From positions 448,001 to 512,000 of the forward strand of contig CAWKHF010000007.1 of the NCBI GenBank assembly GCA_963849325.1: a stretch of 64,000 bases of DNA, in the 5' to 3' direction. Positions 1 to 64,000 of the stretch are shown here, piece after piece. The position numbers were made by a program, and so were the translations under genes. The notes beneath the pieces are model-generated. The model was not told where the DNA came from and made no database searches. It worked only from the letters and a program-made list of their open reading frames with translations. Every line of letters starts with the position of its first letter. Within the stretch, counting starts at the first letter, position 1. This DNA comes from an uncultured Planctomycetota bacterium (lineage in GTDB: Bacteria > Planctomycetota > Planctomycetia > Gemmatales > Gemmataceae).

Positions 1-533
1 AGGACCAGTACGGCATCAACGACGTCGTGCGCATCGGCTCAATCTCCGGCCTGGTCGAGCACATTTCGCTGCGGACGACAGTGCTGCGCGATCTGGAGGG
101 CGTCGTCCATTTCATCCCGCACGGCACCATTACGACGGTCAGCAATCTGACGCACGGCTGGTCGCGGGCGCTGTTCGATGTCGGCGTCGCCTACACGGAA
201 AACATCGACCGTGTCATGCAAGTGCTTCTCGACATGGGGCGTGAGTTGCGCCAAGATCCGACGTTCGGGCCGCTCATCCTCGATGACCCGGAGATGCTGG
301 GCGTCGATGAATTGGCCGATTCGTCGGTGGTCCTCAAGTTCTTCCTCAAGACGCGGCCTTTGCAGCAATGGACGGTCAAGCGCGAGATGCTGCGGCGCAT
401 CAAGAATCGGTTCGACGAGTTGGGCATCGAGATCCCCTACCCGCAGCAGACGGTGCATCACCGCTACGGCACGCCGCCAGTGGGAGCGCCTGAGCCGGCC
501 TACGCGCCGCCGTCCGCCAAGCGGGCAGGGTGA
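1..533 (+). CDS. Mechanosensitive ion channel (MscS family), 5'-truncated
   Basis: DQYGINDVVRIGSISGLVEHISLRTTVLRDLEGVVHFIP...RFDELGIEIPYPQ, typical MscS beta and C-terminal domains. Confidence 0.9.
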   Translation, partial: DQYGINDVVRIGSISGLVEHISLRTTVLRDLEGVVHFIPHGTITTVSNLTHGWSRALFDVGVAYTENIDRVMQVLLDMGRELRQDPTFGPLILDDPEMLGVDELADSSVVLKFFLKTRPLQQWTVKREMLRRIKNRFDELGIEIPYPQQTVHHRYGTPPVGAPEPAYAPPSAKRAG

Positions 534-545
534 AACGCATTTGTC

Positions 546-595
546 TTGGCGAATGGGGGGTGCGGGCGGGACGCCCGCACCCCCCATTCGCCGAA
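546..595. repeat. Intergenic palindrome (GCGGGCGGGACGCCCGC core), REP-like or terminator
   Basis: ggcgaatggggggtgcgggcg-gga-cgcccgcaccccccattcgcc stem directly after the MscS stop. Confidence 0.75.
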
Positions 596-615
596 GTTAT
601 TCGTGGAGGTGCGTC

Positions 616-1320
616 ATGTCCGTTCGCTTGTCGCCCCTGCCGATCGCCCTGTTGCTGGCCGCGTCGGGTTGTCTCTCTGACGAGAAGCACCTGACGACCG
701 TTCCGGGCACACCGTTCGGCCAGCCGGTCCGCACGCAGGCGGCGTCGATGAAGCAAGCGCCGCCGGCCACGCAGAAGGTGGCGATGCGCGTCAGTGAGAT
801 CGGCCGCAAGGTTCTGGCCGCCAACCCGCGCATCAATCAGCAGGTGGCTTTCCTCACCCTCGGCGTCTCCCAGCCGGAGCTTTTCCACCAGGTTCAGAAG
901 GACGGCTGCGCCGTCTCCATCACCGAGGGATTGGTGAAGCAGTGTAAGAGCGACAACGAGTTGGCGGCCTTGCTGTGCGAGGAGCTGGGCAAGATGGAGG
1001 CGGAGAAGGCCGCCCGGACGAAGCCGGTGGCGAGTCTGCCGGAACGTCCGCCGCTCCTCACGCCGCGCGTCGGCAACGACATCGGCGGCTCGTTCGGTTC
1101 CGCCGACGGCACCGATCGAATGATCCTGGCTCGCTACGAGAAGGACCGGCAGCAGGCCCAACGGGCGCTGACGGCCCCGCAGCCGGACAGTCTGGCGCGT
1201 CTGTATCTGCGGAACGCCGGCTATGACGCCAAGGATCTCGATGCGGTCGCCCCCCTGCTGCGCCAGGCCGACCAGAATGACAGTGTCGAGCAGCTGATGA
1301 CCGGTAAGACGGGACAGTGA
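616..1320 (+). CDS. Lipoprotein with M48 peptidase-like domain (HExxH degenerate)
   Basis: GGAGG SD, lipobox LAASGC, ITEGLVKQCKSDNELAALLCEELG and YLRNAGYD resemble M48 motifs. Confidence 0.65.
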   Translation: MSVRLSPLPIALLLAASGCLSDEKHLTTVPGTPFGQPVRTQAASMKQAPPATQKVAMRVSEIGRKVLAANPRINQQVAFLTLGVSQPELFHQVQKDGCAVSITEGLVKQCKSDNELAALLCEELGKMEAEKAARTKPVASLPERPPLLTPRVGNDIGGSFGSADGTDRMILARYEKDRQQAQRALTAPQPDSLARLYLRNAGYDAKDLDAVAPLLRQADQNDSVEQLMTGKTGQ

Positions 1321-1346
1321 TTCACCTGCCCGCAGACGGTGTTCTC

Positions 1347-1399
1347 GTTTAGCCGCGACGCGCAGCGGAGCGCAGCTCCGCTGCGCGTCGCGGCTAAAC
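1347..1399. repeat. REP-like palindrome, family A (GTTTAGCCGCGACGCGCAGCGGAGC)
   Basis: 25-bp perfect inverted repeat; further copies at 24909 and 49846. Confidence 0.9.
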
Positions 1400-1491
1400 A
1401 GAGAGGAGCCACCCGCGACATCGCCACTTGTCCGGCCGCGCCCTCCGCATATCCTTACCTCCGTATCGTTCCCGGAAAAACGAGTTGCACC

Positions 1492-2527
1492 ATGAAATCG
1501 CGGCGTCTTCTCGGCTGGCTGACGGCCACTCTGTTGTTGGCGGCGTCGGCGGGCTGTCAACGCGGGCCGGCCAAGACCAAGGTGGCCTTCGTCAGCAACA
1601 ACCCCGAATCATTCTGGACCATCGCCGAGGCCGGTACCGAGCAAGGCCGCCGCCGAGGAGGACGTCGAGGTGCTCTTCCGCAAGCCCGCCCAGGGCGACG
1701 CCGCCCTGCAAAAAGAGCAGATCGACATCGTGCTCGGCCAGGGCATCAAGGCGCTGGCCGTCAGCGTCATCGACCCCGAGAACCAGCGCCGACTACCTCA
1801 ACGAGATCGCCGAAAAGATTCCGCTCATCACCCAGGACAACGACGCTCCGGACACTCAACGCAAGTGCTACATCGGCACCGACAACTACAAGGCCGGCAA
1901 GGCGGTCGGCCAGCTCGTCAAGGAAGCGATGCCCGACGGCGGCGACATCGCCATCTTCGTCGGCGACATCAAGCCGCTCAACGCCCGCCAGCGCCGCCAG
2001 GGCGTCCTCGACGAATTGGCCGGCGTCAAGGACGCCCCGGAGGACAAGTCCTACGGCAAATACCGCCTTATCGATACCTACACCGACCAGCCGGACGGCG
2101 CCTCGGAGTGCAAGAGGAAATGCCATCGATCTGCTCGCCACCAAGGAGATGGAGAAGGAGAAGCACATCTGCTTGGTCGGCTTGTGGGCTTACAATCCGC
2201 CGATGCTCCGCAGCGCCGTGCTCGACAAGGCCAAGGATCGGCTCGATCGCGGCGAGAGTCAAGATCGTCGGCTTCGACGAGGACACCGCCACCTTGCAGG
2301 GCATCGCCGACGGCTCGATCTACGCCACCGTCGTGCAGCAGCCGTTCGTGTTCGGCTACGAGTCGGTCAAGATGATGGCCGCCCTGGCTCGCGGCGATAG
2401 CTCGAAGCTCCCCGCCGACGGCATCCGTTACGTGCCCCATCGCGTCATCACCAAGGACGGCGGCAAGGATCGAGTGCCGGTCGAGAAATTCCGCCGCGAA
2501 CTGGAAGAAATGCTTGCCAAGAAATAA
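1492..2527 (+). CDS. Sugar ABC transporter substrate-binding lipoprotein (RbsB-like), frameshifted in this sequence
   Basis: Lipobox ASAGC, FWTIAEAG, YIGTDNYKAG, IVGFDED, VVQQPFVFGY spread over several frames. Confidence 0.85.
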
Positions 2528-2578
2528 AGACGAACGACCTCCGCAGACCTCATCCATCCCTTCACCCCCTCATCCGAC

Positions 2579-4087
<1,509 letters not shown>

Positions 4088-4091
<4 letters not shown>

Positions 4092-5042
4092 AGCGACTGC
4101 TGGGCATCTTGCTGATGGTGAGTTTGCTGTATTTCGGACTGATGCTGTCCGACGACAACGCCCGTTCGCTGGGCAACCAGCAAACCATCGCCAACCGGCT
4201 CGGCTTCTACGGCGTGCTGACGGTCGGCGTCGGCATCCTCATCATCTCCGGCGGCATCGACCTGTCGATCGGCTCGGTGGTCGGCCTCGGCGCCGTCGCC
4301 TTCGCTCTGCTGCTGGAGAAGCAAGTGTCGCCCTGGCTGGCCGCCGCGATCGTGCTGCTGGGATCGGCACTGATCGGCCTGATCCACGGCCTGCTCGTCA
4401 CGCAGCTCGGTTTGCAGCCGTTTCTCGTGACGCTGTGCGGTCTGTTCATCTATCGCGGGCTGGCGCGCTGGGCCACGAAGGTCAGTGTCGGACTCGACAT
4501 TCGCGGCGCCCCGCCGGAATTCACCGAGCGCGTCGAACAGACACGGCGGCTCCTGGTCGGCACCCACTTCGGCGTTCCCGATCAGTTGCTTCTGTTGATT
4601 GGCCTGTCGGTCGTGCTGGGGCTATTTCTGCACGGCACGCGCTACGGCCGTTATCTGTTCGCCATCGGCTCCAACGAGGACGCGGCCCGTTACGCCGGCA
4701 TCCCCACGAACCGCTACAAGGTGCTGGCCTACGTCATCTGCTCGATGCTGGCCGGGCTGGGCAGCATCCTGTACCTGCTCGACAATCGCACGGCCAACGC
4801 CACCAGCGCCGGCTCGTGGCTGGAGTTGTACGCCATCACCGGCGCCGTGCTCGGCGGGTGCAGTCTGCGCGGCGGCGAGGGCACGGTCCCCGGCATGTTC
4901 CTGGGCGCGGCCGTGCTGCCGTTGCTGCGACAGCTCTGCAGCTTCGGCGGCATTCCCAACGAGCTGGAATACGCCGTCATCGGCGCGGCCTTGCTGCTTG
5001 GGCACGATCGCCGACGAACTGCTCAAGCGCCGCGGCTCGTAG
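4088..5042 (+). CDS. Sugar ABC transporter permease (RbsC-like)
   Basis: IISGGIDLSIGS, GRYLFAIGSNEDAARYAGI, ELYAITGAVLGGCSLRGGEG. Confidence 0.9.
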
Positions 5043-5120
5043 CGCGACGGTACACTTGACCCTTCTCTCGCCTGTGCGATAATCCGAAAAGACTCGGCCA
5101 ACTCTTCGCAGAGACGGGTC

Positions 5121-7658
5121 ATGCTCAAACTGCTGACGTGCCCACAGGGCCATTACTGGGAGAAATCGATCGAGGACGGCGCCGACGGGCGGCACGATCG
5201 CTGTCCGGTGTGCGGTCACGCCGCCGAGACGATGCCGCTGCTGGACCTGGAGTCGCCGGAGGAGCGTCCCCAGCGCCGGCCGAACCGCCGCCACCGCCGC
5301 CGCTGCGGGACAAGGAAGGGCGTCCCATCATCGCCGGCTACGAGATCCTGCAAGATCTCGGCAAAGGTCCAACCGGCGTCCACCATTACCGAGCGCGGCA
5401 GGTGCTCGTCAATCGCACGGTCGTCCTCAAGGTGGTGTTCGCCGGGGAAGACCCCACCCAATTCGCCTGGGGCAGTTTACGCGGCGAGGCTGCGGCGCTG
5501 GGCCGGCTCAGCCATCCCAACATCGTGCAGGTCCTCGACGCCGGCGAACGCGAGCGCCAGTTGTTCTACAACGCTGTCGAGCACGTCGAGGGGCCGACGC
5601 TGGCCGAAGCCCAGGACGGCAAACCGCTGCCCTTGCGCCAGGCCATCGCCCTGGTCGAGACGCTGGCGCGAGCCATCCATCGCGCCCATGAAAAAAACCT
5701 GTTGCACCGCAACCTGAAACCGGCCAGCATCCTCCTCCAACGAATCGAAGACTCAAAGACGAAAGAGACCGCTCGTGTCTCTATTGCTTCGGTCCTCATT
5801 CATCAATCCTCCTTCCTCACTCTGAAGATCACGGACTTCGGGCTGGCCCGTCGGCCGGTCGAGGGCGATGCAACCGACGTGGAGCTGCAAGGCGAGCTGC
5901 CCTGCTACCTCTCTCCCGAGCAAGCCTGGGGGCGTGCCAAGGACATCGGGCCGGCCACGGACGTGTACGCGCTGGGAGCGATCCTCTTCGAGCTGATAAC
6001 CGGCCGGCCGCCGTTTCGGGCGAAAACGGCGGCTGCAAACCCTCGATGCCATTCAGTTCAAGGAGTTGGTCCCCCTGTCGCGTCTTCGCAAGCGCGTGCC
6101 GCGCGACCTCGATACCATCTGTCGCAAGTGCCTGGCCCGGCAGCCTCGTCGCCGCTACCCCAGCGCCCTGGATCTGGCCGAGGACCTGCGCCGCTTCGCC
6201 GCCGGCTATCCGATCAAGGCCCGCTCGGCCAGCAATGCCGAGCGCTTCGGCAAATGGCTGCGGCGGCACCTGCGTGGCGTCGCCCTCGTCCTGCTCAGTC
6301 TGTGGGCCGGCATCTCGTTACTGATCCTCTTCGCGTCTGGCAGCGGCAGTCCCAACTCGATGCACAACCTCCGCGAGCAGAGCTATCGTCAGGCGGTGAT
6401 GCGGCTGGAGAGCGATCTTCTCCAAGCCCGCAGAAATGCAGCTACCGCCGACTATCTCCGCTACCTGAGCCTGGCCGAGCGCGAGGTGGAGGATGGCAAC
6501 CGGGAGCGCGGCCTGGCGCTGCTCGACCGCTGCCCGGAAGAATTGCGACAATGGGAATGGTACTACCTGCGCAGCCGCTTGCAGGAGGCGGCGAAGGGCC
6601 GCATGGTTTTCGCCACTACCCTGCCGATCGCGAGCATCGACCTCAGCCGCGATGGGCAGTATCTGGCCGCCGGCGGCGCCGCGGACGCGGTCAATCCACC
6701 TCCAGGAGATAAAGGCGAGGTCGTCGTGTGGGGTCTGACGAACCGAGAACGGCTCTGGCAAGAGTCGGTCGCGGCGCCGGTGCATGGGGTGACGTTCAAC
6801 GCCGACAACTGGCACCTCGCCCTGGTCGCCGGCGAGGAAGCGCAGCAGCGACGTGCAGGTTCGCGGTACGCGAACCGGCCAGCTCTTGTTTTCCCGTCCC
6901 TATCCCGCAGGGACGTGGCTGACCGCCCTCGCTTACAGTTCCGATCAGGCCAGCTTGTTCGTCGCCGGCGGCAATGGCGTCGTGCATGCCTTGCAGGCGG
7001 CACGATGGGGACGAGCAGATGTCTGCACCAGGTCGCCTTTCGCCAGGTGTGGCCGCCCGGCCCGTATATGCGGCTGGTCCCGCTCGGCCCGGAGAACGAA
7101 CGTCTTGCCCTCATCAGTCCCGACGGCAGCCAGATTGTGGTCCTTCACGACCTGCGCGGTTGGCAGCCCCGGGAGCTGCGCGGCCGCGAGAACGCGACCA
7201 TCCTCGCCCTGGCTTACGACGAACACACCCAGACCCTGGCGGCCGCCGGCCGCGATCAGACCATTCGACTGTGGAACCTGCGTTCTCCGGGCCAGGCAAC
7301 GATCGTCCTGCGCGGCCACAAGGGCGCCGTTACCGGCGTGGCGTTCAGCAGCAACGGCAAACGCCTGGCCAGTTGCGCCGCCGACGGCACGGTCATCATT
7401 TGGGATACCGAGCAGGGACAGGAAATGCTTACGCTCCGGGGCTACGACGGGGCCACCGCCGTCGTCTTTAGCCGCGACAACGACCGACCGATCTTTTTCG
7501 GCAATGCGCCGCCCATCGACCGCTTGGCCATCGCCCACGGCAACAAGGTGACGGTGCTGGCACCGCAGCGCTTCGGCACGAGGATGGTAGTCGCGGACAG
7601 CCCGGCGCGAATTGGTACAATGATTGATCCGTTGATCCGAGACTCCCCGGAAGCGTAG
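5121..7658 (+). CDS. Zn-ribbon/Ser-Thr kinase-like/WD40 protein, probable pseudokinase; frameshifted
   Basis: [44 protein letters not shown] segment; WD repeats ([14 protein letters not shown]...VIIWD). Confidence 0.8.
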
Positions 7659-7672
7659 ACAAGGAAGCGATC

Positions 7673-8254
7673 ATGGCGGTGAAGAAGATCCTGATGCTGG
7701 TCGGCGATTACGTGGAGGATTACGAGGTCATGGTGCCCTTCCAGGCGCTGCAGATGATCGGGCACACGGTTCACGCCGTCTGTCCGGGCAAGTCCAGCGG
7801 GCAGACGGTGCGGACGGCCATCCACGATTTCGAGGGCGATCAGACCTACAGCGAGAAGCGCGGCCACAACTTCACGCTCAACGCCTCCTTCGCCGACGTG
7901 CGGCCGGAATCCTACGACGCCCTGGTCCTGCCCGGCGGCCGCTCGCCGGAGTATCTGCGCCTCAACGAGGACGTGCTGCGCATCGTGCGACACTTCGCCG
8001 AGGCGAAGAAACCGATCGCCGCCATCTGTCATGCCGCTCAGCTGCTGGCCGCCGCCGGCGTCGTCCAGGGCCGCACCTGCTCGGCCTATCCCGCCGTCGG
8101 TCCCGAGGTGAAGAGTGCCGGCGGTCGCTGGGTCGATGTCGGCTTCGACCGCGCGCACGTGGACGGCAATCTCGTCACCGCCGCCGCCTGGCCGGCCCAT
8201 CCGCAATGGCTGGCCCGCTTCCTCGACGTCCTCGGCACGCGCATCGAGCCGTGA
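7673..8254 (+). CDS. DJ-1/PfpI family protein
   Basis: [35 protein letters not shown]. Confidence 0.92.
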
Positions 8255-8286
8255 CGGCGTTTCCATTCCTTCCGAGAAAGGTATTC

Positions 8287-8971
8287 ATGCACATTTGTCT
8301 CTTCGACATCGACGGCACGCTGATCGCCAGCGGCGGCGCCGGCAAGGCCGCCCTGGAGGCGGCCCTGGCCGACGAGTTCGGTATCCCGCGCATCATCGAC
8401 AAGCTGGAACTGAGCGGCCGCACCGACCGCGCCATCATCGCCGACCTGTTCCGCCTGCACGTCATCGACGATACGCCGCAAAACCACGAGCGTCTGCGCG
8501 ATGCCTACCTGCGCCATCTGCCGCGCTGCCTGGCGAGGGGCACCGGCCGCGTCCTGCCCGGCATCGCCGAGTTGCTGGCCCACCTCGCCGGCCGGGACGA
8601 CGTGGCTGTCGGCCTGCTGACGGGCAACGTGCGCGCGGGGGCGAAGGTCAAGCTCGGTCACTTCGGCCTGTCATCACTATTTCGCCTTCGGCGGCTACGG
8701 CGATCATCACCTGGACCGCGATGACGTGGCCCGCGAGGCGTTGGCCGAGGTGCGGCGGCAGTTGAACGGCTCCGTCTGTCTCGAACGCATTTGGGTCGTC
8801 GGCGATACGCCGCTGGACATCCGCTGCGCCCGTTGCATCGGCGCCCGCGCCGTGGCCGTGGCGACCGGATGGCACAGCCTGGAGGAGTTGTCCGTGCATC
8901 AGCCGGACTTGCTGTTAGCCGACTTGTCCAATCACGAGCCGTTACTCGCGCAGTGGATTTCGTCGAGCTGA
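8287..8971 (+). CDS. HAD-family hydrolase, one frameshift near 8670
   Basis: LFDIDGTL, LLTGN, VVGDTPLDIRCA. Confidence 0.88.
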
Positions 8972-8979
8972 GCCGCGAG

Positions 8980-9298
8980 CGTGAACGCGCAGCGTGTTTG
9001 TCGAGGGACCGGAGTTGCCGCCAGTCGCGGACAACCCAGACCACAAGGCCGACAGCGAACACGGCATGAGCCGAGCCAATGACCCATGTACCCCACGGGC
9101 TCGCCACGCGATCAAGCAACCACGCGCATCCCCATAGCGTCAGTGGAACGACCGGGATTAGCGGAAGGATACTCACGCCACCTCGTTGCCCTTCGGGTAT
9201 GCGACGACGTGAATCCTCAACTGCGCCCGGGCCGCCGCTGCGACGATCCACAAACACCAGACTGCGAAGACGACCAGCAGCAGAACCCACGATGGCAT
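8980..9298 (-). CDS. Small hypothetical membrane protein (cassette-like), frameshifted, 3' end uncertain
   Basis: ATG 9298 after purine-rich SD; MPSWVLLLVVFAVWCLWIV joined to GVSILPLIPVVPLTLWGCAWLL..WVVRDWRQL. Confidence 0.45.
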
Positions 9299-9340
9299 CG
9301 GCCCTTCTCTTCGACGAGCTACTGTTTCGGCACAAGCACT

Positions 9341-9634
9341 TCAATAACGCCAGGTTGCCCTCCGCCCATCCGTCTCAATGTGCAAGAGGAACTCGGTGAT
9401 CGGCTCGCGGCCGTCGAGCGGCTCCAACCGCAACCCTTGGGCCAACTCATCCCAGACGACGCCCCACTCGTCCCGGTCGGCGTCAAGCAATTCCCGCTCG
9501 CGGTTGAATAGCGAGCGAACGACCTCGAACCCGTCGGCTGGTTCGAAGGTGCCATGCCACCATGGCCAGTCGCTGCCGGTACGGGTTAGAGTACCCAGGA
9601 GGACATTGCCCCGATGTACCCGGTAATCCGGCAC
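9341..9634 (-). CDS. Small hypothetical protein (cassette-like), ~97 aa
   Basis: AAGGAGGG SD then GTG at 9634; MPDYRVHRGNVLLG...DWPWWHGTF...EFLLHIETDGRRATWRY. Confidence 0.7.
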   Translation of the reverse strand: MPDYRVHRGNVLLGTLTRTGSDWPWWHGTFEPADGFEVVRSLFNRERELLDADRDEWGVVWDELAQGLRLEPLDGREPITEFLLHIETDGRRATWRY

Positions 9635-9648
9635 GAGTTCCCTCCTTC

Positions 9649-9745
9649 GACGAACGACACAGTTCAGCGACAGGGCAGGCGAGAAAGACGTTGAACCTCG
9701 AAAAGCCGCAAGGCTCGCTTTGTCTGCTGCAACGGCCGGTTCGGC
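9649..9745 (-). mobile_element. Integron attC-like recombination site
   Basis: Minus strand: GCCGAAC-CGGCC-GTTGCAGC...GCTGAAC-TGTGTC-GTTCGTC; R boxes pair and L boxes pair with one extra G. Confidence 0.7.
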
Positions 9746-9799
9746 GGCTACTTCTCTTTCCATCGCCTGCCAGCAGAAACCGTAGTAGTGCCTAAACAT

Positions 9800-10345
9800 T
9801 CATTCGATTGGCCGGTTTGCCCCAGCGACTCGTCCGGCTGGAACTAAGGCTTTGGCAATTACACTCTCAACAAGATACCTCATATCAGAGAAAAAGAACG
9901 CACCCCACATCGCCGTCTTCCGGTAGTAATATACCGCTCTGGCTTTGAAGTCCACCACCACCGGGAACTCGAAAATCGCCCAATGTTTCCTTGGGCGGCT
10001 CTCCACATACCGAATCAAGCCCTCGTCCGCGTGCCTGACCGCCAAGCAAGGTATCACCATGTAGCCGAACTGTAAGCCGCGAAGGAGTGGGACGCGGTTC
10101 CCTTTCTTGCCATAGCGGAAACCCACATCGAACAGATCCTCCGCGTCGGCCCTGGTCGCCGACTCCATGCTGCGGACAAGAATGTGTCGGGATAGGAGGA
10201 CCAACCCTTTCCAGGAGAAGTAGGTTCGAGACCCGATGAGATCCACCTTGGGGCCTCCCTGCACCTTCACCTGCCGCGAGGCACGCAGGCCCTGCGCATG
10301 AAGCTGACCTTCCACCAATGCGAGGAACTCGGACAATTCGTCCAC
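9800..10345 (-). CDS. Hypothetical protein (cassette-like, lower GC)
   Basis: Uninterrupted ORF, GAGGTGA SD before GTG 10345, composition visibly more AT-rich than flanks. Confidence 0.7.
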   Translation of the reverse strand: MDELSEFLALVEGQLHAQGLRASRQVKVQGGPKVDLIGSRTYFSWKGLVLLSRHILVRSMESATRADAEDLFDVGFRYGKKGNRVPLLRGLQFGYMVIPCLAVRHADEGLIRYVESRPRKHWAIFEFPVVVDFKARAVYYYRKTAMWGAFFFSDMRYLVESVIAKALVPAGRVAGANRPIE

Positions 10346-10380
10346 GGCCGTCACCTCAATGATGCCGAGCACCCAAGCTC

Positions 10381-10520
10381 CGTGGGTCTATAAGAATGGG
10401 GATGCCTCGATTGTGGTTATTGTGGTATCAGGGACGATCACTGGTCCAAGTGCAGAAGTCATCCCCATGAAGAGCAAATCATACCGTGCCATCGATGTCA
10501 ATCAGATTCACCTGGATCGC
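10381..10520 (+). mobile_element. Possible truncated IS110-family left end and transposase N-terminal stub
   Basis: ATG 10467 MKSKSYRAIDVNQI resembles (from recall) planctomycete IS110 N-termini; leader closed by ATGGGGATG/CATCCCCAT inverted repeat. Confidence 0.4.
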
Positions 10521-10615
10521 TCTACGGCAGAACGGCTGTCGTTCCTGTGGAATATATTTTCTCTTGACACCAAGAGCCTTAGGAGTGTTAGGCTACAGCA
10601 AAGGCGGAGCATCTG

Positions 10616-10711
10616 TCGGAGCCCGCAGCGTCAGCGAGGAAACGCCCCTCGCTGCGGCTGCGGGCCTCGACAAGTCCGGGGAATGTCCCTCGCTGACGCT
10701 GCGGGCTCCGA
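10616..10711. repeat. REP-like palindrome cluster, family B (CGGAGCCCGCAGCGTCAGCGAGG), three arms
   Basis: Arm 10616-10639 with inverted copies at 10647-10670 (degenerate) and 10688-10711. Confidence 0.85.
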
Positions 10712-10716
10712 GAACC

Positions 10717-13700
10717 ATGACCACGGTTTCGGTGCGCTGTCCTCATTGTCAGGCTGCCAACCAGGTCGCCGAGTCCGACCTGGACCGTGAGACCATTTGC
10801 CTGCACTGCCGGCAATCCTTCGTGCCCGCCCTGGCGAAAGACAGTTCCTCCAAGCGATCCTCGCCGTGGTGGTGGCTCTCTGATGACGCCTCTGGCTCGG
10901 CCCTGCCTCCGACGGTGCCGTGGGATGGTCGGCCGCGTGCCGATGCCGAATCCGTCGCCGACACCTGGAAGCCCGGCGACGTTATCCTCGATCTTTACGA
11001 GGTGCGCGAGGTCTTCACCAGCGGCGGCCGCGGCCTCGTCTACCGCGTGCGCCACCGCGGCTGGAACATGGACCTGGCCGTCAAGTGTCCGCGGCCCGAG
11101 TTTTTCCTCAGCGAGCAGGACAAGGCCGACTTCGAGCAGCGAGGCGGAGACGTGGGTGAAGCTCGGTCTGCACCCGCACCTGGTCACCTGCCATTACGTC
11201 CGCCGACTGGGTGGCATCCCGCGCGTCTTTGCCGAGTACGTCTCCGGCGGCAGCCTGGCCGAGTGGATTCGTTCGCGGAAGCTGTACGCGGGTGGGCCGA
11301 GCCGGGCACTGGAGCGCATTCTCGATGTATCCATCCAGTTCGCCTGGGGTCTGCAGCACGCTCACGAGCAGGGGTTGGTACACCGCGACGTCAAGCCGGG
11401 CAACGTCCTACTGACGAGCGACGGCATCGCCAAGGTCACCGACTTCGGCATGGCCAAGGCGCGTGGGACAGTCGGGCACGCGGTCGCGGACAATGGGCAG
11501 GGGAGCATCCTGGTCAGTGCGGGAGGACTGACGCCAGCCTTCTGCTCGCCCGAGCAGGTGCAGGGCCGGCCCGTGTCGCGCAAGACCGACATCTGGAGCT
11601 GGGGCGTGTCGCTGTTGCACGTGTTCGTCGGCTCGACGCCGTGGTCGGCCGGCTACCTGGCCGACGGCGTGCTGGCCGACTATCTGCAGCGCGGCCCGTC
11701 CGAGAGTTGCCTGCCGTCCATGCCGCCGGCGCTGGCCGACCTGCTGCGGCAGTGCTTCCGTCCCGACCCCAACGAACGGCCGCGCGACATGCTGGAAATC
11801 GTGGCCGTCCTGCAACGGCTGTACGGGCAGACGATGGGCCGGCCGTACCGCCGCGAGCCTCCGCAGGCCGTCAAGGCGCACGCCGATTCTCTCAACAATC
11901 GGGCCTTATCGCTGCGTGACCTGCACAAGCACGACGAGGCGGAACGTCTGTGGCAGGAGGCGCTGACGGTCAGCGCCCAGCACCCGGAATCGACGTACAA
12001 TCTCGGCCTGACGCGCTGGCGGGCCGGCCGGCTGAGCGGGGAGTCTCTGCTGCAACAACTACGCGATGTTTGCCTCGCACATCGGGGCGAATGGCTGCCG
12101 CCGTATTTGTTGGCCCGCGTGCAGCTGGAGCAGGCCGATTGGCACGCGACCGTCCAGACGCTGGAGAGCGTCACCGGCGCAGGGGCCGAGCTGGACGAAG
12201 TTCGGGCCGCGCGCGAGGCGGCGCGCGAGTGCCTGAATGATGGCGGCCAGCTCGTGCGCCGCTTGTCCGGACACACCGGCTGGGTCTCCTCGGTGTGCGC
12301 CGGCCGCAATGGCCGCTCGGCCCTGTCCGGCAGCGCCGACGGCTCTCTCAAACTGTGGAGTATCTCTAGCGGCCATTGCCTGCGCACGTTTCAGGGACAT
12401 TCCGGGTGGGTTACGTCGGTTGGTCTTAACGGCGACGGGCGCCTGGCTCTGTCGGGCAGCGCCGACCGCACGCTTCGGCTTTGGCAGACCGCCGACGGGC
12501 AATGCCTGCGCATCCTGCAAGGGCACGCCAACTGGGTGCTCGCCGCGGCCCTGAGCGCCGACGGGCGGCTGGCACTGTCCGGCGGCGGCGATGGTGCAGT
12601 CAAGTTGTGGGAGACCGCCACGGGCGCCTGCCTGCGTACCCTCGACGGCCACGAAGGCCCTGTTCTCGCCGTGTGTTGGAGTGCCGATGGACGGCACGTC
12701 CTGTCCGGCAGCCGGGACCGCACGCTCCAGTTGTGGGAGGCCGGCAGCGGGCAGCGCCTGCGCACGTTCATCGGACACGCCGACAAGGTAGCGGCGGCGG
12801 CGCTGAGTGCCGACGGGCAGTACGCCCTGTCCGGCGGCGCCGACCGCACGCTGCGGTTGTGGGACGTCGCCACCGGACGCTGTGTACACCCTTTCGAGGG
12901 GCACCAGGCGGGGGTGACATCGGTCTGCTTCAGCGGCGGCGGCTGTTATGCCCTGTCCGCCAGTGAGGACCGCACGGTCAAGGTCTGGCAACTCACGACA
13001 GGCCGTTGCCTCGCTACCCTGGAAGGCCACGCCGGCACGGTGCATTCGCTCTGCTTGGCCGGGGGAGGCCGGCGGATGTTATCGGCCAGCGCGGACACAA
13101 CGCTGGCCTTGTGGACCGTGCCCGGCGATCAGCCCGCTCCCTACGTCCTCTCGCGCGTGCTGCCGAGTGACATCGAGATGTCAGCATGGACGGAGTACGA
13201 GCGGGCGCTGGAGGGGCGCGACAGGCGCTCGCCGCTGGCGATGCCGTCCGCGCCGCCGGCTACGTGCGCAAGGCTCGTTCGCAGCCGGGCCACGGCCGCC
13301 GACCGGAGTCCATGAACCTGTGGGGCCGCCTATACGTCCATTTGCCGCGTCCGGCGCTGCAGGGCGGTTGGGGCGGGCCGACCCTGGCCGAGCATACCGA
13401 GGCGGTGACATCGGCCTGTCTCGCTGCCGACGGTCGGTTCGCCCTGTCCGGCAGTGCCGATCGCACCCTCAAGTTGTGGGAGCCGGCCACCGGCCGCTGT
13501 CTGCACACCTTCGAGAGCGACATGGGCGGGGTAACGTCCGTGAGTCTCAGCGGCGACGGCCGCCTGGCCCTCTCGGCCAGCAACGATGCCGCCCTGAAAC
13601 TCTGGGACGTCCGCGCCGGCCACTGCCTGCGCACCTGCCGCGCGGACCTGGACGTTCTCACTTCGGTAGCGCTCGAGCGCCGACGGCCAGCTGGCCATGT

Positions 13701-14676
13701 CCGCCAGCATCGACGGTACGGTTCACCTGTGGGACGCGGCCACCGGCCGGCTGCTCCGCGTTCTCCGCGGCCACACCGGCCCCGTCCACTCGGTCGCGCT
13801 GAGCGCGGACGGTTGCCACGCCCTGTCCGGCAGCGCCTTCTTCGTCATCCGCAACGATGGCGAACGTCTCTTCACCTGCGGGCAGCTGAAACTGTGGGAC
13901 ACGGCGACCGGCCGCTGTCTGCCGGCCTTCGAGAGCGAGACCGGCGCCGTGACCGCCCTGGCCCTCAGTGCCGATGGCCGCTACGCACTGACAGGCGGCG
14001 GTCAGTCGGTCATCCAGCGCGACAATGGACGGTTCGTGCAGTCCGGCCTCCTCCATCTGTGGGAACTGTTCACGGGCGGGCGCCTCCGCACTTTCGTCGG
14101 CCATCAGGGCGCCGTCACCTCGGTTTGTCTGAGCTTCGATGGCCGTTTCGCCCTGTCCGGCAGCACCGATGCCACGGTTCGCCTGTGGGACGTTGCCGGC
14201 GGGCCGTGCCTGCGCACCTTCGCTGGACACGCCGACGCCGTCACGTCGGTCGCTTTCAGCGCCGATGGCCGCTACGCTCTGTCGGCAAGTGCCGACCGCA
14301 CGCTCAAGGTGTGGATTCTCGACTGGGACTTGACCGACCGCGAACTGGCGGACTGGGATGAGGAGGCGCTGCCGTATCTGCAATCGTTTCTGTCGCAGCA
14401 CACGCCCTATGCCACTCCGGCGCCGAATCGCAAACGGAGCGTGGCGGAGATGGTACGCTCACCCCTGTCGCGCCTGTTCCAATCCGCGCCGGATGAGGAA
14501 GAGCGCTCCGATCCTTGACGCGGCAGGGACCGCCGGCATGGACGGAGAACGACTTCCAGGTCCTGCTCCGCAAGCTCGGTCATGCGGGTTACGGCTGGTT
14601 GCGGCCCGAAGGCGTTCGCCGGAAACTGGCACGGCTGGCACTCGGCTGGAAGGGGCCATCCCGGACGGAATTCTGA
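10717..14676 (+). CDS. Zn-finger/Ser-Thr kinase/TPR/WD40 protein, several frameshifts
   Basis: CPHC..CLHC, DLAVK, HRDVKPGN, KVTDFG, SPEQ, DIWSWG, many WD repeats, C-terminal GYGWLRPEGVRRKL ending TGA 14676. Confidence 0.85.
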
Positions 14677-14710
14677 TCCTCTCTCCCTCCCGACACAGGT
14701 TGAGCGAGAC

Positions 14711-15412
14711 TCACGGCTCCTCCGAGCGCAGGCGCGTCCGCTGGGCGGTCGATCCGACTGCTTCTCCCTTGCAACACGAACACTTCATGTCGCGGCACCA
14801 CTCATCCGGTTCGTCCGGGTCGCGCAGGGCCATCGCCTCCATGAACTCGCGGTATCGCCGGGAATACGTACCGTTGAAGAAGACGAGCTGGATGTGCTCC
14901 TCCGCATCAAGGTGGAAACGCAGGCTGTACGGTTTCAGCAGGGCGATGCGGCGGCGCTGCGTCCGTTCTTCCACCCACCAGGACGAACCGCGGCGGGCGG
15001 CGTCCTCGACGCGCGTCATCAAGTCGTCGATGAGCAGGCGGAACTCGCGGACGGTGTTGCCGTTGATGGCCGTCGCCGACACGGGGGCCTGCATGCGCGC
15101 CTTGATGCGCGGTTCCTCGGCTACCCTCCCGCCCCGGTTCCAGGCGGCGATCCAGGCGTTTAGACGCGGCCCCCAGTCCGGCCGGGATGTATCGGTTCGG
15201 ATGAGGATAGCCGGATCCTGGTTGGTCAAGGCGCTCTCCAGGAGCGTATCGAAGGCGTTCGTTTCGACGTAGCTGATGACGGTCGGCTGGATGTCGGGCG
15301 GAGGCGGTTCGTGGTAGGGCCGAGTGACGCGGGTGTTTCGGCAGCTGAGCGCGGAGGCGCAAAACAGGGGCAGGGCCAGCACGAACCATCTTCGGTTCCG
15401 GTCTCGCGTCAT
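14711..15412 (-). CDS. Hypothetical lipoprotein
   Basis: MTRDRNRRWFVLALPLFCASALSC signal/lipobox, intact ORF. Confidence 0.65.
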   Translation of the reverse strand: MTRDRNRRWFVLALPLFCASALSCRNTRVTRPYHEPPPPDIQPTVISYVETNAFDTLLESALTNQDPAILIRTDTSRPDWGPRLNAWIAAWNRGGRVAEEPRIKARMQAPVSATAINGNTVREFRLLIDDLMTRVEDAARRGSSWWVEERTQRRRIALLKPYSLRFHLDAEEHIQLVFFNGTYSRRYREFMEAMALRDPDEPDEWCRDMKCSCCKGEAVGSTAQRTRLRSEEP

Positions 15413-15545
15413 CGGGGCCACCTGCGATCGGTCTGGCGCGCACCCTCGCCGCCCGGGCACGGAGATTCGCGCGGGTATCTGCTCAAGGAATGACGCGGCT
15501 ATGTCAAAAAATCGCCGACGTGTCCAGGGCAATTTCGTCGCGCGG

Positions 15546-16286
15546 TCAGCGTTTGCCATTCCAGGCGGGCTGTGTGTACTTGCCGGCGATTAGCTCCTCG
15601 ATCCGTCGCCGTTGATCGGGGGTCCAGTCATCGGGTTGAAGCATCCAGGCTGTCCGCCTCGTGAAATGCTCGGCCACGGCGGCGCAGAGAGATTCGGGAG
15701 AGATGGTCAAACCTGTGAGTTCGCGGATGCCGGGCAAAGCCAGCGCAAACGGACTGGCGGCGAGGAGAATGCCGCCGTGTTGCAGCAGGGCGCCGCGCTG
15801 CTTCCGCTGGGCGCTGCCGGCCACCTTGACCTCGCCGAGGAGCAGATCGCCCGGCGTGTGATGGAGAAAGCAGAGGACGTCGCCGAGCTTTTTCTCCTCG
15901 TCGTCGCCGCAGGCGCGGACGGTCACGCCCCGATCGGCGAAGGCGTCGGTGAGGATGGCGTGCATGCGACGCAGCCAGGATTGGCCGTGTTTCTGCCAGG
16001 GCGCCCCGGCGGGCAGGGCCAGGGCGTAGGTCACTTCGAGATGATGCACCAGGGCCGCCCCGCCCGACGGCCGCCGCACCCAGGCCAGCTCCTCCAGCCG
16101 AGGGTAAGCCCGACGAACCGCCTCGGGCTGAAAGTAGCCGAGGCTGAGTGTCGGTTGCGACCAGCCGTAAAAGCGCAGAGACGCGATGCCGGCGACGGCC
16201 GCCTCCAGCAGCACCTCATCGGCGGCCATGTTCCACGCCCCGTCGGCGACGTGGAAGGGCAACAAGCGACAATGCGGAGGTTGCAT
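15546..16286 (-). CDS. Lipoate-protein ligase / octanoyltransferase (LplA/LipM family)
   Basis: NMAADEVLL, LRFYGWSQPTLSLGYFQ, VRRPSGGAALVH, KVAGSAQ, LQHGGI; follows gcv genes. Confidence 0.88.
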   Translation of the reverse strand: MQPPHCRLLPFHVADGAWNMAADEVLLEAAVAGIASLRFYGWSQPTLSLGYFQPEAVRRAYPRLEELAWVRRPSGGAALVHHLEVTYALALPAGAPWQKHGQSWLRRMHAILTDAFADRGVTVRACGDDEEKKLGDVLCFLHHTPGDLLLGEVKVAGSAQRKQRGALLQHGGILLAASPFALALPGIRELTGLTISPESLCAAVAEHFTRRTAWMLQPDDWTPDQRRRIEELIAGKYTQPAWNGKR

Positions 16287-16300
16287 GAATCTAAAACGGC

Positions 16301-16636
16301 TTACGTCGGCCGGCGAAGTTTGACGGCGGTGCCGTAGGCCAGCACCTCGGTCACGCCCTGCGCGAACTCGGTGGCGTCGTAACGCATGGCGAGGATGGCG
16401 TCGGCGCCGCGCTCCTGGGCGTGCTCGACCATGCGGACGTACGCCTCCGAACGCGCCTGTTCGCAGACCTCCTCGTAGGCCTTGATGTTGCCGCCGAGGA
16501 TGCTCGAAAAGGCGCCGCGGATGCCCTGCGTGATGGTCTGCGCCCGCACGACGATGCCGCGCACGATGCCGAGATATTCCTCGATCTCGTAACCTTCCAG
16601 ACTGTTCCCGGTAGTGACCGCGACACGTTTGGCCAT
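16301..16636 (-). CDS. YbjQ / UPF0145 family protein
   Basis: VTTGNSLEGYEIEEYLGIVRG...GADAILAMRYD...VLAYGTAV. Confidence 0.92.
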   Translation of the reverse strand: MAKRVAVTTGNSLEGYEIEEYLGIVRGIVVRAQTITQGIRGAFSSILGGNIKAYEEVCEQARSEAYVRMVEHAQERGADAILAMRYDATEFAQGVTEVLAYGTAVKLRRPT

Positions 16637-16701
16637 GATTGCCTCCCAGGTAAAAAGATGAAGCCCCCTGGAAGTTCTTCGTACTTCCGCCTCCGCGCAT
16701 T

Positions 16702-18160
16702 TCATTCGGACGCCGGCTTCCAGCGCAGCAGCGGCTCCTTGGCCGCCTTAACCTCGTCGGGCCGGCTCAGGGCCAATTCGTGCGGCGCCTCGTGCAGGAA
16801 GTCGGCGTCCTCGTCGCGGATGCGGATCAGTGCGTCCGCGAAGGCGTCGAGCGTCTCCTTGCTCTCCGTCTCGGTCGGCTCGATCATCAGCGCCTCGGGC
16901 ACCACCAGCGGGAAATAGACCGTCGGCGCGTGGTAGCCGAAATCGAGCAGACGCTTGCCGATGTCCATGGCGCTGATTTTGCGCTCGCGCGCGCAGTGCT
17001 GCGAGCGCTGGCGACGAACTCGTGCATACAGCGGTCGCCATGCGGCACGTCGTAGATGCCCTTGAGGCGGCTGAGCAGATAATTGGCGTTGAGCACGGCG
17101 TTCTCGCTGACCTCGCGCAGGCCGCGCGGCCCCAGCGTGCGGATGTACAACCAGCCGCGCAGCAGGATGCCGACGTTGCCGAAGAAGCTGCGCACCCGGC
17201 CAATCGACTTCGGCCGATCGTAGTCGAGGTGATAGCGCTCGCCGGAGCGGGCCACCAGCGGCGCGGGCAGGAAGGGGACCAGCGGCTGCGCGCACGGCGA
17301 TGGGACCGGCTCCGGGGCCGCCGGCGCCGTGCGGGCCGGTGAATGTCTTGTGGACGTTGTAGTGCATCATGTCCACGCCGAAATCGCCCGGCCGAGTGAC
17401 GCCGAGGATGGCGTTCATGTTGGCGCCGTCGAGGTACACCAGCGCCCCCTGTTGATGCAGCAACTCCGTAATGGTGGCGATCTGATCGTCGAACAGGCCG
17501 AGCGTGTTCGGATTGGTAATCATGAACACGGCGGCGCGAGTCGTCGAGCTTGGCGCGCAGGTCGTCGAGATCGACGAGTCCGCGTGCGTTGCTCTTGACG
17601 CTGACGGCGTCGAAGCCGGCCAGAGCGGCGCTGGCGGGATTGGTGCCGTGAGCGCTGTCGGGGATGAGCACGCGGGACCGTTTCTCGCCGCGGTCGCGGA
17701 AATACGCCGCCGCCACGAGCAGGGCGGTCAATTCGCCCTGGGCGCCGGCGGCCGGCTGCAAGGAGACGCCGTCGAGTCCGGCGATCTCGGCCAGAATGTT
17801 CTGCATCTCCCACAGGATGCGCGAGCATGCCCTGGCACGACTCGTCGCTTTGCAGTGGGTGCAGGTCGGCCAGGCCCGGCAGGGCGGCGAGGCGCTCGTG
17901 CCGCTTGGGGTTGTACTTCATGGTACACGACCCAAGCGGATAGAAATTGGTGTCGATGGACATGTTGCGATTGGACAGGTTGACGAAATGGCGGACCAGG
18001 TCGATCTCGCCGACCTCGGGCAACGGCGGCGGCGCGTCGGCGAGCGCGTCGGCAGGAAGCAGGTCGCGCCGGCCGGCACGTCGCACGCCGGCAGACGGTG
18101 CGTGCGCCGCCCCGGATGGCTCATCTCGAACAGCAATTCGGTCGATTGGCTTTTGTCCAT
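16702..18160 (-). CDS. gcvPB: Glycine dehydrogenase subunit 2, frameshifted
   Basis: [64 protein letters not shown]. Confidence 0.93.
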
Positions 18161-18169
18161 AAACAAATT

Positions 18170-18266
18170 AACCACGGATGAACACAGATGAACACGGATA
18201 AGACAACAAATAATGCCATTGTCCCGGTTGTGTTTTATCTGTGTTTATCTGTGTTCATCTGTGGTT
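18170..18266. repeat. Nonamer-repeat palindrome (ACACAGATG)n with AT-rich spacer
   Basis: aaccacggatgaacacagatgaacacggataa ... ttatctgtgtttatctgtgttcatctgtggtt; supplies gcvPA C-terminus and stop. Confidence 0.88.
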
Positions 18267-19652
18267 CCTTTTCTTTCGAGTATGGAGTGGCTCCGTTGGG
18301 AGAGGCGCCGTTCGCCGCGGACCATGCCGACACCAGGCCGTCGATCTCGTCACGGGTCCGTTTTTCCGTGACGGCCACGCTCAGGCACGCCGCCAATTCC
18401 GGATACCAACGACCCAGGTGCAGCCCGGCGTGATAACCCCGATCGAGCAGACGCGCCAGCAGTCCCGGCACCGATTCGTCCACCTGCAGCGTGAACTCCT
18501 TGAAAAACGGACGGTCGAAGCGGAGGCGGACGCCCGGCAGCTGCGTCAGTCGCTCGGCGGCGTAGTGGGCCTTGCGCGTACACAACTCGGCCGTCTCCCG
18601 TAAGCCGTGCGGTCCCAGGGCGGCGAGGTAGACCGTCGCTTTCAGGGCCATCAGCCCCTGGTTGGTGCAGATGTTGCTCGTCGCCTTCTCGCGGCGGATG
18701 TGCTGCTCGCGCGTCTGCAACGTCAGCACCCAGCAGCGTCGGCCGCGGCGATCCGTCGTCTGGCCCACCAGCCGGCCCGGCATCTTGCGGACATACTCTT
18801 CGCGGCAGGCCAGCAGGCCCAGGTAGGGACCGCCATAGCTCAGCGGATTGCCCAGGCACTGCCCCTCGGCGATGGCGATGTCGGCGCCGTACTGGCCGGG
18901 CCGCTTCAGCAGACCCAGGCTGATCGGGTCGAAGCTGACGATGAACAGGGCGCCGGCGTGCGCGAGCGACGTTCGCCAGCGCCTCGGGTTCCTCCAGGCA
19001 GCCGAAGAAATTCGGGTGCTGCGCCACCACGCACAAGGTTTGATCGTCGGCGGCACGCTTCAAATCGTCCGGGTCGAGGAAGCCGCCCGGCGTCGGCAGC
19101 GTTTCGACGCGCAGGTCGAGGTTGGCGATGGTAGGTGGCCAGCGCCTGCCGGTATTCGGGGTGGAGGCTCTCGGCGATGAGCACCTTGTGCCGCTTGGGG
19201 TGGACGCTCCAGGCCATGAGCACGGCCTCGGCCACGGCGCTGCCGCCTTCGTACAGGCTGGCGTTGGCCACGTCCAGGCCGGTGAGCTGGCAGATGAGCG
19301 TTTGAAACTCGAAGAACGCCTGCAAACTGCCCTGGCTGGCCTCGGCCTGGTAGGGCGTGTAGGCGGTGTAATACTCGCTGCGGCCGGCGATGGCGTCCAC
19401 CACGGCGGGGATGAAGTGGTCGTAGACGCCGCCGCCGAGGAAGCAGACAGCGTCGCCCGCCGGTCGATTGCGGCCGGCCAATTGACGCGCCTGGGCCGTC
19501 AGCTCCATTTCGCTGAGTGCCTCGGGTACTCGCAGCGGGCGATTCAGCCGCAGTTGCGGCGGGATGTTGGCGAACAGTTCCTCGATCGAGGAGACACCGA
19601 TGGCCGCGAGCATCGCGCGCTGGTCTTCGGGAGTGTTGAGGACGTAGGACAA
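18235..19652 (-). CDS. gcvPA: Glycine dehydrogenase subunit 1, frameshifted
   Basis: FLGGGVYDHFIP, YTAYTPYQAEASQG, TLQTREQHIRREKATSNICTNQ. Confidence 0.93.
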
Positions 19653-19672
19653 GCCAGAACTCCGAAACAGGG

Positions 19673-20383
19673 TCAAGGATTGGCCCCAGGGGGCGGGGAT
19701 TGTTGCTGTTGCTGCCATGCTTGACGAAGGGGGAGGACTCGCTCGCGCGCCCAGCGCTTGATAATTTGGAAGCGGTCCCGTTGATCCGGCACATGAAGAC
19801 TTTGCTGAAGTACCGGCATTATTTCCGATATCGGCAAGTAGGGTAGGGCCGCACTGCGCGGCGATTCTTGATAGGTGCCATCCGATCCAAGGAGGTGAAT
19901 GTGCCATTCTTCTCCGTCGAAGCGCCAGATCTCGGGAAAGCCTAGGCCGGCGTAGACGCCTAGACGATCCAGGCAGCTACTCATGATGTCCACTTCCAAA
20001 GCGAGATCCGGCGGCGGATCACGGTCGAGGTTCAGTGTCTCCCAGTCCCCGACCTTGGACATACTACCGAGGTAAAAACAATCGTCCGGCTCCAGACCGC
20101 GATCTCGGATGCGCCGCCGCAGTGTCGGACCTCCCAGGGCATGAAAGGGAAAATCCAACTCCTGGGCCAAGATGATCATAAAATGTCCGAACCAAACCTT
20201 AATCGTCTCATGGATGAGTAACGGCGACATGAATTCGAGGTTCCCTCGGTCATACGTGACTCGGACGTGCTGTTCGTTCAGCGCCTCGACGATCTTCTCG
20301 TAGGCGTCCCAGCCGATATTCCACAGCACGAAGCGCTGACGCGGTTCCAGCTTGGTCGCAGGTGGTTGGACCAGGATGTTCAT
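19673..20383 (-). CDS. Uma2 family (DUF820) putative endonuclease
   Basis: VRVTYDRGNLEFMSP..HE, GLEPDDCFY, PPPDLALEVD, YAGLGFPEIWRFDG. Confidence 0.88.
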   Translation of the reverse strand: MNILVQPPATKLEPRQRFVLWNIGWDAYEKIVEALNEQHVRVTYDRGNLEFMSPLLIHETIKVWFGHFMIILAQELDFPFHALGGPTLRRRIRDRGLEPDDCFYLGSMSKVGDWETLNLDRDPPPDLALEVDIMSSCLDRLGVYAGLGFPEIWRFDGEEWHIHLLGSDGTYQESPRSAALPYLPISEIMPVLQQSLHVPDQRDRFQIIKRWARERVLPLRQAWQQQQQSPPPGANP

Positions 20384-20407
20384 GGCTTACTTCTCCCGTA
20401 ACCTCGC

Positions 20408-20795
20408 TCAATGCTCCTCTGACGCGATCTGCTGTTGATATTGCTCGTAAGTCATCAGGTGGTCCAGTGTCGTGCCTTTCTCGACCTTGACCTTGATGAG
20501 CCAACCTTTGCCGTAAGGGATCGCTGGAGATCAGCGTCGGGTCCGTCTCCAGCTTTTCGTTGATGGCGAGGATGTCGCCGGTGATCGGCGAATACAGGTC
20601 GCTGACCGCCTTGACGGACTCGATCTCGCCGAAACTGTCGCCGGTGGAGACCGGATCGTCGATGTCGGGCATGTCGATGTAAATGATGTCGGTGAGCTGT
20701 TCCACGGCGAACTGCGTCAGGCCGATGGTGCAGACGTTGCCTTCGAGGCTGGCCCACTCGTGGGTCTTGGCGTAGCGGAGCGTTTGGGGGTCCAT
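20408..20795 (-). CDS. gcvH: Glycine cleavage system H protein, one frameshift
   Basis: LRYAKTHEW, GEIESVKAVSDLYSPITG with lipoyl-lysine. Confidence 0.93.
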
Positions 20796-20819
20796 GAGGT
20801 TCTCGCTTGTGATCGTGGT

Positions 20820-20851
20820 CGCTTGCGGCTTAGCGCGAAGCCGCAAGCGGC
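20820..20851. repeat. REP-like palindrome, family C (GCCGCTTGCGGCTTAGC)
   Basis: cgcttgcggcttagcgcgaagccgcaagcg; related copies at 31853, 36943 and 62304. Confidence 0.75.
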
Positions 20852-21933
20852 TTATTCCTTAGATCGGCGGTAGAACGGCAGGGCCACGACGCGGGCCGCC
20901 TCCGCCTTGCCGCGCACGTCCACGGTGCAGACGGTGCCCACGGCCATGTGGGCCGGATCGACGTAGGCCATGGCGATGGCCTTGCCCAACGTCGGCGTGA
21001 CCGTGCCGCTGGTGACGCGGCCGATGGCCTGGCCCTCGTGCAGGACCGTCGCCCCTTCGCGGGCGGCGCGGCGGCCCTCCAGCTCCAGACCGACGCGGCG
21101 CGGCAGATGGGTGTCATCGCGGCGGCGACGCAAGGCATCACGGCCGAAGAAGTCGCCCTTGTCCATCTTGACCGCCCAGCCCAGTCCGGCCTGGAACGGG
21201 TCGATGTCCTCGCTCAGCTCGTGGCCGTACAGCGGCATGGCCGCCTCCAGGCGCAGCGTATCGCGGGCGCCGAGGCCGCACGGCTTGGCCCCGCGCCGGA
21301 CTAGCTCCTCCCACAACTCGACCGCTTGCGCCGCCGACGCCAGGATCTCGATGCCGTCCTCGCCGGTGTAGCCGGTGCGGCTGACGACGCAATCCTCGCC
21401 GTGGTAGCGCGTCGGCCGTGGCGTGATAGTAGGCGAGCTGTTCGGCATCGGTCTCGGTCAGACCGCGGCACAAGGCCAAGGCTCGCGGTCCCTGCACGGC
21501 GATCATACAGGTTGTCGTCGTCTGGTCCGTAACATCCACCGATCGGCCATCCTTGTGCCGGGCGAGCCAGTCCACGATCTTGCCGCGATTGGAGGCGTTG
21601 ACGACCATCGCCCAGCCGTCGGGCCAGCGGTAGACCAGCACGTCGTCGCGGATGCCGCCCTGCTCGTTGCAGACCAGGCCGTAGCGGACCTGGCCGTCCT
21701 TCATGGTGGCGGCGTTGTTGGTGTAGACCTGCTGGATCAGGGCCAGGGCGTCGGGACCGGCGAAGGACAGCCGGCCCATGTGGCTGATGTCGAACAGGCC
21801 GGCCGCGGTGCGCACGGCCGTGGTGCTCCTCGACGATGCTGGTGTACTGCACCGGCATGTCCCAGCCGCCGAACTCGACCATGCGGCCGCCGTGCCCGAC
21901 GTGCCAGTCATACAGGGGAGTGCGTAACGCCAT
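20852..21933 (-). CDS. gcvT: Aminomethyltransferase (glycine cleavage T), frameshifted
   Basis: [49 protein letters not shown]. Confidence 0.93.
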
Positions 21934-22151
21934 GATCGTCCCTTCGCGGCCCGGAGAAGCAGAACGGGGCAAGTCTAATCCTATCGCCCCGTTGCGGTCA
22001 AGTGCGCCGCTTGCCCCGACGACTATCGTGTATGGTAGGCGCGGCGCCGTCGTTCTCCAAGCGGGTTTGTGCGTCCCAGACCAATGCGGTAGGATGCGGA
22101 GAGGAAGGGATTCTCTTCGCTCGGGACACGGATGGAATAGGAGGGTGAACG

Positions 22152-23325
22152 ATGGAAGTCGGCGGGCCGTTGCTGATCGCCTTCTGGACGTGCGTGTGCC
22201 GCGGTCCTCTCCGGCGCCGCCGAGGCAGAGTTATCGCCCGAGATCCATACCCACGAGCTGCGCGCCCACGTCTATCGTCTCGCCTCGCCGGAGTTTCTGG
22301 GCCGGCGCGGACCGGGAGCGGCCCGAACCTCGCGCCATCTGGCCGCTGCCTTCGAGCGACTGGGACTGAAACCCGCCTTTGGCGATTCGTATTATCAGCC
22401 TATTCCCGCGCTGCTGACGGAAGGCACCAGCAAGGCCAACTTCATCGGCCGCAACGTCGGCGCCATCCTGCCCGGCAGCGATCCCAAGCTCAAGGACGAA
22501 TGGATCCTGCTCAGTGCCCACTTCGACCACCTGGGCAAGCAGGGCGGCGTCCTGTATCCGGGCGCCGACGACAACGCGACCGGCGTCGCCATGCTGCTGG
22601 AGGTCGCCGAGTATTTCGCTCTGACCAAACCGAAGCCGCGCCGCACCATCGTTTTCGTGTCGTTCGATCAGGAGGAGACCGGCCTACGCGGCTCGACCTA
22701 CTTCGCCGCCCATTCGCCGCTGCCGTTTCGCCACTTGAAAGCGTTCCTCACCGCCGACATGCTCGGGCGGTCGATGGCCAACGTCATGGACGAATACGTC
22801 TTCGTGCTCGGCAGCGAGCGTTCGACGCAGCTACGGCGGCTGGTCGAGAAGGTGGCGCCGCCGTCGGGACTGCGCATCGGCCGACTCGGCGCCGACCTGG
22901 TCGGCACGCGCAGCGACTACGGCCCGTTCCGCGATCGTCAGGTGCCCTTCCTGTTTTTCAGCACCGGCCAGCATCCCGACTACCACTCGCCCAGCGATAC
23001 ACCCGACCGCATCGATTACCGGAAGCTGCAGCGCATCAGCGTCTACATCCGCGACCTGACGCGGCGGCTGGCCGATGACGACGAAGCGCCGGCGTGGAAC
23101 GACAAGCCGCTGCCGCCGGACCTGGAGGAGATGCGCACCGTGGCCGTGCTGGTCAACCGCGTCCTCAAGCGACAAGACCTCTATCCGTTGTCGGAGAAGA
23201 AGCGCGAGATGGTGCGGAGCGTGCAGAAGCGCCTGACGACGATCCTCGAGCGCGGCCAGGTCGCGGCGGCGGATCGCACCTGGCTGCTGTGGAACGCTCG
23301 GCTCTTGCTGGTGACGGTGTTCTAA
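22152..23325 (+). CDS. M28 family peptidase, frameshift near N-terminus
   Basis: [47 protein letters not shown]. Confidence 0.88.
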
Positions 23326-24686
23326 CGCGGCGGGTTCGTGAACAGACGCTGTTCGATCAACCGCCGCAGCGTTTCGTGGGCGTAATCGTCCATGCCCTCG
23401 CGGCGGCTGCGCCAGACGATTCGGCCCGACTCGTCGAGCAGGACCAGCATGGGGAAGTAATCGGCCTGGAACTGCTCCATCACCGGACAATGTCCGGGTC
23501 CGCCGCCGCTGAGAAGGGTCGTGTAGTTGATGTGGTAACGGCCCCGTACACTCAGCACGCGGCGGCGCTGCTCTTCGACCGGCCCCGTCTCACAGGCGAT
23601 ACCGACCACTTTCAGACCGTAGGGACCGTAGGCCCTCTGCAATTCGACCAGGTAGGGGATGGCTTGCAGGCAGGGTCCGCAGGTGCTGTACCAGAAATCG
23701 AGCAGCACCAGTCGGCCCCGCTGGTCGTGCCGGTATTCCCAGCGTTGCCCATCCACGTCGTTCAGCCCGAAATTGTCCAGCTTGTTGCCGATCAGGACGC
23801 AGAAGGGTACGCGCTGGGTCGGGGTGTGGATGGACAGGGGCGGTTGCGACGGCGTAACCGGCGGCGTCGGCGCCGCTTGCGGTTGGCGTTCGTCGGGCAT
23901 GGACTCCCAGGTCGGCGGCGGAGGCGGCACCGACCACGCCGGTGCCGTCCGATACTGCTGGCCCGGACCCTGAATCTCAACCGTCGGAATCTTCGGAGCG
24001 CGCTGGAACCCCTCGGCGATGTGCGTGGGGTCCGGGCTTCCTCCGAAGCCGTTGCCCGACGTGGGACTGGCCTCGCTCTCACGGGAGGGCGACAGGTTTC
24101 GGCTTGGCGGGATCTTGACGGGCGGATCGAGGTTCGCCGCCGGCGTTCGCTCCTGACCGCTCTCCGTACTCGGTATCGTCTTCTTGCCCGGCACCGCCGG
24201 CGGGTCCGGCACGGGTGGCGTATTCGGCGTGGTGAAGCGCTTGTTGATGCGGATGTATAAAGTCGACTTGGGCGGGATCACGATGACCTGTCCGCTGGCC
24301 AGCTCGTTGCCCTCCTTGGCGCGGGCGATCAACTGGTAATGATGGCCGGGGATCAGGCCCAAAATCGTGAAGAAGCCGTCATCCGTGGTCTCTTTATCGA
24401 CCGGGGCCGCCTTGGACGAATCGTCGTCGAGATCCTTGATCTCGATGCGGGCCTTGACGAGTTTGTCGCTGGAGGTATCGACGACGCGCCCGGCCAACAG
24501 ACCGTTGGCGCCGGGCAGCGGGCCGCCGGTTTCGGAGACGACGGGGGCTTCGCGCGGCGCCGACTTTTCGGAACCCAGGAACGGTTTGGGGTTGGTATTG
24601 TGCGCGGTTTGTTTCTTGCCAAAGAGACTACAGCCCGCCAGTCCCAGGCATACCGTCACCAAAGCCACACCAACCCGGGTGCGCAC
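23322..24686 (-). CDS. Lipoprotein with C-terminal TlpA-like redoxin domain
   Basis: Lipobox LAGC, Pro-rich linker, LVLLDFWYSTCGPC. Confidence 0.85.
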   Translation of the reverse strand: MRTRVGVALVTVCLGLAGCSLFGKKQTAHNTNPKPFLGSEKSAPREAPVVSETGGPLPGANGLLAGRVVDTSSDKLVKARIEIKDLDDDSSKAAPVDKETTDDGFFTILGLIPGHHYQLIARAKEGNELASGQVIVIPPKSTLYIRINKRFTTPNTPPVPDPPAVPGKKTIPSTESGQERTPAANLDPPVKIPPSRNLSPSRESEASPTSGNGFGGSPDPTHIAEGFQRAPKIPTVEIQGPGQQYRTAPAWSVPPPPPTWESMPDERQPQAAPTPPVTPSQPPLSIHTPTQRVPFCVLIGNKLDNFGLNDVDGQRWEYRHDQRGRLVLLDFWYSTCGPCLQAIPYLVELQRAYGPYGLKVVGIACETGPVEEQRRRVLSVRGRYHINYTTLLSGGGPGHCPVMEQFQADYFPMLVLLDESGRIVWRSRREGMDDYAHETLRRLIEQRLFTNPPR

Positions 24687-24908
24687 GGCCTGGCCCTCGA
24701 ATTGGGGACAGCGGACAACACGTCACAGGGGCCGCGGCTTCCCTCCCAGCCTCTCGACGCGCGGGCTTTCCCCGTCCAGGGGATACCGACAGCCAAGCGA
24801 TTCTTCCCGCGCCCCGCTCCGCGGTCAAGACGGATTCCCGGCGCGGTCCCCGGGGCAGGGCCAACAACCTGGGCGTAGACGGTAAAACACACAAGGTCCA
24901 GCATCCTT

Positions 24909-24972
24909 GTTTAGCCGCGACGCGCAGCGGAGCTCGGGGCCAACGCGGCTCCGCTGCGCGTCGCGGCTAAAC
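24909..24972. repeat. REP-like palindrome, family A
   Basis: gtttagccgcgacgcgcagcggagc ... gctccgctgcgcgtcgcggctaaac. Confidence 0.9.
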
Positions 24973-25009
24973 GAATGCTCGGGAGGATTTCGACAGAGCA
25001 AAACCGTTT

Positions 25010-27511
25010 CTAAATCGAAGTTCGCTCCGGCAGCCACGCCAGGCCGAAGTGCGTCACGCGCACGTCCGCCTTGCGCGGCTTGACTTCGATCGGCGCCGCT
25101 TCCTCGCCGACGCGCTTCCATTTCTCGTGGATCTCCGCCAGTTTGGAGTAGTAGTCTCCGGTTATTTTGCGTATCTTTTCCTCCTTGCCATTGGACCGGG
25201 CTGCCGTCGGCTTCGGCGTGGCGAACGACACCAGCCAGTCCCAGAAGGAGCCGTTGGACTTCGGCGTCGCCGGGTCGGCCGGTAGCTCGCTGTCCAGCGC
25301 CTCGAACTTCGGCCGAAACTTCGCCTTGGTCATCTCGATCGCCTGCCGTGCTTCCTCGACGGCGGCGGCGTGGCAGCGCTGACGAAACGCCTCCGCGCTC
25401 TCGCCCGGCTCGCTCACCAACTCCAGGGTGCGATTCTGCAAGAGGGACAACTTTTGCGTGCTGTACAGGTAGTCGGCGAAGGCTCGTTCCAGCGTCTTCA
25501 GCTTCCGCCCGGTGTCCACGCTGGTAGGCACGTTGGCCCAGCGCACGCCGGGCAGCGGCCGCGACTCCATCGGTTCGCCAATGCTCCTTCCCTTGGCCCA
25601 ATCGACGGGGCGTCCCGGCTCGCTGGGCACCGCCAGCAGCCGGACAATCTGACGATGCTCCTTGCCCTTTTTCTTGTCGATGAGGAAGACGACCTCGGCG
25701 AAGCCGAGCAAATGTGGCTCATACGTCGACCGCGCCGCCGGCGATCCGGCCAGCCGCCGGCAAGTAGAACTGGGTCACGTCCGGCGGCAGCACCGGCGGC
25801 AAGCTGTCGTTGCTGGAGGCGGGCGCGGCCGAGTCCGTCTCCGGGACGAGTGTGGCCATCGGAGCCTCGGCGCGCGGCAAGCCGGCGCGGAATTGCTGAT
25901 CGCGCAGGCCGGCGAAGCCGAGTTTCCAGACACGTTCGCCGCACTGCGGGCAACGATCCGTCACGTCCGGGCCGTCCAGCGCGGCGTGACAGTTGCGACA
26001 CAAGGGGATGGCCCGCGGCGGCATTTGCTGCTGCTGCTTGAGGTCGTGCATCAGCTTCCGCGACTTGCTCGCGCGTCAGCGGGCCGCGCAGCAGCGACAG
26101 CGCCCAGCGCGTCTGGAATACCAGCGGCGCCGCTCGGTGGATGTCGTGCATCAGGAAGACGCGGTTGCTCAGCGACGAGATGACGGTCTCCAGGTAGGAG
26201 CGATCCGTCAGCGAACCCTGCTCCGCCGCCACGCTCTCCAGCCCGTCGAGCAGGCGCATCTTGTCGCGCTCGGTTTGCAGCTTGCCGACGAACCAGGTGC
26301 CGGCGTTGGACAGCGCCTTGTAGTCGAGATCCACCGGGTTTTGCGTCGCCAGCAGTACGCCGACGCCGAAGGCGCGGGCCTGCTTGAGCAGCGTCAACAG
26401 CGGCTTTTTGGTCGGCGGGTTGGCCGGGTGCGGCGGCAGGTAGCCGAACACCTCATCGAAGTAGACCAGGGCACGCAGGTCCGTCGTGCCCGGCTGCTTG
26501 CGCGTCCAGCTCAGCACCTCTTCGAGCAGCAGCGTCGTGAAGAACATCCGCTGCCGGTCATCCAGATGAGCGACATAAAAGATCAACTGTTGCGGTTTGC
26601 CGCCGCGATAGAGCATGGCCGACAGGTCGAGCGGCTCGCCGGTCGTCCAGGTGCGGAAGCCGGGGGCGGCGAGGACGTTGTTCAGCGTCGAGGCGAAGCG
26701 CAGCCGCTCCTTGGCGGGGAAGAACGTCTCCAGGTTGTAGGCGCCCATCATGCGAATGGGCGGGTCCTGGATAGCCAGGATGAGGCCGGCCAGGTCGAGG
26801 TTTTTCTTTTGCTCCCAGGCGTGCAGCAGCAGATGGGCGATGAGGATGTGTTCGCGCGACTGCATCGTCTCGCCGGCGATGCCGGTCAGGCCGAGCAGGG
26901 CGCTGGCGGTGGCCTCGGCCTTCTCGGTCAGGGCTTCCGCGCGGCAGGTCGCCCTGCGGAGCGGTGAAACTGCCGAGGATGGACAGCGACAGGCCCGCCT
27001 CGCTGCCCGGCGTGTAGATGCGCCAGGCCGCCGCCTCCTTGACGCCGCGAATGCGTTCCGGCTTCTGAAACGTCTCCTCCAGCCCCTTCCGCCACCGCGC
27101 CGCCAACTGCTCGGCGTATGCGCGGCGCGACAGGTTCTTTTGCTGGGCGTCCTGCTCGTTGACCCAGTGCTCGATGGCGGCCGGGTCGAGGTCGGGGAAT
27201 TGCAACAGCAGGTTCGTCAGGTCGCCCTTGGGGTCGATGAGGATGCAGGGGATGTGATCGATGACCGCCTCTTCGAGAATGCTGATGGCCAGGCCGGTCT
27301 TGCCCGAGCCGGTCATGCCGACGATGACGCCGTGCGTCGTCAGGTCGCGGGCATCGTACATGACGAACTTGTCCGGCCGCACCGTCCGCGTGGCCAGGTC
27401 GTATTCGCGGCCGAGATAGAAGCAGGCCGGTTGCTCGATGTCGAAGGGAGCGGGAGCGGGCGTCGCCGGGGCGGCGGTCGGAATGTTGTCGGCCACGGGC
27501 TTGGTCTCCAT
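25010..27511 (-). CDS. HerA/FtsK-like ATPase (DUF87/DUF853-like) with internal Zn ribbon, frameshifted
   Basis: LTTHGVIVGMTGSGKT, ILIDPKGD, YFDEVFGY, LATQNPVDLDYK; CRNC..CPQC. Confidence 0.85.
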
Positions 27512-27656
27512 GCCAGATTGTCGGCGTGCCGTATTATGCGGAGTGCCGGCGGCGTTGCCAAGGTCGATGACGGGACGGCAAGGCGAGGCGGGCTGGCTTC
27601 GCGGGGCGCTCTTCGGGTATAACGTGGGCGAATTCCAGAAAACAAGGAGGTGACGG

Positions 27657-28787
27657 ATGAACGTCCATCCCCGCAAGGCGCCGCTCGCTCTGATCGCCCT
27701 GTCCGTGCTCGCGGCGGGCGCGGCTCGGGCGCTCTGCGCGACGAGACATGGGTCCGGCGGCGGATCGAGCAAATCAAGGACAGCGACACCAACGCCTGGC
27801 GCAAGGTCCCCTGGGCATCGTCGCTGCTCGCAGCGCGGCGCCTCGGCGAACGCGAGAAGAAGCCAATCTTCCTGTTCACCCACGACGGCAACATCGACAC
27901 GGGCCGCTGCTGAAACGGCGCCCGCGACATGAGGGTGAGTTCACTCTCCGACGACCGTGTCATCGGCCTGATTAGCAAGTATTTCGTGCCGGCCTGGCTG
28001 TCGCGCGACGACTACCAGCTCGAATCGCGGAGCCAGGCCGAGCGGGACGAACTGGAGCGCATCGATGCCGAGCGTCGCAAGCGCGGCCTGGAGGGCGGCA
28101 CCGTCTGCGTATTCGTCCTCGACGCGGACGGCAGCGTGCTGGCGACGCAGCGCGTGCAGCTCGCTTGCCAGCCCGAGAACTTGCTGCCGTTCCTTACCCG
28201 CATCATCGCGGACAAACACCTGACGCCGCGCGATGCCGAGGCGATCCGCGCCGGCGCTACCCGTCCAGCCGCGATCAAGCCGAAGACGGAGGGCGGCCGG
28301 CTCATCCACGTCTGGACGCGCTGCGACCAGGGCAGCAACCGCGGCCTGAGCAACGATCGCATCGAATTGACGGCGGCGGAGTGGAAAGCGTTCCTGCCGG
28401 CCGCGGACGCCCGCCCGGGATCGTCGTGGCGCATCCCGGACGAGACTGCACAGAAGCTATTCCGCTACTGCTATCCTCCCGGCCCGCACTGGGACGTGAA
28501 GGCCAGCAAGGTGCTCAACAGTACGCTGCGGATCACGCTCGTTGCTGTCTCTACACGAGAGATACGCCTGTGCGCTGGAGGGCGGGCTGGAACTGAGCTT
28601 TCCGCACACGGGCAAGTCGGTGGATGGCCGCGTCACGGCCCATTTCGTGGGGGTGGCGAATGTCAATCCCGGCAAGCAAGCGCTCACGTCGCTGGCGCTG
28701 GTTTCCGAGCAGGCGGACTATGTTTGGTACTGGCAGGGCAAGCCGCAGCCGATCCAGATGCGCATCGCCCTGGAACTGGAGCCGTAG
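27657..28787 (+). CDS. Candidate secreted thioredoxin-fold selenoprotein (SelN-like C-U motif); in-frame TGA at 27911
   Basis: GGAGG SD, signal peptide, VPW..L..A....KKPIFLF..DG..DTGRC-TGA-NGARDMRVSSLSDDRVIGLISKYFVPAW in one frame; two apparent indels elsewhere. Confidence 0.65.
27914..27958 (+). promoter_or_regulatory. Putative bacterial SECIS hairpin
   Basis: GAGGGTG-AGTT-CACTCTC stem-loop (27931-27948); loop begins 24 nt after the UGA with G at loop position 2. Confidence 0.5.
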
Positions 28788-28805
28788 AGCGAGCGGACAG
28801 CACTC

Positions 28806-28862
28806 GTCGGAGCCCGCAGCGTCAGCCAGGGACGTTCCCTCGCTGACGCTGCGGGTCCCGAC
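28806..28862. repeat. REP-like palindrome, family B
   Basis: gtcggagcccgcagcgtcagccaggg ... ccctcgctgacgctgcgggtcccgac between convergent genes. Confidence 0.85.
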
Positions 28863-28885
28863 CACAAGGTTGAGTCCCCTCGCTT

Positions 28886-29280
28886 TTATCGTGATACTCG
28901 ACTGATGACGTTTCTCTTCCCTATTTGCACTCCGTATACGACTTCTTTCTCCACTTTCCTACCCCAACGATCCTGTAGGGAGAGAGCCACCCGGCAGCGG
29001 AAAAGATGGGGATTTCCTGGCTCTGCGTGGAATCGACCGTCAAGAAGCTCAGGAGGCGATAACCCGCCTTCCAGTCGGGATCGTGGCCCTGAATCGGCTG
29101 GCCGGGGTCGGCGAACTTGTCGGGCGATTCGCCTCGACTCCAGGAATCGAGGAATGCTTCCACGACTTTCTCGGCCTTATCCATCGTTTGCTGGGGAGAG
29201 CTTTTTCCGCAGCCCTGGACCATCAAGGCCGAGAGAATCATCGTGGCATGGAACAGGACGTAACCGGCGTTCTTGAGCAT
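28886..29280 (-). CDS. Small lipoprotein partner of DUF1559 gene, one frameshift
   Basis: Lipobox VQGC, AFLDSWSRGE, DPDWKAGYRL; continues in other frame to TAA 28886. Confidence 0.7.
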
Positions 29281-29319
29281 GGTCCTCGTCCCTCCTCCCG
29301 GCGACTCCGAAGAAGAGGG

Positions 29320-30249
29320 TCATGGCTCGGGGACCACCTGACCGTCGTTCCGGCACGATAACTTCTGCAGGGTATCCATATCGATGGAGTTGGACAGCGA
29401 AATCACGTGTCCGTCGGAAAAAAGAAACTGACAGATCCCCGTGTGCCAGCTGCCGAATTTGCAGTGAAATGGGCCGACCAGATCATTGGATCCTTGACCC
29501 AGGTTCCATTTGGTTTGACCGCCGATGCGAGAGAAGTTACGAGGAAAGTCTCCGTTCCAGATCGCGCCTTCTCCCCACGTCGGACCGCTCTGGCCCCACA
29601 TGCTCTGGACGGAATGTTTCTCGCCGACGAGAAAGGTCTGGCTCGTGCCGTCGGTGATGTCTTTCAGGGCCGTCTGCGATTGCGAGGACGTGACCTGACC
29701 GCTGCCATCGACCTGGGCGTTGGCATAGCACATCGCTCCCTGGCACAAGGGATGATCCACGATGGCGTTGTAGAACTGGCCGCCGTTGCAAGCGTAGTCC
29801 CCCTGCGACCCGTAATGTTCCTGCGAATCGGGGATGCCGGTACTGGACACCTCGTACATCGTACTCGGCATGGAGATGCTGCGTCGGCTCGGACAAACGT
29901 ACGTCCGCACGAACGCATTCTGCACAAGGGGCGTCTGTTCGTAATAGTTCCTGGTGAGATCCCACTGGTTATAAAGAGCGCTCTGCTCCAGATAGGGGAG
30001 AATGAGCACGAACCAGGTGGCGTGTTGAGGCCCCACGCGACTGGGAGGCAAAGCCTTGTACGTGTCGTGATAGCTGTGGATGGCCAGGCCCATTTGCTTG
30101 AGGTTGTTGCCGCACTGCATCCGCGCGGCGGACTCGCGGACCTTCTGGACGGCTGGTAACAGCAAGCCGATCAGCACCGCGATGATGGCGATGACGACCA
30201 ACAGCTCAATGAGCGTGAAGGCACGGCGCCGTGGAGGAGAATGGAACAT
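29320..30249 (-). CDS. DUF1559 domain protein with prepilin-type N-terminal cleavage/methylation motif
   Basis: AFTLIELLVVIAIIAVLIGLLLPAVQKVRESAAR.QC.NNLKQ, DITDGTSQTFLVGEK, HTGICQFLFSDGHV. Confidence 0.95.
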   Translation of the reverse strand: MFHSPPRRRAFTLIELLVVIAIIAVLIGLLLPAVQKVRESAARMQCGNNLKQMGLAIHSYHDTYKALPPSRVGPQHATWFVLILPYLEQSALYNQWDLTRNYYEQTPLVQNAFVRTYVCPSRRSISMPSTMYEVSSTGIPDSQEHYGSQGDYACNGGQFYNAIVDHPLCQGAMCYANAQVDGSGQVTSSQSQTALKDITDGTSQTFLVGEKHSVQSMWGQSGPTWGEGAIWNGDFPRNFSRIGGQTKWNLGQGSNDLVGPFHCKFGSWHTGICQFLFSDGHVISLSNSIDMDTLQKLSCRNDGQVVPEP

Positions 30250-30682
30250 GGTCGCTCCTTTCGCAGGGTGCGGGAACAAGGCCGGCGGGCCCCGAAGGTA
30301 CACGCCGCTGAACGAGGGGAACGAGTTGACCACCCGAGGGTCAGAAACGAAGAGGAACTGTCACGCAGTTAGAGCGAGAAGCGCAGTCAGGAGAAGCCCG
30401 GCTTGTGGAAAGCCGCCGAGCCGAGAGAAGAGTTCGAGAATCGCATCGCGGGAACCATATTGGACCCGTCACCAACGACAGCCGCCATGCCGGTTTGCAA
30501 GTGAAGGCATCGTAGAGATACGAGGAGCGAACGTCAAGGCGCGGGCGGCGAAGCGCTCCCGAGACTCGACGCCGCGGGCGCTCGGGTTTCGAGAGAGAGC
30601 GATAACCTGCTGCCTTCCGGAAGCGGATTGCCTAACATACCTCTAGAAGTGAACCCCCGCGTCGTGGAGAGGACATCTGGCC

Positions 30683-31840
30683 ATGAAGCAGCGTTTGCTG
30701 ACCCCGGGGCCGTCGCCGGTGCCCGAAGAAACCCTTCTGGAACTGGCCAAGCCGGTTTTCTATCACCGCAGCGCCCAATTCCGGCAGCTGCTGAACGAGG
30801 TGCTGGAAGACCTGAAATACGTCTACGGCACCAAGAACCCCATCGCGCTGTTGACCGCCTCGGGCACCGGCGGCATGGAGGCGGCGGTCGCCAACTGTCT
30901 GCCGCCGGGCAGCAAGGCCGTCGTCGCCGTCGCCGGCAAGTTCGGCGAACGCTGGCGCAGCATCGCCAAGACGTTCGGCGTCGAGGTCGTCAGCGTCAGC
31001 GTGCCCTACGGCCAGGCCGTCCAGCCCGAGCAGATCGAGCAGGCCATCAAGCAACATCCCGACGCCGCCGCCGTCTGCGCCACGCTCAGCGAGACCTCGA
31101 CCGGCGTCCGCCACGACATCCAGGCATTCGGCAAGATCGTTGCCCAGACGCCGGCCCTCTACCTCGTGGACGGCATCAGCGGCCTGGGCGTCGCCGAGTG
31201 CCGCACCGACGACTGGCACCTCGATGTCTGCGTCACCGGATCGCAAAAGGCGCTGATGCTCCCGCCGGGATTGGCCTTCCTGTCGGTCAGCGATAAAGCC
31301 TGGCAGCGCATCGACCAGAATCCGCCCTCGCGCGTCTTTTATTTCGATCTGCGGAAGTACCGCGATAATCTCAAGAACGGCGATACGCCGTTCACGCCGG
31401 CGCACACGCTGGTCAAGGCGCTGCGCGTCAGCCTGAAACAGTTGCGGGCCGAGGGCATCGAAAACGTGTGGACGCGACACGCGCGCATGGCCGCCGCCTG
31501 CCGCGCCGGCGTGCAGGCGTTGGGTCTGGAGCTGTTCGCCGCCCAGCCGATCGACGGGCTCACCGTGGTCAAGACGCCCGAGGGCATCGACGGCGTGGCC
31601 CTGGTGAGCAAGCTGGAGAAGCAATACGGCATCCGCATCGCCGGCGGCCAGGATCCCCTCAAGGGCAAGATCTTCCGCATCGCCCACATGGGCTACATCG
31701 ATCAGTTCGACGTGCTGGCGGCGCTGTCGGCCCTGGAGATGGTGCTGCTGGAGATGGGTCATGCGCTGGAGCCGGGCAGCGGCGTGGCGGCGGCGCAGCA
31801 GGTGCTGGCGCAGCAGGTGCGAACACCGCAGACCGTGTAG
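30683..31840 (+). CDS. Class V PLP aminotransferase (serine-pyruvate/phosphoserine aminotransferase-like)
   Basis: LLTPGP, ASGTGGMEA, SETSTGV, VTGSQKALMLPPG; upstream of serA. Confidence 0.9.
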   Translation: MKQRLLTPGPSPVPEETLLELAKPVFYHRSAQFRQLLNEVLEDLKYVYGTKNPIALLTASGTGGMEAAVANCLPPGSKAVVAVAGKFGERWRSIAKTFGVEVVSVSVPYGQAVQPEQIEQAIKQHPDAAAVCATLSETSTGVRHDIQAFGKIVAQTPALYLVDGISGLGVAECRTDDWHLDVCVTGSQKALMLPPGLAFLSVSDKAWQRIDQNPPSRVFYFDLRKYRDNLKNGDTPFTPAHTLVKALRVSLKQLRAEGIENVWTRHARMAAACRAGVQALGLELFAAQPIDGLTVVKTPEGIDGVALVSKLEKQYGIRIAGGQDPLKGKIFRIAHMGYIDQFDVLAALSALEMVLLEMGHALEPGSGVAAAQQVLAQQVRTPQTV

Positions 31841-31884
31841 AATAAGACGGTGAGCCGCTTGCGGCCTGGCGGAGAAGCGCTCGC

Positions 31885-32178
31885 GTGGCCGACGAACCGG
31901 AGACCATAAAACGTTTAGGGACGTCATCGGAATCGCTGGCGCGGCTGAGCCGCAAAGCGGCTGCGGCGGAAGCCGCTCTCGGCATTCATGGCGTGTCGGT
32001 CACGGCCGGAATACCGCAGGGTCCAGCGTCCATGGCCCCGCGAGCGATCGTGGAGCAGCACTTTCGCGTCCATGACACCCCGACGTGCGCGGATCCGCTG
32101 CATCGTACGGTCGAGTTGCCCAAACCGATGACGCAACAAATGGCCGACCTGTTCAATCAATTGTTCGGGCGGAAGTGA
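31885..32178 (+). CDS. Small hypothetical protein, possible orphan polymorphic-toxin tip
   Basis: GGAG SD, GTG start; IHGVSV...HRTVELPKP....DLFNQLFGR. Confidence 0.55.
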   Translation: MADEPETIKRLGTSSESLARLSRKAAAAEAALGIHGVSVTAGIPQGPASMAPRAIVEQHFRVHDTPTCADPLHRTVELPKPMTQQMADLFNQLFGRK

Positions 32179-32666
32179 TGAACCCGCAATCAACTCCCTG
32201 CCGGTCGTGGCGCGAGGGCGCGGACTATCCCTCTCCCGTCGAGAAAGTGCTGGCCTTGGAACACTATGACGGCCCGATGGAGGGGGTGTTGCAATGCGCC
32301 GGTGGCGATGTTTATCGCTTTGACATGCTGGCCTGGGACGAGGAAACACAGGACGTGCGCATTTTCGGCCTCTCTCCCCTGTCGCGGTTGGCATGGGACC
32401 ACCTGCTCGCGCTGTGTGCCGGCCACGATTCGCCACGCTGGCCCGTCTGGGCTTTTCGCTGGCAGGAACAACTGCGGCAAGCGATCGAAGAGGTCCTTCG
32501 CCAGGCAGGTCCGATGCAATGGGTGGTTGCCACAACGGATTTGTTGGGAGAAATAGGGCGCGTCAAAGCGCTACGTCCCGAGGAACGGATGCAGGTCACG
32601 AATTGGGGCGCTTTTTTGGGATTGGCTCCGGAATGGCCTGTCCGCGCCCCCCACGAAAAAGGTTAG
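32178..32666 (+). CDS. Hypothetical protein, possible immunity protein
   Basis: TGATG overlap with upstream ORF; HYDGPMEG motif, Trp-rich. Confidence 0.55.
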   Translation: MNPQSTPCRSWREGADYPSPVEKVLALEHYDGPMEGVLQCAGGDVYRFDMLAWDEETQDVRIFGLSPLSRLAWDHLLALCAGHDSPRWPVWAFRWQEQLRQAIEEVLRQAGPMQWVVATTDLLGEIGRVKALRPEERMQVTNWGAFLGLAPEWPVRAPHEKG

Positions 32667-32681
32667 ACCGAGAGATCTTCC

Positions 32682-34302
32682 ATGCCACGTGTTCTGGTTT
32701 GCGATAAGTTGCCGGCGGCCGGCCTCGACATGCTGCGGCAGGCCGGCATCGAACTCGATGAACGGCAGAAGCTCAAGGGGACCGAGCTGCAACAGGCCCT
32801 CCGCGCCGCCGACGGCGTCATCGTCCGCAGTGAGACACGCCTGACGGCGGCGGAGTTGGAGAATCCCGGCAACTCCGCGTCATCGTCCGCGCCGGCGTCG
32901 GCGTGGACAACATCGACGTGGCGGCGGCGACGCGGCGAGGGCATCGTCGTCATGAACACGCCCGGCGGCAACACCGTCAGCACCGCCGAGCACACCATCA
33001 CGCTGCTGATGGTCCTGGCCCGTCACGCGGCCGCCGCCGACGCCAGTATGCATCAAGGCAAGTGGGAGCGCGGCAAGTTCGTCGGCACCCAGCTGGCCGG
33101 CAAGACTCTCGGCGTCGTCGGCCTGGGACGCATCGGCCGTGAGGTCGCCCGCCGCGCCGCCGGACTGGACATGAAGGTAGTCGGCTTCGACCCGTTCCTG
33201 GCGCCGGCCGGCGCCGCCCAGATGGGCATCGAGGCCGTCTCCGAGCTGGCCCAATTGCTGCCGCGCATCGATTTCCTCACCGTGCATACGCCGCTGACCG
33301 ACGAGACCCGCGACCTGATCGGCGCCCGCGAACTGGCGCTGTTGCCCAAGGGCGCTCGCGTCATCAACTGTGCCCGCGGCGGCATCATCAACGAGGAGGC
33401 GCTGGCCGAGGCGCTGCGTTCGGGCCACCTGGCCGGAGCCGCCCTCGACGTGTTCGTGCAGGAGCCGCCGCCGCCCGATCATCCGCTGCTCAAGCTGCCC
33501 AACGTCGTCCTGACGCCGCACCTCGGTGCCTCGACGGTGGAGGCGCAGCTATCCGTGGCCAAGGAAGCCGCCCAGCTACTCATCGACTACCTCATTCGCG
33601 GCGTGGTCGGCTTCGCGGTCAACATGGCCGCCGTGGACCAGACCGAGTTGGCCGAGCTGCGGCTGTACGTGGACATGGCCCGCCGTCTCGGTCTGCTGCA
33701 CGCCCAGATGAGCCAGGGAGCCATCCAGAAGGCGGTACTGCACTATCGCGGCGACGTGGCCCGCCGTCCCACGCGGCTCATCACCGCCGCCTTCGCCGCC
33801 GGCCTGCTCGAATCGCACCTCGATCAGAACGTCAACATCGTCAACGCTCCGCTGCTTGGCCGCCGAACGCGGCATCGAGATCGTCGAGCAGACCTCGTCG
33901 CAGCAGGGCGATTTCAGCACCCTCTTGCGCGTCGATGTGGTCACCGACAAGAAGACGTACACCGCGGCCGGCACGCTGTTCGGCAACCAATTCCTGCGGC
34001 TGGTGCAACTGGGGCCGTACCACCTCGACGCCTTCCTCGACGGCGTGATGCTGCTGTTCACGCACCGCGACGTGCCGGGGCTGATCGGCTTCATCGGCAC
34101 CATCTTCGGCAAGCACCAGGTCAACATCGCGCAGATGACAGTCGGTCGTCAGCATCCGGGCGGCGAAGCCATCGCCGTGCTCAACCTCGACAGCCTGCCG
34201 CCGGAGGAAGCCCTGAAGGAAGTCCGCGCCCATCCGCAGATCAGCAGCGTCAGCGTCGTCAAACTGCCGCCGGCCGGCCAGATGCCGCCCTGGTTTGGCT
34301 AA
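32682..34302 (+). CDS. serA: D-3-phosphoglycerate dehydrogenase with ACT domain, frameshifted
   Basis: VMNTPGGNTVSTAEH, GVVGLGRIG, INCARGG, TPHLGAST, HRDVPGLIGFIG. Confidence 0.93.
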
Positions 34303-34308
34303 AAACCA

Positions 34309-34448
34309 TTCACCACGGAAGACACGGAAAGAACGGAAAAAAGACAAAAGATCATTACCTGCCGATGGCGCATCTGCGCCGAAGTCGATGGCACGATAAT
34401 TGATCTCTTTTGTCTTATTTCCGTTCTTTCCGTGTCTTCCGTGGTGAA
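34309..34448. repeat. Nonamer-repeat long palindrome (ACACGGAAR)n, possible terminator
   Basis: ttcaccacggaagacacggaaagaacggaaa.aagacaaaag ... cttttgtctt.tttccgttctttccgtgtcttccgtggtgaa after the serA stop. Confidence 0.85.
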
Positions 34449-34515
34449 CTCTTTGGGTTCCTTTCCGAGAGCAACAAGAGTCCCTTCTTTTTTCTTCCTG
34501 TCAAGAAGCGCGCTC

Positions 34516-34546
34516 TGGACAGCATAGTAAAAATAGGTAATATAGT
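34516..34546 (+). promoter_or_regulatory. Possible sigma70-type promoter of EPS operon
   Basis: TGGACA followed by AT-rich TAATAT/TATAGT in an otherwise GC-rich context. Confidence 0.3.
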
Positions 34547-34659
34547 TAAACTCGGTCTGGTCGAGGCCGAGCTTCCTCCCTGACAGGGCCGCCGGTTGCC
34601 ATCGACGCTCAACCAGCGATAGCAGGGCGGTGTCGTGAACACAGAGAGAGGAGCATCTA

Positions 34660-36933
34660 ATGGTGCAACTCCCGCAGCCCCGGCACGGGCCGGGGTCTCT
34701 TCCCTTCGCGTCCAGACCGGGCGACATCTGGCAAATGGCCTGGCGCTGGCGTCTTTTCCTGGCCCTGGGCCTGTTGGCCGGCCTGGGTCTGGGTGCGGTC
34801 GCCTTCACGCGGATACCTCCGGTTTATCAATCCGAGGCGCAGATCCTGGTGTGGCAGAAACGGCCCGACGCCATGACCTCGGTGGACTCGCGTCAGGGGA
34901 GCGTCGAGGATTCGTTGGCCACGCACCAGGAGCTGCTCAAAAGCTCCGCCATCATCGACCGCGCCCTCCGCGATCCCGCCCTGGCCGATTTGCGTTCGTT
35001 CCAGGGAGAACAGGAGGCGCCGATCGAGGTGGTTCGCAAACTGCTTGCCGTGACGCGCGGCAAGAGCCTCAGCGGCGGCAACAACGTCTTGCAGGTATCC
35101 TTCCGCGGCAAGGTCGCCCGGGAGTGCGCCGCCATCCTCGCCGCCGTCCTCGACAGCTACAAGACCTTCCTCGACCAGAAATACCAGACCTTCGCCGGCG
35201 ACACGTTCGAGCTGGTCCTGCGCAAGCGCGCCGACCTGGAGAAGGAACTGGCGAAGAAGGAGGCGAGCTACCGGGCATTCCTCGAAAAAAGTCCGCTGTT
35301 GATGAAAAAGCCGGACGGCTCGGACCTGCGGCGCGAGCGTCTCACCAGCATGCAGACGCGGCGCTCCGCCCTGCTGCTGCGCCGCGCCGAATTGCAGAGC
35401 CAGCTCGACAGCATCGAGGAGGCCCGGCGACAGGGCCGCGGCCGGGCGACGATCCTGGCCCTGATCGCCGAGTTCTCCCACAAGGGTGAGGACATCGAGC
35501 CGGCCCGGACGCCGGCGATGACGACTTCGGACCAACTGACGCCGTTGCTGTTGGAGGAGCAGAAATTGCTCGAACGCTACGGGGCCGGCCATCCGGAGGT
35601 GAAGTCGGTTCGGCAGCGCATCGCCATCGCTCGGGCGGTGCTGGTGCTGCCGGCCGCGGCCTGGGACGCAACGCCGGACGCGGCGGGAGGGCGCGGTCCC
35701 GTCCCGAACGACCCCGTGCAGTTGCACGTGCTGATCCTGCGGCAGAAGCTCCATTACGTCGTGGCGGCGGAAGAGCGGCTCAGCCAACTCTTCGAGACGG
35801 AGCACCACGAGGCCCGCCAGCAGGCGCGCTACGAAATCCAGGACGAGTCCTTCCGCACCGGCATTCTGCTGACGCGGCAATCCTACGAATCGCTCAACAA
35901 ACGCTTGCAGGACGTCAGCCTGGTCAAAGGAGTCGGGGGCTACGACATCGAAGTCATCACGCCGCCGTCCGAGGGCCGGAAAGTGGCCCCCAGCGCGACG
36001 TTGATCTTCCCGGCAGCCTTGCTGTTGGGCGGACTCACTGCCCTGGGTCTGGTCTATTTGCGCGAGAGGATCGGCGACCGTCTGCGCTGCCCCGAAGACG
36101 TCCGCGAGCAGTTCGCCCTGCCGATCGTCGGCTGCATCCCGCCTTTCACGGCGGAAGCGAAGGGGCGAACCCGTGTCGCTCGGCTCGCGGCACCTACCGG
36201 CCTCGATCCCCTGCTGTGTACCTATCACCATCCGCGCTCGGGCGAGGCGGAGGCGTATCGCAGCCTGCGCAACGCCCTGTTCTTCCAGGCGCGCGATCCG
36301 GCGCGCAAGGTCATTCAGGTCACCAGCCCCAGCGGCGGTGACGGCAAGAGCATTCTGGCCGCCAACCTGTGCGTGTGCATGGCGCAGGCGGGGAAGAAAG
36401 TTCTGCTGATTGACGCCGACTTGCGTGGCCCGCGCATCCATCAACTCTTCGGCCTCGGCACGGGCGGCGGGCTGGGGTCGGTCCTGGCCGGCGAGAGGGC
36501 GCTGAAAGAGTCCATCCAGGACAGCGGCATTCCCGGCCTGTCCGTCCTGTCCTCCGGTCCTCCGTCATCTCATCCGGGCGACCTTCTCACGGCGCCGCGC
36601 TTCAAGGAAATGCTGGACCAGCTGCGCGAGGAATACGACTTCATCCTCGTGGACAGCCCGGCCCTGCTGTCGGTCACGGATGCGGCGGCGGTAGCCGCAC
36701 GAGTGGACGGCGTGCTGTTGGTGGTGCGTCTCACGCGAAACACCCGGCCGGCGTTGGGGCATGCGCTGGAGGTGCTGGCGATGGTCGGGGCCAAGGTGCT
36801 CGGCGTCGTCGTCAACGGCACCACCCCGACCGTCCACCGCCTCCGGCGGGGGAAGATCAACGCGACAGCAGACGACGTCCACGCGGAAGGGCGGAATGGT
36901 TGGACCACGACAGGGGCCACGGAAAGGAGCTGA
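34660..36933 (+). CDS. Polysaccharide co-polymerase / BY-kinase (Wzc-like)
   Basis: Two TM segments, coiled coil, EAYRSLR, VTSPSGGDGKS, LLIDADLR, ILVDSP. Confidence 0.9.
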   Translation: MVQLPQPRHGPGSLPFASRPGDIWQMAWRWRLFLALGLLAGLGLGAVAFTRIPPVYQSEAQILVWQKRPDAMTSVDSRQGSVEDSLATHQELLKSSAIIDRALRDPALADLRSFQGEQEAPIEVVRKLLAVTRGKSLSGGNNVLQVSFRGKVARECAAILAAVLDSYKTFLDQKYQTFAGDTFELVLRKRADLEKELAKKEASYRAFLEKSPLLMKKPDGSDLRRERLTSMQTRRSALLLRRAELQSQLDSIEEARRQGRGRATILALIAEFSHKGEDIEPARTPAMTTSDQLTPLLLEEQKLLERYGAGHPEVKSVRQRIAIARAVLVLPAAAWDATPDAAGGRGPVPNDPVQLHVLILRQKLHYVVAAEERLSQLFETEHHEARQQARYEIQDESFRTGILLTRQSYESLNKRLQDVSLVKGVGGYDIEVITPPSEGRKVAPSATLIFPAALLLGGLTALGLVYLRERIGDRLRCPEDVREQFALPIVGCIPPFTAEAKGRTRVARLAAPTGLDPLLCTYHHPRSGEAEAYRSLRNALFFQARDPARKVIQVTSPSGGDGKSILAANLCVCMAQAGKKVLLIDADLRGPRIHQLFGLGTGGGLGSVLAGERALKESIQDSGIPGLSVLSSGPPSSHPGDLLTAPRFKEMLDQLREEYDFILVDSPALLSVTDAAAVAARVDGVLLVVRLTRNTRPALGHALEVLAMVGAKVLGVVVNGTTPTVHRLRRGKINATADDVHAEGRNGWTTTGATERS

Positions 36934-36942
36934 GATTGCTTG

Positions 36943-37001
36943 CTCAAGCCGCTTGCGGCTTAGCGAGACATCGGCAAACGCTAAGCCGCAAGCGGCTTGA
37001 G
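36943..37001. repeat. REP-like palindrome, family C
   Basis: ctcaagccgcttgcggcttagcg ... cgctaagccgcaagcggcttgag. Confidence 0.85.
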
Positions 37002-37038
37002 TAAACGGCGTATCGCGGACGGAACAGGGTGGATATTC

Positions 37039-39010
37039 ATGCAGCTTCGTCATCGTCTGATCCGCACGGGCAAGGCGCTGCTGGACGGCAGCGTGCTGGC
37101 GGCCAGCTTCGTGCTGGCGTGCGTCATCCGCTTTGAAGGCGCCGTGCCGGACTACATCGTCCAGGGCTTGCTCTTCACGTTGCCTTTTGCCGTCGGCGTG
37201 CAGCTGGTCTGCCTGTCGGCCTTCGGGCTGCGCCGCCGGACCTGGCGGCACGTCAGCCTCTCCGACGCGCTGCGGGTCGTCGCCGCCCTGGCGCTGGCCG
37301 GCATCATCCTGGGCGCCTGGCGGGCGCTGGGCGGCTTTTACGATTGGGGGCCACCCTTGGAAGATGACAAAATCATTCCCTGGGGCGTGACGGCGTTCGA
37401 CCTGCTTCTGGGCTGCGTGGTCCTGATCGGACTGCGCGTCATTGGCCGCTTGCTCCACGAGCGCCGCGAACGTCGCCCGCCGCGCTCGGAGCGAACGCCT
37501 ACCTTGCTGATTGGGGCCGGCCGGGCCGGCGCGATGGTGGCCCGCGAGGTCGCGTCCTGCCCGGAAGTCGGCATCGCGCCGGTCGGCTTTCTCGACGACA
37601 ACACCGATCTGCTGGGCCTGTACGTCGGCGGCGTGCCGGTGCTCGGCACTCCGGCGCAGGTCGGAGAACTGGCGGCCCGGCACGGCGCCAAACAGGCGCT
37701 CATCACCATCGCCCACGGCTCGGCGCCGGCCCTCCGCCGCATCAGTCGTCTGTGCCAGGAGAGCGGCCTGCCCGTCCAGATCATCCCGTCGCTGCACGAG
37801 ATCGTGGGCGGGACGATCAACCTGTCGCGCATCCGCGATGTCGCCATCGAGGACTTGCTACGCCGCGAGCCGGTTCGCCTGGACGGCAACGACATCCGCG
37901 CGGCGCTGCGCGGCCGCCGCGTGCTGGTCACCGGCGCCGGCGGCAGCATCGGTTCGGAGCTATGCCGCAAGGTGTGCGGCTTCGGCGCCGCCAGCCTGGT
38001 CCTGGTCGAGCAGGCCGAGAACAGCCTGTTTCAAATTCACCGCGAACTGGTCCGCGGCGCTCGCGGCGTCCAGGTGGTCCCGTGCATCGCCGACATTTGC
38101 GACCAGACGCGCATGCGCCAGCTGTTCAGCTCCTTGCTGCCGGAGGTGGTGTTCCACGCGGCGGCGCACAAGCACGTTCCGCTGATGGAGAGCAACGCCA
38201 GCGAGGCCATCAAGAACAACGTGCTCGGCACGGCCGGACTGGCTCGCCTGGCCCACGCCCACGGCGTCGGTCAGTTCGTCCTGATCTCCACCGACAAGGC
38301 CGTCAAGCCGGCGTCGGTCATGGGCGCGTCCAAGCGCATCGCCGAGCTGTTCGTCCAGGCGTTCGCGGGTCACAGCCGCACGCGCTTCATCACCGTCCGT
38401 TTCGGCAACGTGCTCGGCTCCAACGGCAGCGTCGTGCCGCTGTTTCAGGAGCAGATCGCGCGCGGCGGGCCGGTGACGGTGACGCACCCCGAGATGCGCC
38501 GCTATTTCATGACCATCCCCGAAGCGTGCCAACTCGTGTTGCAGGCGGCGGTCATGGGCCGTGGCGGTGAAATCTTCATTCTCGACATGGGCGAGCCGGT
38601 GAAGATCGTGGACCTGGCCCGCGATCTGATTTGCCTGTCCGGCCTGATACCGGACGAGGACGTGCAAATTCGCTTCACGGGGCTGCGGCCGGGCGAGAAG
38701 CTGTATGAGGAGCTGTTCTCCAAGGACGAGGCGGTGCAGAAGACGGCTCATCCGCGCATCTTCGTCGGCCGGCAGCCGCCGCCGGACTGGCCGCTCATCA
38801 GCCGGCAGGTGGAGGAGCTAGGCGAACTGGCGGTCCTCGGGAAAGTCGATCTTCTCCACGACAAGCTCAAGGACATCCTTCCCGACTATCAGCCCCAGCT
38901 GCCGCCGCCCGACGCGGACAGGAGCTACCGTCTCGACACGGCGCACGAGGGAGCGATCGGACTCCCGGCCCTCGAACGGGGTCGTCTTTCCGCTGGCGCC
39001 GCCGGCCTGA
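37039..39010 (+). CDS. Nucleoside-diphosphate sugar 4,6-dehydratase (CapD/PglF/WbpM family)
   Basis: LVTGAGGSIGSEL, FHAAAHKHVPLME, ISTDKAV, VRFGNVLGSNGSV, GLRPGEKLYEEL. Confidence 0.92.
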
Positions 39011-40410
39011 TGTTCGATCGCCCCAACGGTTACGAGGTCCACGGACGAATGTTGCCAACGCCCGCTACCGCCGAAGTCATCGAGCGAATGCCGACGGAAA
39101 CGTCGGCCGACGGGACGGCCTCGTCTCGGCCTCGCCGCCTGACGCTGCGGCACAATTTTGCCTGGACGTTTCTCGGCAACGTGGTGTACAGCGGTTGTCA
39201 GTGGGGAATGCTCGTCGTGCTGGCCTGGCTCGGCAGCCCGGAAATGGTCGGCGCGTTCGCGCTGGGGCTGGCGGTGACCGCTCCCGTGTTCATGTTCACC
39301 AACCTCCAGCTGCGCAGCGTGCAGGCGACGGACGCGCGCGGCGACTTTCATTTCGGCGATTACCTGGGGACACGGTTGCTGATGACGTCCGGAGCGCTGG
39401 CAACGATTGCGGGCCTGGTCGGCCTGTCCGATTTCGGCCGGGAGTCGGCGGCGATCATCCTGGCGGTAGCAGGTGCCAAGGCGTGCGAATCGGTCAGCGA
39501 CGTTATCCACGGTCTTTTGCAGCAGCATGAGCGGATGGACCGCATCGCCGTATCGATGATGCTGCGCGGCGTCGTGTCGCTCGCCGCCCTGGCCACGGGA
39601 GTATGGCTGACCGGACGGCTGTTCTGGGGCGTCCTCGGGATGGTCTTGGCCTGGGCGCTGGTCCTTGCCGTCTACGACTGCCGTAGTGCGTACCTGTTCT
39701 TGTCGGAAGGGGCGAGAGAAGCGACTTCTTCTTCCCTCGCCCCTCGTTCCTCGTCCCTCGCTCCTCGCCTCGCCGTGCTGGGGCGAGTGATCTGGCTGGC
39801 CTTGCCGCTCGGCGTCGTCACCTGCTTGATCTCGCTCAACACCAACATTCCGCGCTACTTCATCGAGCATCAACTTGGTCTGCGAGCGCTGGGGATCTTC
39901 TCGGCGATTGGCTATCTGATGGTCGCCGGCAATACGGTCGTCGGCGCCCTGGGGCAATCGGCTTGCCCGCGCCTGGCGGTCCATTACGCGGCCGGCGAGC
40001 GGACGGCGTTTCGGCTGTTGCTGCTGAAGCTGGCCGGCATTGCTGCTTTGCTGGGAGGCGCCGGCGTTCTGATCGCGGTCCTGGCCGGGCCGACCGTCCT
40101 GCGCCTGGTCTACGGGCCGGAGTACGCCGCTTACAACGAACTGTTCGTCCTGGTGATGGCCGCGGCGGGACTGGGATACGTGGCTTCGTTCCTGGGCTAC
40201 GCCGTGACAGCGGCTCGTCACTTCGGCGTTCAGACGCCGGTGTTCGTGGCTGTCGGCCTAGTCACGGTCGCGGCCTCCGTGCTGCTCGTACCCCGCGCCG
40301 GTCTGCAAGGCGCCGGCTGGGCGGTCCTGGTGGCAATGGCCTGTCAGCTCACCCTCCTCGGAGCCGTCACCGTCGTCATCTCCGTGCGCATGCCAGGGAA
40401 GGAGGTCACG
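39010..40410 (+). CDS. Wzx-type oligosaccharide flippase
   Basis: NFAWTFLGNVVYSGCQW, LRSVQATD, many TM segments. Confidence 0.85.
39708..39767. repeat. Heptamer-repeat element inside flippase (CCTCGYY units)
   Basis: aggggcgagagaag...cttccctcgcccctcgttcctcgtccctcgctcctcg, translated SSLAPRSSSLAPR. Confidence 0.75.
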
Positions 40411-41583
40411 ATGGGCAAGACCATCCGCGTCCTCCACGTCCTGGGAGCGTTGAACCGGGGCGGCGTCGAAAACTGGCTCTTGCACGTCCTGCGCAAGCTG
40501 GACCGCGACCGCTTCCGGCTCGACTTCTTGGTCCACACGACTTCCTCCGGCGTCTTCGACGAAGAGATCCGTGCGTTGGGCGGCGCGATCCTGCACTGCC
40601 CGCAGCCCTCGCGGGCGTGGTCGTATGCCCGGCGCTTTCGCCGACTGCTGCGCGAGCACGGGCCGTATGACGTGGTTCACAGCCATGTCCATCATTACAG
40701 CGGCTTCGTGCTGCGCCTGGCGCGGCGAGCGGGGGTGCCGGCACGAATCGCCCACAGTCACACAACATCGGGTGGAGGGTGGAGGGTGGAGGGTGGAGGG
40801 AGAAGAAATACTCTGCACCCGGCGGAGTTATTGCGACAAGGCTATCTTGCCCTCATGAGGTACTGGCTGACGCGCCACGCCACGGTCTGCCTGTCCGCCA
40901 GCCGGCAGGCTCACGAGGCGCTGTTCGGCCCAGCCAACGGCCACGATCAGGGACATCGTGTGCTGCCCTGCGGCATCGACCTGGAGCCGTTTCGAGTGAA
41001 AGTCGATGCGGCCGCCGTCCGGGCAGAGTTCGGTCTGCCGCCGGATGGTTTCGTCCTCGGCCACGTCGGCCGTTTCGCGGCGTGCAAAAACCATAACCTC
41101 CTCGTGGCGATCACCGCCGAGATCCTGCGGCGCATCCCGAACGTCTATTTGCTGCTGGTCGGCGACGGCGAATTGCGATCGGACGTTCGAGCGGGAGGCG
41201 ACCCGGGGAGGAATCCGCGATCGCGTCGTCTTCGCCGGCGCACGGGCCGACGTGCCGCGACTGTTGCAAGGGGCGATGGACGTGTTCGTTTTTCCGTCGA
41301 AATACGAGGGATTGGGGTTGGCGGCGGTTGAGGCCCAGGCCGCCGGCGTGCCGTGTGTACTCTCCGATGCCGTTCCCGCCGAAGCGTCGGTGGTTGCTCC
41401 GCTCGTGAGGCGCGTTCCCCTGTCGCAATCGCCCGGCGAGTGGGCCGATACGATCCTCGCCGTTCGCACGGACGCCCCGCAGTCAGCCGCGAGGAAGCGC
41501 GGGCCGTCCTGGAGAGGAGCCTGTTCAACATTCGGACCAACGTGCGCGAGTTGGAGGAACTGTACGCGACAGGTCCGGGATAG
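40411..41583 (+). CDS. Glycosyltransferase family 4 (EpsF-like), frameshifted
   Basis: AGGAGG SD; RVLHVLGALNRGGVE, GHVGRF..KNH, FPSKYEGLGLAAVEAQAAG. Confidence 0.88.
40770..40820. repeat. Heptamer tandem repeat (GGGTGGA)x4 inside glycosyltransferase
   Basis: gggtggagggtggagggtggagggtggagggagaagaaa..ctctgcaccc, translated GGGWRVEGGGRR. Confidence 0.8.
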
Positions 41584-41589
41584 AGTCGG

Positions 41590-42562
41590 GTGACGCTCAT
41601 GATGTCGATGCGTTCGTTCGGCGGCCGGATCGTCCGGCAGGCGTACAAGGTAGGTTACCGTTTTTTCCCGCGTCTGCTCGAACCGGCAGCGCGCGGCCCG
41701 CTCGTGCTGCTGTATCACAGCGTCGAGGACGCCTGCGACGCCTGGACGAACAAGCTCGGCCACAACGTCACGCCGCGCCGCTTCGAGGACCACGTTCGCT
41801 ACCTGACCGCGAACTTCCGCGTCGTCCCGTTCTCGCGCATCTGCCGCCCCGACGCCGCGCCGGACGAGATCGCCATCACCTTCGACGACGGCTCCGCCAG
41901 CATCCGGACGGCGGTGCTGCCGATCATCGAGAAGTACCGCTGTCCCATCAAGGTTTACATCACCACTTGCAACCTGACGGACATCAACTGGCTCAACAAG
42001 CTCTCGTATCTGCTAAATGTGCTCGCCGTGGAAGACCGGAACACTCTCGCGGTCGCCGCCACGGATGCCCCGACACGTTCCGGGAAGGCGGTCGGCGTCC
42101 ATGATTTCGTACATCATTTCGACCCGGAGCGCACGGCAGGGGTGATCGATGAGTGCTTCCGCAAAGTCTGCCGGAGCGGCGCGCGGCGTCTGTATCTGAT
42201 GGAAGAGGAAGTTCGCCGCCTCGCCGCGCATCCGCTGGTCGAAATCGGTTCGCACAGCCGCAATCACTATCCCCTCCCTCGTCTCGGCGCGGCCCAGCTG
42301 CGCGATGAAGTGGTAGAGAATCACCGCGAGCTGAATGGCTTGTTCGAGAACACGGTGGAGGGCTTCGCCATCCCCTTCGGTTTTCGCACGCACTGCACGC
42401 CGGACGTCGTGCAGGTGGTCCAAGAGATCGAACTCGGTCCTTGTGTCGGCCTACGGCGGACGGCTGGATTTGCAGCCGTGCCACGGTCTGCCCGAGGTGA
42501 AGCGAGTTAGTATTGGGGGAAATTTGGGATCGCTGTGGTATCAGATGAGTCATCCGAACTAG
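41590..42562 (+). CDS. Polysaccharide deacetylase (NodB-like)
   Basis: VLLYHSV, ITFDDG, EIGSHSRNH, FAIPFG. Confidence 0.85.
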
Positions 42563-42574
42563 ATCATCGCGGAG

Positions 42575-43927
42575 TTGTGGGACTTCATGTACGCCGTCGA
42601 GCCGAACCAAGACGTTTCCCCCTCCAGCGCCCGCTGGCGCTTCTTCGCGCTGTGCCTCTTCCTGGGGTCGCAGGGCTTCACGCTACCCGTGCTTGCCATC
42701 GGGCCGTCCTGGGCCGTCTGGCCGACCTTGCCGGACTTCGCGTCCATCGTTCTGGGGCTGGTCTGCGTCCTCCCGGATCGTTCGATGCCGCCGGCGCAGC
42801 GGGCGCTCGGTGGCTGGTTCGCGCTGCTGTTCGCCGCTTGCCTGCTGTCGTTTCTTTACATGATCGTCCTGGCGCCTCCGGCCGGCGTGGAGCAGGCGGA
42901 TCGGGCGGTCGGACTGTTCGAGTTGTGCCGGCTGACGCAGTCCCTCGTCATCTTCCGGGCCGCAGCGCGCATTCCTCTGACGCCGCAGCGAACCCATATT
43001 CTCTACGCGCTGGTCACGGCCGTCCTGTGGCTCGTGTGCTTCGGCATCCTGGCCACGTTCTTTCACCTCGTCGAGCCGCACGCCTTGATCCAGCACTTGC
43101 CACAGGATCGGGATGTCCTTGGTGCGTGGTACGGCTACGCGGACGACGAACTGGCGCACGGTTGGGGAGCCGTGGGTTACAACCACGCTTACGGAGCGGC
43201 CCAGGTGCTTATCCTGCTCGCCCTGCAGATGCGTCTTCAGCCCGAACCTCGACCGGCGTTGATGACGATCTCGGTCGTCCTCGCCCTGGCGGCCAGTTTC
43301 CTCAGCGGCAGCCGGGCCGGCTTCGCCGCCGTCGCGGCCTTCATCGTCCTCACGCTCATGCAGCGGCCGGCCTTCGGTCTGCTGGTCCTCCTCGTCGTCC
43401 TGGCCATCGGCTCGCGGATCACTCCCGAGGAGCTGCCGGATGACGTTCGGCAAGTGGTCGAGAGCCAGCGGGCGCTCTCCGACCCGGCCGAGGAGGACAG
43501 CCTCAATGGTCGGACCCAAATCTGGGACAGACACCTGACGTTCCTACGCGCCAATCCGTGGTTGCTGCCGACCGGCGCCGGCTTCGGCTACACCGCCGCG
43601 ACCGGCGATGCGCACTGCCTGTATCTGCAAATCCTGGTCGAGATGGGCGTGCTCGGTTTGCTGCTGTGGGGCATCGTCGCGTTTCAGGTGCTCGCCGCGC
43701 TATATCGGCTGGAGCCGGGACCGCGACCGCTGTTCTGGGCGACGGTCGCATTTCTGTTCTCCGCCGTCACCCAGGAAACGTTTTATCCGGTGGCGGCGCT
43801 GGGCAATTTTCTCGGCCTGTACCTGTGCGGCCTGGCCGTGTCCCTGTCCGACACAAGGGTAGCTCGGACGGCCGATGCGATGACGTGCGCCGAAGGTTCT
43901 TACGAAACGGAGACGTTGGCCTCATGA
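42575..43927 (+). CDS. Wzy polymerase / O-antigen ligase family membrane protein
   Basis: Multiple TM segments, LSGSRAG, GRTQIW, GAGFG, AHCLYLQILVEMGVLG. Confidence 0.82.
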   Translation: MWDFMYAVEPNQDVSPSSARWRFFALCLFLGSQGFTLPVLAIGPSWAVWPTLPDFASIVLGLVCVLPDRSMPPAQRALGGWFALLFAACLLSFLYMIVLAPPAGVEQADRAVGLFELCRLTQSLVIFRAAARIPLTPQRTHILYALVTAVLWLVCFGILATFFHLVEPHALIQHLPQDRDVLGAWYGYADDELAHGWGAVGYNHAYGAAQVLILLALQMRLQPEPRPALMTISVVLALAASFLSGSRAGFAAVAAFIVLTLMQRPAFGLLVLLVVLAIGSRITPEELPDDVRQVVESQRALSDPAEEDSLNGRTQIWDRHLTFLRANPWLLPTGAGFGYTAATGDAHCLYLQILVEMGVLGLLLWGIVAFQVLAALYRLEPGPRPLFWATVAFLFSAVTQETFYPVAALGNFLGLYLCGLAVSLSDTRVARTADAMTCAEGSYETETLAS

Positions 43928-46900
43928 ACGTGGTCGTGACCCTCAGTCAGCGTTTCGAGCGTTCCCCCGACGGGCGCGTGTGGACGCCCGCCGCCTTCGC
44001 CTACCCCTTCTGGACGCGCTATCTGGAAGTCTTCGATGGCGTGCGTGTCGTGGCTCGCGTTCGGGACGTGGCCGCGGCGCCGGCGGGATGGAATCGCGCC
44101 GACGGCGACGGCGTTGTCTTCACGCCGATCCCTTATTTTCGGGGACCGTGGCAGTATTTGCTCAAGGCGCGCCGCGTTGCCCGTACCGCTCGGGCGGCCA
44201 TCGGCCCGACAGACGCCGTCCTCCTTCGCGTACCGTCGGAACTGGCCCGCTGTGTGTCAACGTATCTACGGCAGAGCGGCCATCCCTACGGTGTCGAGGT
44301 CGTGGGCGATCCGTATGAGGTCTTCGCGCCGGGTGCGCTTCGTCATCCGCTGCGTCCGTTCTTACGCTGGTACTTCCCCGCGCAGCTGCGGCGCCAGTGC
44401 GCCGGCGCTTGCGGGGTTGCCTACGTCTCTCGCCACGTCCTGCCCCAGCGCTATCCCTGTCCCCATCACGCCGCGTACTTCTCGGACGTTGAGTTGCCCC
44501 CGGCCGCCTGGGTGTCCGCCCCAAGACCGCCTCGACCCGACGCGCGCGCCTTCACGCTCGTTACCATTGCCTCGCTGGAACAGCTCTACAAGGCGCCGGA
44601 CGTGCTGATCGACGCTGTCGCCGTATGCGTCCGGGATGGCTGGGACTTGCGGCTCGTGTTTGTCGGCGGAGGGCGGCATCGCGCGGAGTTGGAGGCGCGG
44701 GCGGCATCGCGGTGCCTGGCGGAGCGCGTCGTTTTCCACGGTCAGGTGCCGGCCGGCGAGGGCGTTCGCGCGGCGCTGGATGCGGCGGACCTGTTCGTGC
44801 TGCCCTCGCGCACCGAGGGACTTCCGCGGGCGATGCTGGAGGCGATGGCTCGCGGTCTGCCCTGCCTCGGCTCGCGCGTCGGAGGTATCCCCGAATTGCT
44901 CTCGGAAAAGGAGCTAGTCGAACCGGGCAACGTCGCCGGCCTGGCCGCCAAGATCGCCGAGGTGCTGAGCGACCCCGACCGTCTCTCGCGTCTGTCAGCC
45001 CGTAACCTGGCGAGGGCCGCCGAGTATCGCCCGGATATTCTGCGCGAGCGCATGTTGGCGTTCTATCGCCACGTCCGCAACCAGACGCAAGCCTGGCTGT
45101 CGGAGGAAGAGACTCGGAAGAGTGGCGCGTGGCGAGTGGCGTGTGGCGAGGGAAGAAGAAGCCTCTTCCCTCGCCACACGCCACTAACCACGAGCCACTC
45201 TTCCGACATCCGGCTGCTCCACGTCACCACCGTCCCGCAGTCGCTTGGCTTCCTGCGCGAGCAGGTGCGCTACGTCCAGAAAGAGGGCTTCAACGTACAC
45301 GTGCTTTCCTCGCCGGGGGAGTCCCTGGAGCGCTTTGGGACGGAAGAGCAGGTCGTCACCCATGCCGTGTCCATGCCCCGGCGAATCACGCCGCTGCGCG
45401 ACCTGTGGACGCTGGGACGGCTGTGTCGCATCCTCCGCCGCGTTCGACCGGACATCGTACATGGCCACACGCCCAAGGGCGGACTGCTGGCCATGCTCGC
45501 GGCCTGGTGTTGCGGCGTGCCGGTGCGCGTCTACCACATTCACGGCCTGCCTCTGATGACGGCCTCCGGATGGCGGCGCCGGCTGCTGCGCTGGACGGAA
45601 AAGACCGCCTGCCTCTTCGCCCAGCAAGTGTTCTGCGTCAGTGCCTCGGTTCGCCAGGTCGCGGTTGAAGAAGGTCTGTGTCCGGCCGAAAAGGTCCGCG
45701 TGCTGCTCGACGGCAGCATCGATGGCATGAACGCCGACAGGTTCGACCGGACGAAGCTGTCGCCGGAGACACAGCGGCGCGTCCGCGAACAGTACGGCAT
45801 CCCTCCGGATGCTCTCGTGCTGGGGTTCGTCGGGCGGGTGGTGCGCGACAAGGGGCTGATCGAGCTGGCCGAGGCCTGGCAGCGACTGCGGATGGAGTTT
45901 CCCGACGCCCACCTGCTCATCGTCGGCGGGACCGAGCCGCAAGATCCGATCCCTCCGGACGTGGAGGACCGGCTGCACAACGAGCCGCGCATTCACCAGG
46001 CGGGCACCGTCCGCGACACCATCTCACTCTACGCGGCGATGGATCTCGTCGTCTTGCCGTCGTACCGGGAGGGTTTCCCCATCGTCCCGCTGGAGGCGGC
46101 GGCGATGGAACTGCCGGTCGTTGCCACGCGCATCCCCGGTTGTGTCGATGCCGTCCAGGACGGCGTCACGGGTACGCTCGTGCCGGTGCGCGATGCCGGC
46201 GCCCTGGCCGACGCGATTCGCCATTACCTGCGCGACCCGGTGCTCCGGCTCCAGCACGGCGCGGCGGGACGCCAGCGCGTCCTGCGCGACTTCCGGCCGG
46301 AGAAGATGGGCCAGGCCGTCTACAGCGAATACCGCCGGTTACTCGCCTCCGTGAAAAAAGGGACTAGGGGCGAGGGACTAGGGACTAGGGAAGAAGCGAG
46401 ATCCCTGTCTTCCCTAGTCCCTAGTCCCTCGCCCCTAGTCCCTTTTTCCGAGCATGGCACTTTCTACCAGCGTCGCGGCAAACGCTGGCTCGACTTGCTG
46501 CTGACGCTCCCGGCCCTGGTCGTCCTGGCGCCGGTCTTTCTCCTCCTTGCCGTCCTGGTCCGCCTGATGATGGGCGCTCCGGTCCTCTATCGGCAGCGGC
46601 GCGCGGGGCGGAACGGCGCACCGTTCACCATCCTGAAGTTTCGCACCATGACCAATGAGCGCGACGCCTCGGGACGGCTCGCTCCCGATTCGCGGCGATT
46701 GACGCGACTGGGCCGCTTTCTGCGCGGCACCAGCCTGGACGAACTGCCGGAATTGCTCAACGTCCTCCGCGGCGACATGAGCCTGGTTGGACCGAGGCCG
46801 CTGCTGCCGCGCTACTTGCCCTATTACTCGCCGCGCGAAGTGCGGCGCTTCGAGCGGCTGCCCGGCATCACGGGTTGGGCCCAGATCAATGGCCGCAATA

Positions 46901-47121
46901 GTCTCGGCTGGGACGAACGCCTGGCCCATGATGTGTGCTATGTCGAGTCCTGCTCCCTGGGACTGGACCTTCGCATTCTTGTCATCACCGTTTGGAAGGT
47001 GCTGCGGCGAGCCGACGTTCACGTGGACACCACCCTCGTCCTCCGCTCCCTCGACGAGGAGCGGAGCGCGGGCGTCCCGCCCGCCGTTGTACCGTGCGAA
47101 CCTCAAACGCAGGAACTGTGA
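43924..47121 (+). CDS. Three-domain fusion: GT4 + GT4 + priming sugar transferase (PglC/WcaJ-like)
   Basis: LPSRTEGLPRAMLEAMA, LPSYREGFPIVPLEAAA, KFRTM..SLDELPELLNVLRGDMSLVGPRP in one open frame. Confidence 0.85.
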   Translation: MNVVVTLSQRFERSPDGRVWTPAAFAYPFWTRYLEVFDGVRVVARVRDVAAAPAGWNRADGDGVVFTPIPYFRGPWQYLLKARRVARTARAAIGPTDAVLLRVPSELARCVSTYLRQSGHPYGVEVVGDPYEVFAPGALRHPLRPFLRWYFPAQLRRQCAGACGVAYVSRHVLPQRYPCPHHAAYFSDVELPPAAWVSAPRPPRPDARAFTLVTIASLEQLYKAPDVLIDAVAVCVRDGWDLRLVFVGGGRHRAELEARAASRCLAERVVFHGQVPAGEGVRAALDAADLFVLPSRTEGLPRAMLEAMARGLPCLGSRVGGIPELLSEKELVEPGNVAGLAAKIAEVLSDPDRLSRLSARNLARAAEYRPDILRERMLAFYRHVRNQTQAWLSEEETRKSGAWRVACGEGRRSLFPRHTPLTTSHSSDIRLLHVTTVPQSLGFLREQVRYVQKEGFNVHVLSSPGESLERFGTEEQVVTHAVSMPRRITPLRDLWTLGRLCRILRRVRPDIVHGHTPKGGLLAMLAAWCCGVPVRVYHIHGLPLMTASGWRRRLLRWTEKTACLFAQQVFCVSASVRQVAVEEGLCPAEKVRVLLDGSIDGMNADRFDRTKLSPETQRRVREQYGIPPDALVLGFVGRVVRDKGLIELAEAWQRLRMEFPDAHLLIVGGTEPQDPIPPDVEDRLHNEPRIHQAGTVRDTISLYAAMDLVVLPSYREGFPIVPLEAAAMELPVVATRIPGCVDAVQDGVTGTLVPVRDAGALADAIRHYLRDPVLRLQHGAAGRQRVLRDFRPEKMGQAVYSEYRRLLASVKKGTRGEGLGTREEARSLSSLVPSPSPLVPFSEHGTFYQRRGKRWLDLLLTLPALVVLAPVFLLLAVLVRLMMGAPVLYRQRRAGRNGAPFTILKFRTMTNERDASGRLAPDSRRLTRLGRFLRGTSLDELPELLNVLRGDMSLVGPRPLLPRYLPYYSPREVRRFERLPGITGWAQINGRNSLGWDERLAHDVCYVESCSLGLDLRILVITVWKVLRRADVHVDTTLVLRSLDEERSAGVPPAVVPCEPQTQEL
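45114..45206. repeat. 93-nt heptamer-repeat palindrome (GTGGCGN units) at GT-GT junction
   Basis: 43-bp arms with 3 mismatches, inner ends GGGAAGA/TCTTCCC. Confidence 0.9.
46355..46447. repeat. 93-nt heptamer-repeat palindrome (GGGACTA units) at GT-sugar transferase junction
   Basis: Perfect 40-bp arms, 13-nt spacer, inner ends GGGAAGA/TCTTCCC. Confidence 0.92.
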
Positions 47122-47123
47122 CG

Positions 47124-48236
47124 ATGGCCCAACTTCGCCTGATCCAGACCGACCAGCCCTCGGAGTGGGCGGCTGTTTTGTCCCAGTCGTTTCCGTACGA
47201 CTTCTACCACTTGCCAGGCTATCACGTCCTGGCCGAGCAGCAGGGAGAGGGGACCGCTCACCTGTTCGTCTGGAGCGAGGACGGCTGGACGATCGCTCTG
47301 CCGCTGCTGCTGCGGTCGCTGGAGGGAGTTCCTGGCATCAACGGAGAGGGAACCGGCTGGCGCGATGCCACCTCCGTCTACGGCTATGCCGGACCCATCG
47401 CCTCGCAGGCCGTCGTCCCCGAGGCGATCCGCGAACACTTTCGCGTGGCCGTCCGCGAGGCGCTGCGCGAGCTGAGAGTGGTCTCGGTTTTCTCCCGGCT
47501 GCATCCGCTTCTGCCCGAGCAGGGCGATTGGCTCGCCGGCCTGGGGGAGTGCATGGCGCTCGCCAAGACGGTCTCCCTCGACCTCACTCTACCCTCCGAG
47601 GCGCAGCGCGGCCGCTATCGTCGCAATCACAAGGAGGGCATCGGCAAGCTCCGCCGTCAGGGTATCGCCTGCGTGTACGACCCGGAGTGCGAACGCCTGC
47701 CGGATTTCATCGACCTGTACCATGAAACGATGCGGCGGGTCGGCGCCGCCCCGGCTTACTTCTTCCCGGCCGCTTACTTCGCGGCCCTGCGTTGCTGCCT
47801 GGGGCGGAGCTTCCATCTTTTCGGCTGCGTCATTGAGGGACGCTACGCTTGTGGCGGTCTCTTCGTGGAATGCAACGGCATTCTGCAATTCCACCTGGGC
47901 GGGACGCGCGACGACTTTCTCCGCATGGGTCCGATGAAGCTGCTGTTCGACGAGGTGCGCGAGTGGGCCACCGCGCGGGGTCTGCGGGTGCTGCACCTGG
48001 GCGGAGGAGCGACATCGCGGCCGGACGACTCATTGCTCCACTTCAAGACCGGCTTCTCGGATCGCCAGCACGATTTCCGTGTCTGGCGCTACACCCTGGC
48101 TCCCGAGGTGTACGACCGGTTCTGCCGTGGCCGAGCGCGCTGGAACGACCAGAATCGACTCTGCGCGACGGCGCCGGACTTTTTCCCCGCCTACCGATGT
48201 CCGACCGTTCCAAATTCCTCCGAGCCTGAAGCGTAA
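47124..48236 (+). CDS. FemAB-like GNAT acyl/aminoacyltransferase
   Basis: YDFYHLPGYH, DATSVYGYAGP, FSRLHP, LYHETMRRVGA, LHLGGG, FKTGFS. Confidence 0.8.
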   Translation: MAQLRLIQTDQPSEWAAVLSQSFPYDFYHLPGYHVLAEQQGEGTAHLFVWSEDGWTIALPLLLRSLEGVPGINGEGTGWRDATSVYGYAGPIASQAVVPEAIREHFRVAVREALRELRVVSVFSRLHPLLPEQGDWLAGLGECMALAKTVSLDLTLPSEAQRGRYRRNHKEGIGKLRRQGIACVYDPECERLPDFIDLYHETMRRVGAAPAYFFPAAYFAALRCCLGRSFHLFGCVIEGRYACGGLFVECNGILQFHLGGTRDDFLRMGPMKLLFDEVREWATARGLRVLHLGGGATSRPDDSLLHFKTGFSDRQHDFRVWRYTLAPEVYDRFCRGRARWNDQNRLCATAPDFFPAYRCPTVPNSSEPEA

Positions 48237-48274
48237 GCGAAGGAAGATCCCTTCGCTTACGCTTCAGGCTCGGA
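48219..48274. repeat. REP-like palindrome (family B variant) providing the GNAT stop codon
   Basis: tccgagcctgaagcgtaagcgaagg ... ccttcgcttacgcttcaggctcgga. Confidence 0.85.
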
Positions 48275-48306
48275 CAAGAACTGTTTGTCCGCCAGGGGAG
48301 CAAGCC

Positions 48307-49487
48307 ATGAAGCGCCTTTACCTGTCGCCGCCACACCTGGGCGGAGAGGAACTAAAGCTGGTCCAGGACGCCTTCGCCTCCAACTGGATCGCGCCCTGGG
48401 TCCGCACGTCGATGCCTTCGAGGAAGAATTCGCTCGCGCCGTGGGCGCTGGCTATGCCGTCGCCTTGTCTTCGGGCACCGCGGCTCTCCACCTCGCCCTG
48501 CGCCTCGCCGGCGTCCGTCGCGGCGACGCGGTGCTCTGTCCCACACTGACCTTCTGCGCCAGCGCCAACCCGATCGTCTACGAGGGCGGCTCTCCCGTCT
48601 TCCTCGACGTGGACCCGACTACCTGGAACCTCGATCCCGAACTGCTGCGCGAAGAACTGCGCGTGTGTGCGGCGCGCGGCCGACTGCCCCGGGCCGTGGT
48701 CGTCGTCGATCTCTATGGACAGAGCGCCGATTACGACGCGATCCTGGCGGCCTGCGCCGCCTATGACGTGCCGGTGATCGAGGACGCCGCCGAGGCGCTG
48801 GGGGCGACCTACAAGGGGAGGATGGCCGGGACGTTCGGGCGCATGAGTGTGTTTTCCTTCAACGGCAACAAAATCATCACCACGTCCGGCGGAGGCATGT
48901 TGGTCTCCAACGACGGAGCGCTGGTCGAACAGGCGCGTTTCCTCGCTTCGCAGGCCCGCGACCCCTCGCCGCACTATCAGCACTCGGTTGTCGGCCACAA
49001 CTACCGCCTCAGCAACATTCTGGCGGCTATCGGCCGCGGACAGCTGCGCGTGCTGCCGGAGCGTGTCGAGGCCCGCCGCCGCAACAACCGATGGTATCGA
49101 CAGGCGCTCGCCGACCTGCCGGGCGTCGCCTTCATGCCCGAGGCGGCTTACGGCCAGGGCAACGGCTGGCTTACCTGCATTACGATTGATCCTCACCGCT
49201 TCGGTGCCAGTCGTGAGGACGTGCGACTGGCCCTGGAGGCGAAGGACATCGAGTCGCGGCCGGTGTGGAAACCGCTGCACCTGCAGCCGGCCTTCGCCGA
49301 ACGTCGGGTGCGGGGCGGGAGAGTGGCGGAAGGCATTTTCGAGCACGGCCTTTGCCTGCCTAGCGGCTCCAGCCTGACCGAGGCCGACCGTGAGCGCGTC
49401 GCCGCTGTCATCCGCGAGACGTGCCGTCCGGCCGTCGTTCGCCGCCGGCCCAGCGGGCGGCGTACAACCGCCATAAGCGATCCGTAA
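48307..49487 (+). CDS. DegT/DnrJ/EryC1/StrS sugar aminotransferase (PglE/EpsN-like), one frameshift
   Basis: YLSPPH, ALSSGTAALHLAL, IEDAAEALG, SFNGNKIITTSGGG, ESRPVWKPLHLQP. Confidence 0.92.
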
Positions 49488-50761
49488 CGTCGATACGGAG
49501 GGAATCGGCCGAGATCGTGGCGTCCACCACCTGCCAACGAGGGATACGTTGTTGCAGGTCCAGGAAGCGCTGGCGCTGGAACTCGAGCGTGTCCGGGTCG
49601 AGGTCGCCCTTGGCGCAAACATGACTTGCCCCGGAACGTCGAGCAGGATCACCGCGTCGGGCGCCGGGCAAGCGTCGCGCCTTGACCCACGAGGAGAGAC
49701 GGCGCAGACGGCCACGCCGGCCAGGCGGCGGCGCCAGGCCGTCGTAGGTGTAGCGATCGAAGAGCACCAGGCGCCCGCAGCTGGTGATAGCGCGCTTCCA
49801 GGAAGCGCCGCCACAGCACCAACAGCCGGCCCGGCGCCAAATCTCGTTTAGCCGCGACGCGCAGCGGAGCGCGACTCGCGCTCCGCTGCGCGTCGCGGCT
49901 AGACTTTTTCCCCGATACGCCGAAGCCCATGTAGATCGTCCGTACCGGGCAGAAAAAGGACTGCTGCAGCCCCGCGGCCAGAGTGGATTTGCCGGCGCCG
50001 TCCGGTCCCAGCAGGGCCACGCTCAGGCCACGGCGGCGCCAGTGGTTCCCCATACGGGCCGGCAGGCGTAGGCATTCGCCCAGCAGTCTCCCGATCCGTG
50101 CGACGAAAGACCCCCGCTTCCGCCAGGCGGACGCGAGGTTCGGGGCCAACTGCTCCAACTCGTCCCAGTCGCCCCGTCGAACGCACTCCAGCAGGCGGGC
50201 CGTGTCCCAGCCGCGAGGACAAACCCGCTCGATTACCGCCCGCAGCGGGCCGCCCGGTTCGGTCCCACGGACCCGTTTTTGCAGACGGTCCCGGTGCCGG
50301 GGAGCGATGGCTCCCTTGTCCAGCAAGACATGGAGCAGCGTCGCCCAGAAGGCATCCTCGGCCGCCAGTTCCGCCAGCGTGCCGGCGCGGACACGCCGCT
50401 CCAGGCACGCCTCCTCGGCCTCGGTTCGCAAGCGATGACGCGAACCGAAGGCCAGCGCGGCTACGAAATGCAGACGTATCCAGCAATCGGTGGCGGCGTG
50501 ATAGGCGAGAAAGACCTGCTCCCAGCCGGAACCCACACCCGGAAAGCGGACAAGGCCCAGGGGCGCCAGCAGGGAGGGAAGCCGGCCGATGTCGCGCGGA
50601 TGGACGAGCAGATCGACGTCGCCGGCAGGGGCGACAGGGTTGGCAGGCCAGCGAAGCAAACACCAACGCACGCCGCCGTGCTCCAGGGCCGCCGACGCCA
50701 TTTCGAGCAAGGGATGCAGCGTCGGCGTGAGGCACTCCGCGTCCATCTCGGGGACCGCCAT
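49408..50761 (-). CDS. Nucleotidyltransferase-like plus thymidylate-kinase-like P-loop protein, frameshifted
   Basis: GDVDLLV, VALLGPDGAGKST, LFDRYTYD. Confidence 0.7.
49846..49904. repeat. REP-like palindrome, family A, inside a CDS
   Basis: Same arms as 1347 and 24909; translated SSRDAQRSASRAPLRVAAKR. Confidence 0.9.
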
Positions 50762-50762
50762 G

Positions 50763-51770
50763 TCAACCGCCCTCCGACCGAGGGGGCCAGAAGCGGAGAG
50801 GGTCGGCACCGGCATGGAAGACCTCTCCCCAGTAGCGAGACAGGTGCAAGCCCTCGCGATAGTCGTCGGGGTCGCCCTCGCAGACCTCGCCGCACGCCTC
50901 CTGGAGGATGGAACGAAACAGACGACCGCCGGTCGCCTCGTTGGCCAGGACGCATCCGCTGCCGAGCCGGGCATTGACCTCGATCAGGACCGGGACGTCC
51001 CCCGTGAAGAGTTGTACGTTCAGCGGGCCGCGGTAGCCGCGCTGGGCCAGGGCGTCAATGGTGCGGTCGGCCAGGCCGGCCACGACCGGACAGCGGATGG
51101 TATGCGACTGGATGACCTCTCCCCCGCTCACCCGATCGCGCAGGCGCGGCACGCGCACGGTGCAACGGCCCCGGATCGACACGTAGGCGTCAACGCTTAC
51201 CTCCGCTCCTTGCACCCATTCCTGAAAGATCAGGTCGGGACAACGTTCCAGGGCGGCGTGGGCTTCCGGCAGAGACCGGCACACGCCCGCCCCGGCCGAG
51301 GCGGAACCCCGCGACTGCTTGACGAACAGCGGGAACAGGTCGGCCCGAAGAGCGGCGGGTGGATAGGTGCGTGGGAAAGGCAACCCCTCTTCGCGGGCAA
51401 ACGTCTCGAAGCGATGTTTGTCCCGGCACAACTCCACCAAGTCCGGGTGCGGACAGATGACCGTGGTGCCAACCTCCGTGAAACGCGGCAGGTTCCGGGT
51501 CAGATGATCCAGATCGATGTCGAGATGGGGGACCAGGACGTACACGTCCTGACGGATGCAGATGTCGAGGAGACGATCGATGTAGTCGGGATCGGCCACC
51601 GGCGGCACCGGGAACGAAGCGTCCGCGAAAAGACCGGCGGGGTTGAGCGGATCGCAATCGACCACGTACAGGCGTCCCTGCCGTAGCATGGCCACGTCGC
51701 GCATGGCCTGCCGCATCTGAAGAATGAGGCCGACCCATCTGCCCCCGCACGTTACCAGAACATTTGGCAT
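50763..51770 (-). CDS. ATP-grasp protein (carbamoyl-phosphate-synthase-like, polysaccharide-locus type)
   Basis: NVLVTCGGR, CRDKH, FVKQSRGSAS, IFQEWVQG.EVSVD, LIEVNARLGSG. Confidence 0.85.
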   Translation of the reverse strand: MPNVLVTCGGRWVGLILQMRQAMRDVAMLRQGRLYVVDCDPLNPAGLFADASFPVPPVADPDYIDRLLDICIRQDVYVLVPHLDIDLDHLTRNLPRFTEVGTTVICPHPDLVELCRDKHRFETFAREEGLPFPRTYPPAALRADLFPLFVKQSRGSASAGAGVCRSLPEAHAALERCPDLIFQEWVQGAEVSVDAYVSIRGRCTVRVPRLRDRVSGGEVIQSHTIRCPVVAGLADRTIDALAQRGYRGPLNVQLFTGDVPVLIEVNARLGSGCVLANEATGGRLFRSILQEACGEVCEGDPDDYREGLHLSRYWGEVFHAGADPLRFWPPRSEGG

Positions 51771-51948
51771 TGGACGACATGCCTCCTCGGTAGAGCGCGA
51801 GGACTCGGAGACTCAACCTCCTTCCACCTTCCTTGCCTACCCGGATGCGCCGCAGCCCGGGTACGAGGGTTTCAACGAGTATACTTCGACGGTGGAGGAA
51901 GGGCAAACGGATGGAAATATTATAAGAAGTCCTAACTTTTTGCCGACA

Positions 51949-52001
51949 AGCCCGGAGCGCCAGCGACGGGTTGCGCTCACCCGTCGCTGGCGCTCCGGGC
52001 T
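51949..52001. repeat. REP-like palindrome (AGCCCGGAGCGCCAGCGACGGG)
   Basis: 23-bp perfect arms; same arms at 55997. Confidence 0.88.
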
Positions 52002-52018
52002 AGTTTGAGAAACCGTTT

Positions 52019-53461
52019 CTACCGTAAACCGCTGCCGCTGAGGTTATTGTAATTGCCGACGCCGATACGGCCGGGGATTTGCTGGAACGCGGATACGTCA
52101 CCGACGCCGACCAGGCCGCCGCTGTTAAACGGTATCCAGCTCATGTTGAGGCTGAACAGGGTCGTGCCCATGTAGCGAGCCAGGGCGGCGTTGGGCATTT
52201 CTTGCAGGATCAGCACGTCGCCCGGCTGGACGAGGATGCGTTCGCGTGGATCGCGCAGCGCCTGGTTGAGATCGACGCGGATGGGCAGCTGGCCGCCGCC
52301 GGGCAGGCGGCGCACGACGACGAGCAAGCTGGGGCTGTCGAAGCCGACGCCCGGATTGATGAGGTTGCCGGCCAGGTTGTTGTTGACGAAGGCGCCGTTG
52401 ATGAGCGGGCCGCGAACCGCGGCCACGGCCTCGACCACGTCGAAATCGCGGTCGCGCGGCAGCACGTGCTCGCCGGAGGGCAGCAGACCGCCGGTGAAGA
52501 AGACGTCCTCGTCGCGCACTGCGACGAAGACAACGTCGCCATCGTGCAGCACCACGTCTTCCGGCTGGAAGGGCAGCGGCCGGCCGGGCCGCCAGCGCAG
52601 TGGAATCCGCACACAGCCGGCGGAAACCTCTGGGGACGCACCCCCGTTGGGCGACTCGATTTGTCGCCGAATGGCCTCGGCCCCCTCCTTGTCCTGGAAA
52701 CAGCCGCGCTGGATGACGACCTCGTCGCAGGCGTCCAGGCCAGGCAGGCCGCCGGTCACGGTCAGGGCGTGCAGCACGTCGTTCTCACCGGCGGGCAGGT
52801 CGATGCTGAAGCCGGTGCCGCGCTTGCCGGTGATCATGATTCCCAGTCCTCCGGCGGGAGCGTTGCCGAACCCGGCCGCTTCCTGACGCAGCACCACGAC
52901 GTGATACTGACGCGGTTGCAGCAGCGTCACCATGATGCGGTCGTTGCCCGCTTGCAGGACCTGTTTCTCGACGGTGTATAGATGGCGGATAGCGTCCTCG
53001 ACTTCGCCCAGGGTCTTGCCGTTGACCTGCAAGGGCGTCGCCAGGGGCAAGACGATGGTGCCATCCTCGCGCAGGGGCACTGGGTAGCCCAGGGCGGGCG
53101 GAAGCCGGCGCTGATCGCGGGTCGCCACCGGCGGCGAGGTGTGGACGGGCGGCGGCACCGTTCGCTCGCCCAGGACACTCTCGATCCAGACCCCGAGCAC
53201 ATCGCCCGGGGCCAGGCGATACGTGGCGGAGCGCGGCTGCTCCAATAGCGTCAACGGCAGAGGCAAACACGCCTTCCGCGATTCGCCCAGCACCTCGGGC
53301 GGCAAACAGCGCACCGGCACGCCGTCGGCCACCGGGTTGGTCAACGCCGCGCAACCGGCGAGCCCGTTCGCCAACAGGAAGGCGAGAAGCAACCGCGGCC
53401 TCGTTGCAGCGAATGGACGCATGACTGTCCTCCCCAGCCGGAGATACCAACCGCGGATCAT
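52019..53461 (-). CDS. Polysaccharide export lipoprotein (Wza-like, planctomycete type)
   Basis: Lipobox LAGC, YRLAPGDVLGVWI, VPLREDGTIVLP, DVLHALTVTGGLPG, ILVQPGDVLILQ. Confidence 0.8.
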   Translation of the reverse strand: MIRGWYLRLGRTVMRPFAATRPRLLLAFLLANGLAGCAALTNPVADGVPVRCLPPEVLGESRKACLPLPLTLLEQPRSATYRLAPGDVLGVWIESVLGERTVPPPVHTSPPVATRDQRRLPPALGYPVPLREDGTIVLPLATPLQVNGKTLGEVEDAIRHLYTVEKQVLQAGNDRIMVTLLQPRQYHVVVLRQEAAGFGNAPAGGLGIMITGKRGTGFSIDLPAGENDVLHALTVTGGLPGLDACDEVVIQRGCFQDKEGAEAIRRQIESPNGGASPEVSAGCVRIPLRWRPGRPLPFQPEDVVLHDGDVVFVAVRDEDVFFTGGLLPSGEHVLPRDRDFDVVEAVAAVRGPLINGAFVNNNLAGNLINPGVGFDSPSLLVVVRRLPGGGQLPIRVDLNQALRDPRERILVQPGDVLILQEMPNAALARYMGTTLFSLNMSWIPFNSGGLVGVGDVSAFQQIPGRIGVGNYNNLSGSGLR

Positions 53462-54429
53462 GGGCGCTTCTCCGGCGTCGGGTCCGTCGGGCCGGACCCT
53501 GTCGTGGCTCGGGACGGTGGCAGGCTGCGTACCCCCGAGTTGGCGGAGCCGGGTTCCATGTCATCGAGTCCTCCCGCGAGAAAGTCGTCGTCATCGTCGT
53601 CCGATGCTTCCCTCGGTATTGTCGTGCGCTTGGCATCGGCCGCGGCTGGTTGTGCAAGCGACAGCAAAGGAATCGATCGCGGGATCGGAAGCGGCGGCGG
53701 CGCTCCCAGAGGTAGCTCGGGGGTCGGCGGCTCGGATGTCTCTGTCGCGGCCTCAAGGGCCGCGTTTGGCGGCTCCTTGGGACGCGCCGAAGGCGTCGTC
53801 GGGGAGGACATCTCGGGCTGGCTCCGCGGCAATTTCACAGGTGCCATCGGTACGGGTGCCTCAACGGGCGTTTCCGTCGGCGTCGGAGGCGGAACCTCGG
53901 GCGTCTTCCCTTCCTTCCACGGCAGGGGCAGGGCGGAGGGGTACACCGGCGCGTTCGGCTCGGCCTGCGGAGCACCGACGACAACGGTGGGAGGCGGCGC
54001 GTGCGGCATCGGCAGCGAGAGGACCACGAGCCGGCGCAGGCCGCTCTCCCGCGCCACCGCGGTGCCGTGACGGAAGCCCGCGTACCAGTCCATCACGCCT
54101 TCGCAGCCTTTGGACCCGTGGACGTGGTAGCGGAGGTAATGCTTCGGCGGCACCGCCGGCGGTTCTCCACTGCCGCCGGCGTACAGGTAATCCACGAAAC
54201 CGCAATGGAACCCATAAGCGTAGTCCGAGGAATAGGCGCTCTCCGGGCAGGCCCGCCGGACGTCCGCCCAGGCCTGGTGGGCCAGTCTGGCGTAGTGAAT
54301 CTTTTCGATGCGGCTGTCTTTGATGAGGTTGGCCTCATAGAGCAGGTTGCGCGTGCCGATGGAGAACAGGCCGCAACCCGTGCTGAACGGGCAGAGCAGG
54401 ACGACGATGACAGCGATCTTGCTCCGCAT
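53458..54429 (-). CDS. Hypothetical lipoprotein with Pro-rich tail
   Basis: MRSKIAVIVVLLCPFSTGC, GFVDYLYAGG..PP.VPP..Y, WYAGFRHG. Confidence 0.7.
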   Translation of the reverse strand: MRSKIAVIVVLLCPFSTGCGLFSIGTRNLLYEANLIKDSRIEKIHYARLAHQAWADVRRACPESAYSSDYAYGFHCGFVDYLYAGGSGEPPAVPPKHYLRYHVHGSKGCEGVMDWYAGFRHGTAVARESGLRRLVVLSLPMPHAPPPTVVVGAPQAEPNAPVYPSALPLPWKEGKTPEVPPPTPTETPVEAPVPMAPVKLPRSQPEMSSPTTPSARPKEPPNAALEAATETSEPPTPELPLGAPPPLPIPRSIPLLSLAQPAAADAKRTTIPREASDDDDDDFLAGGLDDMEPGSANSGVRSLPPSRATTGSGPTDPTPEKRP

Positions 54430-54686
54430 GGCTCGCTTCCTTGAGCACCCGCCCCACCCTCCGGAGGGCGGATGGCAACCCGACGGCTTGCCCCGACCCG
54501 GCCAAGCAGCACCAAGGACTTGCCTTGCGCTGCCCGCCCGGGTACCGTCGGCGATCGCCGCGGGGTACGCGTCCCCTGCGCACGTTGGAACCACAACATT
54601 GGTAGTGAAGCGGTCTCCTTACCATTGAAGCAATCTCTTGTAAAGAGCAGCCGTCTGCGGAGTGAAGCGCCATCCGGTCATGCGGT

Positions 54687-55931
54687 TCATTCTCGCTTCG
54701 TCAGGCGCGAGAGAAAGTCCGGGTCGGCCTGAAATTGCAGAGTGAGCCAGGGACCGTCCAGGGCGGTCTTGAATGTCGGGTCCGGGCGGCGCAGCGTGCG
54801 GAAGTATTCCTCCAGCCCCCCCGCTGCCGCCGCATCTTCGCACTCGAAGACCGCCTTCACGTCCAGCGACCTGTCCGGCACCAGCCAGACGCCGAAGGTC
54901 CGCAGCGCGGTCAATCGTTCCTGGACTTCCTTCTTCATCCCGCCGAGGAACTTCCCCGCGGAGGTTTTGGCCCAGTTGCGCGAATGGCCGACGACCCAGA
55001 CGAGGGCCGCCGGTTCGCGCCGCTGCTGCAAGACCGTTCGCACCTCCTCCGGCAACTGCCGGAGACCATCGGCGGGCTGGTCCGGCAGCGCTTCGAGCTG
55101 GTCCGGAAACAGGGCCACCACCAGCGTGCGCTCGTCGGCGAACCAGACGTAAAGGGGAACGTCCCGGTGCGGCGCGCGGAAGGCGTACAGTTTTTTCTTG
55201 CCGGCGCCGGCGGCACGGGCGCCGTTGAGCCGTTGGCGCATCGCGGCGTCGTCGTAAGGCTGCGTGGTGCGGAGGACCAGGTAAAATGGTGGGATCACGG
55301 CGTCGTCGATCTGGGCGGCGAAGATGAAGTGATCGAGATCCTCCAGTCGCAGTCCGACCCACGCCGGCAGGTCCGCCAGACGATATTTCGACGTACCAAA
55401 ATGGATGGGGTTTCGGAGCACTTGCCCGCCGACTGGCGTTTCGAGCAGTTCGGCGACGTGGACGCCGGCGAGGACGTTGACGTTGGCGGGCAGATAGCCC
55501 AGGGCGGCGAGCTTGTCCGGGGCCACGCGGACGACAGGAACGATGTCCGGCTCCGGCACACCTGGTTGTCGTCCCGGTCGGCGCGGCGGACGGCTGGTGT
55601 CATGAGCGCGGCGTTCGCCCTGCGTCCGCAGCATGAAGGCGAGTCCGCCGCCGGCCATGAGCAGCATGACGCCAAGCACCACCGCCGCGATCAGGCCATT
55701 GGACCGGCGCGATCGCCGTTCCAGGATAGGGGCCGCAGCGGGCGGGGCGTCGGCCGTGATACCGGTCTCCGCCGGACGCGGCGGCTGGGGCAGTGGCGTG
55801 AACGCCTCCGCCGGGCGCAAGGCGAAGGCATCGCCGCAGCGCGGACAGATAATCCGCTGTCCAGCCGTCGCGCTTGCCGGCACGCCGATCGAGGCGTTGC
55901 AGTAGGGACAGGTCAGAGTTTCCGAAGTCAT
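54687..55931 (-). CDS. Hypothetical membrane-anchored protein with N-terminal Zn finger
   Basis: CPYC..CPRC, one TM segment, intact 414-aa ORF. Confidence 0.75.
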   Translation of the reverse strand: MTSETLTCPYCNASIGVPASATAGQRIICPRCGDAFALRPAEAFTPLPQPPRPAETGITADAPPAAAPILERRSRRSNGLIAAVVLGVMLLMAGGGLAFMLRTQGERRAHDTSRPPRRPGRQPGVPEPDIVPVVRVAPDKLAALGYLPANVNVLAGVHVAELLETPVGGQVLRNPIHFGTSKYRLADLPAWVGLRLEDLDHFIFAAQIDDAVIPPFYLVLRTTQPYDDAAMRQRLNGARAAGAGKKKLYAFRAPHRDVPLYVWFADERTLVVALFPDQLEALPDQPADGLRQLPEEVRTVLQQRREPAALVWVVGHSRNWAKTSAGKFLGGMKKEVQERLTALRTFGVWLVPDRSLDVKAVFECEDAAAAGGLEEYFRTLRRPDPTFKTALDGPWLTLQFQADPDFLSRLTKRE

Positions 55932-55996
55932 TCCATCTATTGTCGATGACCCGGCGCGACCTGTCCAGAGGTTCCGCGCTCAAGGAGCGCCGCACT

Positions 55997-56063
55997 CACA
56001 AGCCCGGAGCGCCAGCGACGGGTTGTAGTTGTAGCAACCCGTCGCTGGCGCTCCGGGCTTGTG
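55997..56063. repeat. REP-like palindrome (same family as 51949)
   Basis: cacaagcccggagcgccagcgacgggttg ... caacccgtcgctggcgctccgggcttgtg. Confidence 0.88.
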
Positions 56064-56075
56064 GAGAAATCGCTT

Positions 56076-58078
56076 TTAGGGAGCTTTCTTCCGCGAGGAT
56101 TTTTGCAGACGGTTGATTTCTTCATCCAAGACTTCCCTCTCCGCGAGGATCTTAGCCAATTCCACTTGCAGCTGGGCGTTTTCGCGCATTAGCTGCTCCA
56201 GGCGCGAGTCGGAGGACAAGTGTCGCTGTACGTCGCGTTCCTCTTGCAACATGCGGATATAATCGCGAGCACGTTGCAGGCGTCGTCGCAGTCTCTCGTT
56301 CTTCTGCTGCCAGTCCTTGATAAGGACATCATCGCGATTCGGCGTTTCCGTAGCGCCATGTCGCGGCTTGGCCTCGATTTTCTCCCTATCGAATACTTCG
56401 CCGCCATTGGCGGTGATGGCTGCTCGCAACGTCGCCTCATCATATTTTTTCGTGAGCGTGTACACGTCTCGGCTGGCGAACGCCGCCTGGAAAAAGTCGC
56501 GGAACAGACCGCCCAGTTCCGGCAGCGGTTCGTCGGCGGCGTAGTGTAGGTCTTCCGGCTTGGTCCACGGCACGGCGTTGCCCGCCTCAACGATGAGGAT
56601 GGTGTTGGCCGTTCCGTCGGGAAAGTGCGCGGGGAATCGCGTGTACCATCGTTTCACGAATGCTGCCTCGATTCCGCCCGGCAACCAGAGGCGCTTTGGG
56701 TCTGCAGGAGCAGGAACAGCGTCTCTTTTCGCCTCCTCTATCTTGGGCACGAACAACGCCCCTCCCATACCCTTCTCCATGTTCGTGCCCCCTCTCGCCG
56801 GGCTGACGAAAACCTGGTAGTACGTCCGCAGAGGCGCATATGCCCTCCCCGGAGGGGCGTACACCTTCGGGACGTAAGTTTCCAGGAGCTTGCGATTATG
56901 CGGACTGTCCCAGGATTCACTGAGGTGGAACAGCTTGTACAGGTTGCCTTGGTCGAGGTACGGCAACAGGGCCACACGCCAACTCAGCAGCGCCTTGCCA
57001 TCCTTGCCGTAGATGGCAGGGGCGGGGAGATGGCCATGCTTCTCGGCGTAAGCGTGCATGGCCAGGGCGAGCGTCCTCAGGTTGAGCCGGCTCTGTGCCA
57101 TGTCGTGAATGAGCTTCGCCGTATCTTCCCGCGTGTTCGCCTCGGGGGCGTCAGCAGCGGGAGCGACCGCGTGGGGTGGGGGCGATTGGTCCGGCGGCTC
57201 CGTTGCGCTTCGGGCTGAGGCCCAAAATGTCGTCATCGTACCGCCGGCACAAACCACCAGGAAAAGCATCATCACGATCTTGATCCGCGTCCAGTACATC
57301 GCTTTCAACACTCCTTCCGCCAGGGCGGCGCTGCGCGGCAAGGCCATGGCGCTCGCCGCCTGGCCCGCCGCGAACGACTTCGCGCCCTGAATGGTGGTAT
57401 GGATTAGTCTCACCATCGCCGCCTGGGAGCTTGGCAGCGGTGAAGCGGCAGCGGATGCGGCCGCGGCGAGAGTTACGCCGCGGCGAACGAGCCGGCGGCG
57501 CAGCAGTTCGCGGCGCGCAGACAAACGCCCCGCCACGGTGCGCGCGGCCAACCCAGTTGGCTCGCCGCTTCCTCGTGCGTCTTCGCCTCGAAATAGCAGG
57601 CCACAATCACGGCGCGATACTTCGCCGACAAACGATTCACTTCCTCGCAGACGAGCCGGCGCAGCTCGCGCTGCTCCGCGTCGTCGGTCTCCGCCGGGGC
57701 CGCGATGCCTTCCAATGCGGGGCCGGCGGACGCGCGTTTCTGGACCTCGGCCCGGGCCTTCAAGGCGACGTGATAGGCGACGCGGTAGAGCCAGGCGCCG
57801 AGCGATTGACGGCGGCTGATGGAGCCGGCCTTGCGGACGAACACGAGGAACGTCGCCTGGAAAGCGTCGTCGGCCGCCTCGTCGTCGCGCAGCACCTGCC
57901 GGCAAACGTGCAGAACCATCGCCGCGTGCCGCCACAGCAACAACTCGAACGCCGCCTCGTCACGCGCGCTGACGAAGCGGCTCAGCAGGTCGGCATCGCT
58001 CACGCTGCCGCCGGCCGGTGTGCCGAGCACCCGGCGGAGATAGTGCAGGATCGGATGCTGTCGTGTGTCGGTCATCAC
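56076..58078 (-). CDS. ECF sigma factor with TM helix and DUF1559-like C-terminal extension, one frameshift
   Basis: [81 protein letters not shown]. Confidence 0.88.
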
Positions 58079-58188
58079 AAGCTCGCTGCCGAAGTCGCCT
58101 CTTCTTTAATAGATCCCTCCGCGACCCGGACGCATACACTATTTTTGCATCGAGACTTTTTGTTTCGCCGCGAACTTTGGATCCTACC

Positions 58189-59412
58189 ATGAACAATTAC
58201 GTCACCCACCTCGAAAGCGCCCTCGACGGCACGACGTTGCCCGCCGGCCAGGTCCACACGGTCCATCAGGGCCGTCCGCTCTGGGTCCGCTACGACCTGC
58301 CGCGCCTGCGCGGCGCCGTCACCCCGGACACGTTCGCGTCCCGGCCGCCAACGCTGTGGCGTTACCGCGAGCTGCTGCCGCTGCCGCTGGACGCCGAACC
58401 CGTGACGCTCGGCGAAGGGATGACGCCGCTCTTGCCCTGTCCGCGTCTGGGCCAAGCGCTGGGCCTGCGGCGGTTGTTCGTCAAGGACGAATCGCAGTTG
58501 CCGACCGGCAGTTTCAAGAGCCGCGGCATGACCCTGGCCGTCAGCATGGCCAAGCATCTCGGCCTTCGCCGCCTGGCCATCCCCACCGCCGGCAACGCCG
58601 GCGGCGCGCTGGCCGCCTACGGCGCCCGCGCCGGCATGGAGGTTTACGTGTTCATGCCCCAGGATACGCCGATCATCAACCAGATCGAGGCGCACCTGGC
58701 CGGGGCGCGCGTGTTTCTCGTCAACGGACTCATCACCGACTGCGGCCGACTCGTCCGCGAGGGCACGCCGGCACTCGGCTGGTTCGACGTATCCACTCTC
58801 AAGGAACCGTATCGCCTCGAAGGCAAAAAGACGATGGGCCTGGAGCTGGCGGAGCAGAACGGCTATCGGCTGCCCGACGTGATCCTGTATCCGACCGGCG
58901 GCGGCACCGGCCTCATCGGCATGTGGAAGGCGTTTGCCGAGCTGCGCGAGCTGGGTTGGCTGCGCTCGGAGAGGCTGCCGCGTCTCATCAGCTGTCAGAG
59001 CGATGGTTGTGCCCCGATCGTGCGGGCGTTCGAGAAGGGCGAGCGCTTCGCGGAACCGTTCGCCGATGCTCATACGGTGGCCAGCGGCCTGCGCGTGCCG
59101 GCCGCCGTCGGCGATTTCATGATGCTCGACGCCATCCGCGCCAGCGGTGGTTGTGCCGTCGCCGGCCGCGAGGGGCGCATCCTCGAATGGATGCGGCGGG
59201 GCATGAGCCTCGAAGGCATCTCCTTCTGTCCCGAGACGGCGGTTTGTCTCGACTGCCTGGAGGTGCTTGTCGCCGAGGGACGGATTGGCGCGGACGAGGA
59301 AGTGGTCGTCTTCAACACCGGAGCGGCGCAGAAGTATCCCGAGATCGCGTCCTTGCGGCTGCCGCACCTCGACAAGGATCGCCCCGTGGATTACGAAGCG
59401 ATTACACGCTGA
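58189..59412 (+). CDS. thrC: Threonine synthase (fold-type II PLP enzyme)
   Basis: [48 protein letters not shown]. Confidence 0.82.
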
Positions 59413-59474
59413 CGATGCTTTACTGTCCGTCCCTGGACCTGAAATCCCGATGTCCAATCGGTCTTCATGGAAGC

Positions 59475-60753
59475 TCAACTCGCCGAAGCGTTGGCGGGGG
59501 TGATGGCCGGTACGTCCGCGGCGGGCGGAGTAGGGGTGATCAAGGCGAGGAACTCGTTCTCCCAGCGCGGCCGCAGCCGCCACAGCACGACCGCGCACAG
59601 GCAGGCCATCAGGGCGAGGACCGCGAAGCCGGGGGCAAAGCTGGCCGTCGTTCGCTTCAGCGTGCCCAGTACGTTCGGCAACAGAAAGCCGCCGACGCCG
59701 CCGGCCGCGCCGACGATGCCGGTGACGACGCCGATCTCGCGCGGGAAACGCTGCGGCACGAGCTGGAACACCGAGCCGTTGCCCATGCCGAGCAGGCCCA
59801 TGAGGACGAACAGCAGCACGATCGCCGCCGGCAGCGGCGGCAAACTCGTCAGGGCCAACAAGGCAAGCCCTGCGCCGATGTAGAGCAGCATCAACATGCG
59901 AATGCCGCCGAAGCGGTCGGCGAGGTAGCCGCCCACCGGCCGCAAGGAAGGAGCCGGACAGGACGCACAGCGTCGTGATGTAGCCGGCGTAGATTTCGCC
60001 GCTCTGGGCGTCGAGCGGGAAATACTGGTCCTTGAAGAAGATGGTCAAGAAGCTGGCCAGGCCGACGAAGCCGCCGAAGGTGACGGCGTAGAGCAGGCAG
60101 AACCACCACGTATCGGCCTGGCCGAGAACGGCGCCGTAGTCGCGCAGCGATTTGGCTGGCGGTTGGTTGGGGCTGTCCTTGGCCAGCAGCACGAAGACGC
60201 CCAGGGTCAACAGTAGCGGGATCAGGGCGAGACCGAAGACGGCGTGCCAGCCGAGGGAGCGGGCGAGAACGGGACCGAAGAAGGTGGCCAGGGCGGTGCC
60301 GCTGTTGCCGGCGCCGGCGATGCCCATCGCCAGACCCTGATACTGCGGCGGATACCAGCGGCTGGCCAGCGGCAGCGCCGCCGCGAAGCTCGCCCCCGCC
60401 ACGCCCAGAAGCAGACCGACCAGCAGCATTTCCGGATAGCTGTCCGCCCACAGCCAGCCCAGCAGCAGCGGGATCGTCGTCAGCACCATGCCGAGGATGG
60501 CCGTTCGCCGTGCGCCGATGTGGTCGGTCAGCAGGCCCAGCACCAGGCGCAGCAGCGAGCCGCCCAGCAGCGGCACGGCGACCAGGAAGCCTTTCTTCGC
60601 CGCGTCGGTTACCGGATCGAGTGCGAGATGGGCCGAGATGCTCACGCCCAGCGAGCCGATCAGCACCCAGACCATGAAACTGACATCGAAGTAGAGAAAG
60701 GCGCAGAGCAGCGTCGGGAAATGACCGGCACGGCGAAAATCACGCAAGTTCAT
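59475..60753 (-). CDS. NarK/NasA nitrate/nitrite MFS transporter, one frameshift
   Basis: [53 protein letters not shown]. Confidence 0.9.
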
Positions 60754-60777
60754 CGCCTCGTCCCACAAAAAACAATT

Positions 60778-60874
60778 AACCACAGATGAACACAGATGAA
60801 CACAGATAAAACAAACTCAAATCAAATGATTCGTTTGGTTTTTCATCTGTGTTTATCTGTGTTCATCTGTGGTT
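60778..60874. repeat. Nonamer-repeat palindrome (ACACAGATG)n with AT-rich spacer
   Basis: aaccacagatgaacacagatgaacacagat ... atctgtgtttatctgtgttcatctgtggtt. Confidence 0.88.
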
Positions 60875-61094
60875 CATTATTGGCCCATTGAGGTAGCGCA
60901 GCAGACTGACGTTGACGATACAGCAGACGACGCTGGCCGCGGCGGCCGGCCAGAGGACGGCGTCGTCGCCGCCCAGCCAGGCATGGACCGTCGCCGTCAG
61001 CAGCCACAGTTGGACGCAGCACGACGAACAGCACCAGGCAGAGGATGCCCTGCAAGATCGTCGTCATTTGTTCGCGGGTCAGTGGACGGTTCAT
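60863..61094 (-). CDS. Small two-TM membrane protein
   Basis: [26 protein letters not shown] joined to [15 protein letters not shown]...WPAAAAS after one frameshift. Confidence 0.6.
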
Positions 61095-61637
61095 GTGTGA
61101 GTTCACCTCCACTCCGGTGGCGTACAGGACGCCGCCGCGGTCCTCCAGGGTGATGCGGGGTAAGGGACGCCGCGGCGGACCGGCCAACGGCCGGCCGCTG
61201 TCCAGGGCGAAATAGCCCTTGTGACAAGGGCACAAGAAACAGTTGCGTTCCGGCTCCGGCGTCACCGCACAGCCCAGGTGCGTACACTTCTGGCTGAAGG
61301 CCAGCAGGGTGTGTTCGTCGGGACGCAGCAGCAGGCAGGGATCGTGGTCTTCCGGGTAGGCGAAGGCGAGCACGCCGCCGACCGGGACGTCGGCGAGGGG
61401 AGCGATGGCCTTGACGCCCGGCCGGCCGCGACGGCGGCGAAACCAACTCAGCACGCCGATGCCGAGCTGCACCAGGGCGAACGGCAGACTGGTCAGCACG
61501 AGAAACTTCGTGAAATCGCGGCGCGCGACGAAGTGGTCCTGCGGCCAGTCGATGGGAAAGTCCTGGCGCCAGGCCGGCTGCTCGCTCAGCGGCAGGCCGT
61601 TCGGGGCGGTCGTGCCTTTTTTCGTCGTCTCGTTCAT
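61090..61637 (-). CDS. Rieske 2Fe-2S protein with Tat-like motif
   Basis: [28 protein letters not shown]. Confidence 0.9.
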
Positions 61638-62290
61638 TCACGCCCCCTCGTCCGGATCGAACAGGTTGGCATCCATCAGATCCAGGGCGAAGACCTTGTC
61701 TTCGGCCGTCTCGTGCATGCCGGCCGTCACGTCGATGCGCGGAGGCGTGGCCGTTGCGCGGGGCCATCAGGTTCACCTTCGTGGTGATGGTCTGGCCGCC
61801 GAACTGGAAGCGGTTCGTTGCAGCGGAGCGCGGCCGCAGTCGTTCGAATTTCCTCGCGCGTGCCGAAGAACAGCGCCTGGCTTGGGCAGACCGAGGCGCA
61901 CATCGGCTTCTTGCCGACGGAGGTGCGGTCGTAGCACAGATCGCACTTCATCATCAGGTCGAAATCGCTGTTCATCTTGGGCACGCCGAACGGGCAGGCG
62001 AGGACGCAGTTGTTGCAGCCGAGGCAGCGGGCCTTGAGGGCGCTGCGGACGACGCCGTCCTCGCCCTTCTTGATGGCGTCGGCGGGACAGACCTCGGCGC
62101 AGGTCGGCGAATCGCAGTGCATGCACACCATCGGCATCGTCTGCGTCGAGTAGGCCCGGTCGAGGTACTCCAGATGGATCATCGGCAGGCCCTTGTGCGT
62201 GTCGCACTCGCTGCACGCCTGCACGCACGCCTTGCAGCCGATGCAGCGGCTCGGGTCGATGAAGAAGCCATACTGTTCGGGGACCGGCAT
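61638..62290 (-). CDS. 4Fe-4S dicluster protein (DmsB/NrfC-like)
   Basis: [48 protein letters not shown]. Confidence 0.92.
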
Positions 62291-62315
62291 CACCCCATCC
62301 TTTGCCGCTTGCGGC

Positions 62316-64000
62316 TTAGCGTGGCGAGCGTTCAGCCACAAACGGCTCGTTTCCCTCGGCATACGCCGGTGCGGCCGGCACCTTGAACACGCGCACGGCA
62401 CAGACCTTGAACTCCGGGATCTTCGAGATCGGGTCCTGAGCGGCGATCGTCACCTGGTTGATGCTCCGCGCCCCGGCCCAGTGGTAGGGCACGAACACGG
62501 TATCGGGCCGGATCGTCGTCACCACCTGCGCCCGCAGCGTACACGAGCCGCGGCGCGATTCGACGGTCGCCCAGTCGCCGTCGGCGATGCCGAGCCGGCT
62601 CGCCAGGCGCGGGTGCATCTCGATGCGCGGCTCGGGATATTGATCGACCAGCGGCCCGATGCGGCGCGTCTGCGTGCCGGACAGAAACTGGCTGACCACG
62701 CGGCCCGTCGTCAGGATGATCGGATACTCGTCATCCACGTCCTCCGCCGGCGGCGCGTAGGCGGCGACGTGGAAGCGCGCCTGGCCGTCGGGGAAGTAGA
62801 AGCGGCCGCGGCCGCGAGCGATCGGGTTCCACGAATCGGCCTCGAACAGCGCGGCGTGCCGGGGTGGTCCTCCGTGGGGCACGGCCAGAAGACGCCGTAT
62901 TCCTCCTCGATGCGCTCGTAGGTGATGCCGGCGTAATCGGCGATGCCGCCCGCCGAGGCGCGGCGCAGCTCCTCGAAGATTTCGCGCGAGTTCTCGAAGG
63001 TGAAGCCTCGTGGCCGGCCCAGCGCGCGGGCGATGTCCTGGATGATGCGCCAGTCCTGCCGGGCCTCGCCGGGCGGATCGACGCATTGATTGATCTTGAT
63101 GACGCGGCCCTCGATCTGCGTGACGGTGCCCTCGTCCTCCTCTTGCAGCGACCCGGCAGCACGATCGTCGGCGTGTTGCGCCGTCTCGTTGAGGAAGAAA
63201 TCGATGGCGACGTAGAAATCCAGCTTGTCGAGCATCCGGCCGACGAAGTGGCTGTCCGGCAGCGAGACCTTGGGGTTGAAGCAGAGCGACAGCAGGCCGC
63301 GCACCTCGCCGCGATCGATCTTGCGGAAAATCTCGTAGGCATCGACGCCCGGACCCGGCAGTTCGTCGGCGTCGATGCCCCAGACCTCGGCGACGTGCGT
63401 CCCGATGCTCCGGGTTGGCGATGTCGCGGCCGCCGGGGAGCTGATCGCACTTCTGGCCGTGCTCGCGTCCGCCCTGGCCGTTGCCCTGGCCGGTGATGGT
63501 GGCGTAGCCGCAGCCGGGCCGCCCGATGCGGCCGGAGGCGAGGACCATGTTGATCGCACCGAGGACGTTCTGTACGCCGTGGCTGTGGTGCTCGATGCCG
63601 CGCGCGTGCAGCAGAAAGCTGCTCCGCGCCGTGCCCCACCACTCCGCCGCCTGCCGGATCGAGCGCTCGGCGATGCCCGTCACTTCCGCCGTGCGCCGCG
63701 GCGTCCAGTCGCGGACGTGCTCGGCGACCTTGTCGAAACCGATGGTGTGTTCCGCGATGAAATCGTGATCGAGCCAGTCGTTCTCGATCATCAGGTGGAG
63801 GATGCCGTTGAACAGGGCGATGTCGCGGCCAGGCTTGACGGGCAGGAACAGATCGCAGGTGCGGGCGACCGGCGTGATGCGCGGATCGACGACGATGATA
63901 CGGGCGCCGTTCTCGCGGGCCTGCCAGACGTAGTTCGTCGTGATGGGGGCGCACTCGGCGATGTTGGCGCCGCTGATCCACACGACCTCGGCGGACAGGA
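62316..64000 (-). CDS. Molybdopterin oxidoreductase (nitrate reductase/formate dehydrogenase-like), 5'-truncated, frameshifted
   Basis: [52 protein letters not shown]. Confidence 0.88.

What the first reader, a model, noticed from the sequence alone, without database searches (positions are those of the whole stretch)
27657..28787. Candidate secreted SelN-like selenoprotein hidden as two ORFs: in-frame Cys-UGA plus SECIS-like hairpin
Seen: the ORF ending KKPIFLFTHDGNIDTGRC stops at TGA 27911-27913, and the same frame continues AAC GGC GCC CGC GAC ATG into the 27929 ORF, which has no obvious SD. Read through, it gives DTGRC-U-NGARDMRVSSLSDDRVIGLISKYFVPAW. A hairpin GAGGGTG-AGTT-CACTCTC has its loop 24 nt after the UGA with G at loop position 2. 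A signal peptide starts at 27657 (one indel away). Knowledge: the stop falls where a thioredoxin-fold redox motif sits; animal selenoprotein N reads DDQSCUGSGRTLR..L....I...L...F...W with similar spacing; bacterial SECIS elements are hairpins just 3' of the UGA with a G early in the apical loop. Inference: an exported CU-motif redox protein recoded with selenocysteine, which pipelines would split.
Basis: partly seen in the sequence, partly recalled or inferred. Interest (0 to 1): 0.85.

Follow-up and report, generated by a model that had tools for sequence, protein, structure and literature searches.

The report
Unannotated exported Cys-Sec thioredoxin-fold selenoprotein
The apparent stop codon almost certainly encodes selenocysteine in the active site of a secreted thioredoxin-like protein, from a large Planctomycetota family that public annotation records only as truncated hypothetical proteins.

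Summary
Observation confirmed. TGA 27911-27913 lies in frame between two ORFs. A second indel near 28570 went unmentioned.

The TGA is conserved. 141 of 150 listed matches in 201 same-family genomes carry one in-frame TGA. So do 24 of 24 listed matches from other families of the phylum and 23 of 23 named loci. Protein conservation runs across it: FLFTHDGNIxTGRC-U-(N/G)GA.

The 7-bp hairpin is kept, with compensatory changes in 3 of 7 pairs. The genome holds tRNA-Sec, selA, selB and selD. Gene callers start 105 of the best 150 database relatives at the Met six residues after Sec.

The AlphaFold2 model (pLDDT 89) shows a DsbH/DUF255/UAS-type thioredoxin fold with Sec at the N-cap of helix 1, plus a beta-barrel of no clear kin. 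hhalign puts the Sec on the Sec of the VPGUxxT family, but NCBIfam scores are far below cut-off.

The family is in neither Pfam nor NCBIfam, nor in a 2026 list of 119 prokaryotic selenoprotein families. The two frameshifts are probably assembly errors, since rpoB, gyrA and selA are broken too. Homology to animal SelN could not be tested.

The parts
27510..27537 (+). Promoter-like site (ATGCCA-16-TATTAT) in the divergent intergenic region upstream of the gene
   Evidence: Consensus scan, 9 of 12 matches. This is a pattern match only.
27644..27650 (+). Shine-Dalgarno-like AAGGAGG, 6 nt before the start codon
   Evidence: Read directly from the sequence.
27657..27724 (+). Start codon and signal-peptide-like N-terminus (MNVHPRKAPLALIALSVLAAGAA...), in the frame of ATG 27657
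   Evidence: All 27 full-length homologues start with M, basic residues and a hydrophobic stretch about 80 residues before Sec. This is by inspection, not by a signal-peptide predictor.
27715..27733 (+). First frame break: 1 nt missing relative to orthologues. The alignment puts it after 27724, but placement is approximate.
   Evidence: MAFFT alignment to L016, L017 and L018. Three-frame translation.
27734..27910 (+). Coding sequence for the mature N-terminus up to ...FLFTHDGNIDTGRC (helices and strand 1 of the thioredoxin fold)
   Evidence: Translation, alignment A1, model.
27911..27913 (+). UGA read as selenocysteine
   Evidence: TGA is invariant in 27 of 27 aligned homologue DNAs. 141 of 150 listed family matches carry one in-frame TGA. 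hhalign places it on the Sec of VPGUxxT proteins.
27931..27948 (+). SECIS-type hairpin inside the ORF: 7-bp stem (27931-27937 / 27942-27948) and AGTT loop (27938-27941). It overlaps the codons for M-R-V-S-S-L-S.
   Evidence: 93.1% of 189 cells are paired, against 34-65% when the partner is slid. 3 of 7 pairs carry compensatory changes (13 cells). 0 of 500 shuffles reach the covariation score. RNAalifold keeps 5 of the 7 pairs.
27914..28569 (+). Coding sequence after Sec: the rest of the thioredoxin-like domain and the first part of the C-terminal beta domain
28566..28575 (+). Second frame break: 1 extra nt relative to orthologues. The alignment puts it at about 28570, but placement is approximate.
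28571..28787 (+). C-terminal coding part (...LEGGLELSFPHTGKSVDGRVTAHFVG...IALELEP) and the TAG stop at 28785-28787
   Evidence: ORF 28542..28787. Alignment to orthologue C-termini.
28806..28862 (+). 27-nt inverted repeat (89% complementary, 3-nt loop) 19 nt after the stop. It may be a transcript-end hairpin, but no T-run follows.
   Evidence: The terminator scan found none.

Best explanation
This is one gene of about 375 codons for a Sec-pathway-exported protein. Its UGA at 27911 is decoded as selenocysteine.

Inferred recoding mechanism: SelB carrying Sec-tRNA(Sec) binds the in-ORF hairpin, whose loop lies 24 nt 3' of the UGA, and delivers Sec to the ribosome.

Predicted protein: a cleavable signal peptide, then a DsbH/DUF255/UAS-type thioredoxin fold, then a roughly 170-residue beta-barrel-like domain. 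Sec sits at the N-cap of helix 1. That is the place of the nucleophilic Cys of CxxC. Ala occupies the second Cys position, and a Cys lies immediately before Sec.

Inferred chemistry: a periplasmic redox enzyme that cycles through a vicinal Cys-Sec selenenylsulfide, as recalled for the GCUG end of thioredoxin reductase. Substrate and reductant are unknown.

The two frameshifts in this copy are most likely assembly indels, not decay.

Shown here: conservation of the TGA, of the frame and of the hairpin; the Sec machinery genes; the predicted fold. Inferred: actual Sec insertion, export and the redox chemistry.
For: TGA conservation:
- 129 of 201 same-family genomes match the read-through protein, including 8 of 8 other genomes of the same genus. 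141 of the 150 listed matches carry one in-frame TGA.
- In a phylum sample, 22 of 300 other genomes match at E <= 1e-8. All 24 listed matches outside the own genome carry one TGA.
- 23 of 23 loci from named MAG records read GRCU(N/G)GA.

One reading frame across the TGA:
- In alignment A1 (23 sequences) the invariant columns lie on both sides of Sec: W48, P65, F67, F69, G73, G78, R79, Sec81, G83, A84, R88.

TGA is still a stop codon in these organisms:
- 13 of 27 full-length homologues end at a TGA.

Hairpin:
- 93.1% of cells are paired. 3 of 7 pairs have compensatory changes. 0 of 500 shuffles reach the covariation score.
- Coding changes move together in both L032 and L034: Val to Thr comes with Leu to Phe, which keeps the stem.
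- The GCTUNNG paralogue group has its own stem with compensatory changes.

Sec machinery in the own genome:
- tRNA-Sec at 72 bits, called SeC with anticodon tca by ARAGORN.
- selA at 286.7 bits, selB at 313.7 bits and selD at 386.9 bits, each over its cut-off.
- selA is found in 184 of 201 family genomes.

Cys at the Sec position:
- P0192, L053 and L056.

Annotation artefact:
- All of the best 120 hits are 229-294 aa and cover only 71-76% of the query, the part after the TGA.
- 105 of the best 150 representatives begin at profile position 86-92.

Fold:
- pLDDT 89, pTM 0.84. Sec81 lies between strand 66-71 and helix 82-89.
- hhalign to VPGUxxT members: probability 91.4% over 65 columns, Sec aligned to Sec.

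Assembly quality:
- rpoB is in at least 4 frame pieces, a gyrA copy in 8, selA in 3.
Against: - There is no direct evidence of selenium incorporation or of expression.
- No sequencing run could be listed, so neither the TGA nor the two indels was checked in reads.
- The hairpin alone is thermodynamically ordinary (z = -0.71). It matches no Rfam family.
- The outer two stem pairs are unpaired in 4-5 of 27 sequences.
- Most non-Sec relatives do not carry Cys at the Sec position. They have Gly, Asp, Pro, Glu, Leu or Ala, usually keeping the preceding Cys. The classic Sec/Cys pairing is therefore only partly met, and the preceding Cys may matter on its own.
- 9 of the 17 family genomes without a selA match still have matches to the protein. 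Those 9 genomes are 68-95% complete.
- selA and selB are themselves frame-broken in this assembly.
- Signal peptides were judged by eye only.
Confidence: 0.92

Rival explanations
1. The family is real, but this copy is a decaying pseudogene. The two frameshifts would then be genuine mutations, so no full-length protein is made in this organism.
For: Two single-base indels lie within 1.1 kb relative to three orthologues. No reads were available to check them.
Against: Essential genes in the same assembly are broken in the same way: rpoB in at least 4 frame pieces and one gyrA copy in 8. selA is in 3 pieces and selB is split. The neighbouring HerA-like gene also changes frame. The assembly is 84.7% complete in only 14 contigs. 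Apart from the two indels, the sequence stays 75% identical in protein to the nearest orthologue, with no other stop.
Confidence: 0.07
2. These are two separate genes, or a gene whose UGA simply terminates. That would give a small exported N-terminal peptide plus a cytoplasmic protein started at ATG 27929. Alternatively the UGA is read through with Cys or Trp rather than Sec.
For: Gene callers consistently produce the 27929-type ORF. The Met after the TGA is conserved in the close orthologues.
Against: The thioredoxin fold is split by the TGA, with strand 1 before it and helix 1 after it. There is no Shine-Dalgarno sequence before 27929. That Met is Ile or Leu in 6 of the 27 aligned homologue DNAs, while the TGA and hairpin remain. 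The N-terminal 80 residues are conserved in the same frame in all homologues. The genome has the full Sec machinery. The UGA sits at the redox-active position, aligned to the Sec of a catalogued selenoprotein family.
Confidence: 0.03
3. The organism reads TGA as a sense codon generally, through a reassigned genetic code. No selenocysteine would then be involved.
For: None specific to this case. An open frame across one TGA is what such a code would also produce.
Against: 13 of 27 homologues end their own reading frame at a TGA. Matches carry exactly one internal TGA, always in the same column. A dedicated tRNA-Sec and selA, selB and selD are present.
Confidence: 0.01

Closest known systems
VPGUxxT family thioredoxin-like selenoproteins (NCBIfam NF041382/NF041383; listed as 'hypothetical protein OS_HP5' in Table 1 of PMC13188914)
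   Same: A bacterial selenoprotein with Sec at the first position of the thioredoxin CxxC site. hhalign of A1 against six members gives probability 91.4% and E 9e-7 over 65 columns, with Sec aligned to Sec. The family is also frequent in Planctomycetota: 30 of 301 sampled genomes score over the cut-off.
   Different: Scores are 12.8-21.1 bits against cut-offs of 275 and 350. The motif is GRC-U-xGA, not VPG-U-xTC. There is a 5-residue insertion before the motif. The second redox position is Ala, not Cys. A Cys precedes Sec. In the type 2 members I aligned, the thioredoxin-like part is followed by a region with a conserved FAMxCFWxGE segment, which I recall as MsrA-like. Here a beta-barrel-like domain follows instead. 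No member over cut-off was found in the own genome.
DsbH / DUF255 (Pfam PF03190 Thioredox_DsbH), Thioredoxin_7 and UAS-domain thioredoxin folds
   Different: The sequence is below Pfam's threshold: 17 bits against 27 for the paralogue L038, and no hit at all for the window's protein or L019. The active site is Cys-Sec-x-x-Ala rather than CxxC. An extra C-terminal domain is present.
Animal selenoprotein N (SELENON/SEPN1)
   Same: Adjacent Cys-Sec inside a domain that the literature calls thioredoxin-like, facing an extracytoplasmic or luminal compartment. SelN has an SCUG motif at Sec462, and Arg466, four residues later, is pathogenic when mutated (passages of PMC12839072 and PMC8967691). 15 of 27 homologues here read (C/A)-U-G. 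The window's copy has Arg four residues after Sec.
   Different: No EF-hand or other Pfam domain was found. Export is by signal peptide, not a type II membrane anchor. The SECIS is a bacterial in-ORF hairpin, not a 3'-UTR element. Sequence or fold homology could not be tested here. Two region searches seeded with a relative returned only family members: 1 protein from 12 candidates and 8 from 284.
C-terminal GCUG redox centre of mammalian thioredoxin reductase (recalled; PMC12839072 mentions it for comparison with SelN)
   Same: Vicinal Cys-Sec able to form an eight-membered selenenylsulfide ring. This is the chemistry I infer here.
   Different: In thioredoxin reductase the pair sits on a flexible C-terminal tail of a flavoenzyme. 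Here it sits at the N-cap of helix 1 of a thioredoxin fold.

Membership tests
Bacterial selenoprotein gene (SelB/bSECIS-dependent UGA recoding) | In-frame UGA conserved among orthologues, with coding conservation on both sides in one frame | tested here: met
   TGA is invariant in 27 of 27 aligned DNAs. 141 of 150 listed matches carry one TGA. Invariant residues lie on both sides.
Bacterial selenoprotein gene (SelB/bSECIS-dependent UGA recoding) | Stem-loop just 3' of the UGA with a G early in the apical loop. The published bSECIS distance window is recalled, not checked. | tested here: met
   The hairpin loop starts 24 nt after the UGA and reads A-G-T-T. 93.1% of cells are paired, 3 of 7 pairs are compensatory, and 0 of 500 shuffles reach the score. 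Caveats: ordinary stability and no Rfam match.
Bacterial selenoprotein gene (SelB/bSECIS-dependent UGA recoding) | The genome encodes tRNA-Sec, SelA, SelB and SelD | tested here: met
   All four score over the family cut-offs. selA and selB are split across frames in this error-rich assembly.
Bacterial selenoprotein gene (SelB/bSECIS-dependent UGA recoding) | Homologues with Cys at the Sec position | tested here: met
   P0192 (GRS-C-GDS), L053 (GRS-C-AGS) and L056 (SA-C-GNG). Most other non-Sec relatives have Gly, Asp, Pro, Glu, Leu or Ala there, so the pairing is only partial.
Bacterial selenoprotein gene (SelB/bSECIS-dependent UGA recoding) | Selenium demonstrably incorporated (75Se labelling or mass spectrometry) | not testable with these tools
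   This needs an experiment. No sequencing run was listed either.
Thioredoxin fold, DsbH/DUF255/UAS type | Thioredoxin-like fold with the redox residue at the N-terminus of helix 1 | tested here: met
Thioredoxin fold, DsbH/DUF255/UAS type | Pfam PF03190 score at or above the gathering threshold | tested here: not met
   No hit for P0001 or L019. 17 bits against 27 for L038 and 13 bits for L044.
VPGUxxT thioredoxin-like selenoproteins (NF041382/NF041383) | NCBIfam score at or above the curated cut-off | tested here: not met
   12.8-21.1 bits against 275 and 350. The paralogue L046 scores 23.3 bits. No member over cut-off in the own genome.
VPGUxxT thioredoxin-like selenoproteins (NF041382/NF041383) | VPG-U-x-T-C motif and the family's full-length architecture | tested here: not met
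   The motif here is GRC-U-(N/G)-G-A. hhalign covers only 65 N-terminal columns. The C-terminal halves differ.
Selenoprotein N (SELENON) | Adjacent Cys-Sec (SCUG) in a thioredoxin-like domain | tested here: inconclusive
   Cys-Sec is present in 26 of 27 homologues. Sec is followed by Gly in 15 of 27 and by Asn in the window's copy. The motif is short, and a match does not show homology.
Selenoprotein N (SELENON) | Detectable sequence or fold homology to SelN | not testable with these tools
   No SelN sequence or model could be obtained. PDB sequence and fold searches listed no SelN entry. Region searches returned only family members. The atlas look-up with the Cys-form relative P0192 gave only bacterial clusters at scores of 0.83 or less.
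Selenoprotein N (SELENON) | EF-hand domain and ER type II membrane topology | tested here: not met
   No Pfam domain in L019 at E <= 1. The N-terminus is a cleavable-type signal peptide, by inspection.

The most novel reading that the evidence does not exclude
The GRC-U-xGA proteins and their paralogues would be the bacterial relatives of the catalytic domain of animal selenoprotein N. Both would share a DsbH/UAS-type thioredoxin fold with a vicinal Cys-Sec at the N-cap of helix 1.

This gives SelN's unexplained SCUG chemistry a tractable microbial model and an evolutionary origin.

In addition, the same two-domain module, with Sec lost, serves as the extracytoplasmic sensor of ECF sigma factors and Ser/Thr kinases. 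The Sec forms may therefore act on, or sense, the same periplasmic redox signal.
Probability: 0.3. Interest if true: 0.85.

Novelty: new member of a known kind. Interest (0 to 1): 0.62.

Why it matters
**Scale.** The family adds a large, uncatalogued group to the prokaryotic selenoproteome. 1650 cluster representatives at 50% identity match the profile at E <= 0.001, and 219 match at E <= 1e-30. These counts include non-Sec relatives.

**Annotation.** Public annotation is systematically wrong for these proteins. They are recorded as hypothetical proteins of about 285 aa that lack the signal peptide, half of the fold and the active site.

**Biology of the phylum.** Planctomycetota appear to export many selenoproteins into their periplasm. 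At least three paralogous Sec families occur in this one genome.

**Chemistry.** The active-site layout is Cys-Sec at the CxxC position with Ala as the second residue. No thioredoxin-fold entry in the 2026 inventory has that layout. I read Table 1 of PMC13188914 in full.

**Possible link to disease biology.** If the SelN resemblance is homology, bacteria would offer a model for an enzyme whose mechanism in human muscle disease is still unclear.

Tried and rejected
**Reads.** The look-up of sequencing runs listed no run for 27400-29000, neither DNA nor an RNA holder.

**Rfam.** At E <= 10 there were only two chance-level matches, to a miRNA and a snoRNA model, and no SECIS family.

**PDB by sequence.** With profile A1 the only hits were adenylylsulfate reductase chains at E 1.6.

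**Protein atlas.** A look-up with the natural Cys-form relative P0192 gave only hypothetical or Thioredoxin_7-type bacterial clusters at scores of 0.83 or less.

**SelN.**
- Two region searches used the relative P0274, chosen because I recalled a shared heptapeptide. They returned 1 protein from 12 candidates and 8 from 284, all family members and none named SelN. This is inconclusive.
- Paper searches for 'SelN-like', 'SELENON-like', 'SEPN1-like' and 'selenoprotein N-like' found 2 papers, both about animals.
- A search combining SelN terms with 'bacterial homolog' found no paper holding that phrase.

**Synteny.** Only 1 of the 29 homologue loci searched (L018, same genus) shares the flanking genes. 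I rejected the idea of a conserved operon.

**Co-occurrence with selA.** This is uninformative because selA is nearly universal in the family, at 184 of 201 genomes. The one genus lacking selA in 3 of 3 genomes also lacks a match in 3 of 3.

**Literature on Planctomycetota selenoproteins.**
- 4 papers hold both 'selenoprotein' and 'Gemmata'.
- Only PMC4807772 is relevant. Its candidate list, S9 Table, is a supplement I could not open.
- A broader search found nothing further of relevance.

**Earlier notes of this scan.** Look-ups by place and by sequence returned nothing.
Full report
**1. Observation**

An ORF at 27650..27913 ends ...KKPIFLFTHDGNIDTGRC at TGA 27911-27913. The ATG ORF at 27929 is in the same frame. 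Reading the TGA through gives ...TGRC-U-NGARDMRVSSLSDDRVIGLISKYFVPAW.

The hairpin GAGGGTG/AGTT/CACTCTC lies at 27931-27948. Its loop starts 24 nt after the UGA.

ATG 27657 follows AAGGAGG and opens a signal-peptide-like sequence in a different frame. Nothing comparable to that Shine-Dalgarno sequence precedes 27929.

The C-terminal 81 codons, ending at TAG 28785-28787, sit in yet another frame. In this assembly the gene is therefore interrupted three times: two single-base indels and one TGA.

By itself the hairpin is unremarkable. It folds at z = -0.71, and 46 of 200 shuffles fold at least as well.

**2. The TGA is conserved, the indels are not**

*Family sample.* I searched the read-through protein against 201 genomes of the same family.
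- 129 matched, including 8 of 8 other genomes of the same genus.
- 141 of the 150 listed matches contained exactly one in-frame TGA.
- The 9 rows without a TGA were 8 non-Sec relatives and one C-terminal piece.

*Full-length homologues.* I extracted 27 of them. Each has a start codon, a basic-then-hydrophobic N-terminus, one TGA about 80 codons in, and about 290 further codons.

*Motif.* It reads FLFTHDGN(I/M)xTGRC-U-(N/G)GA..(M/I)R..SLS. Invariant residues lie on both sides of the TGA.

*Frame.* These homologues have no frameshift at the window's two indel sites.

*TGA as a stop.* 13 of the 27 end their own frame with TGA, so TGA is still a stop codon in these organisms.

*Wider range.*
- 22 of 300 genomes from other families of the phylum match at E <= 1e-8. 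All 24 listed matches outside the own genome carry one TGA.
- 23 of 23 loci from named records read GRCU(N/G)GA. All are MAGs labelled Gemmataceae, Gemmatales, Planctomycetota or Planctomycetaceae, except three labelled Bryobacterales, Acidobacteria and Chthonomonadaceae.

**3. The hairpin behaves like a constrained RNA element**

I aligned 27 homologue DNAs from 6 nt before the TGA to 74 nt after it. The alignment has no gaps.
- The 7-bp stem is paired in 93.1% of 189 cells, against 34-65% when the 3' arm is slid by 1-3 columns.
- 3 of 7 pairs show changes on both sides (13 cells).
- 0 of 500 shuffles reach the observed covariation score or the observed percentage paired.
- RNAalifold independently keeps the inner 5 pairs.

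The stem overlaps the codons M-R-V-S-S-L-S, and coding changes move together.
- Where Val (GTG) becomes Ala (GCG), the Ser codon TCA becomes TCG.
- Where Val becomes Thr (ACG), as in L032 and L034, Leu (CTC) becomes Phe (TTC). This keeps the pairing.

A separate paralogue group (GCTUNNG) has its own stem and a CGTGA loop at a similar distance, again with compensatory changes.

Against this reading:
- The two outer pairs are unpaired in 4-5 of 27 sequences.
- No Rfam family matches.

**4. Sec machinery**

The own genome has the following.
- A tRNA-Sec at 72 bits, called SeC with anticodon tca by ARAGORN.
- Adjacent selA and selB, and selD, all over the curated cut-offs.

selA is found in 184 of 201 genomes of the family. 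The trait is thus the rule in this lineage, and co-occurrence has little discriminating power.

**5. Frameshifts**

In the same assembly:
- rpoB is split into at least 4 frame pieces.
- One gyrA copy is split into 8 pieces.
- selA is split into 3 pieces.
- The HerA-like neighbour also changes frame.
- Completeness is 84.7% in only 14 contigs.

The two indels in this gene are therefore most simply assembly errors. No reads could be obtained to confirm this. The TGA cannot be such an error, because it is present in every orthologue from other assemblies.

**6. How databases see the family**

All of the best 120 hits of the first protein search are 229-294 aa and cover only 71-76% of the query, the part after the TGA. 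Those with names are 'hypothetical protein'.

A profile search over 1.84 billion representatives found 1650 proteins at E <= 0.001, 667 at E <= 1e-10 and 219 at E <= 1e-30. By my count of the table, the best 150 divide as follows.
- 105 begin at profile position 86-92, the Met six residues after Sec.
- 29 begin further downstream.
- 16 span the Sec position.

I fetched 7 of those 16.
- P0192: a standalone 374-aa form with Cys at the Sec position.
- P0128: a standalone 373-aa form with Gly there. GGA is one step from TGA.
- P0157: a 408-aa form with Leu there and no sigma-factor region.
- P0130, P0132, P0138 and P0217: longer forms with Gly or Asp there.

**7. Non-Sec relatives are often fused to signalling modules**

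Eight further genomic non-Sec relatives (L049-L056) carry Gly, Asp, Pro, Glu, Ala or Cys at the Sec position. The long forms place the module behind signalling domains.
- P0130 and L049 sit behind ECF sigma-70 domains (Pfam Sigma70_r2 and r4_2). P0275 is named as a sigma-70 family sigma factor by its source.
- L056 sits behind a protein kinase domain (E 4e-28).

A hydrophobic stretch separates the signalling part from the module. I judged that by eye.

**8. Fold**

AlphaFold2 on alignment A1 gives pLDDT 89 and pTM 0.84.

*Residues 40-185* form a thioredoxin fold. Its best matches are:
- By Foldseek, 7tkv_B at E 2e-4.

Sec81 lies between strand 66-71 and helix 82-89. By established knowledge of the fold, that is the position of the nucleophilic Cys of CxxC.

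hhalign against six VPGUxxT proteins confirms the register. Sec aligns to their Sec, Ala84 aligns to their second Cys, and a 5-residue insertion precedes the motif.

**9. Mechanism**

- *Shown:* conservation of the TGA, frame and hairpin; the Sec machinery genes; the predicted fold.
- *Inferred, recoding:* SelB-dependent insertion of Sec at the UGA, directed by the in-ORF hairpin.
- *Inferred, location:* export by the Sec pathway.
- *Inferred, chemistry:* a periplasmic redox function in which Sec81 is the attacking residue and Cys80 resolves it as a vicinal selenenylsulfide. The canonical second Cys is replaced by Ala.
- *Unknown:* substrate and electron donor.
- *Unknown:* the gene has no conserved neighbours. 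Only 1 of the 29 loci searched shares the flanking genes.
- *A lead on function:* the non-Sec module recurs as the outer domain of sigma factors and a kinase. This suggests it recognises some periplasmic ligand or redox state.

**10. Comparison with the known**

*Pfam* gives no hit for the window's protein. A paralogue gets a sub-threshold PF03190 hit.

*NCBIfam* release 20 gives only 12.8-21.1 bits to the VPGUxxT models, against cut-offs of 275 and 350. Two paralogues in the own genome also fall short.

*VPGUxxT.* True type 2 members exist elsewhere in the phylum: 30 of 301 genomes score over the cut-off. None was found in the own genome. The relation is therefore at superfamily level and not membership.

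*The 2026 inventory.* I read Table 1 of PMC13188914 in full (parts 1 and 2 of section 7). It lists 119 prokaryotic selenoprotein families.
- None has this motif or architecture.
- Its 'CU' entries are not thioredoxin folds.
- Entries defined only by cd or PTHR identifiers could not be scanned here.

*SelN.* Passages of PMC12839072 and PMC8967691 describe a thioredoxin domain with an SCUG motif at Sec462, and Arg466 is pathogenic when mutated.
- The window's protein also has Cys-Sec and an Arg four residues later.
- 15 of 27 homologues read U-G.
- The longer resemblance is from memory only.
- I could not bring SelN into any comparison.
- Paper searches found no bacterial 'SelN-like' report.

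**11. Earlier notes of this scan**

A word search returned 12 AI notes on exported thioredoxin-fold selenoproteins in Planctomycetota.
- One names VPGUxxT as the closest family and blames an assembly error for a frame break.
- Another describes a Cys-Thr-TGA family, which fits the GCTUNNG paralogues I saw.

These are parallel leads, not independent evidence.

**12. Verdict**

This is a real, unannotated selenoprotein gene of an uncatalogued family: a new member of a well-known kind.

Points of interest:
- The size of the family.
- The systematic mis-annotation.
- The unusual Cys-Sec-x-x-Ala site.

The open question is its relation to SelN.

Noticed in passing
L045:1757-2422 (+) and L046:1296-2444 (-); own genome contig C7, outside the window: There are two further exported thioredoxin-like ORFs with one in-frame TGA each in the same genome. 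Their motifs are GCT-U-NNG and RFC-U-TNA. Neither reaches any NCBIfam cut-off. The first is also frameshifted in this assembly.
   Followed up: partly
P0130, P0275, L049:135-1724 (+), L056:372-2501 (-): Non-Sec relatives of the whole two-domain module sit behind ECF sigma-70 domains or a Ser/Thr kinase domain. In those proteins the module looks like an extracytoplasmic sensor domain.
   Followed up: partly
window 25498-27510 (-): The divergently transcribed neighbour is a HerA/FtsK-like ATPase (DUF87, E 6e-8). In this assembly its reading frame changes at least once.
   Followed up: partly
own genome: C1:334967-338611 (rpoB), C14:48379-50982 (gyrA copy), C12:1294158-1297495 (selA-selB): Essential and Sec-machinery genes are split across several frames, so the assembly carries roughly one indel per kb in these genes. 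Every frameshift in the window should be read with that in mind.
   Followed up: partly
window 28806-28862: A 27-nt inverted repeat, 89% complementary with a 3-nt loop, lies directly after the stop codon. No T-run follows it.
   Followed up: no
window 28921-29280 (-) and 29320-30333 (-): A small lipoprotein-like ORF lies next to a DUF1559 / N-terminal-methylation pseudopilin-like gene. The pair is syntenic only with the same-genus locus L018.
   Followed up: partly
L089, L090, L091: Family members reading GRCUGGA occur on MAG contigs labelled Bryobacterales, Acidobacteria and Chthonomonadaceae. This could be gene transfer or mis-binning.
   Followed up: no
L040:1381-3786 (+) and L044:1-2403 (-): Sec-containing members carry a C-terminal extension of about 430 residues. 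It gives a weak DNRLRE-domain hit of 27 bits, below the cut-off of 34.
   Followed up: no
L064 and other loci: 13 of the 36 listed rows for VPGUxxT type 2 (NF041383) in other Planctomycetota carry two in-frame TGAs. I located only the first one, in the VPG-U motif.
   Followed up: no
P0128: This is a standalone 373-aa close relative (E 5e-93) with Gly at the Sec position and the preceding Cys kept. GGA is one substitution away from TGA.
   Followed up: no
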